Shown here: in pieces, positions 1 to 64,000 of the stretch
Numbering within the stretch: position 1 is the first letter of the stretch
Layout: each line of letters starts with the position of its first letter
Source of the DNA: Bdellovibrionales bacterium
Lineage (GTDB): Bacteria; Bdellovibrionota; Bdellovibrionia; Bdellovibrionales; UBA1609
Length of the DNA stretch: 64,000 nt
Reading direction: 5' to 3'
Assembly (NCBI GenBank): GCA_965203095.1
Contig: OZ241877.1
Coordinates: 256,001-320,000, forward strand
The notes under the pieces: model-generated
The model's database searches: none
Seen by the model: only the letters and a program-made list of their open reading frames with translations
What the model was told of the DNA's origin: nothing
Program-made: the position numbers and the translations under genes

Positions 1-1
1 A

Positions 2-127
2 AGGGAGCATAACAAAGAGGAAATTATTTTAAAAGATCTCCTAAAAAAGCAACAAATAAGCTTTCCGCTCAGCCAATTAAAAGAGGAACTGCAAAAAAAG
101 ATCCTTAAACAGCCAGAACTAAAATAG
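2..127 (+). CDS. 3' end of an upstream CDS, truncated by the window edge; product unknown
   Basis: Open frame REHNKEEIILKDLLKKQQISFPLSQLKEELQKKILKQPELK*. Its stop TAG (125-127) is the first three bases of the repeat element. Confidence 0.6.
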   Translation, partial: REHNKEEIILKDLLKKQQISFPLSQLKEELQKKILKQPELK

Positions 128-320
128 CCGTCCGTGAAAAACCTCTATAATTTACAAGGGACTCTTCAGTTTCTTTGCCTAAAGGTCTGTCCCATTTTGG
201 GACGGCAATACCTTGGACCCTCATGGGACAGCCTTTAGGCAAAAGTCATTGAAAAGCCTGACCCTATAAAAGTAGGTAGGGAATGAGAGGGACCGACTGA
301 GACTTTTTCACAGGCGACTA
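125..320. mobile_element. MITE-like palindromic element, subfamily A, complete copy
   Basis: Imperfect terminal inverted repeats TAGCCGTCCGTGAAAA / TTTTCACAGGCGACTA. Internal stem TTTGCCTAAAGG..TGTCCCAT / ATGGGACAGCCTTTAGGCAAA encloses GGGACGGCAATACCTTGGACCCT. Closely similar copy at 38582-38773. Confidence 0.8.
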
Positions 321-340
321 AAATAAAACAATAAAAAATG

Positions 341-369
341 TTGACAGCCCTTTTTTTGTTCAGTAAATT
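341..369 (+). promoter_or_regulatory. sigma70-type promoter of the 23S-5S rRNA unit
   Basis: TTGACA-N17-TAAATT with an A-rich UP-like tract upstream and a C-rich discriminator downstream. Confidence 0.7.
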
Positions 370-569
370 TCCCCTTCGGCTAATGGAAAGCGGTTTTTAA
401 AAGGCTGTTTTCACAAAAAGCCAAGTGGGAAACCACAAGCGAAAAATCAATTGGGAAAGGGATTTGTCAAATAAATGGCAAAAAACTTTCTTAAAGAGAG
501 ATGGGGTCTTATAGATTCCCTGTCCCTCAAGCTGAAAACCTATCCCTATATAAGGAACGGTTCCAGCTT

Positions 570-582
570 TGCTCTTTGACAA
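570..582 (+). promoter_or_regulatory. rrn antitermination boxA
   Basis: TGCTCTTTGACAA resembles boxA (TGCTCTTTAACA), about 190 nt before the 23S. Confidence 0.7.
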
Positions 583-770
583 CTGAATATTTTTTCTTGT
601 GATAGATGCATTGGTCTGTAATGCAGACCTTTTGCAAATTCTATCAGCAAATTAAATGATTTTGAGTTTTTAATCGATTCAAATCATTCTTGGCATTTTT
701 ACCTCAAGAGGCTTTGGCCCCTTAAAAGGCTAACCTTTTGAGTGTGAAATTTCATTATATTTAAGAGTTT

Positions 771-3751
<2,981 letters not shown>

Positions 3752-3810
3752 CTTCTCTTAGAACCAGGAATGATTTGAATAGATTAAATTTTTTAGTAGA
3801 TTTAAAAGCT

Positions 3811-3927
3811 TGTTGGTGTCAATACCTGTGGGGTTATACCTGTTCCCGTCCCGAACACAGAAGTTAAGTCCACAAAGGGCGATGGTACTGTAGGTTTGTC
3901 CTATGGGAGAGTAGCAAGATGCCAACT
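3811..3927 (+). rRNA. rrf: 5S ribosomal RNA
   Basis: CCCGAACACAGAAGTTAAG and GATGGTACT..GGGAGAGTAG motifs; terminal stem GTTGGTGTC / GATGCCAAC. Confidence 0.95.
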
Positions 3928-3937
3928 TCTATTTTTT

Positions 3938-3965
3938 AAAGCCGGTGAAATTCACCGGCTTTTTT
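3938..3965 (+). terminator. Intrinsic terminator of the rRNA unit
   Basis: AAAGCCGGTGAA-A-TTCACCGGCTTT palindrome running into a T tract. Confidence 0.9.
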
Positions 3966-4210
3966 ATTTTTGTTCAAAAGTGGAAAATGCCCCACTTTTT
4001 CAAAATATTTAAGATTTTGACTACCGGTGAATAAGAAATTTTTTCACATTTGATTTGCTAAAAGACTCTTGACATAAAGAGCTGAAAGCACAAAAAATAT
4101 TCTCCTTTTTAAGCCTAACTGGAGTCCTCTCTTTAGGGGTTTGAAAACAAAAAAATAAGAACCTCACTTTAACATTGGCCCTCATACCACTCCAGCTGAG
4201 GCCAAAAGTC

Positions 4211-5479
4211 TTATGAGGAGCAAAGCTCTTCTATCTCATCCGCAGATTTAACCAATGCTTTTGTGAGATTTTTTTGCCCCTTTATCCCAATCAAAATATC
4301 GTCTTCTATCCTCAAGCCCAAACCTCTTAAATCCTCTTTTGCTTTTTTGTCGCTTTTAGAAATATAGATCCCCGGCTCAATGGTTAGAGTCATACCCGGC
4401 TGTAAAACATCTTCATCACCTTTTTTAAAAGGAGGATCATGCACATCTAAACCCAAAAGATGACCCACACCATGGGGGCAGTATTTTTTATAGGCTTGGC
4501 TTTTTAAATTTTTCCTAAAAGAACCTTTTAAAAAGCCCCATCTGAGTAAAATATCAGTAAGCCCCTCTGCCATTTTTTGATGGATAAACCTTAAAGAAAG
4601 CCCTGGCTGAGCTGTCTTAATAAGTTTTTTTTGCAGGTTTAAAAGCTCGTTATAAAGAGCTTTTTGACTTTTAGAAAAACGCCCACTCACAGGATAAACT
4701 CTGGAAATGTCTGAGCTGTAATAATCCTTCTCCGCCCCGGCATCCACAAGTAAAAGCTCCCCCTTTTTGCAAATAGAGCGATTTTGTGTATAGTGTAGAA
4801 TGGTGCCATTAGCCCCAGAGGCAAAAATGCCTCCATAAGCCTCCCTTTGAGCTCCTTTTTCCATAATGGATTTTATAAAAATCCCATGCAACTCCCGCTC
4901 ACTTATATTGGGCTTTAAGGCTTTAGCTACCTGTTGATGAGCATAAACACTAATAGAAATGGCTTTTTCGATAAGAGCTATCTCCACCCTGTCCTTTGTC
5001 CTTCTCAAAGGCTTGAGCTTTTCATCAGCAGATTCTAAAGGAATTTTTAAAGCTTTTAACTTTTTGCTCCAAACGGGATGAGTGGGGCTGTAGTTAGATC
5101 CGTTCCCACCCATATCATAGAAAAGTTTGGACTTCCCTTTAAGCAGAAACTTTAAACGTACATCCAATTGAGAAAGAGGATAAACCTGATCAATTAAAAA
5201 ATTTTTTTTGATTTCTGTAATAGAATATAAAGGCCCTTCCCAAAGCTCTTTCACTGGGTTTTTATCCTCAGTAAACAAAACTGATTTTCCAGAGGGGAAA
5301 AGCAGGAATAAAGAGAGGGCTTGCTCAAAACCGGTGAGATAATAAAAATTGCTATCCTGCCGGTAAGGGTATTTTATATCCACCTGCCGGAAATATTCTG
5401 GAAGGCTTGCCAAAATCAAGACACTGTTTTTTGATAAGCTGTGGGCCACTTGTTTTCTTTTGTTTTTAAACCATTTCAT
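4211..5479 (-). CDS. pepP: Xaa-Pro aminopeptidase (M24B)
   Basis: YPYRQDSNFYYLTG N-domain; DAG..YSSDISR, HGVGHLLGLDVHD, TIEPGIY and GLRIEDDI metal motifs. Confidence 0.93.
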   Translation of the reverse strand: MKWFKNKRKQVAHSLSKNSVLILASLPEYFRQVDIKYPYRQDSNFYYLTGFEQALSLFLLFPSGKSVLFTEDKNPVKELWEGPLYSITEIKKNFLIDQVYPLSQLDVRLKFLLKGKSKLFYDMGGNGSNYSPTHPVWSKKLKALKIPLESADEKLKPLRRTKDRVEIALIEKAISISVYAHQQVAKALKPNISERELHGIFIKSIMEKGAQREAYGGIFASGANGTILHYTQNRSICKKGELLLVDAGAEKDYYSSDISRVYPVSGRFSKSQKALYNELLNLQKKLIKTAQPGLSLRFIHQKMAEGLTDILLRWGFLKGSFRKNLKSQAYKKYCPHGVGHLLGLDVHDPPFKKGDEDVLQPGMTLTIEPGIYISKSDKKAKEDLRGLGLRIEDDILIGIKGQKNLTKALVKSADEIEELCSS

Positions 5480-5685
5480 AATATTTCTTTTATAATTCCT
5501 TAGTAAGGATTTTTCAAGTCTCTTTGCCTACAACAAGCTTTTAAGGGGATATTTTAAGGGAAAATTAAGTTTTAAAAAGTCTTTTGTAAATTTTTCACAC
5601 AAAAGCTCAAAAGCTTGCCGGTAAAGGCAAAAAAGAACCCTAAACTGTGGCCACCGGGCAAAGTCAAATAAAGGGAATAAATAGA

Positions 5686-6087
5686 CTATTTTTTAGAGCT
5701 TTGAGACTTGATTTTCTCAAGAATAGTTAAAATTTTAGCCTGTCCCTCTTCAAGCTTATCCATTCTCTTTTCAAGCTTAACCTGTCCCTCTTCAAGCTTA
5801 GCCTGTCCCTCTTCAAGCTTAGCCTGTCCCTCTTTAAGCTCTTTTAACTCATTATCAAAGCCGTCCATTCTTATTTCAATCTTAGCTATATCTTTTTTCA
5901 ATGGGTCTATTTTTGCATCTAAAAGAAAATAAACCAAGCCAAACAGAACAGCTAAAACCAAAACGGGAAAGCTCAAAACAGAGACTACTGGGGAAAAACC
6001 TCTTATTTTATCCATACTCATTCCTTTAGCCTTACTATCATCCCTTTTTATTTGTGCCGGTGCGGCCGGGTTCAATGTTTCAGACAT
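5686..6087 (-). CDS. Small membrane-anchored coiled-coil protein with heptad repeats
   Basis: One hydrophobic helix, then IDPLKKDIAK and LEEGQAK repeats; RBS AAGGAG; paralog at 53444-53659. Confidence 0.8.
   Translation of the reverse strand: MSETLNPAAPAQIKRDDSKAKGMSMDKIRGFSPVVSVLSFPVLVLAVLFGLVYFLLDAKIDPLKKDIAKIEIRMDGFDNELKELKEGQAKLEEGQAKLEEGQVKLEKRMDKLEEGQAKILTILEKIKSQSSKK
5735..5842. repeat. 21-bp intragenic tandem repeat (one heptad per unit)
   Basis: Unit CCTGTCCCTCTTCAAGCTTAG, about 5 copies, one of them degenerate. Confidence 0.85.
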
Positions 6088-6122
6088 ATTAGCTCCTTTT
6101 GGTTTAATTTATATCCTTATCC

Positions 6123-6151
6123 ATTATCGGCTCATTGTCCGGGAATGTCAA
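6123..6151 (-). promoter_or_regulatory. sigma70 promoter with an overlapping sigma28-type -10 box
   Basis: Minus strand TTGACA-N17-GATAAT; GCCGATAA at 6124-6131 overlaps the -10. Confidence 0.6.
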
Positions 6152-6527
6152 GATATTTTTTTAAAGCACTCTAAAACCCGCATGGATAGAGGCTTATTTG
6201 CCCACTGTGAGGGCTCTGGAATAGATAGAGAGTAGAGGGAAAAATAGAGCTTTTCATAGACATGACAGGCTTTTGCAGAAGCCCATTTTTTAAAATCAGA
6301 AGTGCAAAAAAAACTTGACTTCAAAAAAAAAATTATAAAAGCTATCTCTTGTTATTCTTAAAGGATTTTTAGGTGCATTCCCTCAAATGGAGGCTATAAA
6401 AAGCTCAAAACTTTATTCATACTCTACAAGGAAACAAATGCCAACAATTAACGATTTAGAATTGTCTAAAGGACATAACATGAGCACAGGCCGAGATTCC
6501 ACTTTTTATAGAACTGAGGCGAACTTT

Positions 6528-7286
6528 ATGATCTGCAAAATGAAATTAATTGGAATTGGCATTTTATGTTTTTTTTATCCTTTAGCAGAGGCAGAAAAGC
6601 TTAAAAAATCCCGATCCATTATGCAACAAACTCATCAAGAAGCTCGTGATTCCCAAAAAAAAATCAATCGCTTAGACGATGAATCCCATCAACTTTTGAC
6701 CCAGTATCGAACGACTTTAAGCAAGACAGAAAATCTCCGTATTTACAACCAACAGCTTTCTTCCTATATTAAAGGCCAAAAACAAGAAATAATAAATATA
6801 AGAAAAAAGATCGAGGAAGTTAAAGATACAGGTAAAGAGATTGAGCCTCTCATGCTGAGGATGCTGGATTCCCTCAAACATTATGTGGATTTAGATGTCC
6901 CTTTTCTTTTAGCAGAGAGAAAAGCCCAAGTTCAAAAATTAAGAGAGATTTTAAACCGATCTGATGTCTCAGTGAGTGAAAAATACCGTCAACTCATCTC
7001 TGCTTATAAAACAGAAAGGGATTATGGCCGGACCCTCCAAAGCTGGAGGGCCTTAAGGGATATTGATGGTAAAGAGTTGACAGTGGAATATCTTCGCCTG
7101 GGGCGTTTGGCCTTTATTTATAAAAGTTTGGACGGGAAACATTTGGCCATCTATGACGGAAGCACTCGCGAGTGGAAAGACCTGCCAAAATCCTATAAAA
7201 AAGATATTGCTAAAGCGATAAAAATTTCTGTTAAACAACTTCCGCCCAACTTAGTTAAATTGCCTATCCCCTCTACAGGGCGATAG
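6528..7286 (+). CDS. DUF3450 / TtpB-like periplasmic coiled-coil protein of a TonB operon
   Basis: Signal peptide; DVPFLLAER, EKYRQL..Y..E.DYG and LRLGRLAF motifs. Likely start ATG 6528 with RBS GAGG; the ORF is open from 6387. Confidence 0.85.
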   Translation: MICKMKLIGIGILCFFYPLAEAEKLKKSRSIMQQTHQEARDSQKKINRLDDESHQLLTQYRTTLSKTENLRIYNQQLSSYIKGQKQEIINIRKKIEEVKDTGKEIEPLMLRMLDSLKHYVDLDVPFLLAERKAQVQKLREILNRSDVSVSEKYRQLISAYKTERDYGRTLQSWRALRDIDGKELTVEYLRLGRLAFIYKSLDGKHLAIYDGSTREWKDLPKSYKKDIAKAIKISVKQLPPNLVKLPIPSTGR

Positions 7287-7304
7287 CTTATTGTTTTAAT
7301 AAAA

Positions 7305-8741
7305 ATGCTTTTGTTGTATCCGTTTTTTTTGATTTTTGCTTTTTTCCCCTTGAAAGGGCAGGCAGAGCTGGATTCCCAGAGGGAAACAATAAATTCAGCC
7401 CCTATATTTCTTATAGCTAAAAACTCCCCTACTTTAAAGACTCATCCACAACCCACCTCTAAGGAAAAGACTAAAATAAAAACTTTGGATGAGCTTTTAA
7501 AAAAGATTCAGCAAGAGAGCTTGGGCCAAAGGCCAAAGTTAAGGGAAAGAGAGGCTCGTTTTTTAAAAGAGAGAAACCGCCAAAAAGCCCTGCTCAATCA
7601 AGCTGTGCTGGATTTAAAAAAAGAAGAGAAAATTTTAAGCCGTTTACAAAAAACTTTTGCTGAGCAGGATCAGGAGTTGAGCCGTCTGGAAGAGAAGTTG
7701 GCTCTCACTATGGGGGCCTTAGGAGAGCTTTTTGGTGTGGTCAAACAAACTGCTGGTGAGACAAAAGCTCTTTTTGAAAACTCTGTCATTTCAGCAGAAT
7801 ATAAAAATCGAACAGATTTTATTCAAAAAATCAGTGGGGAAAAGAATTTGCCCAACTTATCGGATTTGGAGACACTGTGGTTTTTAATACAGCAAGAGAT
7901 GACCGAATCCGGAAAAGTGACTCGCTTTCAAGAAGATGTGATCAAGGCTAATGGAGAAACAAAAAAACAAATGGTTGTGCGAATAGGGAGCTTCAATTTA
8001 ATATCTGAAGGAAAGTATCTCCACTTCGACAGCAAAACAAAACGGGTGATGGAGCTTGGCCGACAGCCCCCCCGGCGGTTTTTATCTTTAGCCAAAAAAT
8101 GGGGCAACACTAAAAAAAACTTTCAAGCTTTTGGGGTGGATCCCTCCAGAGGGAGTTTGCTCTCCCTTTTAGTTCAAAGCCCCACTTTGGCAGAAAGGAT
8201 CTCACAAGGGGGCCTGATTGGTTATGTCATTTTGTTTTTATTTTTTACTGGGCTATCTTTGTCTCTAAAAAAATATTTATGGCTAAAAAATCAAGAAGAT
8301 CTCCTGCACAAGCAAATGCAATCCAATCCTGTTTTGGAAAACAACCCCTTAGGAGAGATCATTCAAGTATTTTTAAAATTTAAAAATGAAAGTATAGAGG
8401 CTTTAGAATTAAAAATGGAGGAAGCCATTGTAAAGCAAACATCCCATTTTAAAAAGGGCCTTAGTGCCATTAAACTTCTATTTAGCACAGCCCCTTTGCT
8501 GGGCCTTTTAGGCACTGTAACAGGGATGATTGCCACCTTTCAAAGTATTACTCTATTCGGGACAGGAGATCCCAAACTTATGGCCGGTGGCATATCTCAA
8601 GCTTTAGTGACTACGGCCTTGGGCTTGGTGACAGCCATCCCCTTGCTTTTTATTCATAATTTTTTATCTCAAAAAGCCACAACTTTAATAAGTATTTTTG
8701 AAGAGCAGGTGCTGGGCCTTCTCTCACGAAAATACAAATGA
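7305..8741 (+). CDS. TtpC-like large MotA/TolQ/ExbB proton-channel protein
   Basis: Long periplasmic N-domain; C-terminal APLLGLLGTVTGMI..F and MAGGISQALVTTALGL. Confidence 0.9.
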   Translation: MLLLYPFFLIFAFFPLKGQAELDSQRETINSAPIFLIAKNSPTLKTHPQPTSKEKTKIKTLDELLKKIQQESLGQRPKLREREARFLKERNRQKALLNQAVLDLKKEEKILSRLQKTFAEQDQELSRLEEKLALTMGALGELFGVVKQTAGETKALFENSVISAEYKNRTDFIQKISGEKNLPNLSDLETLWFLIQQEMTESGKVTRFQEDVIKANGETKKQMVVRIGSFNLISEGKYLHFDSKTKRVMELGRQPPRRFLSLAKKWGNTKKNFQAFGVDPSRGSLLSLLVQSPTLAERISQGGLIGYVILFLFFTGLSLSLKKYLWLKNQEDLLHKQMQSNPVLENNPLGEIIQVFLKFKNESIEALELKMEEAIVKQTSHFKKGLSAIKLLFSTAPLLGLLGTVTGMIATFQSITLFGTGDPKLMAGGISQALVTTALGLVTAIPLLFIHNFLSQKATTLISIFEEQVLGLLSRKYK

Positions 8742-8751
8742 GGCCAACATA

Positions 8752-9255
8752 ATGTTAGAGGAAGTAAGCGTTTTTTTATCCGCTGGCGGGAAAGTCCTTT
8801 GGGTGATTTTTTTTGTTTCGCTAATACTTTGGTTTTTTATTTTTGAAAGGTTGGACTATTTTTACAGAATTTACCCTCGTGAAAAAGAACAAGCCCGATC
8901 CCTCTGGCTAAAAAGGGAAGATCGCTCCAGTTGGTTCGCCTTAAAAATAAGAGAGGAGGAGATCTCTGAATTGGCAGGTAAAATGTCCCGTTTTGTCCCT
9001 CAAATCAAAACTTTGGTTTTAATTTCTCCTCTTTTGGGTTTGACGGGAACAGTAACAGGCATGATCTCCATTTTTGACATTATATCCCTTTCGGGAACAG
9101 GCAACCCTCGCTTAATGGCGAGCGGGATCTCTTTAGCAGTGATACCCACTATGGCGGGCTTAGTGACAGCACTTTCCGGTCTGGCCTTTGGGAATTTTTT
9201 TGAAAAAAAATGTCTTACAGAAAAACAAGCTCTATCAGAATATTTAACAATTTAA
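8752..9255 (+). CDS. exbB: ExbB-family proton channel
   Basis: PLLGLTGTVTGMI and MASGISLAVIPTMAGL; likely start ATG 8752. Confidence 0.88.
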   Translation: MLEEVSVFLSAGGKVLWVIFFVSLILWFFIFERLDYFYRIYPREKEQARSLWLKREDRSSWFALKIREEEISELAGKMSRFVPQIKTLVLISPLLGLTGTVTGMISIFDIISLSGTGNPRLMASGISLAVIPTMAGLVTALSGLAFGNFFEKKCLTEKQALSEYLTI

Positions 9256-9258
9256 ACC

Positions 9259-9678
9259 ATGAAAAAAAGACGAACTATTGTATCAAACCAAGAAGAAAGC
9301 CAAATTGAACTGACTCCTATGTTGGATGTGGTTTTTATCATGTTGATTTTTTTTATCGTCACAACTTCTTTTGTTAAAGAATCGGGAATAGAGGTGAGTC
9401 GGCCCAATGCCCTCACTGCGGAAAAGCAAGAACGGGCCAGTATTTTTATCGCCATAAAAGAAGATGGTTCTATATGGTTAAAAAAGAGAAAAATCGATAT
9501 AGATGCTGTTCGAGCCAATATGGAAAAACTGCATGCAGAAAGTCCGGAAGGGGCTGTTGTTATTCAAGCGGATAAAAAATCAGAAACAGGAGTTTTAGTC
9601 AGAGTAATGGATCAGATCCGGTTAGCAGGGGTTAAAAACATATCTGTCGCGGCAGGGGGCCAAAGTAATAAAAATTAA
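9259..9678 (+). CDS. exbD: Biopolymer transport protein ExbD
   Basis: IELTPMLDVVFIMLIFFIVT; VIQADK. Confidence 0.95.
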   Translation: MKKRRTIVSNQEESQIELTPMLDVVFIMLIFFIVTTSFVKESGIEVSRPNALTAEKQERASIFIAIKEDGSIWLKKRKIDIDAVRANMEKLHAESPEGAVVIQADKKSETGVLVRVMDQIRLAGVKNISVAAGGQSNKN

Positions 9679-9691
9679 TGGCTTTTTTAAA

Positions 9692-10348
9692 GTGACAAAA
9701 AGTGAGATATTTTTAAAAAAAATTTTTAATCAAAAAAAACAAGTCTTTTTTTTGTTTCTTTCACTTTTAATCAGTCTATGGCTTTTTTATTTTATGTCTG
9801 TTTTGATATCTAAAGGGAATCTTTTATCTGCTGATAATTCAAACCCCAACATTGAATTTTTATTTCAAGCGGACTTAAAAGAATTAGAACTCAGATCCCG
9901 AAGGCTTCCCAAAAAACCAGAGGCGGAAAACCCCCCACCCACAGCCCCTAAACTCAAAATTATGCCAACAGAGCTGAAAAAACCAAAACTCAGCCCCGAT
10001 CGCCCCCAGTTAGAAACAGTGGATGACTTTTCTTCAGACTTAGAAGGCCATACCCCCGGATCCCCATCTCAAGATAGTGCTGGTTCTCCTGTTTTTCGTA
10101 TTCAGCCCATCTATCCTCGCCGAGCGGCATTACAAAATATAGAGGGCTTTGTTATTTTGAAATTTGATATTACGGAAACAGGTCAAACAGATAACATTTC
10201 TGTTTTGCAAGCCAGCCCTCCTCAAATTTTTAATTCCAGTGCTATTCAAGCCTTAAGGAAATGGAAATATCGCCCCAAAATAGAACAGGGCCAAGCTATA
10301 AGACAAAATAATATAAAAGTCCAGTTAGATTTTCGGTTAAGAGATTAA
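9692..10348 (+). CDS. tonB: Energy transducer TonB
   Basis: N-terminal TM helix, Pro/Lys-rich linker, C-domain PIYPRRA..IEGFV.LKFDI..G and A..KWKY.P. Confidence 0.92.
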   Translation: MTKSEIFLKKIFNQKKQVFFLFLSLLISLWLFYFMSVLISKGNLLSADNSNPNIEFLFQADLKELELRSRRLPKKPEAENPPPTAPKLKIMPTELKKPKLSPDRPQLETVDDFSSDLEGHTPGSPSQDSAGSPVFRIQPIYPRRAALQNIEGFVILKFDITETGQTDNISVLQASPPQIFNSSAIQALRKWKYRPKIEQGQAIRQNNIKVQLDFRLRD

Positions 10349-10379
10349 ATGTTAATGAACGGGCAGAGGATTTTTTGAA

Positions 10380-11843
10380 GTGAAAACAATAATAAAATTT
10401 ATTTTAAGTTGGGCTGTCTTTTTTTCTTTTTCCATAAAAGCCAAAAAGACGGATCGCCCTTTCCCGCTCAATAAAGCTCTCTTGCAACAACTTAAAAAAC
10501 GAGGGCATTCTTTAATGTCTGATCGTTTAGGGAATTATATTTTAAGGGCAGAGGAGTTGGCCCATCGGAAAAAATACAATTCAGCCATTGATCTTTTAGA
10601 ATATCACTATCAAAAAGATCATTGGGCCGGGGGGGAAAAAGCTCAACTGAGTTTAAGTTTAGGCCAACTTTATGGGCAAAACCAAAATAAGAAAAAAGCT
10701 CTGACTTACCTTAAAAAAGCTTTAGATTTAAAAACTTTATCTTACTCACAACATATTTCCACCTTATATTATATAGCTCAAATACATGTTGGGGAAAACC
10801 ATTTTAACCAAGCTATGAAAACTCTTAAACTTTTGTTTTCAGTAAGTGAACACCCTGAGCCTCAGTTTTATATTTTATTGGCACATTGCTATTATTCTAA
10901 AGGTCAAAACCAAAAAGCCTTAAAGTATGTTGAAAAAGCTATCTCCCTCAGCAATGAGCCCAGGGAGAACTGGTTGAAGTTTGCTGTGGCTATTTATCTT
11001 CATAAAAAAAAATATCAAAAAGCTCAACCCATGTTGGAAAAGCTGACAGCACTTTACCCTTTTACTTCCAGCCATTGGAGAGAGCTTGCCGGGGTCTATT
11101 TGCTTTTAGGAAAAAACAAAATGGCTTTTGTGACATTAGACATGGCCAACAAAATGGGACATTTAAAAGAGGATTCGGACTACCTCAACCTCTTCTCTCT
11201 TTATGTTCATCAGGGTTTGCCTTACCAAGGTGCTCAGCTTTTAGAGAAAAAAATACAGAAAAAAATAATAGATAGAAATCAAAAAAATCTGGAGTTTTTA
11301 TCAGACGCCTTTTATTTAGCAAGAGAGGGAAAAGAGGCTTTGGCTTATTTAAAAGAGGCGAGCCATTTTGCAAAAGAGCCTGATTTTTTTATTAAATACG
11401 GCTATAGGCTTTTAGAGCAGGAAAAATGGGAACCAGCAGAAAAGGCTTTTAAAAAAGCCCTTCAAACTTCAAAAGTAAAAAACACCTTAGAGGAAATAAA
11501 GCAGTATAAAAAAAGGCTTTCCCGCGAACAAAAAAAAGAGGAGCAGTTTTCATTGAGCCCTCAAAAAAGCTCAGAGAGGTTTATAAAGCCAGAAAAAGAG
11601 ATGGAAAACGAGCTGATAAAAGCGGAGGCAAAAAGCTCATCATCGCAAGAATCCCTTTTAAAGACTCCTGATACAAACCGCATAGAGGACATCTATCTTG
11701 GCATAGGCATAGCCCTCTATCAGAGAGAAAACTATGAATCTGCTCTATCTTATTTTAAAAAATCAATAGAAATAAACGACAGTTTTTTAAGTGGATATCA
11801 GTGGATAGATTATGCCAGCCAAAAAATTTCAGAAAAGCCTTAG
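10380..11843 (+). CDS. TPR-repeat periplasmic protein (TtpD-like)
   Basis: Signal peptide and multiple TPR-like helices; last gene of the TonB operon. Confidence 0.85.
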   Translation: MKTIIKFILSWAVFFSFSIKAKKTDRPFPLNKALLQQLKKRGHSLMSDRLGNYILRAEELAHRKKYNSAIDLLEYHYQKDHWAGGEKAQLSLSLGQLYGQNQNKKKALTYLKKALDLKTLSYSQHISTLYYIAQIHVGENHFNQAMKTLKLLFSVSEHPEPQFYILLAHCYYSKGQNQKALKYVEKAISLSNEPRENWLKFAVAIYLHKKKYQKAQPMLEKLTALYPFTSSHWRELAGVYLLLGKNKMAFVTLDMANKMGHLKEDSDYLNLFSLYVHQGLPYQGAQLLEKKIQKKIIDRNQKNLEFLSDAFYLAREGKEALAYLKEASHFAKEPDFFIKYGYRLLEQEKWEPAEKAFKKALQTSKVKNTLEEIKQYKKRLSREQKKEEQFSLSPQKSSERFIKPEKEMENELIKAEAKSSSSQESLLKTPDTNRIEDIYLGIGIALYQRENYESALSYFKKSIEINDSFLSGYQWIDYASQKISEKP

Positions 11844-11921
11844 CTTTGTCAAGAAGTTTGCTAAAAAACTTGGGGGGCTTTTTAGCAAACTTTTTCACAG
11901 GGGACTTTTTAATGGGAGGGC

Positions 11922-12638
11922 TTAATAATGACATTGGCTTTCTTCATTGTAAGTCCAGCCCCATTCAGCATCAGGGTCATTATCATGGACATATTTTTGG
12001 ATCAAATAGGATTTGCTGTAGACCACCCCAGAACTCAACACAATCTCTTTATCCCCCTCCAGCCGAACAATGCGAGTCTCATGCCCCTCTGGATGATAAG
12101 GGAGATAGGCATCCACACTGCGATAATCTAAAATCCCGTCTTCAGGTTTTGTTCGCTGATCTTCCGGTATCTCCATAACCTCAGGAGGAGTATAATACTC
12201 CCTCTCAAGATAAGCCTCAGTATATCTCCCCTCCTCATCGTAATTCTCTGGATAGCGTAATCTCAAAAAATCTTCTGCGAGTAAAACACCATTTTTATCA
12301 TAAAGCCTAATTCTTAAATCCTCCCTATAAATAGGTTTTTTATTTTTTTTTGTTTTATAGCAATAAGATCTACCGGAGAATTTAACCTTCTCATCTCCAT
12401 CATCTAAAAGATAAGGAAATCTTTTAGCAAAATCCTCACCTTCCTTGAGTTCTCCGCTTTCAATCACTTGTTGTTTTGACTTTTCTAATCTCCCCGGATC
12501 TGCGGGAAGATACCAACCATAAGACCTAATCTCCTCTAATTCCTTCTTAGGGAAATCGGGTTGTTGTTTTTTCCTCAAACAACTGCATGAAAAAAGCAAA
12601 ATCGCAAACAAAACACTATAAAGAAAACTCTTTGGCAT
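11922..12638 (-). CDS. Hypothetical lipoprotein
   Basis: Lipobox LLFSC; RBS GGGAG; directly downstream of the split metalloprotease gene. Confidence 0.75.
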   Translation of the reverse strand: MPKSFLYSVLFAILLFSCSCLRKKQQPDFPKKELEEIRSYGWYLPADPGRLEKSKQQVIESGELKEGEDFAKRFPYLLDDGDEKVKFSGRSYCYKTKKNKKPIYREDLRIRLYDKNGVLLAEDFLRLRYPENYDEEGRYTEAYLEREYYTPPEVMEIPEDQRTKPEDGILDYRSVDAYLPYHPEGHETRIVRLEGDKEIVLSSGVVYSKSYLIQKYVHDNDPDAEWGWTYNEESQCHY

Positions 12639-12668
12639 TACTCCCTCTTTTTTTATCTTTTCTGCAAA

Positions 12669-12692
12669 GCTCCCGTGAAAACGGGAATCCAG
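12669..12692 (+). repeat. REP-like palindrome, left copy of a perfect 24-bp inverted pair
   Basis: GCTCCCGTGAAAACGGGAATCCAG is the exact reverse complement of 16109-16132. Confidence 0.85.
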
Positions 12693-12767
12693 AAAAGCTT
12701 GACTTTACTGAAATATAGAGAACAAAAATAATCAGCTAAGGCTTTCTCACAAAAAATTATTATAGCC

Positions 12768-15700
12768 TTATTTTTGTTTTTTGTCCATACTCTTTTGTGT
12801 TATTTCCCTTTTTTGACTTTTTTTCCGCTTTTTCTTTTTCTTCTTAGGGATTTTAGTAGCATAAATTCGCTTTTTCTGAGGGTTTAAAACCACAAGCCTT
12901 AACTTATCCCTCTCTACTCCCTCCGGTAAATCAAAAACAGCTCTCAAGGGGGAAAAGTTAAATGGTCGCTTTTCTGACCGGCCATTCTCATAAAAAAGCT
13001 CCATCTCCATTTTTAAAATCGGCCTTTTAATCTCCTTTAAAAGGCTCTTCTCCCTCCATAACTGGAAAAACAATGTGGGAAGTTTAGTATTCTGGGTCCT
13101 GGGGTAAAAAGAGGGAGTTTTAAGGGCTGTTCTCCTAAGCCTGATTTTAGGCACAACAAAAGAATTTTCATTAGGGTTATAAAAACCAGATATAATAATG
13201 GCCTTTCTTTTCTGATCTTCTCTGTGAAAAGAGTTGGTTTCGCCAGATAAATCCACTTTTTGATCTATCACCGCTCCGTATTTATGCGATGTCCAAAAGA
13301 TCTTCTGATAAGTTTCCCGATCTATCCACTGTTTCTTAATATCTCCTTGATTATTCATAATGCTCCAGCGTTTTTCGACAAACTCCCAAAATTGTTTGCC
13401 CCTTTCCTCCTAAACTCTTAAAGACCGGGGGATTTGGTATTTATGACAAGCCTCAAAAGGCATCCCCTTAAACCGGCGACAATACTCTATTGGTCCTGTT
13501 TCGGTTTCATAAAACTCTCTTCCTTGGCCTAAGGTATGAGCCAGCTCATGAGCTACTGTTCCCTGATCTACCTGATCTTCCCTCACAAAAGCTACATTCC
13601 AGCTCCCACCAAAAAAATCGCTTACCCAGTTGAAATTAGCATAATCCTCCATATCTAAAACCTCCCACTTAGGGCGAATCACTGTCCCTGCCACTGGCTC
13701 GCCTTCTCTATCCACCTTCTTATTAAAAATAAAATAATCATCGGGAACTACAGCAAAAATCTTGTGATAATGAAAACGGGAGCGGAAATTCTCTAAATTC
13801 CAAACATCCCATAGCAAGCCCTTAGTAATGTCCTCTCTATTCTGAGCTGGTTCCGCATTGCAAGAGCTTTTAATATAATCATAACTTTTTTCTCCTGAAG
13901 TATACTTCAAAGCATAGGACCGGATCATTGAAATGGGAAACATCGAAAAAATATAATCTATCTCATCCGAATCCACAAAATCCCTTACTTTTTGAATAGA
14001 AACCGGATTATAAGCCTTACAACTTCCTCCAGCAAAAAGCCTTGTCCAACCTATGCTTAAAACAGTTGTCTTTACCACATTCACACGAAAAGAACTCTCC
14101 CTTGAACAGGGAGGATAATTCTCATAACCTGATGGATATAACCGAACCTGCACAGAAAGATTTTTCAAAGGTTGATATAAAAAAGCCTCCCTCATCGGCA
14201 AAGGGAAAAACTTGGAATATCCCAAGCTCTCTAAATCCGATAGATTAAAATCACAAAGGTTTTCTTGCCCACTTTCCATCACTCTATCGGGCTGATGGAA
14301 GCAATTATGACGCCAATCTGCCTCACCGTTGATATATAAAGACAAACCAAATTCCGCATTCCAGCTCATATTGCTTTTGTTTATATGAACTAAAACCCCA
14401 GCCGGTTTTCCCCTTACCAAATCATAGTTGTCATAAGGAAAGTTGGCTTGGCTTTTCATTGGTTCTATTTGAGGGGCCTCCACACTTTGAAACACAATAG
14501 CAAATTGAATCTCTGGCATAGAGACAGGGCATTTTCCTGAGTTGTTATCTGTTTGTGCCAACACAATGGGGCCTTCTTGCTCTAAATCACTTGTGCGACT
14601 TCCCTTTAAATTCGGAGAATTAAGCTCAATACTTTTTCCAGAACTTTTATTAGATCTTTTACCAGATATTTTATCTGATGAGGTTTTTTTTAAAAATAGG
14701 AGGGGGATTGGTTCTTCTGCTGTTAAAAGAAGAGTTTGCTGGAGTAGGCTGTCCTGTCCTGACTTGAGCTACTGCTAAGCTCCCTGTTTGAGGTAAAACT
14801 CCACCCCGCTTTTTTTTTCTTGTTTGAGAAAGCCTTTTTTTGGAACTCTTTTTTGATTTTTTTGATTTTAAACTTTGGTTGGACTGGCTGGCCTTTTTCC
14901 CTTTCCCCTCAAGCTTTTGAGAAACCAAGGCTTTGCTCTTTTTTTGAGCTGGTTTAGAGTTTTTTGACTTAGAGGCAGAATGAGACTTTGAAGTAGAGGC
15001 TTTTTGAGCTGTTTTAGAGTTTTTTGCTTGATCTGCCTCTTTTTTTTGCCTTTCAGCCAGTATTTTCTCTAACCGGGCCTGCTCCTCAGCCTCCTTTGCC
15101 CTCAATTTTTCCTCTTTTTGCTTTCTCAGCCTCTCTTCTTCCTCCTCCTTCGCTCTTCTTTCCTCATCCATTTTTTGACTTTGAGCTTGACGGCACATAC
15201 TCAAAGCAAAATTGTTGAGGTAATGAGCCGTCTTTAAACTCCTAATCCCCTCACAACGAACAATATCCTTTGCCTTAAGATCTTCTCTCAAAAGGGATTT
15301 TTTATCTAAACTCTGTTTTTTGTATTTTTCCGCTAAACGGATCATGGCCTCATTACAAAACTTTTGATCAGTTGTTTGATTAGGGGCTGGGTTTTTTGCC
15401 TTCTCTAAAACTTCATCAATAGAGTATTTATTGGGAATGGCAAAACAACTCCTAAAATAATTTTTAAAAGCCTCTAATCTGTTCTCACAATCCATCTCGC
15501 AATTTTCCACCCCAAGATTGCAAACATTAGATTGAATATCGGATAAAGAGCTTATGAGGGTAGAAAGCTGGTTTAACTGGCAAGAAAGAATATCCCCGCC
15601 CGATTCCTCCACACGGCTTAAGCTTTCAGTTTTTAACTGTTGGGCCAAATCCGAACCATAATGTTCCTCACAATCAGAAGGATCCCTACAACAGAATTTA

Positions 15701-15915
15701 ATGTTTTCATAAGTGTTCTCGCAGTATTGATAAATCCCCTTACTCTCTTTTTTGTTTAAAGTAATGTCGTTTAAATGCTTCCAACATTCCTTCTCAACTG
15801 TGCAAGTGTAGCCAGAAGATTTTGTTGGAGTTGTTTTAAAATCTTGAGCTGATGATAAAGCAATGAAAGGGATAAGAAGGAAGGAGAGACAGGAAAAAAT
15901 ATAAGGAGAGGTCAT
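12768..15915 (-). pseudogene. Large secreted Cys-rich zinc metalloprotease-like gene split into three ORFs
   Basis: ORFs 14671-15915, 13410-14564 and 12768-13358 join if one base is removed (probably at the A8 run, 14684-14691) and the in-frame TAG (13410-13412) is read through. Signal peptide, HELAHTLG zinc motif and SIMN Met-turn-like motif. Confidence 0.75.
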
Positions 15916-15921
15916 ATAGTT

Positions 15922-15949
15922 TTATCGGTTTATTAGGAGTAAAACTTTA
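15922..15949 (-). promoter_or_regulatory. sigma28 (FliA)-type promoter
   Basis: Minus strand TAAAGTTT-N12-ACCGATAA, ending 6 nt before the ATG at 15915. Confidence 0.65.
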
Positions 15950-15987
15950 GGATTTTTTGATTTTTTTTGCTTAAACCCCACCACATT

Positions 15988-16060
15988 AAGGGTTCAAGAT
16001 GTTTTTCTCGCGAAATGAGATGGACCTTTAGGCAAAGACACTAAAAAGATAATGCTTTTT
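15988..16060. repeat. Degenerate fragment of MITE subfamily A (reverse orientation)
   Basis: GGGTTCAAGATGTTTTTCTCGCGAAATGAGATGGACCTTTAGGCAAAGACACTAAA resembles the reverse complement of 38620-38680. Confidence 0.6.
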
Positions 16061-16108
16061 TGCAAAGCTTTGTGGGAAGACCCTCTGTTTTCACAGTAAC
16101 CGGCCTTC

Positions 16109-16132
16109 CTGGATTCCCGTTTTCACGGGAGC
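16109..16132 (-). repeat. REP-like palindrome, right copy of the perfect 24-bp inverted pair
   Basis: CTGGATTCCCGTTTTCACGGGAGC. Confidence 0.85.
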
Positions 16133-16199
16133 CCGAAAGCCCAGTTGGCTTTCGGGCAAACTCGGCAAGAGCTGAAAAGCTTGGGGAGCTTTTTGGTAG

Positions 16200-16289
16200 G
16201 TAGTGAGGGTCCAAGGTATTTTTCCCGCCAGGTAAGATGGATTTTTGCTTATGCGGTTTATTAAATGTAGACTTGTATCAGGCAACTAT
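16200..16289. repeat. MITE subfamily B partial copy (reverse orientation)
   Basis: GTGAGGGTCCAAGGTATT..TTTTGCTTATGCG..TTAAATGTAGACTT..GGCAACTA, similar to 31484-31590. Confidence 0.7.
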
Positions 16290-16676
16290 CTAAAATTTTT
16301 TGTATATATGGCGGAGTCCATTATTTTAAACAAATTAGAAGAAGAGACTTACTGATTACATTTGAGATTTCTGGTCAAAACAGAGTCCAGAAAGCAGGAA
16401 TTTTCAAACAAAATCAGTATAATAACTAATCTTCCATGAAAAAATCCAGTCACTATATTTCTTTGTCCAAAGCTGGCCCCATTTTTTGGCCGGGAATATT
16501 TTATAGAAAGAATTTTAAGTCAAAGAAGTGATATTGCAAGCTAAAAGAATTTTTAATAGATAAAACAACATATTTTATTTGAAAATTCAAATCAAGGGGA
16601 AATAAAAGTAAAATATTTTCAAAATTAAAGAAATTTATTTGATTTTAAAAAATATTCTATATATTTTCACAAAATT

Positions 16677-18899
16677 ATGTATTTTATTGCCTTATTTTTT
16701 GGACTTTCGGTTTTACTATCTTGCTCAGGATTGACCCAGCAGTATATTTTGCCCTCTCAATCTCAAACCAACAGAATGTTGCAAGATATTACTTTGCCGG
16801 AAAACCAGCCCAGCCAGCCTTTAGGGGGATATCGTTTGCAAGAACCCAAAAAGCTGACCGAGGCGGAAAAAGACGAGCGGACCCGGAAAAACTCCTTAGC
16901 CCCCATACTCTATAAAAGCCGATCTGCGGGGAATATCAATATGAAAACAGAGCAAGAAACTGCCTTAGATATTTTAAATTTACATTATGCCAGAGGTCCC
17001 CAACATTATTATAAAGAGGGCTTAGTAGTGATATGGAGAACAGATCCCCCTCTTATCCCTCGATTGATTTTCGTTTTGTCTGGCTATCAGGGCACGATGG
17101 ATTTTGGCCCAGCCATTACAGAAGGCCCAAGTAAGAGAAGGGTAGGCCAATCTTTTGCCGATCAATTTAGCTTTGGTGATGTTAAAATTGAACAAGATCC
17201 TAAGGCTATTCGTTTTATCACCTCCCTTTACAAGTATTTAGAAGATAAAAAAGAGGAAAACTGCCTGCAAAGCCAAAAATGCCAACTTTTAATAAATCCT
17301 GAAGGCGATTATATAGTGTTTGGGCTACCCAAAATGGTTTTGTTGTTCGGGAATAATGAAAGGCGACTCTTAACACAAATAGCCATTAAAGCCAATGATG
17401 AACCGGGATGTTTCAAAAATCCTTTTGATCTGATAATGGCTCAATTCCTCTGTGAAAAGGATAGTGATGGCTCCCATTGGACCTTAAAATTAGGAACAGA
17501 ATATAAAACAGTGGTTCAAAAATCGGGTATATCTCAAGATCTCCCCTTAAATTATACTAATAACTTTTTGGTTCAAGCTACAGAATCCACATTGATTGGC
17601 TGGAAAAGAATTGATCTTGAAAAAAAGTCAGAAACAGTGCTTGAAAAAAGCCCTTTACTTTATGTTGGTATGAGTAGCAATTATAACCAACCCTTTGTTT
17701 TGGCTCACTCCTTGATAAAGATTCAGAAAAATAGCTCCAGCACAGTTCAAATGCATTTAGATCCCATAACTGAAAACACAAAAAGGAATGTGACAGTGGA
17801 GGATATTCAGAAAAAACTGGCGAAAGGTGCGGGGCCAGAGGCTTTTTATTTATCCACATCCATGCCTCAAATTAAAGGCAATTACAAGCTTCAAAAAAAT
17901 ATGACAAAAAGTTTATTAGATATGTTGGAGAAAGAATATCTCTCTTTTTACAATGCAAGAGGAGTAAAAGTTAAAGTCTACAAAAAAATTTATGGGGAAT
18001 ACAATGATAAATATGTTCCTGAATCAACAGGGGTCTTAACTTTAAGCTTTCCCACATCCTCAATGGAGTCTTATTCTTTTCTTCCAACACTGCCCCGGTT
18101 GCCCGGCCTTCGAACTCCATTGGATTTGAATCTCCCTACAACCACAGGGAACCCTTATATCTCTGTTTACTTTTCCATAGATCATCCCAGTGGAAATATG
18201 TTTTTAAATATGAGTATAGGTGAAAACGAGTTTGGGAAATATATTTTAAAAAATCAAAAAGCCATCTCCCTCAACCCATCAGAACCCCTTATTTTAAATG
18301 GTTTTTCTCTCGGAGATAAGCTTTATTTGAGAAATCAAAATATAGGTGAGGGCACAGCCATTACAGCTTATCTTGTCGACTCTCAACCTTTGATCGCCTT
18401 AGCGAACTACACTTACGAATCAGAAATGCCTGTCATATATGAAAGTGGAAGAGACAAAAAAATCACTTTTCAAAAAGGGGTGAGCCTTTCAATAAGTGGG
18501 ATGGAGTTCCATATTAACCCCACGGCTCAAAAAAAAGAAATTCAAGGTCAAGTCTTTGATGAATATGAGATCAATGGCATGTTTACAGGTGCTGGTGTTT
18601 TTTTTGAGAGTGTTCAAAATTTGTGTTTTATAAACGACTTTCAAATTAATATGGGGCTGTTTGATCGCTATTTTGAACAAGAACTTAACCAAAAAATTAT
18701 GCAAATTAGATCTGAGCAAAACCCCATGCAGGCACAAGAGGATTTTATCTGCCCTTATATAGCACCTCAGGATCCTTTGTCTTCTGGTGTGAAAAGATCT
18801 TATTTTTTCCCCGATCATTACATGAAATTGCTTTTTTCAGATAGAGAACTATCTTCCATAGGCTTTTATAAAAAACCCTCTAACCAAACAGGTCAATAA
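16677..18899 (+). CDS. Large hypothetical lipoprotein
   Basis: 740-aa ORF; lipobox LLSC; TAATG overlap with the next gene. Confidence 0.8.
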   Translation: MYFIALFFGLSVLLSCSGLTQQYILPSQSQTNRMLQDITLPENQPSQPLGGYRLQEPKKLTEAEKDERTRKNSLAPILYKSRSAGNINMKTEQETALDILNLHYARGPQHYYKEGLVVIWRTDPPLIPRLIFVLSGYQGTMDFGPAITEGPSKRRVGQSFADQFSFGDVKIEQDPKAIRFITSLYKYLEDKKEENCLQSQKCQLLINPEGDYIVFGLPKMVLLFGNNERRLLTQIAIKANDEPGCFKNPFDLIMAQFLCEKDSDGSHWTLKLGTEYKTVVQKSGISQDLPLNYTNNFLVQATESTLIGWKRIDLEKKSETVLEKSPLLYVGMSSNYNQPFVLAHSLIKIQKNSSSTVQMHLDPITENTKRNVTVEDIQKKLAKGAGPEAFYLSTSMPQIKGNYKLQKNMTKSLLDMLEKEYLSFYNARGVKVKVYKKIYGEYNDKYVPESTGVLTLSFPTSSMESYSFLPTLPRLPGLRTPLDLNLPTTTGNPYISVYFSIDHPSGNMFLNMSIGENEFGKYILKNQKAISLNPSEPLILNGFSLGDKLYLRNQNIGEGTAITAYLVDSQPLIALANYTYESEMPVIYESGRDKKITFQKGVSLSISGMEFHINPTAQKKEIQGQVFDEYEINGMFTGAGVFFESVQNLCFINDFQINMGLFDRYFEQELNQKIMQIRSEQNPMQAQEDFICPYIAPQDPLSSGVKRSYFFPDHYMKLLFSDRELSSIGFYKKPSNQTGQ

Positions 18900-21800
18900 T
18901 GAATACAAAAATCACTATATTTATTTGTTTAACTCTCTTTATATTTAGTTCCTGCCGGATAGCTAAGGAGCGACCTATTTTAACAGTTCCTGATGGCAAT
19001 AAAGACCGAATGCTAAAAGAGCTTTTTTCCGGCACAACTGGTAAACCAAAATACTGGTTATCAAAAGTCACTATAGTGGATTCCAGTTTTGAAGGAGGGC
19101 CAGGGTTTGTTAGCTCCCAAAGTGAGGCTAAGTTAGGTTATTTTGAGTTTACAAGGGATAAATTAAAATTCAATAATGCTGTGACGAGGCAAACTTTTGA
19201 AAAACCAGGAATCTCCCGGCAAGGGGTGAGAGAATTGATCAATGAATGGGATATTGAGCATTCGGAATACCGATTAGCGGAAGTGGATGGCTACACCACC
19301 AACAAAGAAGAGGAAAATAATTACATCCCATGGAATAAAAAAAGATATTTCACTATTGACTGGAGTAAAGCGGATATATCTGAAGTCAATACCTTCCCCT
19401 ATATCAATTATCTTCAGAACATAAAATGCTGGATTAAAAAAACCTCCCATGTAATAGACGATTCCCGAAAAATCACTCCCAATTACATTAGTTTTATTGT
19501 AGCTGTGGAGTATGAACAAGGTTCAAAGTGTTTCACTTTAAAAAGATATCAACAGAACAATTTTGTCTCAACAGTTTATTACAAATACTCATTTAAAAGG
19601 GAGAACAGTTTAAAAAATAAAGATTACAGCCCTTATGTTTATGACGGAGAACAAGATCCTTTACTTAAAAAATACGGTTATTTCCGGACAGTCCTTCCCT
19701 CTATAGCAGATGACAACCGGGATAAAAATATTTTTTATATGAACAGATGGAATCCCAATAAAAAACATGTTTTTTATTTTGGCCCAGGCTACCCGGAAGA
19801 GTATAAAGACATTGCTCATGGGGTGATTTGCCACACCAATAAGATCTTAGCTAAAAACAAGCTTAACGATTACCCCTTAGATGGGAAATGCAAAAAGGAT
19901 GGCTCTATTCCTGCTGGCAAGAATGAGACCTGTTCTTCCGGTATTTGTTTTGAATTGCGGGAAAATACAGGGCAAAAATTAGGAGACATTCGTTATTCTT
20001 TTTTCCATATTTTGTCAAAAAGTTCAGGAATTTTGGGCTATGGCCCTTCGGACGCTCATCCCGCTACAGGGGAGATTGTTAGTGGGAATGTTATTTTAAA
20101 TACCTATTACTTAGATTTTTACTTAAAATATTTACTACAAGACCGCTGGAAAAGAGATTGGAAAAAACATTACTCTGAAGATGGCCATCAGATCACAAGT
20201 AGCAAATACAAATATGATAATAGCTCTTTATTTTTAAAAATGAAACAAACTCTTAAAGAAAATGATCACACACTTTGGACAAACACTTCCAAATTAGTTG
20301 ATGAAACCTCAGAAATTCGTCCGGATTTTGAATATCTTATATCTCAACTGACTTTTGGTGACCCCCGTTGGTCTTACTGGACAAGAGGGCAAAACCAGCA
20401 AACAGATATGAAGTTTGATATAGATTCTATTTTTGAGATTATGCCTAAAAAAATTAGAGAACAGGGTCAAAAAATTATTCAGCAGATTCAAACAGGAGAA
20501 AACGGCCGGCAAAATCACGAGAGAAACACAACTGTTTATCCAGTAGAACCTGTAATAGCTCAACTCCCCTCTCTTCTGGCTAATGGAATGACTCCAGAAG
20601 AAATTAAAAAGAAAATATTGTTTAATTTAGCTCTTCATGAATTTGGTCATGTTCTCGGATTAAGACACAATTTTTATGGCAGTTTTGACACTCGCCATTT
20701 TCACAAACACTCACATGATGACAAACAACCTGTCCTAAAAAGCTCTTCAGTGATGGATTATACGATATTTAAAGATGAAGCCGCAGGCCCTTCCCATGCA
20801 GAATTTGGCCCTTATGATGAGGCCGCCTTGGTTTACTCCTACTCTAATGGAGAGATCGACTTATCAAAAGAAAAAAATGAATCTTACCTATTCTGCACCG
20901 ATCACCATCGTTCTCTTAATTTTTTATGCTCTGCTTGGGATTATGGGGGAACTCCTTCAGAAGTAATGATGAGTCTTATTGAGAATTATGAGGAAAGTTA
21001 TTTTATCCGAAACTTGAGAATAGGGAGAGCTTATTGGAACACCAGCTATTACCCTCGTTATATTTTTTCAACCATGTGGAAACTCAAAAAAGCACTTATG
21101 ATGTGGAGAACAGCTTTTAACCACAACCATATATCCAAACTTTTGAGTCAATCTTTGAAGTCATATAAGAATGAAAAAATAAATTTTATATCAAATCAAA
21201 TTCAAAAGGATATTCGTCAAGCTATAAAATTAAATCTGGCTTTTTACAACTCTGTTCTTCAACAACCAGAAAGTGATAGGGATTGGAAGAGTTTTTACGA
21301 TGAGGAATCCGGATCTATAGAAAAGATTGGAATCTTTTGGGACAAATTATTCTCCATGTATTTTTTAATGGGTGATGAAGGATTTTTATACAACCCTAAC
21401 TATTTTTTAGGTTCAGCCAGTTTTTTGACTTACATTGATCAGTTAGGCTTTCGTCAAATGATAGAGGAAATTATGGAAAACACTCTGACAGTTCGTGTAG
21501 ACATGGAACCTTGGTTTATCGGTTTTGGTAGATACCTTTACGCACAAAATGCCTCTAATTATTATAATATTGCTGGAGGCAAAAACTTGTTAGAGAAAAT
21601 TGCCGTGTATTGCTACACTCCTAAGGGTCTAAAAGATCGTTTTGGGATTGACCCTTACTCTTATAAAGTTCGTGAAGACAGCCCACCGGATTTTTTAGAC
21701 ACTGCTGTTGTGAATATGGAAAGGTATATTGATCAAATTACTGATCCCTATTACAAAGGTTCTAATGAAAAATTAGGCATTACTTTTTTTGATGAAAATT

Positions 21801-21982
21801 ACTATGTGGCCTCAAGCCATTTGAACAAATACTCATTCACTATTATTGACAGTATGGTTAGGAATATTCATGCTAAAGGATCCAGCTTGCGTTTGGCTAA
21901 GCAAGATGTGTATGAAATGTTTTCCCTCTATAATTATTTTAAGAAAAACACTATTCCTCAAACTTGCGATAATGGAATTTAA
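18899..21982 (+). CDS. Lipoprotein zinc-dependent metalloprotease (metzincin, EcxA/DUF4953-like)
   Basis: Lipobox FSSC; LGDIRYS, GYGPS..HP.TGEI, HEFGHVLGLRHNF, SSVMDY (Met-turn) and GPYD motifs. Confidence 0.88.
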   Translation: MNTKITIFICLTLFIFSSCRIAKERPILTVPDGNKDRMLKELFSGTTGKPKYWLSKVTIVDSSFEGGPGFVSSQSEAKLGYFEFTRDKLKFNNAVTRQTFEKPGISRQGVRELINEWDIEHSEYRLAEVDGYTTNKEEENNYIPWNKKRYFTIDWSKADISEVNTFPYINYLQNIKCWIKKTSHVIDDSRKITPNYISFIVAVEYEQGSKCFTLKRYQQNNFVSTVYYKYSFKRENSLKNKDYSPYVYDGEQDPLLKKYGYFRTVLPSIADDNRDKNIFYMNRWNPNKKHVFYFGPGYPEEYKDIAHGVICHTNKILAKNKLNDYPLDGKCKKDGSIPAGKNETCSSGICFELRENTGQKLGDIRYSFFHILSKSSGILGYGPSDAHPATGEIVSGNVILNTYYLDFYLKYLLQDRWKRDWKKHYSEDGHQITSSKYKYDNSSLFLKMKQTLKENDHTLWTNTSKLVDETSEIRPDFEYLISQLTFGDPRWSYWTRGQNQQTDMKFDIDSIFEIMPKKIREQGQKIIQQIQTGENGRQNHERNTTVYPVEPVIAQLPSLLANGMTPEEIKKKILFNLALHEFGHVLGLRHNFYGSFDTRHFHKHSHDDKQPVLKSSSVMDYTIFKDEAAGPSHAEFGPYDEAALVYSYSNGEIDLSKEKNESYLFCTDHHRSLNFLCSAWDYGGTPSEVMMSLIENYEESYFIRNLRIGRAYWNTSYYPRYIFSTMWKLKKALMMWRTAFNHNHISKLLSQSLKSYKNEKINFISNQIQKDIRQAIKLNLAFYNSVLQQPESDRDWKSFYDEESGSIEKIGIFWDKLFSMYFLMGDEGFLYNPNYFLGSASFLTYIDQLGFRQMIEEIMENTLTVRVDMEPWFIGFGRYLYAQNASNYYNIAGGKNLLEKIAVYCYTPKGLKDRFGIDPYSYKVREDSPPDFLDTAVVNMERYIDQITDPYYKGSNEKLGITFFDENYYVASSHLNKYSFTIIDSMVRNIHAKGSSLRLAKQDVYEMFSLYNYFKKNTIPQTCDNGI

Positions 21983-22986
21983 TGAAAGTCCTCTCTCCGC
22001 TTATTTTATTTCTTCTATTAACTATTGCTTGGTGGGCTTATTCACCTGCTTTAGCTGATGAGGATGAGCTGGACACAGCAACTTTAGAGCTGGTTTATGA
22101 AAAAGCCACAGAGGATCCCAATCAAATAAAAAAGAAAAAACAGCAGTTTGGCCTGAGTATAGGTTTTCAACAGGTCAATGGCTTTATTGTGAGTGCAGAT
22201 CACATCAGTGAGTTTTTTTTAAAGGGCCTTTATAACTTAAATGAGGAATGGTCTTTTTCTGTCTTACAGTCTTTAAATCGAAACTACTTTTTAAACCCTA
22301 ATAGTGAAGATCAAGGGTTATGGATCCAAGATCCTGTTTTTATCACACAAAGGAGTTTTTTAAAGCTTCCCTTAAATAGCCTCCTGAAAATTGGTCTTTC
22401 CACTACAGCTCCTCTTTCTTACAAATCGCAAATTAACGATATTTTGACTGTCAGCTCAGTTTACTTTAGTTGGAGTTTAAAGTTAGATCCTCTTTTAAAG
22501 TGGCAATCAAAATGGGCCAAAAATTTTGTAATCTTTTTTCAACCTGTGGCTCGTTATTACAGCTCTTTTTATAAAACCAGCCGGACATTGGGGCAAAGCC
22601 TTGGGGGGACTCCTTTACCAGAGTTTTTAACTGGCATTCAAAAAATAGGTTTTAGCTTTGATATTACAGATTATTTTTATTTGACTGGTAGTTATGGGCG
22701 ATGGGTTATTTTTCCCTATAAAACCAAGTATGGGAGAGACTCTTCCAGTAATTATGACTCTTATTATCAAAGGCATTACTATTCGTTTTTTTTAGAGACT
22801 GGTTTAAACATTAAACCCGGATGGGATTTTGCTTTATCCTATTCATTAACAGACAGATTGGACCGACAAGGCCGTATAGAGACTGTTCTTTTTGACGATC
22901 GCTTAAGTTTATGGGCTGTTTCTGTATCTTATAGTTTTGCCTTTGACTCTATCAACTTTAAAGGTTTAAAATCACTTTTAAAATAG
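21982..22986 (+). CDS. Probable outer-membrane beta-barrel protein
   Basis: Signal peptide; alternating aromatic-rich strands (WAVSVSYSF); TAATG overlap with the protease gene. Confidence 0.65.
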   Translation: MKVLSPLILFLLLTIAWWAYSPALADEDELDTATLELVYEKATEDPNQIKKKKQQFGLSIGFQQVNGFIVSADHISEFFLKGLYNLNEEWSFSVLQSLNRNYFLNPNSEDQGLWIQDPVFITQRSFLKLPLNSLLKIGLSTTAPLSYKSQINDILTVSSVYFSWSLKLDPLLKWQSKWAKNFVIFFQPVARYYSSFYKTSRTLGQSLGGTPLPEFLTGIQKIGFSFDITDYFYLTGSYGRWVIFPYKTKYGRDSSSNYDSYYQRHYYSFFLETGLNIKPGWDFALSYSLTDRLDRQGRIETVLFDDRLSLWAVSVSYSFAFDSINFKGLKSLLK

Positions 22987-22999
22987 GAGAGATCTAAAA

Positions 23000-23692
23000 A
23001 TGAAGTCAAATCTTGTTTTGATTCGCCATGGGCAAAGTGCCTGGAACAAAAAAAACCTTTTCACCGGTTGGACCGATGTGGGCTTAAGCCAGGAGGGCAA
23101 AGAGGAAGCTCGCCATGCCGGCCTTTGGTTAAAAAAAAAATCAGTCACTTTTGACATGGCCTTCAGCTCGGCTTTGAAGAGGGCCATTCGGACTATGGAG
23201 ATCATTTTAGAGGAGCTGGGTTTAAGAGATCTTCCTACCCTCAAAGCTTGGCAGTTGAACGAACGACATTATGGGGCACTTCAAGGGCAAAATCGGCAGG
23301 AGGTAATTGATAAGTATGGGGCGGATCAGGTTCAAAAATGGCGAAGAGGTTTTAAAACTGTTCCCCCTCCTCTTCAGGCCAAACAGCATTTTGCAGGGAG
23401 TGATTTGTATAGAGGGATTAAACAAATTCCTCTTGCAGAGTCTTTGGAAGACACACAAAAAAGAGTCCTTCCTTTTTGGGAGCAAAACATTCTGCCTCAA
23501 ATAAAAGAGGGGAAAAACATTTTGCTTTCTGCCCACGGGAACAGTTTGAGAGCTTTAATAAAAAATCTGGAGAATATATCGGATGAACAGATTGCCTCTG
23601 TGGAGATCCCTACAGGCCGGCCATGGATCTATCAGTGGGACAGTCAAAAGCATACTTTTTCAAAAACTAAAGAGTTTTTTAAAGGTGACTAA
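23000..23692 (+). CDS. gpmA: 2,3-bisphosphoglycerate-dependent phosphoglycerate mutase
   Basis: LIRHGQS.WN..NLFTGW.DV, LNERHYGALQG, AHGNSLRAL. Confidence 0.97.
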   Translation: MKSNLVLIRHGQSAWNKKNLFTGWTDVGLSQEGKEEARHAGLWLKKKSVTFDMAFSSALKRAIRTMEIILEELGLRDLPTLKAWQLNERHYGALQGQNRQEVIDKYGADQVQKWRRGFKTVPPPLQAKQHFAGSDLYRGIKQIPLAESLEDTQKRVLPFWEQNILPQIKEGKNILLSAHGNSLRALIKNLENISDEQIASVEIPTGRPWIYQWDSQKHTFSKTKEFFKGD

Positions 23693-23709
23693 ATTTGAGG
23701 ATATGGTTT

Positions 23710-24915
23710 TTAAACTGAGGGATAGGCGTCCACAATATATTTTTTTGTGACAAGATAATTTTTTAAAATTTGCTCTTGAGGGCTTTTTAACAAACAGGTC
23801 CGGACAGAAAAGCCTTTGTTTTTAGGAAGGACAGCCACCTTGGCCCTATCACTAAGAATTTGCCCAAAAGATTTGAGCAAGAATTGTTTGCCCGGATCAA
23901 ACATTTTTATAAAGTGATCTTCACTCACAATATAAACCGCTGGCCCCATGTCATATAGATTTATTTTTTGAGATAGCTCTTCAAGAGAAAAGCCTGAAGT
24001 GATTAAAACAGAATTTTGGTTTTTAAAAAACTTTTCCAGCTGAGAGGGCAAAGAAGAGGCTTTTAACTCTTTTGCTGAAATAAAAGAGATGAATACAGTT
24101 TGTTTCGCTTTTAAAGAGAGAGATTTTAAAAACAAAGGTTTATTAAGACTTTTTTTTAAAACCTGATCTCCATACAAAAGCACAGGGTATTTGTTAAAAA
24201 CAGCATCTGACAAAAATTCACTTTTGCCCTCTTTAGAGAAAAAAGCCATAGAGCTTAAATTTTCCGACAACAGCTGAAGGCTTATAAGACCAGGAGATCC
24301 CTTTTTAAAAGCGGGACCAGAGCAGGACATCCCCTGAATATCTATCCGGGACAGAGATAAATTTTCCTTTAGAAAGGAAATGAGTTTTTTAGGTTCCCCC
24401 CCACAGTGAAAAGCAGAATAAATGAGATTGACCCCCAATATGCCTAAGGCGGAGTGCTGTTGTAGGCGATCTCTATCCCCACAGTTGAGGTGAAAAATAA
24501 TATCATTAAAAGCCTCCCCCGGCTCTACTTGAAAACGCAAACCCATCCAAGCATGTGGCGGGCTGTAATTTTTTTTTAAATCAACAGCTCTAATGGCCGC
24601 CGTCACGGCAAAGGCAAAAAAACGGCTTTTGCCCCCAAGCCGGCCCTTTAACCGGCTTTTTAAGAGGGAATATTCACGCTCTAACATAGTGAGCAAACGC
24701 TCTTTACAAACATAGCGATTTTGTTTGCCATAAATTTCATCACTGATGGTCATGTCATAAGCAGACATACTTTTAGCCACTGTTTGTGAGGCCAAACCCG
24801 CTTTGTAAAAAAAATTGACTGTTTCTTGCCCGGCACCAATTTCTGCAAAAGTCCCGTAAATGCCAGGGTCTTTATTGATTTCAAAAGCTTTGCCAATGGT
24901 AGTTTCCTGCTTCAT
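23710..24915 (-). CDS. Conserved hypothetical protein of the YGTFAEIGAGQE family
   Basis: IYGTFAEIGAGQE..FF.AG.AS.TVAK.MSAYDM..SD.IYG N-terminal motif; function not established. Confidence 0.75.
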   Translation of the reverse strand: MKQETTIGKAFEINKDPGIYGTFAEIGAGQETVNFFYKAGLASQTVAKSMSAYDMTISDEIYGKQNRYVCKERLLTMLEREYSLLKSRLKGRLGGKSRFFAFAVTAAIRAVDLKKNYSPPHAWMGLRFQVEPGEAFNDIIFHLNCGDRDRLQQHSALGILGVNLIYSAFHCGGEPKKLISFLKENLSLSRIDIQGMSCSGPAFKKGSPGLISLQLLSENLSSMAFFSKEGKSEFLSDAVFNKYPVLLYGDQVLKKSLNKPLFLKSLSLKAKQTVFISFISAKELKASSLPSQLEKFFKNQNSVLITSGFSLEELSQKINLYDMGPAVYIVSEDHFIKMFDPGKQFLLKSFGQILSDRAKVAVLPKNKGFSVRTCLLKSPQEQILKNYLVTKKYIVDAYPSV

Positions 24916-25039
24916 ACTCTGTTTATCCTATACATTGCTCTATAAAACAAGAGCTTTAATAAGAGATAGACCTTGTGCCCGGTGTTATACTGGAACCGTT
25001 TTGTATTTGCCCTATAAAACAAACAAGAGGAAGCTTGTT

Positions 25040-26701
25040 TTAAGAACTGTTTTTAAAAAGCCTTCTGAGAGGCTTTCCAGCAAAACTTTTAGGAAGATTT
25101 TTAACAAATGCAATCCGTTTGGGCCTTTTATAGGGGGACAGGTATTTTGTGCAAAAAGATTTCAGCTCCCCTTCACTCAATCCTTCACTTCGGACAACAA
25201 AGGCTTGAACTATCTCCTCCCCTTCAGAGTTTTTGCCGGGCACAACTACAGCCTCTTCCACTTTATCGCAAGACAAAAGCACCTCTTCTACCTCAATGGG
25301 ATAAACTTTCAGGCCAGATATGTTGATCATATCCTTTTTTCTATCTATGATTTTTAACCAGCCCTCCGGACTCACCTTAGCTATATCTCCTGTTTTTAAC
25401 CAACCATCCCGAAAAACCTTTCGGCTTTCCTCTTCTTGCCGATAATAAGCCTTCATCACCTGAGGGCCTTTAACTTCCAACTCCCCCTCTTCACCCACTT
25501 TTAACTCAGAGCCTTTTTCATCCACTATTCTTATTTGGGTAGAGGACAGAGGATAACCAGCAGAACCAGGGATACTTTCCTTATCCAAACGAGAGCAGGT
25601 CACTACAGGAGAGGCTTCCGTCAAACCATAACCTTCAATCAAACGGCTTTGAGTAAGAGTCTCCCATTTTTTTTGAACAGAAGATTCTAAAGCTGTTCCT
25701 CCGGAAATAAAAAGTCTCCATTTGGAAAAATCCATTTTTTGGAATTGAGGATTCTTTAGCAAAGCCTTAAACAAAGCATTAACCCCTGTGCCCACAGTGA
25801 GTTTTTGCCTTCTTATGGTTTTAACAAGAGAGGGAATATTCCTGGGATTGGCAATCAGAATATTGGAAAAACCGTTTAAAAAGAAAACCAAGCCATTCAC
25901 TAAAAAAGCAAAAATATGGCAAAGGGGAAGAGCTGACAGGGCCTGCTCTTTACCCTTTCTAAGGTAAGTCAGCATCCAAGACTCACATTGCCGGACATTG
26001 GATAAAATGTTTTTTTGGCTAAGGCAAGCCCCTTTAGCTATTCCCGTAGTCCCTCCAGTGTATTGGATAAATAAGGTCTCATTAAGGGCTTTTTCCTGAA
26101 CACGAACAGGGAAAGCTCTACCTTTTTGAAGAGCTTTTAAAAAGGAAATAGGCTTAAAGGACGAGTTTTGGCGACTTTTTTGGAAGGATAAGTTTTTGCT
26201 TTTAAAAACAAAATTGATAATTTGTTTTTTAGGGAAAGCCAAAAGATCTCCAGGGTCGGTGACGATAACAGTTTTCAATTTTGTTTTTCCATAAATCTCT
26301 CTTAAATTGTTGAGTTGGCTAGATAGTAAAAGGATCCCTTTGGCCTCAGTCTCTTGAATAGGGCCTAACATTTCTCTTGAGGTGCTAAGGGGGTTCATAT
26401 TGACCACAGTCAGCCCGGACAATATGCCGGCCCACAAACTCAGGGGATATTGCAGGAGGTTAGGGAGTTGAATAACCAAAACATCCCCTTTTTTAAAACC
26501 CTGGCTTTGCAAATAGCCTGCAAAATGAAGGGAACGCTCTTTTAACTCCTTATAAGAGAGATTTTGGCCAAAGCTACTGAAAGCAGTTTGATTTTGAAAC
26601 TCCTCACAGGCCCTTTCAAACCGTTGGATGAGGCTTTGATCAGAAGGTGGCAATTCGGCAGGGATGCCGGGAGGGTAATTTTTTAGCCAAAGCTTTTCCA
26701 T
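25040..26701 (-). CDS. fadD: Long-chain fatty acid-CoA ligase
   Basis: WLKNYPPG.P, QYTGGTTG.AKG, EGYGLTEASP, WLKTGDI, IIDRKKDMI.ISG.KVYP. Confidence 0.93.
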   Translation of the reverse strand: MEKLWLKNYPPGIPAELPPSDQSLIQRFERACEEFQNQTAFSSFGQNLSYKELKERSLHFAGYLQSQGFKKGDVLVIQLPNLLQYPLSLWAGILSGLTVVNMNPLSTSREMLGPIQETEAKGILLLSSQLNNLREIYGKTKLKTVIVTDPGDLLAFPKKQIINFVFKSKNLSFQKSRQNSSFKPISFLKALQKGRAFPVRVQEKALNETLFIQYTGGTTGIAKGACLSQKNILSNVRQCESWMLTYLRKGKEQALSALPLCHIFAFLVNGLVFFLNGFSNILIANPRNIPSLVKTIRRQKLTVGTGVNALFKALLKNPQFQKMDFSKWRLFISGGTALESSVQKKWETLTQSRLIEGYGLTEASPVVTCSRLDKESIPGSAGYPLSSTQIRIVDEKGSELKVGEEGELEVKGPQVMKAYYRQEEESRKVFRDGWLKTGDIAKVSPEGWLKIIDRKKDMINISGLKVYPIEVEEVLLSCDKVEEAVVVPGKNSEGEEIVQAFVVRSEGLSEGELKSFCTKYLSPYKRPKRIAFVKNLPKSFAGKPLRRLFKNSS

Positions 26702-26937
26702 TTTTAAAAGACTCTTTGTTTTTTTAAGCTCAATATCTAAAACTATAAAGAATCAGAATCTTTAGGCTGAATTTAGTTTTTAAAAGCAGGGGTTTTCAAA
26801 ATCAGCCCGAAACTCTGCACAAAGCCCACCCAATATAAAGCCTTTTTAGCTTACGAGCAAGCCCAACTTTGAAAAATTTTCCATCTTTAATAAAAAAGCT
26901 GGATTTTTATTTTCAGTTATTATAGTTTGGTCTAACT

Positions 26938-28281
26938 ATGCAAAAAATTATTCTTAAGGTTCTTGATATGATGGACATCAAAAAAGTCTTATGGATTCTG
27001 ATTTTTATCGGAAGTCCTGCCCTATCTGAAGAGGAAAGGCAAGAACCCGTAGAGACAGTGGAACGGGGTTCGACTCACCTTGTCATAACAGGGCCTCCTC
27101 CTTTCTCAGACAAAACAGGAAAACTTTTAGAGAGTCACAGATCTTTGATAGAGATTTTTCCTTTCCAAAATAGACCGCTCGCCCCTATATATAAAGAACA
27201 AGAACAACCTGACCATTTACTTACAACCAATGAAGAAGAACAGAAAAGCTTTTATTCTTATCAAAGTATGGAAAGAATATTTCACACAGACAACAATGCA
27301 CTTTTCCAACAAGCTATGAAAAAAAATATAGAAAAGGCTATGGCCTGGACCGATCGAATAGGGAACAATTTACTTCATTTCGCAGTTGTATTTAAAAATT
27401 TAGAATTGGCCCAATTTCTTGTAGAAAACGGCAGTCCCATCAACAAGCAAAATAATTTGGGTTATACCCCTTTTCATTTATCTATTATAAATAAAAATCT
27501 GGAATTGATGCAGTTTTTTCTTGATCAGCCACAAACCAACCTTGGTATAAAAAACTCTTTTGGAGACAATGCCTTTCACACTGTATTTTTGAGCCTAAAA
27601 GAACAGCAAATAACCAGTAGATCAGAAATACTACAGCTAATGTTAAGTGAGAAGTATCGAAGCAAAATGCTCCCCCTAATCAATCAACCGAATACCGAAG
27701 GATATTTACCTATAGGCTTTGCCTTTAGAGATTTTGACACCCTTGCCTTAAAATGGATCTTTGCCAATGAAGAGATAGAAAATTGGACACAAGAGGCAAA
27801 GGATGGGAACTCTTTACTTCATATTGCTGTTTTGTCTTTAAGCTTGGAATCTTTAAAATTTATTTTAAAAAGAACTCATTTAGATATCAATGCACAAAAT
27901 CAGGATGGCAATACCCCTCTTCATTTAGTAGTTGAGATACTTAATGACAACCCTACACTGCAAGTAGCTCAGGACATACTTGCTTTTTTACTGAACCGTA
28001 ATGCAGTAAATTTTAACTTGAGAAACGAAGACGGTAAAACCGCTAAAGATATAACACAAAAGCATGAAATAAGAGAAGAAATTTTAAATGCTCAACACAC
28101 ACAAAAACTCCAACAAATGAGAACCAATAAGAAAAAATCCTCTCGCCGTTCTCGCTATTCAAAAACAATAGGAGACGCCACAATCGGTCACCATCCCGAT
28201 GTGATTTCGAGAGATAAGCCTTCTTCTGGAATCACTCCCTGCCACTCCGTTTTGATGAATGGAAAAAAATCTCTTAAATAA
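26938..28281 (+). CDS. Secreted ankyrin-repeat protein
   Basis: Signal-like N-terminus; about 7 ankyrin units (GNNLLHFA, GYTPFHLS, GNSLLHIA, GNTPLHL, GKTAKD). Confidence 0.9.
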   Translation: MQKIILKVLDMMDIKKVLWILIFIGSPALSEEERQEPVETVERGSTHLVITGPPPFSDKTGKLLESHRSLIEIFPFQNRPLAPIYKEQEQPDHLLTTNEEEQKSFYSYQSMERIFHTDNNALFQQAMKKNIEKAMAWTDRIGNNLLHFAVVFKNLELAQFLVENGSPINKQNNLGYTPFHLSIINKNLELMQFFLDQPQTNLGIKNSFGDNAFHTVFLSLKEQQITSRSEILQLMLSEKYRSKMLPLINQPNTEGYLPIGFAFRDFDTLALKWIFANEEIENWTQEAKDGNSLLHIAVLSLSLESLKFILKRTHLDINAQNQDGNTPLHLVVEILNDNPTLQVAQDILAFLLNRNAVNFNLRNEDGKTAKDITQKHEIREEILNAQHTQKLQQMRTNKKKSSRRSRYSKTIGDATIGHHPDVISRDKPSSGITPCHSVLMNGKKSLK

Positions 28282-28301
28282 ACAATTTTTTAGCTCAAAT
28301 A

Positions 28302-28390
28302 TAATTGTCCGTGAAAAAGTCTTTCAGATTGTAAGTTCTATAAGAAAAGCCTTAAACTTGTTCAGGAAAGAATACCTTGAACCCTCAAAC
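28302..28390. repeat. MITE subfamily B degenerate copy
   Basis: TAATTGTCCGTGAAAAAGTCT..CTTGTTCAGGAAAGAATACCTTGAACCCTCA matches the reverse complement of 31500-31590. Confidence 0.65.
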
Positions 28391-28432
28391 TCTGTCTTTC
28401 CCTTTCTTTCTCTTCATGAAGACAAGCTGTTA

Positions 28433-28458
28433 TGGATTCCCGCTTTCGCGGGAATGAC
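28433..28458 (-). repeat. REP/dRS3-like palindrome GTCATTCCCGCGAAAGCGGGAATCCA
   Basis: TGGATTCCCGCTTTCGCGGGAATGAC between convergent genes; may also act as a terminator. Confidence 0.8.
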
Positions 28459-28482
28459 TTTCTCAAGAAGGGAATGCATGTT

Positions 28483-29583
28483 TTAAGAGATTTTTATTCT
28501 GGGATCAAAATAAACATAAAGGAGATCCACTATCATATTGGACAAAATCAAAAGAAAGCTATAAACCAATAAAGCTCCTAAAACAAGAGGATAATCCCGA
28601 TTGGCCACGCTTGTCACAAAATGTTGCCCAATTCCAGGGATCGCAAAGATCTTTTCTATAATAAAGGAGCCGGTCAAAATACCGGCAATTAAAGGGGCAG
28701 AAAAAGTCAAAACCGGCAAAAAAGCATTTTTCAAAATATGTTTATAAAAAACACGAGTTTCACTTAAGCCCTTAGCTCTGGCAGTTCTCACATAATCACT
28801 TCCCAGGATATCTAAAACGCTACTGCGGGTGAGTCGAGCTATCACACCCGCGGGGCGGAGCCCTAAAACCACTGCGGGCAAAATATAAAATAAAGTTCCA
28901 TCCCATAAAGCCGCTTCTAACCAGCCCATTTTAAAAGCAAAAAACAAAATAAAAATAGGGGCTATCACAAAAGAGGGAAGGGACACCCCAGATATACTGA
29001 GTATCATAGCCGTTCTGTCAGAAATTGTGTTGGCCCTCTGGGCAGAAAAAACACCTATAGGAATCCCTAAGGCAAAAGCCAAAATAAGAGCATAAATACC
29101 TAACTGGATAGAAATGGGCAGGGAATCTTTTAAAATGTCACTGACATTTCTATCTGTGTATTTGTAGGACTCGCCCAACCAGCCTCTTAAAAGACCTTTA
29201 ATATAATGGCCATATTGCCAATAAAGCGGTTTATCTAAATGATACTTGGATTCAATATTGGCTTTAATTTCTGGGGGAAGGGTTTTTTCCTGATCAAAAG
29301 GCCCCCCAGGCAACAATCTCAAAAGGGCAAAAGTAATAGTAGCTACTGCAAAAAGGGTGATTAAGGCTTCAAAAATTCTTCCCAAAACATAAAAAACCAA
29401 GCCCTTTCTAACTATATATAGGACAAAACAAAAAAATGTGCTTATAAAAAAAGTAAGCCATAAGAGCCATGGGATTTCATAGTGAAAAAAACTGATCCCT
29501 ACCAAAAGAAAGAAAAGACTCGATGTGAAAATACCAAAAAATTTTTCTGGCGGATTAAAAAAAGAGAGCTTGGTTGGATTCAT
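28483..29583 (-). CDS. oppB: Oligopeptide ABC transporter permease
   Basis: LLPGGPFD.E, YHLDKPL..QY, EAA loop DYVRTARAKGL, IEKIFAIPGIG, NRDYPLV. Confidence 0.92.
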   Translation of the reverse strand: MNPTKLSFFNPPEKFFGIFTSSLFFLLVGISFFHYEIPWLLWLTFFISTFFCFVLYIVRKGLVFYVLGRIFEALITLFAVATITFALLRLLPGGPFDQEKTLPPEIKANIESKYHLDKPLYWQYGHYIKGLLRGWLGESYKYTDRNVSDILKDSLPISIQLGIYALILAFALGIPIGVFSAQRANTISDRTAMILSISGVSLPSFVIAPIFILFFAFKMGWLEAALWDGTLFYILPAVVLGLRPAGVIARLTRSSVLDILGSDYVRTARAKGLSETRVFYKHILKNAFLPVLTFSAPLIAGILTGSFIIEKIFAIPGIGQHFVTSVANRDYPLVLGALLVYSFLLILSNMIVDLLYVYFDPRIKIS

Positions 29584-29610
29584 TAGATTTTTTTAATTTT
29601 GCCCATGGAT

Positions 29611-31218
29611 TTAAATTTTTGATTTGAATTTTTTGATTTGAATTTTTTTAAACAAAACATAAGACATAGCATTCATAGGGTAATACTTTATCCTATGGGA
29701 GACAAGGATATGTGATGTGCTGGAGAGAATAGGGAAAACAGCCACATCCTCTTCTAAAAGAATTTTTTGTGCCCGATCATAAAATGCTCTCCTTTGAGGG
29801 CCATTTTCAGCAGACATGGCTTTTAAAATCAGTTCATCATAGGTCGGGTTTTTCCAGTTGGTGTGATTGTTATCGGAAAAAGAAGCCATTAAATTCATGA
29901 AATTGTCAGGATCAGGATAATCTGCAAGCCATCCCAAACGAAACATTTGAACATCTTTTGTCGCTAACCTTTGCAAATAAGTTTTCCATTCCTGATTGTT
30001 CAATTCTACGGTGAGGCCAATGTTTTTTTTTAGTTGAGATTGAATATTTTCTGCAATCATTTTGTGATCGGCTGTGGTGTTGTAAAAAATTTGTATTTTA
30101 GGAAGATCGGATGGCTTTTCATACCCCATTTCCCTTAACAACTGAAGAGCTTTTTGAGGATCAAAAGCCAAGCCCAAGTTTTTGTTATGGGCAAAAAGCC
30201 CTTGAGGTATCCAACTTTTTAAAGCCTGATCTCCTCGGTTTAAAAGCCGAATAATCTCCCCCCGATCAATAGAGAGAGCAATGGCCTTCCTCATACGAAC
30301 ATCCTTTAACGGCTCAGCCTTTACATTAAAGCCATAATAATACATACTTAAAATGCTGTTTTGATAGTGATCTTCTCGTTTTTTTAAAAAAGGCAAATTT
30401 CTGGAAAGGAGCGGAACAGCCACATCCAATCTTTTAGACAAATACAAATTCATAACAGTCACCTCTTCCGGAATAATATAGAGAAAGACTTTTTTAACCA
30501 TTGGTGTTGGGCCGTAATAACCTTTATTATGCTCTAAAATGAGAGCTTTGTCATGATCCCATCGGCTCAACTTGTAAGGGCCTAATGTGACAATATTTTC
30601 AGGAGCTGTCCAAAGGGATTTTTTTTCTTTTATAATATCTTTTCGAATGGGAAAAGTGGAGGTATGAGTGAGAAGATAAGGAAAATAAAAAAGCCCTCTT
30701 TCTAAATGAACAATCAGCTCGCCTTGAGGGCCTTGTTTAACCCCTACTTGTTTAAAATCTTTGATTTTTTTTTGGTTGTAAGCTTGTGCGTTTTTTATAG
30801 GGAATAAAAAGTAAGCGTATTCTGATCCTGTTGCAGGGTTTAAAAGCCTCTCCCAACTGTCTATAAAGTGCTGGGCCGTCAAAAACTCTCCGTCTGTCCA
30901 TAAAACCTTTTTTCGTAAAAAAAACTTCCAAACTTTTTTATCTTTTGAACTGGTCCAGTGTTGAGCCAAAGCCGGTTGCAGGCGGACAAAAGGGCCGGAA
31001 AAGTCATACTCTGTTAAACCCTCCATAAGGTTTTGAATCACTAAAGAGGAGGTGCTGTCTGAACTTTTACTCCAATCTAAGGTAGGGGGTTCTGAAAGGA
31101 TAGGATAGCGAAAGCTCTCAATCAGTTTGTAATTGACATAAGGGCTGTGCTTTTTTTGCCAGCAAGAGGGAACAACTATAAGCAGGCAGAAAAATAAAAA
31201 AGCTCTATTCCATCCCAT
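29611..31218 (-). CDS. oppA: Oligopeptide ABC substrate-binding lipoprotein
   Basis: Lipobox VPSC; EPPTLD, LMEGL, GPYKL..W, GWLADYPDP.NF. Confidence 0.93.
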   Translation of the reverse strand: MGWNRAFLFFCLLIVVPSCWQKKHSPYVNYKLIESFRYPILSEPPTLDWSKSSDSTSSLVIQNLMEGLTEYDFSGPFVRLQPALAQHWTSSKDKKVWKFFLRKKVLWTDGEFLTAQHFIDSWERLLNPATGSEYAYFLFPIKNAQAYNQKKIKDFKQVGVKQGPQGELIVHLERGLFYFPYLLTHTSTFPIRKDIIKEKKSLWTAPENIVTLGPYKLSRWDHDKALILEHNKGYYGPTPMVKKVFLYIIPEEVTVMNLYLSKRLDVAVPLLSRNLPFLKKREDHYQNSILSMYYYGFNVKAEPLKDVRMRKAIALSIDRGEIIRLLNRGDQALKSWIPQGLFAHNKNLGLAFDPQKALQLLREMGYEKPSDLPKIQIFYNTTADHKMIAENIQSQLKKNIGLTVELNNQEWKTYLQRLATKDVQMFRLGWLADYPDPDNFMNLMASFSDNNHTNWKNPTYDELILKAMSAENGPQRRAFYDRAQKILLEEDVAVFPILSSTSHILVSHRIKYYPMNAMSYVLFKKIQIKKFKSKI

Positions 31219-31483
31219 AAAAGAAATTTGTTATGTAAATTTTAAAATCAGTCAATAAAAAAATAGGAACCTCCGTCCAAAGCAGGCTCAAAAACCTGTT
31301 ATCTCTGTCCAGTGGACGGCTTGTTGTGGTCAGGTTCTTCCCGCTCTAAAGTGTTTTCTGGTAAAACCTCTATCGGTTTCTTCTGGACTTTAAGAGTGCA
31401 GAGGTTTTTACGGCATTTGCTGGAATAAGTGAAAAAAGTATTGTTTTTCGTTTGGTTCATGGTGACTTAAGCTGGCTTTTATC

Positions 31484-31598
31484 GCATAAGCAAAAGCCAG
31501 CGGTGAGGGTCCAAGGTATTCCCGTCCCGAACAAGCTGGACTTTTGCTTATGCGATCTATTTAAATGTAGACTTTTTCACGGGCGACTATTTAGTCGC
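31484..31598. mobile_element. MITE subfamily B copy with a back-to-back terminal repeat
   Basis: Stem GCATAAGCAAAAGCCAGC / GCTGGACTTTTGCTTATGC around GGGTCCAAGGTATTCCCGTCCC; ends TTTTCACGGGCGACTA-TT-TAGTCGCC. Confidence 0.75.
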
Positions 31599-31681
31599 CA
31601 ATGCAAAAGTCTTTTGCCAACCATTTTCACTTTCTGTTTTTTTAGAGTCCATCTTGTGAAAAACTATCTTTTTAACTATTT

Positions 31682-31816
31682 TTGTCCAAAGACCACAACA
31701 TGAAGTCCCAAGGTATTGTTATACCGAAATGCATGTGGCTTTTGGATAAAGAAATTGAAGAATAATGCTTTCTAATAATGTTTTTCACCGGCGACTATTT
31801 AGTTGCCCGTGAAATT
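31682..31816. repeat. Diverged MITE subfamily A copy (reverse orientation) with a back-to-back terminal repeat
   Basis: Stem TTTGTCCAAAGACCACA / TGTGGCTTTTGGATAAA around CCAAGGTATTG; ends TTTTCACCGGCGACTA-TT-TAGTTGCCCGTGAAA. Confidence 0.7.
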
Positions 31817-31852
31817 ATAGTATAAGCCATCCTTGATGCTTTATGAAAAAAA

Positions 31853-32971
31853 TCAGGCTGTCATCTTCCCTATAAAAAGACTTTTAGGGAAGTTGAATTT
31901 GTTGTCCTCTATTTCCTGCATAAAGGAAGGCAAAACCCCTACAGGCTCAATTTTGCCCAATAGCTTTCCGTCCGCCTGTTTCACAAGCCGTCTCAACTCA
32001 AATAAAGTGGATGTTTTGTATTGTCCGTCTTCAAAACCTAAAACTTCAGCTACTTGAGCCACTTTTCGAGAACCATCGGGATAGCGGGAAACCTGTAAAA
32101 TCAGATCAATGGCTGAGGAAATCTGGTGTTGTAAAGCCTTTTCACTCAATTTAGAATCGGCTCCTTGGGCCAAAGCTTCAAGACGAACAATAGCATCTTG
32201 ACAACTGTTGGCATGAATAGTCCCCAGGCAACCTTTATGACCTGTATTCATAGCATTGATTAACTCTAAAGCCTCCCCCCCGCGAACTTCCCCCACAATA
32301 ATTCGGTCCGGCCTTAGCCTTAAACTGCTTTTCAGCAAATCCCTTATGGTCACCTCTCCCTCTCCTTGGGCGTTGGCCATTTTGGTCTCAAAAAACACAA
32401 TGTGCTCATACTTTATTCTCAACTCGCTGGCATCTTCTATTACAATAATCCTTTGCCCTTTAGGAATATAGGAGCACATGGCCCCAAGTAAAGTGGTTTT
32501 CCCTGAGCCGGTCCCCCCGCTGATCAGTATATTTTTACCTAACTGGCTGGCAATTTTTAAAAATTGAGCCAGAGTCCCTGTGATAGTCCCAAAACGAATG
32601 TAATCCTGAAAAGTGAATTGATCGGTAGAGAATTTTCTAATGGCTACAGTCACGCCTTTTCTGGAGCAAGGAGGTATCACAGCGTGAATACGATAACCAT
32701 TGGGCAATCGGGCATCTAAACGAGGGTTTTGCTCGTTAATTCTCCGATTCACACTTTGGGCAATATTTGTGACAGCGGCCAAAAGGGCGTCTTGGTCTGA
32801 AAACTGAGCCTCTGTTTTTTGGATCTTGCCAGCAATTTCAACCCAAATCTCATCATAACTGTTGATCATCACCTCAGATACTTTTTCATCTTTTAAAAGA
32901 GACCATATAGGCTGTAAAAAACCTTTAATGGCCGATTCAAAAATGCTGGCATTTTTTTGATCCTCACTCAT
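31853..32971 (-). CDS. cpaF: CpaF/TadA-family pilus assembly ATPase
   Basis: SEVMIN, LDARLP.G.R, IRKF, GGTGSGKTTLL, IED..EL, LRLRPDRIIVGEVRG.EA, MNTGH.G. Confidence 0.93.
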   Translation of the reverse strand: MSEDQKNASIFESAIKGFLQPIWSLLKDEKVSEVMINSYDEIWVEIAGKIQKTEAQFSDQDALLAAVTNIAQSVNRRINEQNPRLDARLPNGYRIHAVIPPCSRKGVTVAIRKFSTDQFTFQDYIRFGTITGTLAQFLKIASQLGKNILISGGTGSGKTTLLGAMCSYIPKGQRIIVIEDASELRIKYEHIVFFETKMANAQGEGEVTIRDLLKSSLRLRPDRIIVGEVRGGEALELINAMNTGHKGCLGTIHANSCQDAIVRLEALAQGADSKLSEKALQHQISSAIDLILQVSRYPDGSRKVAQVAEVLGFEDGQYKTSTLFELRRLVKQADGKLLGKIEPVGVLPSFMQEIEDNKFNFPKSLFIGKMTA

Positions 32972-33002
32972 ATCTGCCTTATCGGACAAATAGGACAAAA
33001 AA

Positions 33003-33656
33003 TCAAATTTTTAAAAAAAGAGTATATTTTATAGGGACATTTTTTTGAAAAAACAAAAGCTCAAACTGACTTAAGCCCTCCTTAAAGCCTTTTTCTCGTT
33101 TTTGGTTTTTGTAAAGATTCAAGGAATATTTATGAACTTTATATCCCGCCTCTTTAAAAAGATGAACGGCTTGGTGAAAATAATCCTCTGCATCGGTTTT
33201 CAACTCCAAAAAAGAACCCAACCTTTGTAATTGGAAAATGCTTTGGCAAAACTCTTTTTGAATGAGTTGATGCTTTTTTTGCTTTCTTTTTTTAAGCCAA
33301 GGGTCCGGGAAATGGATATAAACATTGTTCAATTCCTGCTTTTTAAAAAACAGGCTTATTTTACTGGCGTCACAGCGGATTACCTTTCCGTTGAGGCTAT
33401 TGTTTTTTCTAAGCCTTCTTATAGTTTGTATCAATGGCTTGTATTTTCTTTCCATAGACAAAAAGCACTCTTCAGGCTGGCTAAGGCACAGTTTGGCAAA
33501 GTGCTTGCCATTTCCGGGGCCAATTTCTAAATGCAAAGGGCGGGATGGTTTTTTTGCAAAAAGCTCCCTCCATCGTCCTGGAAATTGAAGGGCTTGAGAA
33601 GAGTCTAAGGCCCAATCTCCGCCCTCAGTATGAAAAGCTTGAATATAAGGGTTGAT
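33003..33656 (-). CDS. trmB: tRNA (guanine-N7)-methyltransferase; start uncertain (ATC at 33656 or TTG at 33536)
   Basis: LEIGPGNG, FPDPW.K, LKTD..DY, SQFE motifs; the frame is open upstream to an in-frame TAA at 33687-33689. Confidence 0.85.
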   Translation of the reverse strand: MNPYIQAFHTEGGDWALDSSQALQFPGRWRELFAKKPSRPLHLEIGPGNGKHFAKLCLSQPEECFLSMERKYKPLIQTIRRLRKNNSLNGKVIRCDASKISLFFKKQELNNVYIHFPDPWLKKRKQKKHQLIQKEFCQSIFQLQRLGSFLELKTDAEDYFHQAVHLFKEAGYKVHKYSLNLYKNQKREKGFKEGLSQFELLFFQKNVPIKYTLFLKI

Positions 33657-33978
33657 AAAATAGCCCCTCTCTCCCGAACCGGGTTTTTAAGCAGACTCTT
33701 TATGAAAATCACAGGCGGGAAAGCCTTGCTCTTTCCTTTTAGTGGGAAGGCTAAAAAAAAAATCAAAGTGCTTATCCTCCTTATAGAAAAGACACCAAGG
33801 GCTTTTGTCGTAAATTGGCATGTTCATACTTGACCTCATTTTTTAGTTCTCAAAATTCAATATGAGTCCAAAAATGAGCTTGGTCAAGCCCATCCATTTT
33901 AAAAGAGCTTGTTTTTCCTATAAAAAAATAAAGACGGGAAAGCTTGTTTTTTTAAAAAACTTATTATAAATAAGCAGA

Positions 33979-34887
33979 ATGGCCCAAGCTCTCTCACAAC
34001 AAAAAAAACCCTCATGGCTTAAAACCAAAATACCAGGGGGAGAGCGATATCATGCCATCAAAAAACTGCTTAAGGGCTTAAAGCTCTCCACAGTTTGCGA
34101 AGAGGCCCTTTGCCCCAATATTGGGGAATGCTGGTCTGGGGGAACAGCAACCCTTATGCTTATGGGTGATCTTTGTTCCAGGGGCTGTCGTTTTTGTCAT
34201 GTTAAAACAGGGAATCCCAAAGGCTGGTTAGACCCTAAAGAACCGGAAAAAGCGGCTTTTGCCCTCTCTCAACTGGATCTGGATTATGTGGTTCTTACCA
34301 GTGTGAATCGGGACGATCTGCCTGATGAGGGGGCAGGTCATTTTGCGAAAACCATAAGCCTAATTAAAAAAAGCCGTCCCGAACTCCTAATAGAGGCCCT
34401 TACCCCCGATTTTAAAGGCCAAGAAAAGTTTATTCAAAAAATTATTGAATCCTCCCCCGATGTTTTTGCCCACAATATAGAGACTATAGAAAGGCTGAGT
34501 CGCAGGGTCAGGGATCCTCGTGCCGGCTACCGGCAATCTTTAAAAGTTTTAGAATTTGTAAAAAAACAAAAAGCCTCAATTTATACTAAATCCTCCATTA
34601 TGTTGGGGCTTGGGGAAAGCCAGGAAGAAATCAACCAGACATTAAAAGATCTTCGATCAGTTGGTTGTGATGCCCTCACCTTAGGGCAATATCTTCGCCC
34701 CAGCCAAAGGCATCTTCCAGTGGAAAGATATATCCCTCCTGAAGAGTTTGAGGAATGGCGAGAGCTTTCTGAAAACATGGGTTTTGCTTATTGTGCCTCT
34801 GGCCCATTGGTTAGAAGCTCCTATAAAGCGGGGGAATTTTTTATGTCGGCCTTAATTAAAAAGCAGAGGGCAAAGTATGGGCATTAA
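33979..34887 (+). CDS. lipA: Lipoyl synthase
   Basis: CEEALCPNIGEC, radical-SAM CSRGCRFC, RSSY. Confidence 0.97.
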   Translation: MAQALSQQKKPSWLKTKIPGGERYHAIKKLLKGLKLSTVCEEALCPNIGECWSGGTATLMLMGDLCSRGCRFCHVKTGNPKGWLDPKEPEKAAFALSQLDLDYVVLTSVNRDDLPDEGAGHFAKTISLIKKSRPELLIEALTPDFKGQEKFIQKIIESSPDVFAHNIETIERLSRRVRDPRAGYRQSLKVLEFVKKQKASIYTKSSIMLGLGESQEEINQTLKDLRSVGCDALTLGQYLRPSQRHLPVERYIPPEEFEEWRELSENMGFAYCASGPLVRSSYKAGEFFMSALIKKQRAKYGH

Positions 34888-36097
34888 AAAAATCAAACTT
34901 CCCGATTTAGGCGAAGGGGTCACAGAGGGGGAAATTATAAAAATTAAGGTCTCTCAAGGAGAGAAGATCTCTATGGATCAGCCCCTTTTAGAGGTGATGA
35001 CAGATAAAGCCTCTATGGAAGTCCCCTCCTCTATAGAGGGGCTGATTCAAAAAGTGTCAGCTAAGGAGGGCGATATAGTCCCTGTAGGGGCTGATCTCTT
35101 TACAGTTCAAACTGAGGGAGAAGAAGAGGAGACAGCTCCACTTTCAAAAAATCCACCAAAACAAGAAAATTTAAAAACAAAACAAGCTCCTTCAATCTCC
35201 TCTTTTTCAGAAACTAAAATTTTAGCCATTCCTTCCACAAAAAAATTGGCAGAAGAGTTGAATATTCCTCTAACAAATATTCCTAACTCTAAGGGGGAAA
35301 TCAAAAGGGAGGATCTTTTAAACTATATCCGCTCTCGCTTATCCTCCTCAACTTCAAGGGCTAAGGAGCAAAAAACAGATCTACCAGCTCCCGATGAGGT
35401 GGAAAAAAGAGAACCTGTCCGCGGAGTAAAAAGGCTAATGTTTGAAAGCATGACTTTATCTAAAGCCACAATCCCTCACTTTACAGTGGGAGAGAGGGCG
35501 AGGGCAGATCTCCTGATTACTCTCAAAAAAGAGTTCTCTTCCCGTTTGCAAAAACAAAACTTAAAAACAGGCTTTCTGCCTTTTTTCATAAAAGCCCTTT
35601 TGCCTACTCTTAAAGAATATCCTATTTTTAACAGCTTTTACTCAGCTCAAAGTAAAGAGATTGTTTTTAGGAAAAACCCCAACATTGGCTTTGCTGTAGA
35701 TAGCCCACAGGGCCTAATGGTTCCTGTTTTAAAACAGGCACAAAACAAAAGCTTTTTAGCAATCATTAAAGAAGTTCAAAAACTAGCGGAATCTGCTCGT
35801 AAAGGCACTATCCCAAGGGAACATTTAACAGGAGCTACCATCAGCATTACTAACTTAGGAAGTTTGGGAGGGATTTACGGGACACCCATTATCCCTCCTT
35901 CAGAAATGGCTATACTTGGGGTTTATAGGATTTTTCCGCAGACTGTTCGCAATGCTTTGGGAAATTTTGAAGAGCGATCTTTTATCAACTTTTCCCTCAC
36001 CTGTGATCATCGATTTATTGACGGTGCGACTGCTGTTCGCTTTTTAAAAAGCTTTGTTCAAAGAATTGAAGACCCCAGCCTTCTCCTCTTAGATTAA
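34877..36097 (+). CDS. 2-oxoacid dehydrogenase E2 dihydrolipoamide acyltransferase
   Basis: Lipoyl domain LPDLGEG..EVMTDKA; catalytic DHRFIDGA. Confidence 0.93.
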   Translation: MGIKKIKLPDLGEGVTEGEIIKIKVSQGEKISMDQPLLEVMTDKASMEVPSSIEGLIQKVSAKEGDIVPVGADLFTVQTEGEEEETAPLSKNPPKQENLKTKQAPSISSFSETKILAIPSTKKLAEELNIPLTNIPNSKGEIKREDLLNYIRSRLSSSTSRAKEQKTDLPAPDEVEKREPVRGVKRLMFESMTLSKATIPHFTVGERARADLLITLKKEFSSRLQKQNLKTGFLPFFIKALLPTLKEYPIFNSFYSAQSKEIVFRKNPNIGFAVDSPQGLMVPVLKQAQNKSFLAIIKEVQKLAESARKGTIPREHLTGATISITNLGSLGGIYGTPIIPPSEMAILGVYRIFPQTVRNALGNFEERSFINFSLTCDHRFIDGATAVRFLKSFVQRIEDPSLLLLD

Positions 36098-36118
36098 AAA
36101 AAGCCCCCTTAAATACCC

Positions 36119-37333
36119 ATGAACCCAATGCAAAATAAAATGGTTAAAAAATTTGGTGGAAGTTCCGTTGCTGATATAAAAAAAATAGAGGCAGTGGCCC
36201 AGCGACTGAAAGAGGATCACTTAAAAGGGGAGAGGCCCATAGTGGTCATTTCTGCCATGTCGGGATGGACTAACTCTTTAGTGGAGATGGCTCACAAAGT
36301 TTATTCTGATCCCCAAGGGCCAGCTTATGATATGCTCCTCTCCTCAGGAGAGCAGGTCAGCATAGCTCTGCTCAGTCTGGCACTCAAAAAAAGAGGGATT
36401 AAAAACAGCCCTCTATTAGGCTATCAAGCTGGTATTCAAACAGATTCTTTTTTTTCTAAAGCCTGCATCCAGTCCATAAATACCAATAAAATTAAAAAAA
36501 TTCTAAAGGAAGGTGCAATGCCCTTAGTGGCTGGGTTCCAAGGGATGACAAAAGATCATCAGATCACTACTTTAGGCCGTGGAGGGAGCGATCTGACTGC
36601 TGTAGCCCTCTCAGTGGCCTTAAAAATCAATGTGTGTGAGATTTACACTGATGTTCCTGGGGTCTTTACTGCTGACCCCAAGCTGATTCCTCAAGCTAAA
36701 AAACAAAAAGTGTTGGATTTTTCTGAAATGATGGAAATGTCCCGCCTGGGATCTAAAATTCTTCAGATTCGCTCAGTGGAAATGGCCAAAAAGTATGGTA
36801 TAAAAATTCATGTTCGTCATGCTTTCAAAAAAGATGTGGGGACATGGATCACAAAAAAAAAGGAGAAGGATATGGAATCCCCTGTAGTTTCAGCCATAGC
36901 TCATGATTTAAACACTTTAGTTATCAAACTGACAAGCCTGCCCCAAGGGATTGGCTTCATCTCCCGTTTGTTTTCTGAATTGGGGAAAAACTCTGTTTTT
37001 GTAGACATTATCTCCCATAGTGCCATTTCCGGACCTTCCCGACTGTCTTTTTCTATTCCCAAAACAGATTTAAAATCCTGCCAAAATGCACTCAAAGCTT
37101 TGGTGAAAAAGCAAGATATTTCTGTAATCGATAATGTGGCTAAAATTTCAGTTGTGGGGGTGGGTATGGCCAGTCATTCTGGAGTGGCGGGGAGGTTTTT
37201 CTCCGCATTAAAGAAAACAAAAACCCAGCTGTATCTCGTGACAACTTCAGAAATAAAAATCAGTGCTATTATTGACAAAAAAGATTTAAAAGCAACAGCC
37301 CAAGTCCTCCATAAGGAATTTGGCCTTTCTTAA
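36119..37333 (+). CDS. lysC: Aspartate kinase
   Basis: KFGGSSV, TTLGRGGSD, DVPGV.TADP; ACT domains (SEIKIS). Confidence 0.95.
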   Translation: MNPMQNKMVKKFGGSSVADIKKIEAVAQRLKEDHLKGERPIVVISAMSGWTNSLVEMAHKVYSDPQGPAYDMLLSSGEQVSIALLSLALKKRGIKNSPLLGYQAGIQTDSFFSKACIQSINTNKIKKILKEGAMPLVAGFQGMTKDHQITTLGRGGSDLTAVALSVALKINVCEIYTDVPGVFTADPKLIPQAKKQKVLDFSEMMEMSRLGSKILQIRSVEMAKKYGIKIHVRHAFKKDVGTWITKKKEKDMESPVVSAIAHDLNTLVIKLTSLPQGIGFISRLFSELGKNSVFVDIISHSAISGPSRLSFSIPKTDLKSCQNALKALVKKQDISVIDNVAKISVVGVGMASHSGVAGRFFSALKKTKTQLYLVTTSEIKISAIIDKKDLKATAQVLHKEFGLS

Positions 37334-37358
37334 CTTGTCCTAATGAGGGAAGCTTTCT

Positions 37359-38579
37359 TTGTTTTGTTATAAAAAAAATATTTTAAGCTTACAACAGGGA
37401 GAGTTTTCTATCCCTGTGCCGGACATTGCTAAAACTATTAGTGGGCCTTTTTACCTCTATGACATTCAAGGTTTAAGGCAATGGTATCAATTTTTTAAAA
37501 AGGAGATGGGAGATCCATTTAAAATTTTTTTCGCTATGAAATCCAACTCCCACAAGGCAGTTTTAAAGGCTCTGTTAGAAGAAGGGGCCGGCTTAGATGT
37601 GGTTTCTATAGGAGAGGCCCACCGGGCAGAGGCAGTAGGCTTTCCAGCTCAAAAAATGATTTTCTCTGGCATAGGGAAAAGCACTTTGGAGCTAAAAGCA
37701 GGATTGGAAAAAGGCTTTTTGCAAATCAATGTGGAAAGCTTGGAAGAATTGAAAAGACTAATGAAAATCAGCAAAAAAATTAAAAAACCAGCTCCTGTGG
37801 GCTTGAGAATCAACCCCAATGTGGACTTTTCATCCCATCCTCATATCAAAACCGGTTTAAGAGGTCATAAATTTGGCCTGGATGAGGAAGATCTGCCATC
37901 CATTTTACAATTCATCCAGCATGAAGAAGAGCATATCCATTTTCAAGCTTTAAGCATGCACTTAGGTTCTCAAATTTTTGATCTGAATCCCCTTTTTCAA
38001 GCCATAGAGTGCTTAAAAAAACTTTATGAAAAACTAAAAAAATCATTCCCCAAGTTGAGATTTATGGATGTGGGAGGGGGGCTGGCTGTCAATTACCAAA
38101 AAGCCGGTTTTGAGGAGGAAAAACTCCGAATCCAAAGCTTTGGTCAGGGCTTAAAAAAAATTTTTAAAAATTTTGACGGTGCTGTTATAGCAGAGCCAGG
38201 GCGAATCCTCAGTGCCCGCATGGGGATTTTATGTGCCCAAGTGGAATACATAAAAAAAAGCCGGAACAAGCAGTTTGTAATATTAAACAGTGGGATGAAT
38301 CACTTTTTACGACCCGCTCTCTATGGCGAAAAACATAGGATTCTCCCTCTAAAAATACGAAAAGGCCCTTATCAAATCTATGATGTTGTGGGGCCTATAT
38401 GTGAGACAGGGGACACTTTTGTTAAAAACCAGCCCCTCCCCCCATTAAAATCAGGGGATGGGCTGGCTATTGCAGACACAGGGGCTTATGGCTTTGTAAT
38501 GGCCAGCCAATATAACTTACAAATGCCTGTTCAGGAACTGGCATGGGACAAAGGACAGAGGTTTTTCACGGACGACTAA
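37359..38579 (+). CDS. lysA: Diaminopimelate decarboxylase
   Basis: FAMKSN, HLGSQI, DVGGG, EPGR, GPICETGD, GAYG.VMAS.YN. Confidence 0.95.
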   Translation: MFCYKKNILSLQQGEFSIPVPDIAKTISGPFYLYDIQGLRQWYQFFKKEMGDPFKIFFAMKSNSHKAVLKALLEEGAGLDVVSIGEAHRAEAVGFPAQKMIFSGIGKSTLELKAGLEKGFLQINVESLEELKRLMKISKKIKKPAPVGLRINPNVDFSSHPHIKTGLRGHKFGLDEEDLPSILQFIQHEEEHIHFQALSMHLGSQIFDLNPLFQAIECLKKLYEKLKKSFPKLRFMDVGGGLAVNYQKAGFEEEKLRIQSFGQGLKKIFKNFDGAVIAEPGRILSARMGILCAQVEYIKKSRNKQFVILNSGMNHFLRPALYGEKHRILPLKIRKGPYQIYDVVGPICETGDTFVKNQPLPPLKSGDGLAIADTGAYGFVMASQYNLQMPVQELAWDKGQRFFTDD

Positions 38580-38581
38580 AT

Positions 38582-38773
38582 TATTCGCCCGTGAAAAACC
38601 TCTATAATTCACAGGGGATTCTTCAGTTTCTTTGCCTAAAGGTCCGTCCCATTTCGGGACGGCAATACCTTGGACCCTTATGGGACGGCCTTTAGGCAAA
38701 AGTGATTGAAAAGTCTGCCCCTGTAAAAGCAGAGAATGAGAAGGACTAACTGAGGCTTTTTCACGGGAGACTA
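38582..38773. mobile_element. MITE subfamily A, complete copy
   Basis: TIRs TATTCGCCCGTGAAAA / TTTTCACGGGAGACTA; closely similar to 125-320; preceded by an extra TIR at 38557-38578. Confidence 0.85.
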
Positions 38774-38920
38774 AATTATAAAGGTTTTTCATAGACAATT
38801 TCTTAAATGGACTTAAAAATCGGAAAAATTTTCAAAATATAATATTTTTTCTTGATTTTTCTCTCTAAGCCTAATATTACAAGGGCAGGATTAACAAAAC
38901 GAAAAGAAAAGGAGAAAAAT

Positions 38921-39439
38921 ATGAAACAAATTTTAATTGCGATATGCACTCTGTCGGCTTTCCCCTTGTTGGCCTTCGCTAACAAGCCCAGACCTCCCAT
39001 ACCCTTATCTACAAAACAAATGACAAGGCAAATGAATGGGGAAACTGCGGGAAGAGCTTTTAGAGAAGTCCCTGTTCGCCCTGTAGGGAATTGCACTGGC
39101 CCATGTGTGGAAGTGGCCTCTTCAGAACTGAGCCTTGAGGCCAAAAGAGCACTCAATCTCAGCACTGTCTTAGCTCAAGGTAGGGATGCCATAGTGATTG
39201 GCGATGTTGTGAGTTCCCTTCCTCGAATGAATTTCACACTGCAAAGTCAAGGGGTTGCACCTAAGACTGCCGAAGAAATTACAAATGCCATTCTCGCGGC
39301 GGCTGTTCAATCTAAAACATGGCGGGACCCAATAGCTCAAAGTAAGGTGGTGAAACTGGCAAACGACATTGAAGAAAAAGGTCTGGTTCCGAATAATACA
39401 AAACAAGTGAATCAAGTAGTAGAAAACTGCAAATTATAG
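38921..39439 (+). CDS. Hypothetical secreted protein
   Basis: RBS AAGGAG; signal peptide MKQILIAICTLSAFPLLAFA. Confidence 0.8.
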   Translation: MKQILIAICTLSAFPLLAFANKPRPPIPLSTKQMTRQMNGETAGRAFREVPVRPVGNCTGPCVEVASSELSLEAKRALNLSTVLAQGRDAIVIGDVVSSLPRMNFTLQSQGVAPKTAEEITNAILAAAVQSKTWRDPIAQSKVVKLANDIEEKGLVPNNTKQVNQVVENCKL

Positions 39440-39466
39440 ACTATTAGTTTTAGAAAGCTAAAAATC

Positions 39467-39500
39467 AAAAGAGACTCCTCTACCGGAGTCTCTTTTTTAT
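39467..39500. terminator. Intrinsic (probably bidirectional) terminator
   Basis: AAAAGAGACTCC-TCTACC-GGAGTCTCTTTTTT. Confidence 0.85.
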
Positions 39501-39614
39501 TATAAAATAGAACCATTATCTCCTCAAAAAAAACCACTTTTAAATATATACTCAAGAAAAGTGCTCAATAAAAATATGGATTTTTAAATCAGAGAGGTAT
39601 AAAATACAAAAGTC

Positions 39615-40847
39615 ATGCATTTGATTACCAGTTTATTGATTTTGCTGGCGGCCTCCAGAGTTTTAGGCCGTCTATTTGAGGCCATAGGCTATTTTGCCAT
39701 TATAGGGGAGATCCTTGCGGGTTTTCTTTTAGGGCCAGCCATTTTTGGCTTCATAGATCCGGAAATCGATGGTCTCAATGGAATTGTTGATTTGGGGATT
39801 TTCCTGCTGATTTTTTCTGCTGGCTTAGAAGTGGATTTAAAAGATTTTACCCGTGCCTTAAAAAGCAAAGCTCTGGTTTGCGGTTTGATCAGCTTTATTG
39901 GTCCTTTTTCTGCGGGTTTAGGCTTTGGAGCTTGGTTAAACCTCTCCTTTCACAGCTCTATTGTGGTGGGCCTTTGCTTTGCCATTACAGCTATTCCTGT
40001 AGCTATAAAATTCATCCGTAATGCCCATTTATTAAATACATCGGTGGGCCATTCCATTATGGGCACTGCTGTCCTGATTGAGATTTTGGCTCTCTTAGTC
40101 CTGGGCATTTCCTCTGAGGTGGAAAATTACAAACTCTGGGAATATATAAAAATGATTTTCATTAAAGGGGGAGGGATGCTGTTGTTCTTCCTTGTTGTGA
40201 TGATGGTTAATAAAATTTTTCGATCAGAACTTCGCCATATACAAAGAACACAAAAATTTTTTAGCAGGCTGATTCAAACCTTAGGGGAAGAGGCTGTTTT
40301 TGGTTTGGGAGTCTTATTTGTTTTGATTTTTAGTGCTATCTCTGAATCTTTAGGCTTTCACTTTATTATTGGAGCTTTTTTTGGAGGCTTACTTTTAAAT
40401 AAAGACATTATTGGAACCAACTTTTTTGACTCCCTTTCCCTCACTCTTCGATCCATCACCCAACATTTTTTAACACCTATCTTTTTTGCCTATTTGGGCT
40501 TAATCATAAAAACAGATATTTTTGATGATGTTTTTTTCATCTTGACCCTTATGGGAGTAGGTTATGGGACAAAAGTCGCCAGCTCTTGGATAGGAGCTAA
40601 AGTCTCTGGCTTTTCAAAAAATGAGTCCTTAAAAATAGGGCTGATACTTAACTCCAGAGGGACTTTTGATCTTATTGTAGCCAATTTGGCCTTAGCCAAA
40701 GGTTATATTGATTCTAAAATTTTTTCCGTTTTGATTTTGTTTGGAGTTTTCTCCATTGTGCTCAATCCTGTTATTTACAGACGCTTTTATAAAACCAGCT
40801 CTTCGGAAAAAGGATCCACCAGTTCCCTCAAAAAATCCCCTGATTGA
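39615..40847 (+). CDS. Cation:proton antiporter (CPA2/KefB-like)
   Basis: GEILAG.LLGP, F.AGLE.D, IIGAFFGG, PIFF..G, RG...L; about 12 TM helices. Confidence 0.9.
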   Translation: MHLITSLLILLAASRVLGRLFEAIGYFAIIGEILAGFLLGPAIFGFIDPEIDGLNGIVDLGIFLLIFSAGLEVDLKDFTRALKSKALVCGLISFIGPFSAGLGFGAWLNLSFHSSIVVGLCFAITAIPVAIKFIRNAHLLNTSVGHSIMGTAVLIEILALLVLGISSEVENYKLWEYIKMIFIKGGGMLLFFLVVMMVNKIFRSELRHIQRTQKFFSRLIQTLGEEAVFGLGVLFVLIFSAISESLGFHFIIGAFFGGLLLNKDIIGTNFFDSLSLTLRSITQHFLTPIFFAYLGLIIKTDIFDDVFFILTLMGVGYGTKVASSWIGAKVSGFSKNESLKIGLILNSRGTFDLIVANLALAKGYIDSKIFSVLILFGVFSIVLNPVIYRRFYKTSSSEKGSTSSLKKSPD

Positions 40848-41018
40848 TCGGGCCAATATAAGAGACTTTTTTGCCACTGGAGCTTTTATGTGGATTGAAT
40901 AAGCCCGCCTTAATTGCGAATTGCGGGAGAGGAGCTTAAAACCATACATTCCCTTTCGCAGTAAAAAAGCCAAAGAACATAATGCCTTAGCTTTTTTGAG
41001 CGGAAAATTTGATTTTTG

Positions 41019-42242
41019 TTAAAACTTGCTTTTAATAGCGTCTAAAATTTTGGAAGAATTGGCCCGGCTATCACAAGAGGGAACAAACTCAAAATCATAT
41101 TGGCCTTCTAAAACAGAAAAGGATTGAGAGACATTACTCAAACGATTGTTTAAAGCAATAATACTCACATTACTGTGTTTTTTAAAAAACTTATCCCATT
41201 CTTTAGAAGAATAGTAGGCATGATTCCCTAAAAGCAGGACTACTGTTTTGGCTCCAGGCCTTCTAAATGTCTCTAACTCGCCAGGCATTTGAAGTGGTCG
41301 CCCACTCAAAAGCACATCTAAACCAGCTAAAGGATTCCTTGAGGTTCGCTGAGCTTTATCAGGAGTCAAGTCTGAGAGAGTTTTGCGATGATTATTACTG
41401 AGATCAGGGTGATCATTAAATGTGATTCGTGAGGATGCCTTTAAGGTCTCACTAAAAAACCTGTCTCTCATTTCAGCTTCATATTCCCCCTTAGAGAGCA
41501 AATAATCTGGTTTTGTTGATTGAAAAAAACCTCCTGTATGATAAGCCTCTCCGTTATGATACTCTAAAGGAATCAACTGGGCCGGGCCATCGGAGTAAAA
41601 AGCAAAACTCATTTGCCAGTCAAAAGGATCCAAATAAGCCAAAAAAGCATTTTCTGAGCTATAATCACTTAAACTCTGAACACAAATATCACTTCTATCT
41701 TCCATATAAAATAAAATATCTAATTTTTTACTACCTGATTGAGCAGATCCTCTTCTGCCTAATCTGCTGGGAGAAGTGGCCACCGGTATATCTTGAATAG
41801 TCCCCACCCGAATATCCACCTCAACAGCCTCTGCATTTGAAAAATCCTCTTCAATAGAAATAGTGGTAGCAGTATTTTCTGTCTGAACTGGACTGGAAGT
41901 ATCCACTTCAACTGCATCTCCACCTCTGCCAAAATCTTTCCCTCCAACGGTATCCTCTACACTGATTGCCTTTCTTTTTTTACCACTGACTTTAACTTCA
42001 ATCTGTGTTCTCACAGTGGTTCGCAGTTGTCGAGTATGAGGATTGTTGGATCTGTCCGCTCTTTTCGCTCGAGGCTTTGCCCTCGCTTGAGCAGAATCCT
42101 CATCTGGAGCAATGGCCTGACCGCCCGATCGGGAAGCTTGAATAAACCTTTCTGCCCCGTCAGACACAATGCCAAATTCTTGCTGACTTTCACAGGCACT
42201 AAAAATAAAAGCCAAAGTTAAAAGAAATAATAGATATCTCAT
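41019..42242 (-). CDS. Hypothetical lipoprotein with a degenerate vWA-like domain
   Basis: Lipobox FSAC; KLDILFYMEDRS resembles the first vWA strand; RBS AAGGAGG. Confidence 0.7.
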   Translation of the reverse strand: MRYLLFLLTLAFIFSACESQQEFGIVSDGAERFIQASRSGGQAIAPDEDSAQARAKPRAKRADRSNNPHTRQLRTTVRTQIEVKVSGKKRKAISVEDTVGGKDFGRGGDAVEVDTSSPVQTENTATTISIEEDFSNAEAVEVDIRVGTIQDIPVATSPSRLGRRGSAQSGSKKLDILFYMEDRSDICVQSLSDYSSENAFLAYLDPFDWQMSFAFYSDGPAQLIPLEYHNGEAYHTGGFFQSTKPDYLLSKGEYEAEMRDRFFSETLKASSRITFNDHPDLSNNHRKTLSDLTPDKAQRTSRNPLAGLDVLLSGRPLQMPGELETFRRPGAKTVVLLLGNHAYYSSKEWDKFFKKHSNVSIIALNNRLSNVSQSFSVLEGQYDFEFVPSCDSRANSSKILDAIKSKF

Positions 42243-42275
42243 GTTTTCCTCCTTAAAGTTATCCTGCTGAAAGAC

Positions 42276-42302
42276 CTATCGGATTTTTATCAAGTGAATT
42301 TA
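42276..42302 (-). promoter_or_regulatory. sigma28 (FliA)-type promoter
   Basis: Minus strand TAAA-N15-TCCGATAG upstream of the 42242 gene. Confidence 0.6.
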
Positions 42303-42457
42303 AAAAAATCTTATAAAAACTGGCCTTATGACCTGTTTTGTCCGTTTTTAAGGCTTTTTTTGATAAGATCGAGAGGAAAATCTGGGTTTTTAAGGCTTTG
42401 CGAAAAAATCCTTTAAAATCTTGATTCTTTTATTATTTTATAGCAAAAAATAGTTGT

Positions 42458-42524
42458 GGGGGGCGATGTAGTGACAAGGATGTCAATCAAAGCGGAGGAT
42501 TTGCTTCTGCATCGCCTTTTTTTT
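42458..42524 (+). ncRNA. Candidate small structured RNA with two GGA-loop hairpins (CsrA-binding, TwoAYGGAY-like)
   Basis: Basal stem GGCGATGTAG / CTGCATCGCC encloses TGACA-AGGA-TGTCA and AAGCGG-AGGAT-TTGCTT, followed by T8. Confidence 0.55.
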
Positions 42525-42583
42525 AATTAAACTCTTGAACAGGTCTTTTTTTCCCTATATATAAAGTCACAAGGGGTTTTGGC

Positions 42584-42889
42584 ATGGCAAAAAAAAGCTC
42601 TATCGCAAAAAATGAAAAGAGAAAGCTCTTAGCTGAGAAGTTTGAGCCGATACGAAAACAGTTGCGAAAACAACAGTCGGATCAAAAACTCCCTATAGAG
42701 GAGCGATTATTGGCTAATGTTAAGCTTCAAAAACTTCCTAAATATGGAAGTCGTTGCTCTGTAGTGAACCGGTGTGGGATTACTGGACGTTCCAGGGGCC
42801 ACTTGAGAAAGTTTGGCCTATCTCGCCTCATGTTCAGGAAAATGGCTCACGAGGGCCTTATTCCCGGTGTAATTAAATCCTCTTGGTAA
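42584..42889 (+). CDS. rpsN: 30S ribosomal protein S14, long form
   Basis: [42 protein letters not shown]. Confidence 0.98.
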
Positions 42890-42948
42890 TACAGTGGCCC
42901 TTCCAGGGGGAGGCTACTTATCTCCCGGTGGCTTAAAAATTTTCTATA

Positions 42949-43497
42949 GTGAAACTCATCATCACAGCTACAAATCGAAAAAACTCGCTCAGCTCCTCTG
43001 TCTCAAAAATAGTGCAAAATATTTACCATAGTTTAGGCGAAAAGCCGGAAATTATGGATCTCCGGCAAGTCTCGCTTAAAAATATTGTGGAAGAGCCTTT
43101 TCCTGACAAAGCTCCCACTATATTACAACCCCACCTGAATAAAATAGCGAGAGCAGAGGGCTTAATATTGGTTTGCCCGGAATATAATGGAGGTATTCCC
43201 GGACTGATAAAGCATTTTATTGATCATTGGATTTATCCAGATTCTTTTGTTTATAAACCTATATGTTTTATCGGTTTGGGTGGGAAGTTTGCCGCCTTTC
43301 ACCCCATAAGCCATCTCCAGGGCATTTTTATTTATCGCCATAGCTTTGTGTTTCCCATCAGGGTTTTTATTCAAAATATTTCACAGGTTTTAAAAGAAGG
43401 GCAAATTACCGATAAAAACACCTATCAGCTCCTTATAAAACAGGCCAGAAATTTTACAAAATTCATCACAGCCCTTAAAACACAAACCTTTGACTAA
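42949..43497 (+). CDS. NAD(P)H-dependent FMN reductase (SsuE/ChrR-like)
   Basis: TNR..S.S flavin loop; PEYNGGIPG..K.FID. Confidence 0.88.
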   Translation: MKLIITATNRKNSLSSSVSKIVQNIYHSLGEKPEIMDLRQVSLKNIVEEPFPDKAPTILQPHLNKIARAEGLILVCPEYNGGIPGLIKHFIDHWIYPDSFVYKPICFIGLGGKFAAFHPISHLQGIFIYRHSFVFPIRVFIQNISQVLKEGQITDKNTYQLLIKQARNFTKFITALKTQTFD

Positions 43498-45047
43498 ACA
43501 ACCTGAAGTTTAAGAATGCGATCAATTCGAAAGGAGCGATCAGCCCTCGCTGTCTGACAAAAAGCCTTTAAACCCTGATATGGCTTTCCCTGATAATCCA
43601 TATCACCAACAAACAGAGGCTCAACTGTTCTTTGAGATTCTTCATTGTTGGCTTTAAGATAAGTGATTTTTAAACTCTTCTTTTCATCAATGGCTTCTTG
43701 AATCATTTTGATTTTACTTGCTCCCGACATTTCCTTTTCCGCCTTTTTATATTTATGCTGGGTTAAAAAATCAAAAATGCGGTAATCCGTTCGAATATAC
43801 TGTTTTTTAAAAGCCGATTTCAAAATCAAACCCTCAAAAGAGGAGCAACGGCTAAGAGCCACATAAGCCTGCCCACTAACAAACATTCCCTGGCTCAAAT
43901 CCAAAATGACCCGATCATAAGTTTTTCCCTGACTTTTATGAATAGTAATAGCCCAAGCCAAACGGAAAGGGAACTGGACAAAAGCTCCCACTGGTTCTGA
44001 AATAATAGATTTCTTTTTTTGGGAAAAAGAAAATTTATAAATCTCCCATCGGTAAGGATAAACAGAGACCAACTTATTTTCAGGATAAAGACAAACAGAG
44101 AGTCGCTCTTTATTTGAGTCAAAAGCCTCAATAATCCCAATACTCCCATTCACCCATCGTTTTTTTGAATCATTGTTGAGAAGCATAATTTGAGAACCCA
44201 ATTTGAATCGCAACTCCAATTGAGTGGGCCAGCTATCTTTTCCTAAATCCCCTTCAATAAAAGCGGTAGAGCTGTAGACTCGCCCTTTAAGGCCCTTTAG
44301 TTTTTCCTGATTGATGCGATCAGCTATCATATTGCGGGAGCTTAAAGTGATATAAAACTCCCCTTTTTTAGCTTTAAAATCAGGTTTATAACGACGGTTA
44401 AGGGCTGTAATGTCCTGGGGCCGGGTGCTGTTATTCCGAATGCGGTTTAATAGATGGATAAATTTTTGATCTTTTTGCCTATAGATCTTTTCCAGCTCAA
44501 TAATTTCTATATTAAAATTATCAAAAGCCTTACAACTGAAAAAAAATGGGCTTTCATAATGAGCTGAAAAAAACTCTTGCTCCTTAGACGAAACCACAGG
44601 AGGCAGTTGATAGAGATCACCAATAAAGATCATTTGAACACCGCCAAAAGGAAAACCCTGCTTAGGGCCAAATTTTTGAAGAAAAGCCTGCACGCAGTCC
44701 AAAAGATCGGCCCGAACCATTGAAATTTCATCAATAATCAAAACTTTAAGCTTTTTATAAAGTTCAGCCTGCTTGGGCTTTTTCATTTTTTTGACCGAAT
44801 CCAATGTCACATCAATATAAAACTTGAAAAAACTGTGGATAGTTTGCCCTTTAACATTTAAAGCCGCGGCCCCAGTGGGGGCTAAAACCACCGCCTTTCT
44901 TTTGGAATGAGCATAAAAATATTCCAACAGAGTGGACTTTCCCGTTCCCGCCCTTCCTGTAATAAACAGATTTTTTTTGCCCTCTTCCATCAGCTTAAGG
45001 GCATATTGAAATTGAGGATTGAGATCTAATTTTTCCGGCTGTGGCAT
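43494..45047 (-). CDS. Pif1/RecD-like SF1B helicase with a C-terminal WYL domain
   Basis: GRAGTGKS, APTG.AA, IIDEISM, GDLYQLPPV, QFPFRLAWAITIHKSQG, YVALSR; C-terminal I.Y..RTVEP..AFC..RSFRIDRI. Confidence 0.9.
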   Translation of the reverse strand: MPQPEKLDLNPQFQYALKLMEEGKKNLFITGRAGTGKSTLLEYFYAHSKRKAVVLAPTGAAALNVKGQTIHSFFKFYIDVTLDSVKKMKKPKQAELYKKLKVLIIDEISMVRADLLDCVQAFLQKFGPKQGFPFGGVQMIFIGDLYQLPPVVSSKEQEFFSAHYESPFFFSCKAFDNFNIEIIELEKIYRQKDQKFIHLLNRIRNNSTRPQDITALNRRYKPDFKAKKGEFYITLSSRNMIADRINQEKLKGLKGRVYSSTAFIEGDLGKDSWPTQLELRFKLGSQIMLLNNDSKKRWVNGSIGIIEAFDSNKERLSVCLYPENKLVSVYPYRWEIYKFSFSQKKKSIISEPVGAFVQFPFRLAWAITIHKSQGKTYDRVILDLSQGMFVSGQAYVALSRCSSFEGLILKSAFKKQYIRTDYRIFDFLTQHKYKKAEKEMSGASKIKMIQEAIDEKKSLKITYLKANNEESQRTVEPLFVGDMDYQGKPYQGLKAFCQTARADRSFRIDRILKLQVV

Positions 45048-45132
45048 CTAATTTTACCCTCTATTGCTTGGCACCAGGGATAACCTTCCTCTAAGTTTTT
45101 AACAGAACTTAACTTTAAATGATTTTGTTGGC

Positions 45133-45360
45133 CTACCTATAACGATAAATAATTAAACCCGTGCTGAGATCTTGAGGCGAAAAACCCACAGTGACCCGGT
45201 CCCCTAAAACCACTTGAATATTGTATCTTCTCATCTTCCCGCAGAGTTTAGCGGAGATCTCCGCACTGTTTTTTTCCAGCTTGACCTTGTAAAGGCCACC
45301 TGCCCCAATATCCGTCACTAAACCGTCAAATTGAGCCAAATCACTTTTTGCCATGTCCAT
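45133..45360 (-). CDS. infA: Translation initiation factor IF-1
   Basis: MAK.D..G.V..GKMRR.NI.V..GDRV.V..SP.DL..G.I.YR. Confidence 0.93.
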   Translation of the reverse strand: MDMAKSDLAQFDGLVTDIGAGGLYKVKLEKNSAEISAKLCGKMRRYNIQVVLGDRVTVGFSPQDLSTGLIIYRYR

Positions 45361-45382
45361 TTAACCTCACTGTAAGGATTTC

Positions 45383-46237
45383 TCAAACCTGAAAGTTGGA
45401 AATAAGAATTTTAGTCCCACCCTCAAACAAAACTTCTAACCTGTTGTTTTTCTGAGAGAGGATAAAACCTCTTCTAAAAACCTTGTGATCAATCACAAAC
45501 ACAGATTCAAAAGATTTTTTCATATCGTAAGGCCGAGCCTTTTGCCCTTTGTGTTTTTCCTTAAGTCTTTGCCATTTCTGAATCTCTTCCGATGATGGCT
45601 GAGTGCTTTCCACAGGTTTTTTGCCTTTTACAAGGCTTTTTTTGACAACTGTTTTTTCAACTTTTTTAGCCGGCGGAGCTAAGGGGGGTTTTTCCTTTAA
45701 AACAGATTCAGCACTAACCTTCTTGTGAGACTTTTTCACTAATTTTGAAGAAGCACCGGCCGAAGGCTTTTTACCTAAAACAGATTCAGCACTAACCTTC
45801 TTGCGAGACTTTTTCACCACTTCCGAAGAAGCACCGGCCGAAGAAGACTTTTTACCTAAAACAGATTCAGCACTAACCTTCTTGCGAGACTTTTTCACCA
45901 CTCCTGAAGAAGCACCGGCCGAAGACTTTTTACCTGAAACAGATGAAACACTGGCTTTTTTACGAGACTTTTTCACCACTTCCGAAGAAGCACCGGCTGA
46001 AGGCTTTTTACCTGAAACAGATGAAACACTAACCTTCTTGCGAGACTTTTTCACCACTTCCGAAGAAGCACCGGCCGAAGAAGACTTTTTACCTAAAACA
46101 GATTTAGCACTAACCTTCTTATGAGGCTTTTTCACTAATTTTGAAGAAGCACTGGCCGAAGACTTTTTCTTTTGACCAGCAGGAGCTTTCCCTTTTTTTT
46201 TAACTGATCGAGAGGCTTTTTTCTTTTTTTCTGCCAT
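45383..46237 (-). CDS. Lys/Ser-rich histone H1-like protein with a globular C-terminal domain
   Basis: About six 26-27 aa repeats (KKSRKKVSAESVLGKKSSSAGASSEVV); C-terminus Y.M..F..HKVF..GFI..NRLEVLF. Confidence 0.8.
   Translation of the reverse strand: MAEKKKKASRSVKKKGKAPAGQKKKSSASASSKLVKKPHKKVSAKSVLGKKSSSAGASSEVVKKSRKKVSVSSVSGKKPSAGASSEVVKKSRKKASVSSVSGKKSSAGASSGVVKKSRKKVSAESVLGKKSSSAGASSEVVKKSRKKVSAESVLGKKPSAGASSKLVKKSHKKVSAESVLKEKPPLAPPAKKVEKTVVKKSLVKGKKPVESTQPSSEEIQKWQRLKEKHKGQKARPYDMKKSFESVFVIDHKVFRRGFILSQKNNRLEVLFEGGTKILISNFQV
45695..46170. repeat. 78/81-bp intragenic tandem repeat, about 6 copies
   Basis: Recurrent TTTTTACCTAAAACAGATTCAGCACTAACCTTCTTGCGAGACTTTTTCACCACTTCCGAAGAAGCACCGGCCGAAG. 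Confidence 0.92.
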
Positions 46238-46436
46238 TATGTTCACCAATATATATTATTCTTAACTTCTTTTGTCCAATAATCCTATAAAACGCTTGAA
46301 GTGTAGGAAAAAAAAACCTTTCCGGCAAGGTTTTTTTAGCTTTTTTTAAAAAATGAGAGACAAAGCAAAATAAAGAGGGATCAAAAATTTTTCTTATAAT
46401 GACAAAAACACAATATCGGAGTAAAATTCCATCATA

Positions 46437-47531
46437 ATGAAGTCAGCCCTTATCCTGTGTGGCGGGAAAGCCACAAGATTAAGACCTTACAGCCACATTC
46501 TACCTAAGGCCTGTATACCTTTTTTAAATTTGCCCTTGCTCTCCTTAAATTGGTTCTACTTAGAGTATTTAAATGTCTCTCGTTTTTTATTAAACAGCCA
46601 TCTTTTTCCTGAAAAATTAAAAAACTGTGTGAGTTTTTTATCCCAACCTGAGCAAGAAAGACATATTTTTTTTGAGGCAGAACCTCTTGGCAGTGCTGGA
46701 ACTTTGCACCGCCTGAAAAAGGAACTCCAAAAAACAAAACAGTTTTTTTATATCAATGGAGATAGCCTGTTTTTCCCCAAAAAAATGAGTTCACTTCTCT
46801 CTTTTGAGAAACATTTTAGCCAAGTAAGGGCCGATGGCTTGCTGTTTTCTGCCCCTGTCCAAAAAATCAATCCCTTGGGCAAATTCTTATGGAGCGATAA
46901 AGATCTCAACTTAAAATTTGTTGGAAGCCAAAAAAATTTGCCTAAAGGCCAAGCTCACAAACTCTTGCCTTTTTACTTCAGTGGCTTGGCTTTATTTAAT
47001 AGCACTTTGTTGGATCATATTTCACCAAAAGCCTTTGATTTGTTTTTGGATTTTATAATGCCTTTGCTCCCTCAAAAAAGCTTTAAAATTTTTGCCGATA
47101 AAGGGGCTTTTATCTTAGAGGCAGGAGACAAGCTCTCTTATATTGAATCCTCCCGATTCTGCATGAATATTTTATTTGATAATGAGAAAACTCAAAACAA
47201 CAATACAGGAAAAAACCAAAAACAAGCCCAAAGCAGGGAGTTTAAAAAAATTCTGGAAATGCTCTTTTCCCGCTTTGACCCCAAAGATCAGCTTGTCGGC
47301 TTAAAGGCGGGAAAGCAAGGTCGTCAAAAATCAGCTCATCCCTTGTTAGCCCCTAACAGTGTTCGCCATCTTAAAAATTTAGAGCTTAAAGGCTTTGCCA
47401 TTTTGGGTCCCGGGACTCATCTGTTCGGGAAAAGCCCTATTAAAGACTCTATTTTAGGCCCTAAAACCCCATGGATCGGAGAATTAACTGAAGATATTAT
47501 AATCCTCCATGAAGCCTGTTTTTTTGTTTGA
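46437..47531 (+). CDS. NDP-sugar pyrophosphorylase-family nucleotidyltransferase
   Basis: ALILCGGKATRLRP.S..PK, EPLGSAG, INGD. Confidence 0.85.
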   Translation: MKSALILCGGKATRLRPYSHILPKACIPFLNLPLLSLNWFYLEYLNVSRFLLNSHLFPEKLKNCVSFLSQPEQERHIFFEAEPLGSAGTLHRLKKELQKTKQFFYINGDSLFFPKKMSSLLSFEKHFSQVRADGLLFSAPVQKINPLGKFLWSDKDLNLKFVGSQKNLPKGQAHKLLPFYFSGLALFNSTLLDHISPKAFDLFLDFIMPLLPQKSFKIFADKGAFILEAGDKLSYIESSRFCMNILFDNEKTQNNNTGKNQKQAQSREFKKILEMLFSRFDPKDQLVGLKAGKQGRQKSAHPLLAPNSVRHLKNLELKGFAILGPGTHLFGKSPIKDSILGPKTPWIGELTEDIIILHEACFFV

Positions 47532-47591
47532 CAATTTTCCTGTTTTTTGATTATCCTTTGCCCAAGGTGGGCATTCTCCTACTTAAAAGTT

Positions 47592-48725
47592 ATGAATATA
47601 GCCATTTTTATTCTTATCACTACCTTTTTGAGTCAGGCCCAAAGTATCCCTATACCCGCTCAAAAACCTGTATTTAGCAATGAGGGCTTAATAGAAAGTT
47701 ATCAAGCAAATCAAACCACAACAGCCCTTGAGGAGGACTGTAACCCCTCTACCACTGCAGAAAGCCTGACACAAATTGGGGAAACTTTAGAAAAGGCCGG
47801 TGAAGCATCTTATCAACTGGATTTTATATGCGAAGTCAAAATCCTCATTGATAAGGAAAATAATAAAATGCAAGAGAGTCGGGCATTTATGTTGAGTTAT
47901 ATCGATAAAAAACCCGAAGATCGCTCACCAGAGGACCACCAAAGGATGACAGAGTTGATGATAAAACACCGTATGCTAAAGGACGAGTCCGGTGTGTCGA
48001 GTAAGCCTAACAGGCTGGGTATAGACTACTTCGTCCCCGCCACACGCTACATCCCACCGGAAGTGACCCAAAGGCAAATTAGGGAGCTAGCAAAAAAACA
48101 TATTGAAAGCGATGGTCCTCCAGATAAATGTCTTTTTTATGTAGGAAAGCAAATTCACACAAAAGACATAAAAAGTGAAGACTGCCGAAATGAGATTATG
48201 AGTAAAGTTCAACCCATTCCTGCCCCTCTCATACTCAGCCAATGTGCTTTAGAGTCGGGATGGGGGGAAAATCAAGAACATGACAATATTATTGGACTTC
48301 AAGTCCAATTTAAAGACCCCAGCACCATGACTCCTTCGGTATATCCTAACTGCCGAAGGGCAAAAAAAGATCCTCACCGTTGTATGTTAAAATTTAATGG
48401 TTATGAAGGTTCCATAGATGAGTATTTTTCAAGGTTTAATGCCGCCCATCTTGCAGGATATCAAAGATATAGAGTGAATCGTCTCAAATTATATGAGAAT
48501 AACCAGGGGAACTCTGATGCATGTGAGATGGCTAAAAAACTTCTCCCTTCTGTCAAAGGCTACGCTGAAGATGAAAAATATCTTCCTCATATTAAGGGAA
48601 TGTTAGATAACAAAATATGCAATATGATGGAAAAATGCGAAAATCAAAGTGCCAAACAAAAAACCAATATCAAAAATTATCAGCCGGACAAAAAACCAAG
48701 GCTGTCAGCCAAAGCCCTCAAATAA
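47592..48725 (+). CDS. Secreted glucosaminidase-domain protein (GH73/FlgJ/Bax-like)
   Basis: Signal peptide; IPAPLILSQCALESGWG, NIIG, GYAED..Y. Confidence 0.78.
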   Translation: MNIAIFILITTFLSQAQSIPIPAQKPVFSNEGLIESYQANQTTTALEEDCNPSTTAESLTQIGETLEKAGEASYQLDFICEVKILIDKENNKMQESRAFMLSYIDKKPEDRSPEDHQRMTELMIKHRMLKDESGVSSKPNRLGIDYFVPATRYIPPEVTQRQIRELAKKHIESDGPPDKCLFYVGKQIHTKDIKSEDCRNEIMSKVQPIPAPLILSQCALESGWGENQEHDNIIGLQVQFKDPSTMTPSVYPNCRRAKKDPHRCMLKFNGYEGSIDEYFSRFNAAHLAGYQRYRVNRLKLYENNQGNSDACEMAKKLLPSVKGYAEDEKYLPHIKGMLDNKICNMMEKCENQSAKQKTNIKNYQPDKKPRLSAKALK

Positions 48726-48733
48726 AAAAAGCT

Positions 48734-49843
48734 ATGATTTCAATTTTTAAAAAGCCTGCCTTAAGTTTTCCGAAAGTCTTTTCCCTAACTATAATAAAAA
48801 CCCTCATTCTGTCCGGATCTGTTTTTTTTAAAAAAACCGCTGAAGCCCAAAATTGTTCCCCAAGGAGCCACTCAGCAGTTATTGTCATGTATCATCGCTT
48901 TGACGGCAAACATCCCTCTACAAGTGTGACAAAGGCCCTGCTCAGGGGCCATCTTCAGTTTTTCCGCTCTAATGGCTTATCAATAGTCCCCCTAAACCGC
49001 ATTGTTCAAGCTTTAAAAAGAGGGGGGCCTCTTCCTAAAAAAACTTTAGCCATCACTATAGATGACGCTTACCGATCCTTGTATGAAATAGCTCATCCTC
49101 TATTTGTAAAACAAAGGATTCCTTATACTGTTTTTGTCAATACCCAAGCCATTGATCAGTCTTTAAAAGACTATATGACATGGGGCCAGTTAAAGGAAAT
49201 CTCCCGCTCAGGCTTAGCCCACTTAGAAGCCCATGGCCATAGCCACAGCTACATGATAAGGAGTATGAACCCTCAGCAAAGGGAAAGGGATATTAGAACC
49301 TCCGTCCTCCGCCTTTATGAAAATACCGGCCGATGGCCTCAATACTTTGCCTACCCTTATGGAGAAACCTCCCAACAATTTATAAAAGAGTTAAAAAACT
49401 ACCGCTGGAATTTGCAAGGGAGGCCTTTTAAATTTTCCGCTGGCTTTAGCACACAGTCCGGCCCTGCGGGATGTTCTTCTAACTTATTTGCTTTGCCCCG
49501 ATTTGCCTTAAATATGAGATATGGGAAAATTAACGATCTGTTCCGCCACAAAATGATGAGTCGGCATTTGCCTCTTCAAAATTTTTCCCCAAAGGAGCTT
49601 GCCTTGTGCAAAAGCCGGCCCAGAAGGCACTTTTCCCTCACAGCTCAAAAACTCTCTTTAAGAGGCTTAAACTGTTTCGCGTCCAATAGTGGCCTTAAAC
49701 TCCAAGCCAACAAAAATCAGGCAAAAATTATTTTAAATTCCCCCTGGACAAAAGGTTTGAGGCAAAGGCTCAACTGCACCTTGCCGGATGGCCAAGGACG
49801 AGTTTTTTGGTTAGGAAAAGAGTTCACTCTATTGGACTGTTAA
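48734..49843 (+). CDS. Polysaccharide deacetylase (CE4/NodB)
   Basis: MYHRF, AITIDDAY, HGHSH, FAYPYGE, LPRF. Confidence 0.9.
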   Translation: MISIFKKPALSFPKVFSLTIIKTLILSGSVFFKKTAEAQNCSPRSHSAVIVMYHRFDGKHPSTSVTKALLRGHLQFFRSNGLSIVPLNRIVQALKRGGPLPKKTLAITIDDAYRSLYEIAHPLFVKQRIPYTVFVNTQAIDQSLKDYMTWGQLKEISRSGLAHLEAHGHSHSYMIRSMNPQQRERDIRTSVLRLYENTGRWPQYFAYPYGETSQQFIKELKNYRWNLQGRPFKFSAGFSTQSGPAGCSSNLFALPRFALNMRYGKINDLFRHKMMSRHLPLQNFSPKELALCKSRPRRHFSLTAQKLSLRGLNCFASNSGLKLQANKNQAKIILNSPWTKGLRQRLNCTLPDGQGRVFWLGKEFTLLDC

Positions 49844-49951
49844 AAAATCTATAGAATCTGACTGGCGGGCCGGACAGCCCCACTATTAAAAAAATCATGA
49901 AATTTTTAGAATGTCTTGATTTTTTATTTTTATCTGATACACTTGCTTTTT

Positions 49952-51946
49952 ATGAAAATGAAAAAACCAAAAGTCCAAAAACGGCAAAAAGTCTTCATTT
50001 TTTGGGCGAGTTTCGCACTTATTGGGCTTTTTTTCTACCATTTTTACGAGCAAGTCCAAAAAACTCAAGCTAAAGACTTTAACTATCCCAAGTTTCTTCA
50101 AGCTGTAGAACAGGATATGGTTGTCAAAAACAGTGTGATCTTCAACACCACTTCTAAGGAGATAATAGGCCAACTCACCCCTGCGGGCAAAAAAAAGTTT
50201 GGGGGTAAAAATTTTCTTATTGAAGGGAATGTGGACGACAAAGGTTTTGAAATTTTGAGGAATAATGGGATCACCCCCTCCTATAACAATAAGGACAATA
50301 AATTTTGGGCCACTCTTCTTTTGAGCTGGATTCCTATTCTTCTCCTGTTAGGGGTTTTTGTGTTTTTTATTCGCCAACTGCAAATAGGAAGCGGAAGAGC
50401 TTTTTCCTTTGGAAAGAGCCGGGCCCGGCTGATTTTAAACAAAGGAAAAATCACTTTTAAAGATGTGGCCGGCATTAAAGAGGCCAAAGAAGAGCTGAAA
50501 GAGATTGTGGAGTTTTTAAAAAGTCCCAAAAAATTCACTAAGCTTGGGGGTGAGATACCTAAAGGGGTCTTGCTTATTGGCCCTCCGGGAACAGGGAAAA
50601 CTTTACTCGCTCGTGCAGTGGCTGGGGAGGCCAAAGTGCCTTTTTTTACTATCTCTGGTTCCGATTTTGTGGAGGTTTTTGTAGGGGTTGGAGCCTCAAG
50701 GGTGAGAGATCTTTTTACTCAGGGGAAAAAAAATGCCCCCTGCCTGATTTTTATTGATGAGATTGATGCCGTAGGCCGGCACCGGGGAGCCGGTATGGGT
50801 GGAGGCCATGACGAAAGGGAGCAAACCCTCAATCAGCTTTTAGTGGAAATGGACGGTTTTGAAAGCCAACAAGGGGTGATTCTCATAGCGGCCACCAATC
50901 GCCCTGATGTTTTGGATCCTGCCCTTTTAAGGCCTGGCCGGTTTGACAGGAAAGTGATAGTCAGTCTCCCCGATCTTAAGGAAAGGGAGCAAATTTTAAA
51001 GGTGCATATTAAAAAAATCCCTTTGTCCTCTCAAGTGAGTCTCAATAAAATTGCCAGAGGCACACCGGGTTTTTCCGGAGCGGATCTCAAAAATCTAATT
51101 AACGAAGCCAGTTTGATGGCCGCCTTCCACAACAAACTCAAAGTGGAGATGGAGGATTTAGAAAATGCCAGGGACAAGGTGATGATGGGCTCTGAGCGAA
51201 AATCCTTTATAATGAGCGAAGAGGATAAAAAAATCACTGCTTATCACGAGGCCGGACATGCCATTGTGGGGAAAAGCCTTCCACTTTTAGATCCTATTCA
51301 CAAAGTGACTATTGTTCCGAGGGGAATGGCCCTTGGTGTCACACAAACACTTCCTAAAGAGGACCTACTCAATATGAGTAAGCAAAAAGCCAAAAACTTT
51401 TTATCTTTCCTGTTTGGGGGCCGAGTGGCGGAAGAGGAGATTTTTAAGGACTTTACCAGTGGGGCCAGCAATGACATTCAAAAAGCTACAGACTTGGCTC
51501 GCCGGATGACTTGCGAATGGGGAATGAGTGATAAAATTGGCCCTTTGTTTCTCGATCAGGGAAATTCTTCCATTTTTGTTGGAAAAAACTATAACCTCTC
51601 CACAACATATTCTGAAGAGAGTGCCAAAAATGTTGACAGCGAAATCAGCTCATTCATCCAAAACGCCTATAAAAAAGCCCAATCTATAATTAAGGAAAAG
51701 TTGAGCCAACTCCACATAATGGCCTCAGCTCTTTTAAAATTTGAAACTATTGACTCTGAAGAGGTGGATATGATTATGAAAGGCAAAAACCTCTCTGATT
51801 TGAGCCTTTACAGGAAGAAAATGTCAGACAAATTAGATGAGGAAAGGCAGGCCAGCAAAACTGAAGATAAAATCAAAAACAAGAAAAAGAAAAAGAAGAA
51901 AACACCGAACCCCTTAAGTGGCCCTGCACTTCCCAGCCCTGTATAA
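49952..51946 (+). CDS. ftsH: ATP-dependent zinc metalloprotease FtsH
   Basis: Two TM helices, [27 protein letters not shown]. Confidence 0.98.
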
Positions 51947-51979
51947 ATAATTATTTGTGAAAAAAAATTATAGTATGTT

Positions 51980-53347
51980 ATGAGTTTTTCCAAAAAAGAA
52001 AAAAAGCTTTTTGGCACTGATGGGATCCGTGGGAGGGCCGGCACCTTCCCCATCACACCGGACATTGCCTTAAGGGTAGGGCAGGCCTTAGGTGCTCTTT
52101 TAAAAAAGAAATATTCAGAGGAAAAGCAACACACTGTTTTAATTGGGAAAGACACCCGCCTTTCCGGCTATATGTTAGAACAGGCACTGGCCAGTGGCCT
52201 CAACTCTATGGGGATTTCTGTTCAACTGACAGGCCCTCTGCCCACTCCGGGAATTGGTTTTTTGGCTCAAAATATGAGAGTTTCTGCCGGCCTGGTGATC
52301 TCTGCTTCTCACAATCCCTATTACGACAATGGCATAAAAATCTTTCTTGCAGACGGATTTAAAATCTCAAACCAAGAGGAGAGGGAAATAGAGGAGATGG
52401 TTTTTGCCAACAATTTTAAAACAGCAGGGCAAGAGCCGGGCAGAACTCGAAGGATCGTAGACTCCGCCGGCCGATACATTGTTTTTGCTAAAAACAGTTT
52501 TCCTAAAAATCAAAACTTAAAAAATATGAAAATTGTTTTAGATTGTGCTAACGGTTCTGCCTATAAAGTGGCACCGGCCATATTTAATGAGTTGGGGGCT
52601 GAACTGATAGGCTTAAGTCAAGAGCCTAATGGATACAATATCAATAAAAACTCTGGGGCCTTGTATCCAGAAAAAATAGCTCAAGCTGTTTTAAAACATA
52701 AGGCCGATGTGGGCTTGAGTTTGGATGGGGACGGCGACCGCCTGATCATGGCGGATGAAAAAGGCCGTATTTTAAATGGTGATCATATTTTAGGGATTTG
52801 CTCTATTTATCTTAAAAGCCAAAACCGCCTTCCTCAAGAGCGAGTGGTGCTGACACAAATTTCCAACAGTGGCTTAGAAGAGAGCTTAAGCCTTTATGGA
52901 ATCTCCGTTATCCGAACCGATGTGGGGGATCGAAATGTAGTGGAGGCTATGAGGAAAAACAAAATTTATCTTGGAGGAGAGCCTTCCGGCCATATTATTT
53001 TTCTTGACCACAGCAAAACAGGGGACGGCTGTATTGCAGGTTTAAATGTTTTGGCAGTGATGAGGGAGAATCATCAAAAGCTATCCTGCTTAAGAGATCA
53101 AATTAAAGAAAAACCTCAGGTTTTTTTAAAAATTCGAACAAGGCAAAAAATAGATCTGGAATCTCTTCCCGGCTACAAAGATCTGTTGGATTCGATCCAA
53201 AAGGAGCTGAAGGCAGAGGGGAGAATTTTAATTCGTTTTTCCGGCACAGAACCACTGATAAGAATATTTGTGGAGGGCCCTTCGCTCTCTCTTATTCAAG
53301 ATTTGGCAAAAAGAATCCAATCTTTTTTAGAGCGGAATTTGCCTTAA
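51980..53347 (+). CDS. glmM: Phosphoglucosamine mutase
   Basis: FGTDGIRG, SASHNP, DGDGDR, GGEPSGH, RFSGTEP. Confidence 0.97.
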   Translation: MSFSKKEKKLFGTDGIRGRAGTFPITPDIALRVGQALGALLKKKYSEEKQHTVLIGKDTRLSGYMLEQALASGLNSMGISVQLTGPLPTPGIGFLAQNMRVSAGLVISASHNPYYDNGIKIFLADGFKISNQEEREIEEMVFANNFKTAGQEPGRTRRIVDSAGRYIVFAKNSFPKNQNLKNMKIVLDCANGSAYKVAPAIFNELGAELIGLSQEPNGYNINKNSGALYPEKIAQAVLKHKADVGLSLDGDGDRLIMADEKGRILNGDHILGICSIYLKSQNRLPQERVVLTQISNSGLEESLSLYGISVIRTDVGDRNVVEAMRKNKIYLGGEPSGHIIFLDHSKTGDGCIAGLNVLAVMRENHQKLSCLRDQIKEKPQVFLKIRTRQKIDLESLPGYKDLLDSIQKELKAEGRILIRFSGTEPLIRIFVEGPSLSLIQDLAKRIQSFLERNLP

Positions 53348-53443
53348 TCCTTCCCCTTAGCCTGTCTTTCCTAATTGGTGGTTCTATTGCTTTGTGCTAC
53401 TGATTGGAACTTTTTAGTTAAAGAGTCACTCTATTTTCATAGG

Positions 53444-53659
53444 CTATTGTCTTGCTAAGAGCTTATCCAGCTTTCTATTAAGCTCTTTTTGTCCAGCCTC
53501 AAGCTTTCCTATCCTCTTCTCAAGCTTAGCTATATCCTGTTTCATTGGGTCTATTTGTATTTTTAGTTTTGACTCTAAAATAGAGTTAAAAACAGCCAAA
53601 AGAAAACCTAAAACAGCCATAACTGCTATAACTGTAGAAACTGCAATCATGATCATCAT
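53444..53659 (-). CDS. Small membrane-anchored coiled-coil protein, paralog of 5686-6087
   Basis: TM helix, then IDPMKQDIAKLEKR..KLEAGQ; RBS AAGGAG; upstream region similar to the paralog's. Confidence 0.75.
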   Translation of the reverse strand: MMIMIAVSTVIAVMAVLGFLLAVFNSILESKLKIQIDPMKQDIAKLEKRIGKLEAGQKELNRKLDKLLARQ

Positions 53660-53849
53660 AATAGCTCCTTATGGTTTGAGTTTATATATCTATTATCGGT
53701 CCATTGCCCTGGTCTTTTGCGTGAAAATTTTGATTCATAACAATTAAATTACCTTAAGCTTATTTTTTCCTTGTCTTCAGGTTTTAAAAAGGATATATCG
53801 CTTAAAGCATGAAAATTTATCCATTTTTTATTAACTGAAAGACTTTTTT

Positions 53850-54200
53850 ATGAAAACTAAAATGGCCATTGTTTTTTTTATAACAACAGGGCTGGTTTTT
53901 CAATCCGGTTGTGACTATTTAAGAGATTCTCTTTTTTCTTCTGGATCCCATCAAAAATCTATTAGCCCTGTGCCATACACTGGCCAGGGAGCTGTTTATG
54001 TCCAAAAAAATTGTTGCCCTTGCCAAAGCGGAGGAGAGATTATCCCTTTGGCCCCAGCTCAAGCAAAAAACTATGAGAGCCAACTCCTCTCTTCTTGCCC
54101 TCAAATCCAATGCCCTCATTTGTATAATTGCGAAGATTGGAAACAAAAATGCCAAAATGCAACTTGCTCTGCTAATGTCCAAAAACAAATTCATCGGTGA
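53850..54200 (+). CDS. Small Cys-rich lipoprotein
   Basis: Lipobox-like QSGC; CCPC..C..C..C..C..C. Confidence 0.7.
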   Translation: MKTKMAIVFFITTGLVFQSGCDYLRDSLFSSGSHQKSISPVPYTGQGAVYVQKNCCPCQSGGEIIPLAPAQAKNYESQLLSSCPQIQCPHLYNCEDWKQKCQNATCSANVQKQIHR

Positions 54201-54233
54201 GTTGATTTTCAAGATGAACCACTCTTAAATATA

Positions 54234-55382
54234 ATGAAATTTTTATCCTTAAAAATTCAATTCATTTTTAATATCATTTTGGTATGTTTTTTTTATACTG
54301 TTTCAGCCAGCACATTTCCAAAAAATGAAACAGAACCAGTCCCTCAGCCAAGTATCATTTTATTCGATATAGCTCATGAAAGTTCTTCTCAAAAGGAAGA
54401 AAAACATCAAAACATCCCTAAAAGCCCCAACACCTTAAAAGATTCAGAAAAAGAGGAGGCTTGCCAATACTTTTTAAAAACAGAGCTTGAAAATGATATG
54501 TCAAAAAGTGATATGGGCTATACTCATGGCCATCTGACAAGCCTAACTCGTAAGTGCCCTGATGGGGAGGATTGGACTTTATCTTTCAACTCTCGTTTTT
54601 TTACAGAGGATTACTATTCGATTTTTAGCTACAATCCTGACGACCGTTCTGAGACTTATATCGATGTCCTTAAGTTTCAAGAGGAAAACGAGTTGTCTTT
54701 GGAATACACAAATTGGAGAGCTTTTAAAGAAATATACTATGCAGGGGGTTTAAGTATAGGAATTATATCTGATGACAAAAGGTATATTTCTGGAAAAGAA
54801 CATGAGATTTTTCATGATCATTTTAAAGGGACTAATAAGGTGATCGAAACCCGCCACTGTCCGGGGGAATATAATCCAGCTCATATCCGACTTTGCAGGG
54901 TAGATGGAAGATCTTATCAGGATGCCAGAGTGGGCGATTATGAATACCACAATGGGACAGAGGGGAATCAATTGTTCGGCTCAGGGCACATTGCTTTAGG
55001 AAAAAGCTTTTCTTTAAACTCTACCGATTCTATAAACGGTGGGGGTAGCCTCAATTTTTTTCGTATAGAATTAGGGGCGGAAATTCACTCTATGGATCAT
55101 GCCTCCAGTGCTTTTTTAGAATCGGAGTTTGCTCATCTTCTGCTGACAAAACATTTAAAAGATCATGTTTACCTCATTGCCAATGTGAGAGGCAAAAAAG
55201 GTGAAGGATCAAGGAATTGGGCCAACTCCAGCTCATTAGGATTACATGTTAAAATCTTGCCGGGCCTAAAAATTCATTACACTGTGAAAAAAAGAGATTT
55301 GCCAGAAAAACCTGCCCCCATTTACTTAGACAGTGATGATGATGATATTTTACACAGTATAGGAATAGAAATTCAATTATAA
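54234..55382 (+). CDS. Outer-membrane protein, LpxR/DUF2219-like
   Basis: Signal peptide; ELEND..D.GYTHG motif; terminal strand SIGIEIQL. Confidence 0.55.
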   Translation: MKFLSLKIQFIFNIILVCFFYTVSASTFPKNETEPVPQPSIILFDIAHESSSQKEEKHQNIPKSPNTLKDSEKEEACQYFLKTELENDMSKSDMGYTHGHLTSLTRKCPDGEDWTLSFNSRFFTEDYYSIFSYNPDDRSETYIDVLKFQEENELSLEYTNWRAFKEIYYAGGLSIGIISDDKRYISGKEHEIFHDHFKGTNKVIETRHCPGEYNPAHIRLCRVDGRSYQDARVGDYEYHNGTEGNQLFGSGHIALGKSFSLNSTDSINGGGSLNFFRIELGAEIHSMDHASSAFLESEFAHLLLTKHLKDHVYLIANVRGKKGEGSRNWANSSSLGLHVKILPGLKIHYTVKKRDLPEKPAPIYLDSDDDDILHSIGIEIQL

Positions 55383-55548
55383 AAAACTCACAAACTACCC
55401 CTAACTCCCCTTCTCTGGCTCAAAATATCTTTTCTGTGCCCTGTTTTTAACCCTCATAATAACTATAAAGCATCCCTTTGTTGAAAAAAACCAAAATTAA
55501 AGACAAAGTTTCGTGCAGTTTTCAAGCAATATCGGTATAACTTGAGGC

Positions 55549-56850
55549 ATGCCTGATTTTAGAAAGTTTAAAATTTGTGATCCCCTTTACAGTTATATTC
55601 ACCTCAGCGAAGGGGAAAAAACCTTGATAAATCATCCTGCATTCCAAAGGTTGAGATCTGTCCGGCAGTTGGGCTTTTCAGAACAGGCCTTTCCCTCCGG
55701 AACACATAATCGCTTTAGCCATTCCTTAGGTGTTTGCCATTTAGCGAGTGAGGCTTTTGACAGCATTTTTAGCAAAAACAAATCTCTTTTAAGCGAATCC
55801 AAAAAACAAAGTTTTAAAACCACTATTCGCATATCAGCCCTTCTGCATGACATAGGCCATGGGCCACTGAGCCACTCCAGCGAAGCCCTTTTGCCTCCAC
55901 TAAAAACAATGGGCTTAAACAGTTTTTTAAATAGCTCTTCAAAAAGACTCGCCCGGCATGAAGACTATAGCCTAAAAATTATTATGGATAAAGAAGAGGG
56001 CTTGAATAAAGTCTTACAAATGAGTGGGGTGGATCCTTTGGCCGTGGCACAGCTTTTGCATCCTGATTTTTCTCTTGGCAAAGGTATTTTTGTGGAAAAG
56101 GGTTTGGATTTTTTACCTCTTTTAAGACAAATTATCAGCTCTGATTTTGATGTGGATCGGATGGATTATCTTTATAGGGATTCCTTATTTTGCGGTGTGA
56201 AATATGGTTGGATTGATTTTATGTGGCTGATTTCCCATTTTGATTGCCATATTGAGGGGGAGCGGGTTTTTCTCTCTGTGGGTAAAGAGGGGCTTTACAC
56301 TTTAGAAAGTTTGCTTTTGGGTCGCCAACACATGAGGTTGATTGTTTACTTTCACCACAAACCGGCCATTTACAATCAGATGCTAAAAAAATACATTGAG
56401 GATTGCCAGTGGAGACTTCCCGTAAGTCTTTCCGATTACCTTTCATGGACGGATGAAAAGCTTTTCCAGAAGTTAAAATCCGACAGCTCCAATATATGGG
56501 CCAGACGAATTATAACACAAAAAGCCTATTTGAGGCTTTATGAGGAGGTTCGCTCCAAATATTCTGGGGAACAGGTAAAAAACATTGAATTTTTAAAAGA
56601 AAGGCTAAAAACCATGGAGATAGATTTTATTGATATCAACTCAGAAGAGCACTCTATTAAACCCAAAAAGCCAGTGGCTGGGCAGGATATTTTCCTAAAA
56701 AATAAAGCTCTCCGCCATGCGATTCCCTTTCGAGAGGCCCCAGGGCTTTTAACTTTCCCCCCTCGCAAAATACAAAGGCTTTATGTGGATCCGGAAAAAT
56801 TTGCTAAAGCTCAGTCTTTACTTAAAAAACTCCCCCCGTCATTTTTGTGA
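55549..56850 (+). CDS. HD-domain phosphohydrolase (YdhJ/dNTP triphosphohydrolase-like)
   Basis: FQRLR..RQLG, HNRFSHSLG, LLHDIGHGP.SH, DVDRMDYL.RD, VYFH. Confidence 0.92.
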   Translation: MPDFRKFKICDPLYSYIHLSEGEKTLINHPAFQRLRSVRQLGFSEQAFPSGTHNRFSHSLGVCHLASEAFDSIFSKNKSLLSESKKQSFKTTIRISALLHDIGHGPLSHSSEALLPPLKTMGLNSFLNSSSKRLARHEDYSLKIIMDKEEGLNKVLQMSGVDPLAVAQLLHPDFSLGKGIFVEKGLDFLPLLRQIISSDFDVDRMDYLYRDSLFCGVKYGWIDFMWLISHFDCHIEGERVFLSVGKEGLYTLESLLLGRQHMRLIVYFHHKPAIYNQMLKKYIEDCQWRLPVSLSDYLSWTDEKLFQKLKSDSSNIWARRIITQKAYLRLYEEVRSKYSGEQVKNIEFLKERLKTMEIDFIDINSEEHSIKPKKPVAGQDIFLKNKALRHAIPFREAPGLLTFPPRKIQRLYVDPEKFAKAQSLLKKLPPSFL

Positions 56851-56975
56851 AAGTAGGAATCCAGAAAAGTCTGTTCTTAAGTTTCTTTGCCCAAAGGCCA
56901 GCCCCTTTCGGGACGGCAATACCTTGGACCCTTCATGGGCTGGCTTTGGGCAAAAGTCATTAAAAAGCTTGCCTC
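56838..56975. repeat. Compound repeat: degenerate REP-like palindrome plus MITE subfamily A core
   Basis: GTCATTTTTGTGAAAGTAGGAATCCAG, then TTTGCCCAAAGGCCAGCCC..GGGACGGCAATACCTTGGACCC..GGGCTGGCTTTGGGCAAA. Confidence 0.78.
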
Positions 56976-57124
56976 TGTCAGCGAAATACTGAACATTTAC
57001 AGGAATAACTGAGTCGACGGGATTGAGGCTTGCCGGGGGCAAGCTGAAAGATTTTTCTTGTGCGAACCATTAAATATAGACTTTTTCAAAGAGAGCTATT
57101 AAAAGTCAGAAGTAAGAGGTTTAT

Positions 57125-57904
57125 ATGCAATACGAGACTTTAAAATACCAACAAAAGGGGGCCTTAGCCTATTTGACTGTGAATCGGCCCAAAGCCTTAA
57201 ACGCTTTAAACTCAAAAGTTTTGGAAGAACTTTGTCACTGTCTCCGCCATTTGGATACAAAAAGTTTAAGGACAATGATCATTCAAGGGGCTGGTGAAAA
57301 ATCTTTTGTTGCGGGGGCAGATATAAAGGAGATGTCGGCTCTCAACGCTAAAGAGGCAAAGGCTTTTGCTCAAAAGGGCCAACAGGCTTTTTCCCTGTTG
57401 GAGTCTCTCCCTTTTCCAGTAATAGCTCTAATTCAAGGTTTTGCTTTGGGCGGAGGCTTAGAGCTGGCCCTGGCCTGTGATTTTTTGATTATGGATGAAG
57501 AGGCAAAAATTGGCTTTCCCGAAGTGACCTTGGGCCTGTTCCCTACTTTTGGAGGGACACAAAGGCTCACAAGGGCTATAGGTTTTTTTAAAGCTAAGGA
57601 AATGATTTTCTCTGGTGGCTTTTGGACAGCTAAGTCAGCCTACGATTTGGGCCTGATCTATGCAGTGGTGGCTAAAAACCAACTTTTGAGCCGGGCAGAA
57701 AAGCTGGCCCATGTCTTCCAAAAAAGAGGGCCTTTGGCCATAGCAGAGGCCAAGCGTCTGATTCAATCTGCAAGATCTCTCTCGCTAAAGGAAGGTTTAA
57801 AACAAGAGGCAGAAAGTTTTAGCCTTTTATTTGAGACAGAGGACTGCCGGGAGGGCATGAAAGCTTTTATCGAAAAGCGAGCACCGGAATTTAAAGGTTC
57901 TTAA
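57125..57904 (+). CDS. Enoyl-CoA hydratase (crotonase)
   Basis: NRPKALNALN, FVAGADI, ALGGGLELALACD, PEV.LG..P..GGTQRL. Confidence 0.95.
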   Translation: MQYETLKYQQKGALAYLTVNRPKALNALNSKVLEELCHCLRHLDTKSLRTMIIQGAGEKSFVAGADIKEMSALNAKEAKAFAQKGQQAFSLLESLPFPVIALIQGFALGGGLELALACDFLIMDEEAKIGFPEVTLGLFPTFGGTQRLTRAIGFFKAKEMIFSGGFWTAKSAYDLGLIYAVVAKNQLLSRAEKLAHVFQKRGPLAIAEAKRLIQSARSLSLKEGLKQEAESFSLLFETEDCREGMKAFIEKRAPEFKGS

Positions 57905-58057
57905 AAAGGCTGTTTTACAAAAAAATAGCACAGTCAATAGCTTTCCGGTATCTTTCTTAAAAAAAGTGGGAGCAAACTTCTTTGGCCTTCTGGTATTTTT
58001 ATAAAAAAATTGTTTTTAGATTGGCATTTTAAACTGAATTGATATAGCCTCAACTTT

Positions 58058-58378
58058 ATGATGACAGCTAAAGAGCAGGTTGTAAAACTCATTTCCGATC
58101 ATCCCGTCATGCTTTTTATGAAGGGTTCTCCGGAACAACCTCAATGTGGCTTTTCCGCCCGAGTCACACAAATTTTAGATTTTTTAAAAGTCAAATACCA
58201 TTTTTTTGATGTTTTAACTGACGAGTCCATTCGTCAAGCTGTCAAAGAGCATGGTAAGTGGCCCACCATACCTCAACTCTATGTCAAAAAAAGTCTGTTA
58301 GGGGGGTGCGACATTATTGAGGAGCAATTTCAATCCGGCGATCTGGAAAAAAGCCTATCCGACTTCCTTCAAAAATAA
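58058..58378 (+). CDS. grxD: Monothiol glutaredoxin Grx4
   Basis: FMKG.P..PQCGFS, WPTIPQL, GGCDI. Confidence 0.96.
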   Translation: MMTAKEQVVKLISDHPVMLFMKGSPEQPQCGFSARVTQILDFLKVKYHFFDVLTDESIRQAVKEHGKWPTIPQLYVKKSLLGGCDIIEEQFQSGDLEKSLSDFLQK

Positions 58379-58612
58379 ATTTCAATAAAAAATGATCAGC
58401 TTTTTTGAAAAAAAATAAAGCTAAAGCCTTGCATTTTTCCAAAAATAACCTCAAAATTATATACATGGCTATAAAATTAATTTTTTTATAAAAGAAATGG
58501 AATTATAAGTAAAAGAAGAAAAAGTTAAAACTATGATTTTTTCAGGGAATTTTATTGAAAAAGATGCGAAGATCTGTGAAAATGATACTGTGCAAATGCT
58601 GGAGGCTAAACT

Positions 58613-59083
58613 ATGAAAAATAATCAAGCAATGTTTTCATTTAAGATCGATGGGAAAGATTTTGAATTGCCTAAAGAAAAGGTGACTGCGAAACAAATTA
58701 TAGAACTTGCTAAAGAAAAAGGATTGCCAGAGGCAAATCTTCCTATTGAAGATCTGACATTAAAAAGCGGAAAAGATCTTTATTCAGGGAACGAAAATGT
58801 GGATTTATCAAAGGAAAATGTTTTCTCTCTGGAGCCAAAAAAGATATATAAATTTAAAGTCAACGGGCAAGAGATGGAATCCAAGGTTAAGAATCTGACT
58901 GCGAAACAAATTATAGAACTTGCTAAAGAAAAAGGAGCTACCCTCCCCGGTGACGAACAAAGCAATCTACTTGTAGAATCTGTGGGAAAACATCAGCGTC
59001 AATTTCAGCTGGAGGAAGAAGTTAATCTCAGCCAGTTTTGTGATTTTTTACTCATTTTGAATGAGCCAACTCCTGTTGCTTGA
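58613..59083 (+). CDS. Tandem (multi-)ubiquitin-like beta-grasp protein (BubA-like)
   Basis: Two ~71-aa repeats F.F..[D/N]G..TAKQIIELAKEKG..V[D/N]LS; C-terminus EPTPVA; RBS GGAGG; upstream of E2 and E1 genes. Confidence 0.75.
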   Translation: MKNNQAMFSFKIDGKDFELPKEKVTAKQIIELAKEKGLPEANLPIEDLTLKSGKDLYSGNENVDLSKENVFSLEPKKIYKFKVNGQEMESKVKNLTAKQIIELAKEKGATLPGDEQSNLLVESVGKHQRQFQLEEEVNLSQFCDFLLILNEPTPVA

Positions 59084-59120
59084 AAACAGGAAATTTTAAT
59101 CATATTGAGTCTGTATAAAA

Positions 59121-59507
59121 ATGTCTGCTTTGGAAAAAATAAAATGTGAATTAGAGGGCTTGAGCTATAGTCCCTTTTATATTGACACACCACAAGGTAA
59201 AACAGTGGTTATTAACTACCATGTATTGGTCGGCAAATATAAGGGAAAACAAATTCTCCTCGGATTTTCACTTCAGGAGGAAGGATATCCAGAATATCCT
59301 CCGCATTGGATCCATATCAGCCCACCTTATAATGATCAAAAGGGGGGAACCACACAAACTTACACCCATCCAGACAATAGGGGAGAAAACCAAGAATGGT
59401 TGGCCCTGAGTCGCCCTCCTCAAGATTTTTGGGATCAATTACCTACAAAACATATCAAACATTATTTGGATCTTCATATATCTCGTTTTTGTAAAGAATT
59501 AAAATGA
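59121..59507 (+). CDS. Prokaryotic E2/UBC-like protein (BubB-like)
   Basis: YPEYPPHWIH UBC-like signature; WLALSRPP..FW at the active-site position; ATGA overlap with the next gene. Confidence 0.72.
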   Translation: MSALEKIKCELEGLSYSPFYIDTPQGKTVVINYHVLVGKYKGKQILLGFSLQEEGYPEYPPHWIHISPPYNDQKGGTTQTYTHPDNRGENQEWLALSRPPQDFWDQLPTKHIKHYLDLHISRFCKELK

Positions 59508-61003
59508 GATATGAAGTTGCTTTTTGTGAAGAAGCCGAAAAACAGGCTCGTCAACATCTTTTATGGCATTTTCACAACGGCAATTTGCAAGAGGATCTTT
59601 GCTTTGCATTGTGGAGACCTGGCAAAGGGAAATCTCGCTATACAGGAATAATCTATAAAATAATTCTCCCAGAAAGAGACGATCGGACGCTCCATGGCAA
59701 TGTGGAGTTTGTTCCTCAATTCCTTTCCAGGGCAATCCATCAAGCTATAAGGGAAAAAGCAGGTTTGGCTTTTATGCACAGCCATCCAACAGATGGCTGG
59801 CAAGATATGAGCAAACCGGATGTGATTGCAGAAAGAGATGTGTTGTTCCCGCCCTCTATGGCCACCGGATTACCTCTATTGGGACTAACTATCGGAACAG
59901 ACGGTTGGTGGAGTGCTCGTTTTTGGAATAGAAAGAGAGGTAAAGCAAACCATCGTTGGTGTCAAAAAACAAGGGTTATTGGAAAAAATTTTTACAAAAT
60001 ATATTATAATGATCATATTCTATTGCCTCCCAAACGAAAAGTTTTTTTAAAAAGAACTTTTGACACTTGGGGAAAAAAGCATCAAAACAATATTGCACGA
60101 CTCAAAATAGGCATCGTGGGTCTGGGAAGTGTTGGCTCTATTGTTGCTGAAACTCTTGCCAGATTAGGAGTAAATAATATCGTTCTAATAGATCCAGATA
60201 AAATAAAAACTCACAATTTGGATCGCCTACTCTATGGCACAAAAAAACATATTGGCTGTTATAAGGTGGATGTGGCTAATCAGTTAATTAAAGAGCATTC
60301 AGTCGCTCATAAACTCAATATTGAGGCTCTTCCGTATTCTATACACCACGAAAAGGCATATTTTGCATCTTTAGACTGTGATTTTCTTTTCAGTTGTGTT
60401 GATCGACCTGTAGCGAGAGATGTTTTAAATTTCATCTCTTTTGCTCATTTAATCCCTGTTATTGACGGTGGGGTAAAAGTGACTTTAGACAAAAATGGGA
60501 ATTTTTACAGTTCTCACTGGCGGTCTCATCTTGTCACACCCTATCATCAATGTTTGCGTTGCAACAAACAATACACAACCAGTGGTGTCACGATGGAACT
60601 GGATGGCACATTGAATAATCCATCCTATATTCAAAATCTTCCCAAACCACTGAGATCTGAAAACCAAAATGTTTTCCCTTTCAGCTTGAGCGTTGCGGCA
60701 ATGGAGGTCAATCAAATGATTCGCTATATAATTTCCAGTGACTGGTGGCCAGAAGTCCAACAACAAGACTACCAATTTTTAACTGGATCAATTAAAATCA
60801 ATAATCAAAAATGCAGAAAGCATTGTGTTTTTCAGGAAGAAAGAATCGCAATGGGGGACAGATACAAGCCACATTATATTGTATCTACAAAAGGAGAAGG
60901 TTCAAAAGAAAAGAAATCTAAAATATTCAAGTTTATACCCTCTATAAACTGGATGATAAGCTTAATCACCAAACTTTTCGGTAAGGGATTTCGGAACAAG
61001 TAA
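59504..61003 (+). CDS. JAB/MPN metallopeptidase fused to a ThiF/E1 adenylation domain (BubCD-like)
   Basis: N-terminal E..HSHP......S..D JAMM motif; GLGSVGS, DPD.I...NLDR, CVD, CLRC and C..HC zinc ligands. Confidence 0.88.
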   Translation: MRYEVAFCEEAEKQARQHLLWHFHNGNLQEDLCFALWRPGKGKSRYTGIIYKIILPERDDRTLHGNVEFVPQFLSRAIHQAIREKAGLAFMHSHPTDGWQDMSKPDVIAERDVLFPPSMATGLPLLGLTIGTDGWWSARFWNRKRGKANHRWCQKTRVIGKNFYKIYYNDHILLPPKRKVFLKRTFDTWGKKHQNNIARLKIGIVGLGSVGSIVAETLARLGVNNIVLIDPDKIKTHNLDRLLYGTKKHIGCYKVDVANQLIKEHSVAHKLNIEALPYSIHHEKAYFASLDCDFLFSCVDRPVARDVLNFISFAHLIPVIDGGVKVTLDKNGNFYSSHWRSHLVTPYHQCLRCNKQYTTSGVTMELDGTLNNPSYIQNLPKPLRSENQNVFPFSLSVAAMEVNQMIRYIISSDWWPEVQQQDYQFLTGSIKINNQKCRKHCVFQEERIAMGDRYKPHYIVSTKGEGSKEKKSKIFKFIPSINWMISLITKLFGKGFRNK

Positions 61004-61970
61004 ATTGAGGACCAATATATCCCGATTGCTTAGCAAGGTTTTTTAGATATTTGCGTAAACGACTGCTGTTCATAACTCTGGGTCCTATAGTAATTTTACT
61101 GCCACTTGTAAGGATCTTTTTAGAACTTAGTTGTTCATCAAAAATATATCTTCTTAAATAAGGAGGAGTATTCTTAAAGTCTTCTTTTATCTCCTCTGAA
61201 TCTGAAGAAGTTTTTATAAACCGATATTCTTTTTCATATTCATATCCTTTATGCTTATAAAGAAATTTTATTTTATCAAATGCTTTCCAAAATCGTAATG
61301 CAAAATATTTTTTATCTGTATCTGAGGAAAACTGAGAATGCAATAAACCTCCTAATTCAAAATAATCTTTAAAGTAAGCTATTAGATGCTCAAAATCATC
61401 TTCGTATAATACAGGATCCAGTTTTTCAAGCAAATCAGTCTTTTGAGAAAGTTGAAGGGAACAGCCCAAACCATCCTTTCCATAAGACTGCCAGTATGTG
61501 ATTTTATCTCCAATATTAGAATCCTCTCCGGAAACAAAGGAGCAGACAAAAGCGTCAGTATCTTGTCCAGAATCTTTCAACCAAGGATAATTTTTAATCA
61601 AATTATCTTTTAAATAATTTCCTTCACTGGGATCATTTGAGTAAGATGCATCAGACAATCTAAGGCCACTCATCTGTTGTTCAATTTGAGGTTTTAGTAT
61701 AGAATAAATGGTTTCCATACTTGTATAGTGAGCTAAATAAATTTCAGAGGTCATTTTATCTGATACATTTTTACTTATACTTTTTTTATAATAATTCTTT
61801 ACTTCTGATTTTAGAATTATTGATAAAATGTCTATAAATTCTTTAAATTTTTCATGCTCAGCATATTTAAGCATTTCATTTAATTTATTTGTTTGTTCCC
61901 TTGATTCCTTTTGAGAACATTGCTTAATTATTTTTTGTATTAACTTATTTATTTTTGATTGAGTATCCAT
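60966..61970 (-). CDS. DUF2971-like protein
   Basis: HYTS, NDPSEG, CSF, YWQSYG.DG.G, K...YEYEKEYR, ITIGP motifs. Confidence 0.75.
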   Translation of the reverse strand: MDTQSKINKLIQKIIKQCSQKESREQTNKLNEMLKYAEHEKFKEFIDILSIILKSEVKNYYKKSISKNVSDKMTSEIYLAHYTSMETIYSILKPQIEQQMSGLRLSDASYSNDPSEGNYLKDNLIKNYPWLKDSGQDTDAFVCSFVSGEDSNIGDKITYWQSYGKDGLGCSLQLSQKTDLLEKLDPVLYEDDFEHLIAYFKDYFELGGLLHSQFSSDTDKKYFALRFWKAFDKIKFLYKHKGYEYEKEYRFIKTSSDSEEIKEDFKNTPPYLRRYIFDEQLSSKKILTSGSKITIGPRVMNSSRLRKYLKNLAKQSGYIGPQFTCSEIPYRKVW

Positions 61971-62076
61971 TAATTGATCTCCTTTTTTTCAGACTCTTTA
62001 ATGCTTTATCCAAAAATTTATAACTCCCATCTGAGGATTGAGCATATATGGTTTTTGTATCCTGTTTCATTTTTCT

Positions 62077-63123
62077 TTAAATAAACAATCTATTTTGGTA
62101 GTTTTTTAAATCATGGATTGTCTCTTCAGCAATTTCCGGTGCGATTTCATACCCCAGGCTGTTTCTTTGTAAATCCACAGCCGCCTTAACAGTGGTTCCA
62201 CTACCTAAGAAAGGATCCAAAACAACCTCGCTTATATAGGAAAAAGCTTTAATAATTCTATAGGGCAACTCATAGGGAAAAGGGGCAACATGAGAGCGAC
62301 GGTCCCCGCTTCCTTCTGGTTTCATCTTCCATACATCCGTATTCTTGACACTTAGCCAAAATTCCTTATCTAATTTGGAATCTTCTTTTTGTTGTTTTGT
62401 CAAATGGCTGTATTTATTAAATCCATTTTTTTCCGGTTTGTTAAATTCCAAAATGAACTCGTGCATATTGTTGATTAAAATTCCTCCCGGATAGGGATAA
62501 GTCCCAAAGTGGGCTTTCACTCCATTTGTTTTATGCCAAACAATATCTCTTTTAAAAACAAAGCCAATTTTCTCCATAATCTCTATTGTCTGTCCGGTTA
62601 AATTTAAAGTTTTAAATCCTTTACCTTCCCTTACCGGTAAATTCATTATATTTATAAAAGCCTTTCTCCCAGGTTGGAGAACTCTAAAAACCTCTTTCCA
62701 AACCTCTCCAATTTTTTCAAACCATTGATCGAGGTTATGAATATTGCCCAAATCGCCCCGGACAGGTTCTTTTGTATACATTTTGGCATTAAAATAGGGC
62801 GGGGAAGTGATCATCAAATGAACAGAGTTGTCTTTAAGATCCTTCATGCAGGTAGCGTCTTTTATATAAATTTTATGTAAAGAATTATTAAGTTTCAACA
62901 AGTTTTCTTTTTCAATCCTTTGCTTTTTTTCTTTCTTGATTTTAGGTCGATTTCTTTCATACTCTTTTAAGTCTTTCAGTTTAAATCTTTTCTGCCCGCT
63001 GGTGGAAAGCATGCTTTTAATTTGACTCTTTTTTACTAAGTTGTGCAGAGTTCTGACAGTAATTCCCAAATACTTTGCCGTCTCTATAGAAGACAAATAT
63101 TTTCTATCTTTATAATCGTTCAT
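62077..63123 (-). CDS. Beta-class amino-methyltransferase (N4-C/N6-A) with an N-terminal excisionase/MerR-like HTH
   Basis: LS..E.AKYLGI..RTL..G..RF HTH; ITSPPY precedes H.APFP and VLDPFLGSGTT. Confidence 0.9.
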   Translation of the reverse strand: MNDYKDRKYLSSIETAKYLGITVRTLHNLVKKSQIKSMLSTSGQKRFKLKDLKEYERNRPKIKKEKKQRIEKENLLKLNNSLHKIYIKDATCMKDLKDNSVHLMITSPPYFNAKMYTKEPVRGDLGNIHNLDQWFEKIGEVWKEVFRVLQPGRKAFINIMNLPVREGKGFKTLNLTGQTIEIMEKIGFVFKRDIVWHKTNGVKAHFGTYPYPGGILINNMHEFILEFNKPEKNGFNKYSHLTKQQKEDSKLDKEFWLSVKNTDVWKMKPEGSGDRRSHVAPFPYELPYRIIKAFSYISEVVLDPFLGSGTTVKAAVDLQRNSLGYEIAPEIAEETIHDLKNYQNRLFI

Positions 63124-63173
63124 AGTTGTTCCTTTCCCACCTTTATAACCTCCCGTTTAACAAGAGCATTCAT

Positions 63174-63866
63174 CTAATTTGTCTTTTCATGGGCTGAGAT
63201 AGAAAGCTGTATTTTTTTTAATTCCTGAACCATGTTTTGGGATCTTATCAAACTTCGCCCCATGACCAAAGCGGAGCTTTTTTCTTGAAAAGCCTGCTTG
63301 GGAGTCATAAATCTTTTTTGATCGTCAGGGCTATCGCCCTTAAGACGGATTCCGGGAGTCACTAAAAACATATCCGGGTATTTTTGTCTTAATATGCTGG
63401 CCTCCCAAGGAGAGCATATCAAACCTCTTAAGCCCCTTTGATAAACTTGATGGGCTAAATTTAAAGTTTGTTTCCGGCTCTCTTCAAAATCCTCATTACT
63501 GGAGAGAGCAGTCACAAAAAGGATTTGAAAAAATCTTTCCTGCTGAATGTCTTTTTCCAATGAAGATAAAAGATCCAAAGTTTTTTCCCCCACCTGGGCA
63601 TGCACTGTTACAAAATCCGCACCTGTTTGAAAGCTGGATCGAACGGCCTCCACAGTGGAAGAGGGAATGTCATAAAACTTAAAATCCAAAAAAACTTGTG
63701 CTCCGGAAACATTTTTGATCTCCTGAATCAACTCCGGCCCATAAGGCAAAAAAAGCCGGGGGCCTATTTTATAACCTTGCACATAATCTTTTGTTTTTTG
63801 CACCCAATCTAAAGCCTCTGTTTTGCTCTTCAAATCCAAAGCAATAAATAAAGGAATCTTTTTCAT
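63174..63866 (-). CDS. pyrF: Orotidine-5'-phosphate decarboxylase
   Basis: IALD, FLDFKFYDIP.TV, VTPGIR..DDQ.R, VMGR. Confidence 0.96.
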   Translation of the reverse strand: MKKIPLFIALDLKSKTEALDWVQKTKDYVQGYKIGPRLFLPYGPELIQEIKNVSGAQVFLDFKFYDIPSSTVEAVRSSFQTGADFVTVHAQVGEKTLDLLSSLEKDIQQERFFQILFVTALSSNEDFEESRKQTLNLAHQVYQRGLRGLICSPWEASILRQKYPDMFLVTPGIRLKGDSPDDQKRFMTPKQAFQEKSSALVMGRSLIRSQNMVQELKKIQLSISAHEKTN

Positions 63867-64000
63867 AATAAATATTGTTTCCTAAAAAATAAACAGTTTA
63901 AGTAAGCTTATCAGGCATTGCTTTAAAATTCCCAAATAAAAAGTTTATAAAGTTAAGCCTTTTCCCATTCCACTTTTACCGGCTCTTTAATATGAATATC

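Follow-up and report, generated by a model that had tools for sequence, protein, structure and literature searches.

Organization of the locus

The window, a 64,000-nucleotide stretch of a Bdellovibrionales genome, contains a three-gene operon encoding a ubiquitin-like (Ubl) protein, an E2 and a JAB-E1 fusion, followed by a convergent gene of the DUF2971 family:

58613..59083, + strand: Ubl (BubA-like) gene, 156 aa, two Multi_ubiq beta-grasp domains
59121..59507, + strand: stand-alone E2 gene (BubB-like, UBC fold), 128 aa
59504..61003, + strand: JAB peptidase-E1 fusion gene (BubCD-like), 499 aa
60966..61970, - strand: DUF2971-family predicted ADP-ribosyltransferase gene, 334 aa, convergent to the operon

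The coordinates, lengths, shared strand and ATGA overlap of the three operon genes given in a first-pass annotation were exact when the open reading frames were re-checked. The E2 and JAB-E1 frames share the ATGA at 59504-59507, and the last 38 nt of the JAB-E1 gene are shared with the transferase gene. The order of genes is grxD, Ubl/E2/JAB-E1, transferase, HTH-methyltransferase and pyrF. The annotated location between grxD and pyrF is literally correct, but this order is not kept in relatives. In none of 29 grxD loci of relatives does pyrF lie within 1.5 kb of grxD, and six regions of 8-10 kb around grxD in the same genus also contain no pyrF, so that the locus gives no evidence of an insertion into a conserved junction. 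The GC content of the operon genes is 35.9-38.3% and that of the genome 38.3%. No flanking repeats that would mark an insertion were found around the operon, promoter-like sites were not above chance (14 vs 17.2), and no CapH/CapP or WYL regulator is located upstream.

The adjacent gene at 62077-63123 (- strand) encodes an N6/N4 DNA methyltransferase fused to HTH_17, next to which no restriction nuclease was seen. The same genome (G000) has nine more related methyltransferase matches elsewhere.

The family was analyzed as a set of 85 loci drawn from genomes, metagenomes and plasmids, none identical to another and each with a near-full E1. The metagenome relatives are the best 80 of 515, so the set is a sample. 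It was compared with 14 Type I and 5 Type II Bub loci. Type I Bub (6E.1/DUF6527; Citrobacter sp. RHBSTW-00271 BubAB-BubCD-BubE) consists of a Gly-ended Ubl(-E2), a JAB-E1 and BubE, and in Type II Bub (6E.2; E. coli ZDHYS365 BubA-BubBD-BubE) the E2 and E1 are fused, a JAB is lacking and BubE is present (Ye et al., bioRxiv 10.1101/2024.11.21.623953; this and the other published sources were available in part).

Components of the operon

The Ubl matches the Pfam family Multi_ubiq (PF14452) over two stretches (E 1.5e-9, 38.4 bits, cut-off 24.5), in agreement with the two beta-grasp-like repeats noted earlier. Its N- and C-halves are 39% identical (E 8e-11). A perfect 41-nt direct repeat (58683-58723 and 58896-58936), one copy per beta-grasp domain, suggests a recent gene conversion or duplication.

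The Ubl terminates as ...NEPTPVA-stop, Ala156 being the last residue. A Ubl was seen in 75 of the 85 family loci (8 of the 10 loci without one are at a contig edge), and none of these 75 ends in Gly. The family pattern is T-x-V-S/A; among 71 assigned Ubls the terminal residue is Ser in 52 and Ala in 19. Fifty-six of the 75 stop at this Ser or Ala, eight have short tails, eight are fused to the E2 and three end otherwise, and in the eight fusions the E2 follows directly after the same terminal motif. The short tails and fusions point to the end of the motif as the processing or reactive site. Ala156 is therefore predicted to be the reactive C-terminus, and, judged from its sequence, the Ala-ended Ubl should need no processing. 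Trimming to an internal Gly was ruled out for the window Ubl, which has no Gly near its end; the Ubls of four other loci (L085, L113, L088 and L112) have a Gly 2-3 residues before the end. A mature non-Gly end is shared with Type II Bub, in which the Ubls of the five loci compared end in TDKS or TGQS, with the pattern T-x-x-S, and in which a Ser-ended Ubl conjugates (Ye et al.; end sequence in Table S2). The non-Gly end is thus not new in itself, and the available text of the Bub papers does not pair it with the JAB-E1 architecture.

The E2 gave only a sub-threshold Pfam match (Prok-E2_E, E 0.15). Neither PADLOC nor NCBIfam includes a model of the Ubl or the E2, and PDB sequence searches with the single Ubl, the single E2 and the E2 profile found no match. 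The AlphaFold model of the E2 (pLDDT 94.5) has BubB (9eav_D) as its best structural match (Z 8.8, rmsd 4.0, 114 residues aligned), followed by UBC enzymes. Foldseek with the same model returned nothing at E<=0.001, with BubB at rank 10 (E 0.2). The UBC-like character noted earlier thus stands, but the YPxxPPHWxH motif by which it was recognized is not the catalytic one; the conserved nucleophile is Ser97 (nt 59409) in the motif L-S-R-P-P. Ser97 is conserved in 76 of 77 family E2s and aligns with the serine of the Type I WSRH motif (hhalign, 98.4%), strong grounds for regarding it as the catalytic residue. His65 and Arg98 are found in 69 and 58 of the 77, in which no Cys is conserved. The second position after the serine is Pro in 52, Asn in 18 and Asp in 3, and never His, giving S-R-P/N where Type I has S-R-H. 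In Citrobacter BubB this +2 His is needed, as tested there only in the S333A/H335A double mutant (Ye et al.). The position of Type I Asp299 is occupied by Ser, His, Thr or Pro. The Type II and family E2 profiles did not align. A Type II-like His62 was considered as a family feature and rejected; it is present in 118/118 near-clade sequences and in only 23 of 77 family-wide.

The third protein joins a JAB peptidase to a single adenylation domain. The ThiF domain matches Pfam at E 3e-31, and Pfam JAB gives no match. The JAB residues E30, H92, H94, S103 and D106 are invariant in 119/119 close homologues, and the fusion of an intact JAMM motif to a ThiF/E1 domain, as first described, is confirmed by a full-length match to BubCD. 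By sequence the match to Citrobacter BubCD has E 2e-16 and by profile 2e-28; the structural model (pLDDT 89.2, falling to ~63 at residues 371-390) matches it over the full length (E 1e-31, TM 0.70-0.72, 21% identity). Across the 85 family E1s the JAB motif is conserved in 83, Arg241 in all 85, four cysteines (350/353/437/441) in 82 and Tyr375 in 84. The four cysteines are a probable Zn site. The JAB motif is intact in 56/56 loci in which the Ubl is already mature.

A Bub-like branch without BubE

In a tree of adenylation domains (102 sequences, L110 left out) the family forms one clade, with SH-aLRT support of 100 and FastTree support of 0.76 when two haloarchaeal members are included, and 99.8 and 0.996 without them. 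In a 49-sequence subsample the support was 84/98 and 99.9/100. Because the tree is unrooted and does not group Type I into a clade, it is not read as an order of events. E1 identity is 20-26% to 12 Type I E1 domains and 16-19% to Type II. On haloarchaeal plasmids (L088, L112 and L110), Ubl-E2-JAB/E1 operons without BubE and with atypical Ubl ends are found at the edge of the family.

The operon resembles Type I Bub in gene order, in the full-length JAB-E1 fold, in the Ser at the catalytic position of a UBC-fold E2 and in the absence of catalytic cysteines. Having separate genes for Ubl and E2 does not set it apart, since some Type I operons have them too (Table S1 of Ye et al.; L090, L102 and L104). 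The differences are the Ala/Ser-ended Ubl, the E2 motif, the shifted register of the crossover tyrosine (see below), the separate E1 clade, the linked DUF2971 gene and the lack of BubE. A profile search found BubE/DUF6527 in 0/85 family loci and in 13/14 Type I control loci; in 71 of the 84 loci other than the window, the sequence continues for 600 bases or more past the E1 gene. This count rests on the profile with its controls, as a CxCGC motif scan missed annotated BubE in L090 and L102-104. DUF6527 was also not found in the window's own genome, which is 90% complete, and among five other carrier genomes it occurs only in G402, away from the operon.

BubE is the deconjugase of Bub and is present in all catalogued Bub operons, the JAB seeming to act only as precursor processor (bioRxiv 10.1101/2024.11.21.623953). 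DUF6527 was the selection criterion of that catalogue (Table S1 header), which places the branch outside it. Class 6e was likewise listed with a metal-binding protein as a component (Iyer et al. 2006, PMC1779556). In the literature available no Bub type is described as lacking BubE or as linked to a transferase; the 231 CapK/CapS-linked Bub operons reported in EMBO J may include the branch. By its sequence features, the window operon appears Bub-like in its working and yet outside Types I and II as defined.

Among 401 genomes of the phylum the operon turned up in one, the window's own. In the host family it is present in 9 of 109 genomes, as 10 copies, in only two genera (locus L001 is the copy in genome G866). 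The patchy spread, together with Dehalococcoidia copies that are 54-55% identical, suggests that the operon spreads horizontally. No relatives were found in viral contigs or phage records.

The linked DUF2971 gene

The convergent gene product matches Pfam PF11185 at E 0.0016, under the cut-off; its homologue in L002 is above it, and the protein is assigned to Atlas DUF2971 clusters (0.96). There was no PDB sequence match. The protein has the motifs H81-Y82-T83, NDPxEG, S144 and E246-x-E248, and the H-Y, S and ExE motifs are kept in 42-45 of 46 sequences. The DUF2971 family is predicted to consist of ADP-ribosyltransferases (PMC12522546), and Aristaios is a single-gene lactococcal DUF2971 antiphage system (PMC11381338). 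The window protein shares with these the DUF2971 domain, the predicted ART fold and the ExE motif, and by analogy it is probably an ADP-ribosyltransferase. Unlike the window gene, Aristaios is a single gene, and the available text on it mentions no link to a Ubl operon.

The linkage of this convergent ADP-ribosyltransferase-like gene to a subtype of Bub-like operon is new here. The transferase is present in 11 of 18 near-clade operon loci and in 0/61 more distant loci, counts that include kin and are hence not independent. Of the seven near-clade loci without it, one shows just 204 bases downstream, and in another near-clade locus, L166, the transferase belongs to a broken second operon copy. 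In the 109 host-family genomes all four transferase genes (three of them inside the search profile, that of genome G870 outside it) adjoin the operon, and these are all the close copies. The six divergent operon copies in the family each have an AAA_15 ATPase gene and a ~165-aa gene, and no transferase; G870 carries both subtypes. In 401 Dehalococcoidia-class genomes, with 10 E2 matches, 4/4 transferase matches adjoin the operon, all four being inside the search profile. The association is seen in two phyla and in both orientations, the opposite strand being used in most loci. As a proxy only, 28 of 45 database transferase homologues have a longest contig of the same length as that of an E1 or E2 match, and by the same proxy 22 of the top 41 E1s in the protein database pair with a transferase and 24 with an E2. 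The linkage is thus real but runs one way: the operon is often without the transferase, yet the transferase subfamily was not seen apart from the operon.

Whether linkage means joint function is a separate matter. There is an even chance that the DUF2971 gene is an independent, Aristaios-like abortive-infection gene riding the same small mobile cassette, next to a conjugation operon that works as described here. The existence of a single-gene DUF2971 antiphage system favors this, as do weak matches to PDC-S31, a single-gene candidate, by 6 of the 11 transferases (best E 8e-7), a gene orientation opposite to that of the operon in most loci, a GC content of 29.5% against 36-38% for the operon and the lack of the gene in seven of 18 near-clade loci. 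Transferase and E1 distances are also not significantly correlated (rho 0.17, 253/2000 permutations, 20 pairs). Against it stand the complete lack of unlinked copies in both genome sets, the linkage across two phyla in both orientations and the pairing, by proxy, of homologues with E1 or E2. A complex prediction of JAB-E1, E2 and Ubl with the transferase scored 0.00 and was counted neither way. Functional coupling of operon and transferase, argued from gene linkage, is accordingly put forward tentatively, at somewhat less than an even chance.

L166 (G402:C1:1531000-1541500) contains an intact operon plus a rearranged, fragmented second copy whose transferase is intact. Besides these two, G402 has L002 as a third copy of the operon, and L114 is a Type II Bub of the same genome. 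In the sister subtype (L174 5119-6927, L175, L196-L199 and L012) the operon is followed by the AAA_15 ATPase gene and the ~165-aa gene; the product of the latter is PIN-like by eye and has no Pfam match at 1e-5.

Proposed mechanism

Matches to BubCD and BubB, in fold as well as in sequence, make Bub-like conjugation by the window operon quite likely. The first-pass annotation had recognized a Bub-like Ubl/E2/JAB-E1 operon, and this holds for all three proteins. It had missed the cysteine-free sites, the Ala-ended Ubl, the absence of BubE and the linked DUF2971 gene.

In the proposed scheme the Ubl would be made with its mature C-terminus, Ala156. The E1 domain would adenylate it using Arg241, by analogy with BubCD. 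The tag would then move, probably via a Tyr375 oxyester, to Ser97 of the E2, the Tyr relay being less firm than the Ser. The E2 would place the tag on target lysines without an E3. Finally, the fused JAB would take the tag off and so stand in for BubE. That the JAB is a deconjugase is favored by a narrow margin. The claim of a complete conjugation and deconjugation pathway holds for its conjugation genes; for deconjugation it goes beyond the gene content, the known deconjugase of Bub being absent, though the JAB may fill that role.

The relay step would depend on Tyr375 (nt 60626), which lies in the crossover loop, where there is no Cys. In Bub, oxyesters form on E1 Y370 and E2 S333 (bioRxiv 10.1101/2024.11.21.623953). 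Tyr375 does not align with the invariant Type I Y370 (13/13): both MAFFT and hhalign place it ~eight residues upstream, on a variable, non-catalytic Type I tyrosine (9/13), with a gap in the family at the Y370 column. Its distance to a conserved valine downstream is mostly 15-16 residues; in Type I the corresponding distance is 11-12. The alignment speaks for the absence of an E1 relay, with Ser97 attacking the Ubl-adenylate directly and Tyr375 being structural, an alternative that is nevertheless somewhat unlikely. Tyr375 is conserved in 84/85 E1s, above the upstream Type I tyrosine, and no other S/T/Y/C column in residues 358-392 comes near it. It is followed by I/L/V, as in the catalytic Y-I/V of Type I. 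The loop is moreover flexible in BubCD (Ye et al., bioRxiv 10.1101/2024.11.21.623953), and the model has low confidence there. A Tyr375 relay is thus considered fairly probable on these sequence features.

It is improbable that the system tags no protein and that C-terminus activation by the E1 serves sulfur transfer or ligation to a small molecule, lipid or nucleic acid. The native-host targets of Bub systems are not known, and the JAB-E1 is the sole ThiF/MoeB-like gene found in the 1.8 Mb, 90%-complete genome (tblastn E<=1e-4), which would suit such a role. On the other side, there are no rhodanese domain and no sulfur-pathway neighbors, NCBIfam ThiF/MoeB scores are far under the cut-off, the E2 serine is conserved and the distribution is patchy.

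A Bil-type or Cap2-type thioester system, for which the same gene classes, weak PADLOC E1-E2 matches confined to the Rossmann region and the match of the Ubl profile to the BilA structure (E 1e-4) could be cited, can be set aside as extremely improbable, since the crossover loop has no Cys, the E2 has no conserved Cys and the JAB is fused to a single adenylation domain, not IAD-AAD-CYS. Without catalytic cysteines the chemistry is not of the Bil/CBASS thioester type. Bil (BilABCD; Chambers et al., bioRxiv 10.1101/2023.09.26.559546) is similar in that a single operon encodes a multi-beta-grasp Ubl, an E2, a JAB and an E1; its Cys thioesters, trimmed Gly-ended Ubl and IAD-AAD-CYS E1, as described in the text available, are all absent here.

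The preferred reading is therefore that of a cysteine-free Bub-type conjugation system, in a branch without BubE, with exchangeable partner genes and a probable role in phage or stress defence. It is considered likely as a whole. A bolder version is unlikely, and as a joint claim is offered as speculation. It posits a third Bub type with an Ala/Ser-ended Ubl, a re-wired active site (a shifted or absent Tyr relay and a His-less E2 motif) and removal by the JAB, gating an exchangeable effector. That effector would be the DUF2971 ADP-ribosyltransferase here and the AAA-ATPase plus small gene in the sister subtype. If true, it would give Bub-type conjugation the output that it has lacked so far and connect an ADP-ribosylating immune effector directly with ubiquitin-like tagging. 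The three-gene system offers a minimal setting for examining non-glycine tag chemistry and the possible replacement of BubE by a JAB, and the linked transferase is a concrete candidate target or effector that makes Bub function directly testable.

Gene neighborhoods and function

A defence-type island, as first proposed, is plausible from family neighborhoods, but phage protection by Bub operons has not been demonstrated according to the available part of PMC13373217. Upstream genes at 58 family loci include, as they do for Bub, an IrrE/CapP-like peptidase in 14 and a WYL regulator in 2, and CD-NTase or CBASS, RM, DarT and AbiEii genes occur downstream in other family loci. With moderate confidence, a defence or stress role is proposed for the operon. 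The module would most likely serve against phage or stress with an exchangeable partner gene, which in the window subtype is the DUF2971 ADP-ribosyltransferase.

A SMODS CD-NTase gene directly follows the JAB-E1 gene in L037, L039, L044 and L066, with an S_4TM effector in L037 and L039. A complete patatin/CD-NTase/Cap2-like CBASS is located downstream in L060. GHKL or STAS-like (DUF4325) genes resembling the CapK/CapS regulators (PMC13373217) are found upstream in L028, L034 and L044.
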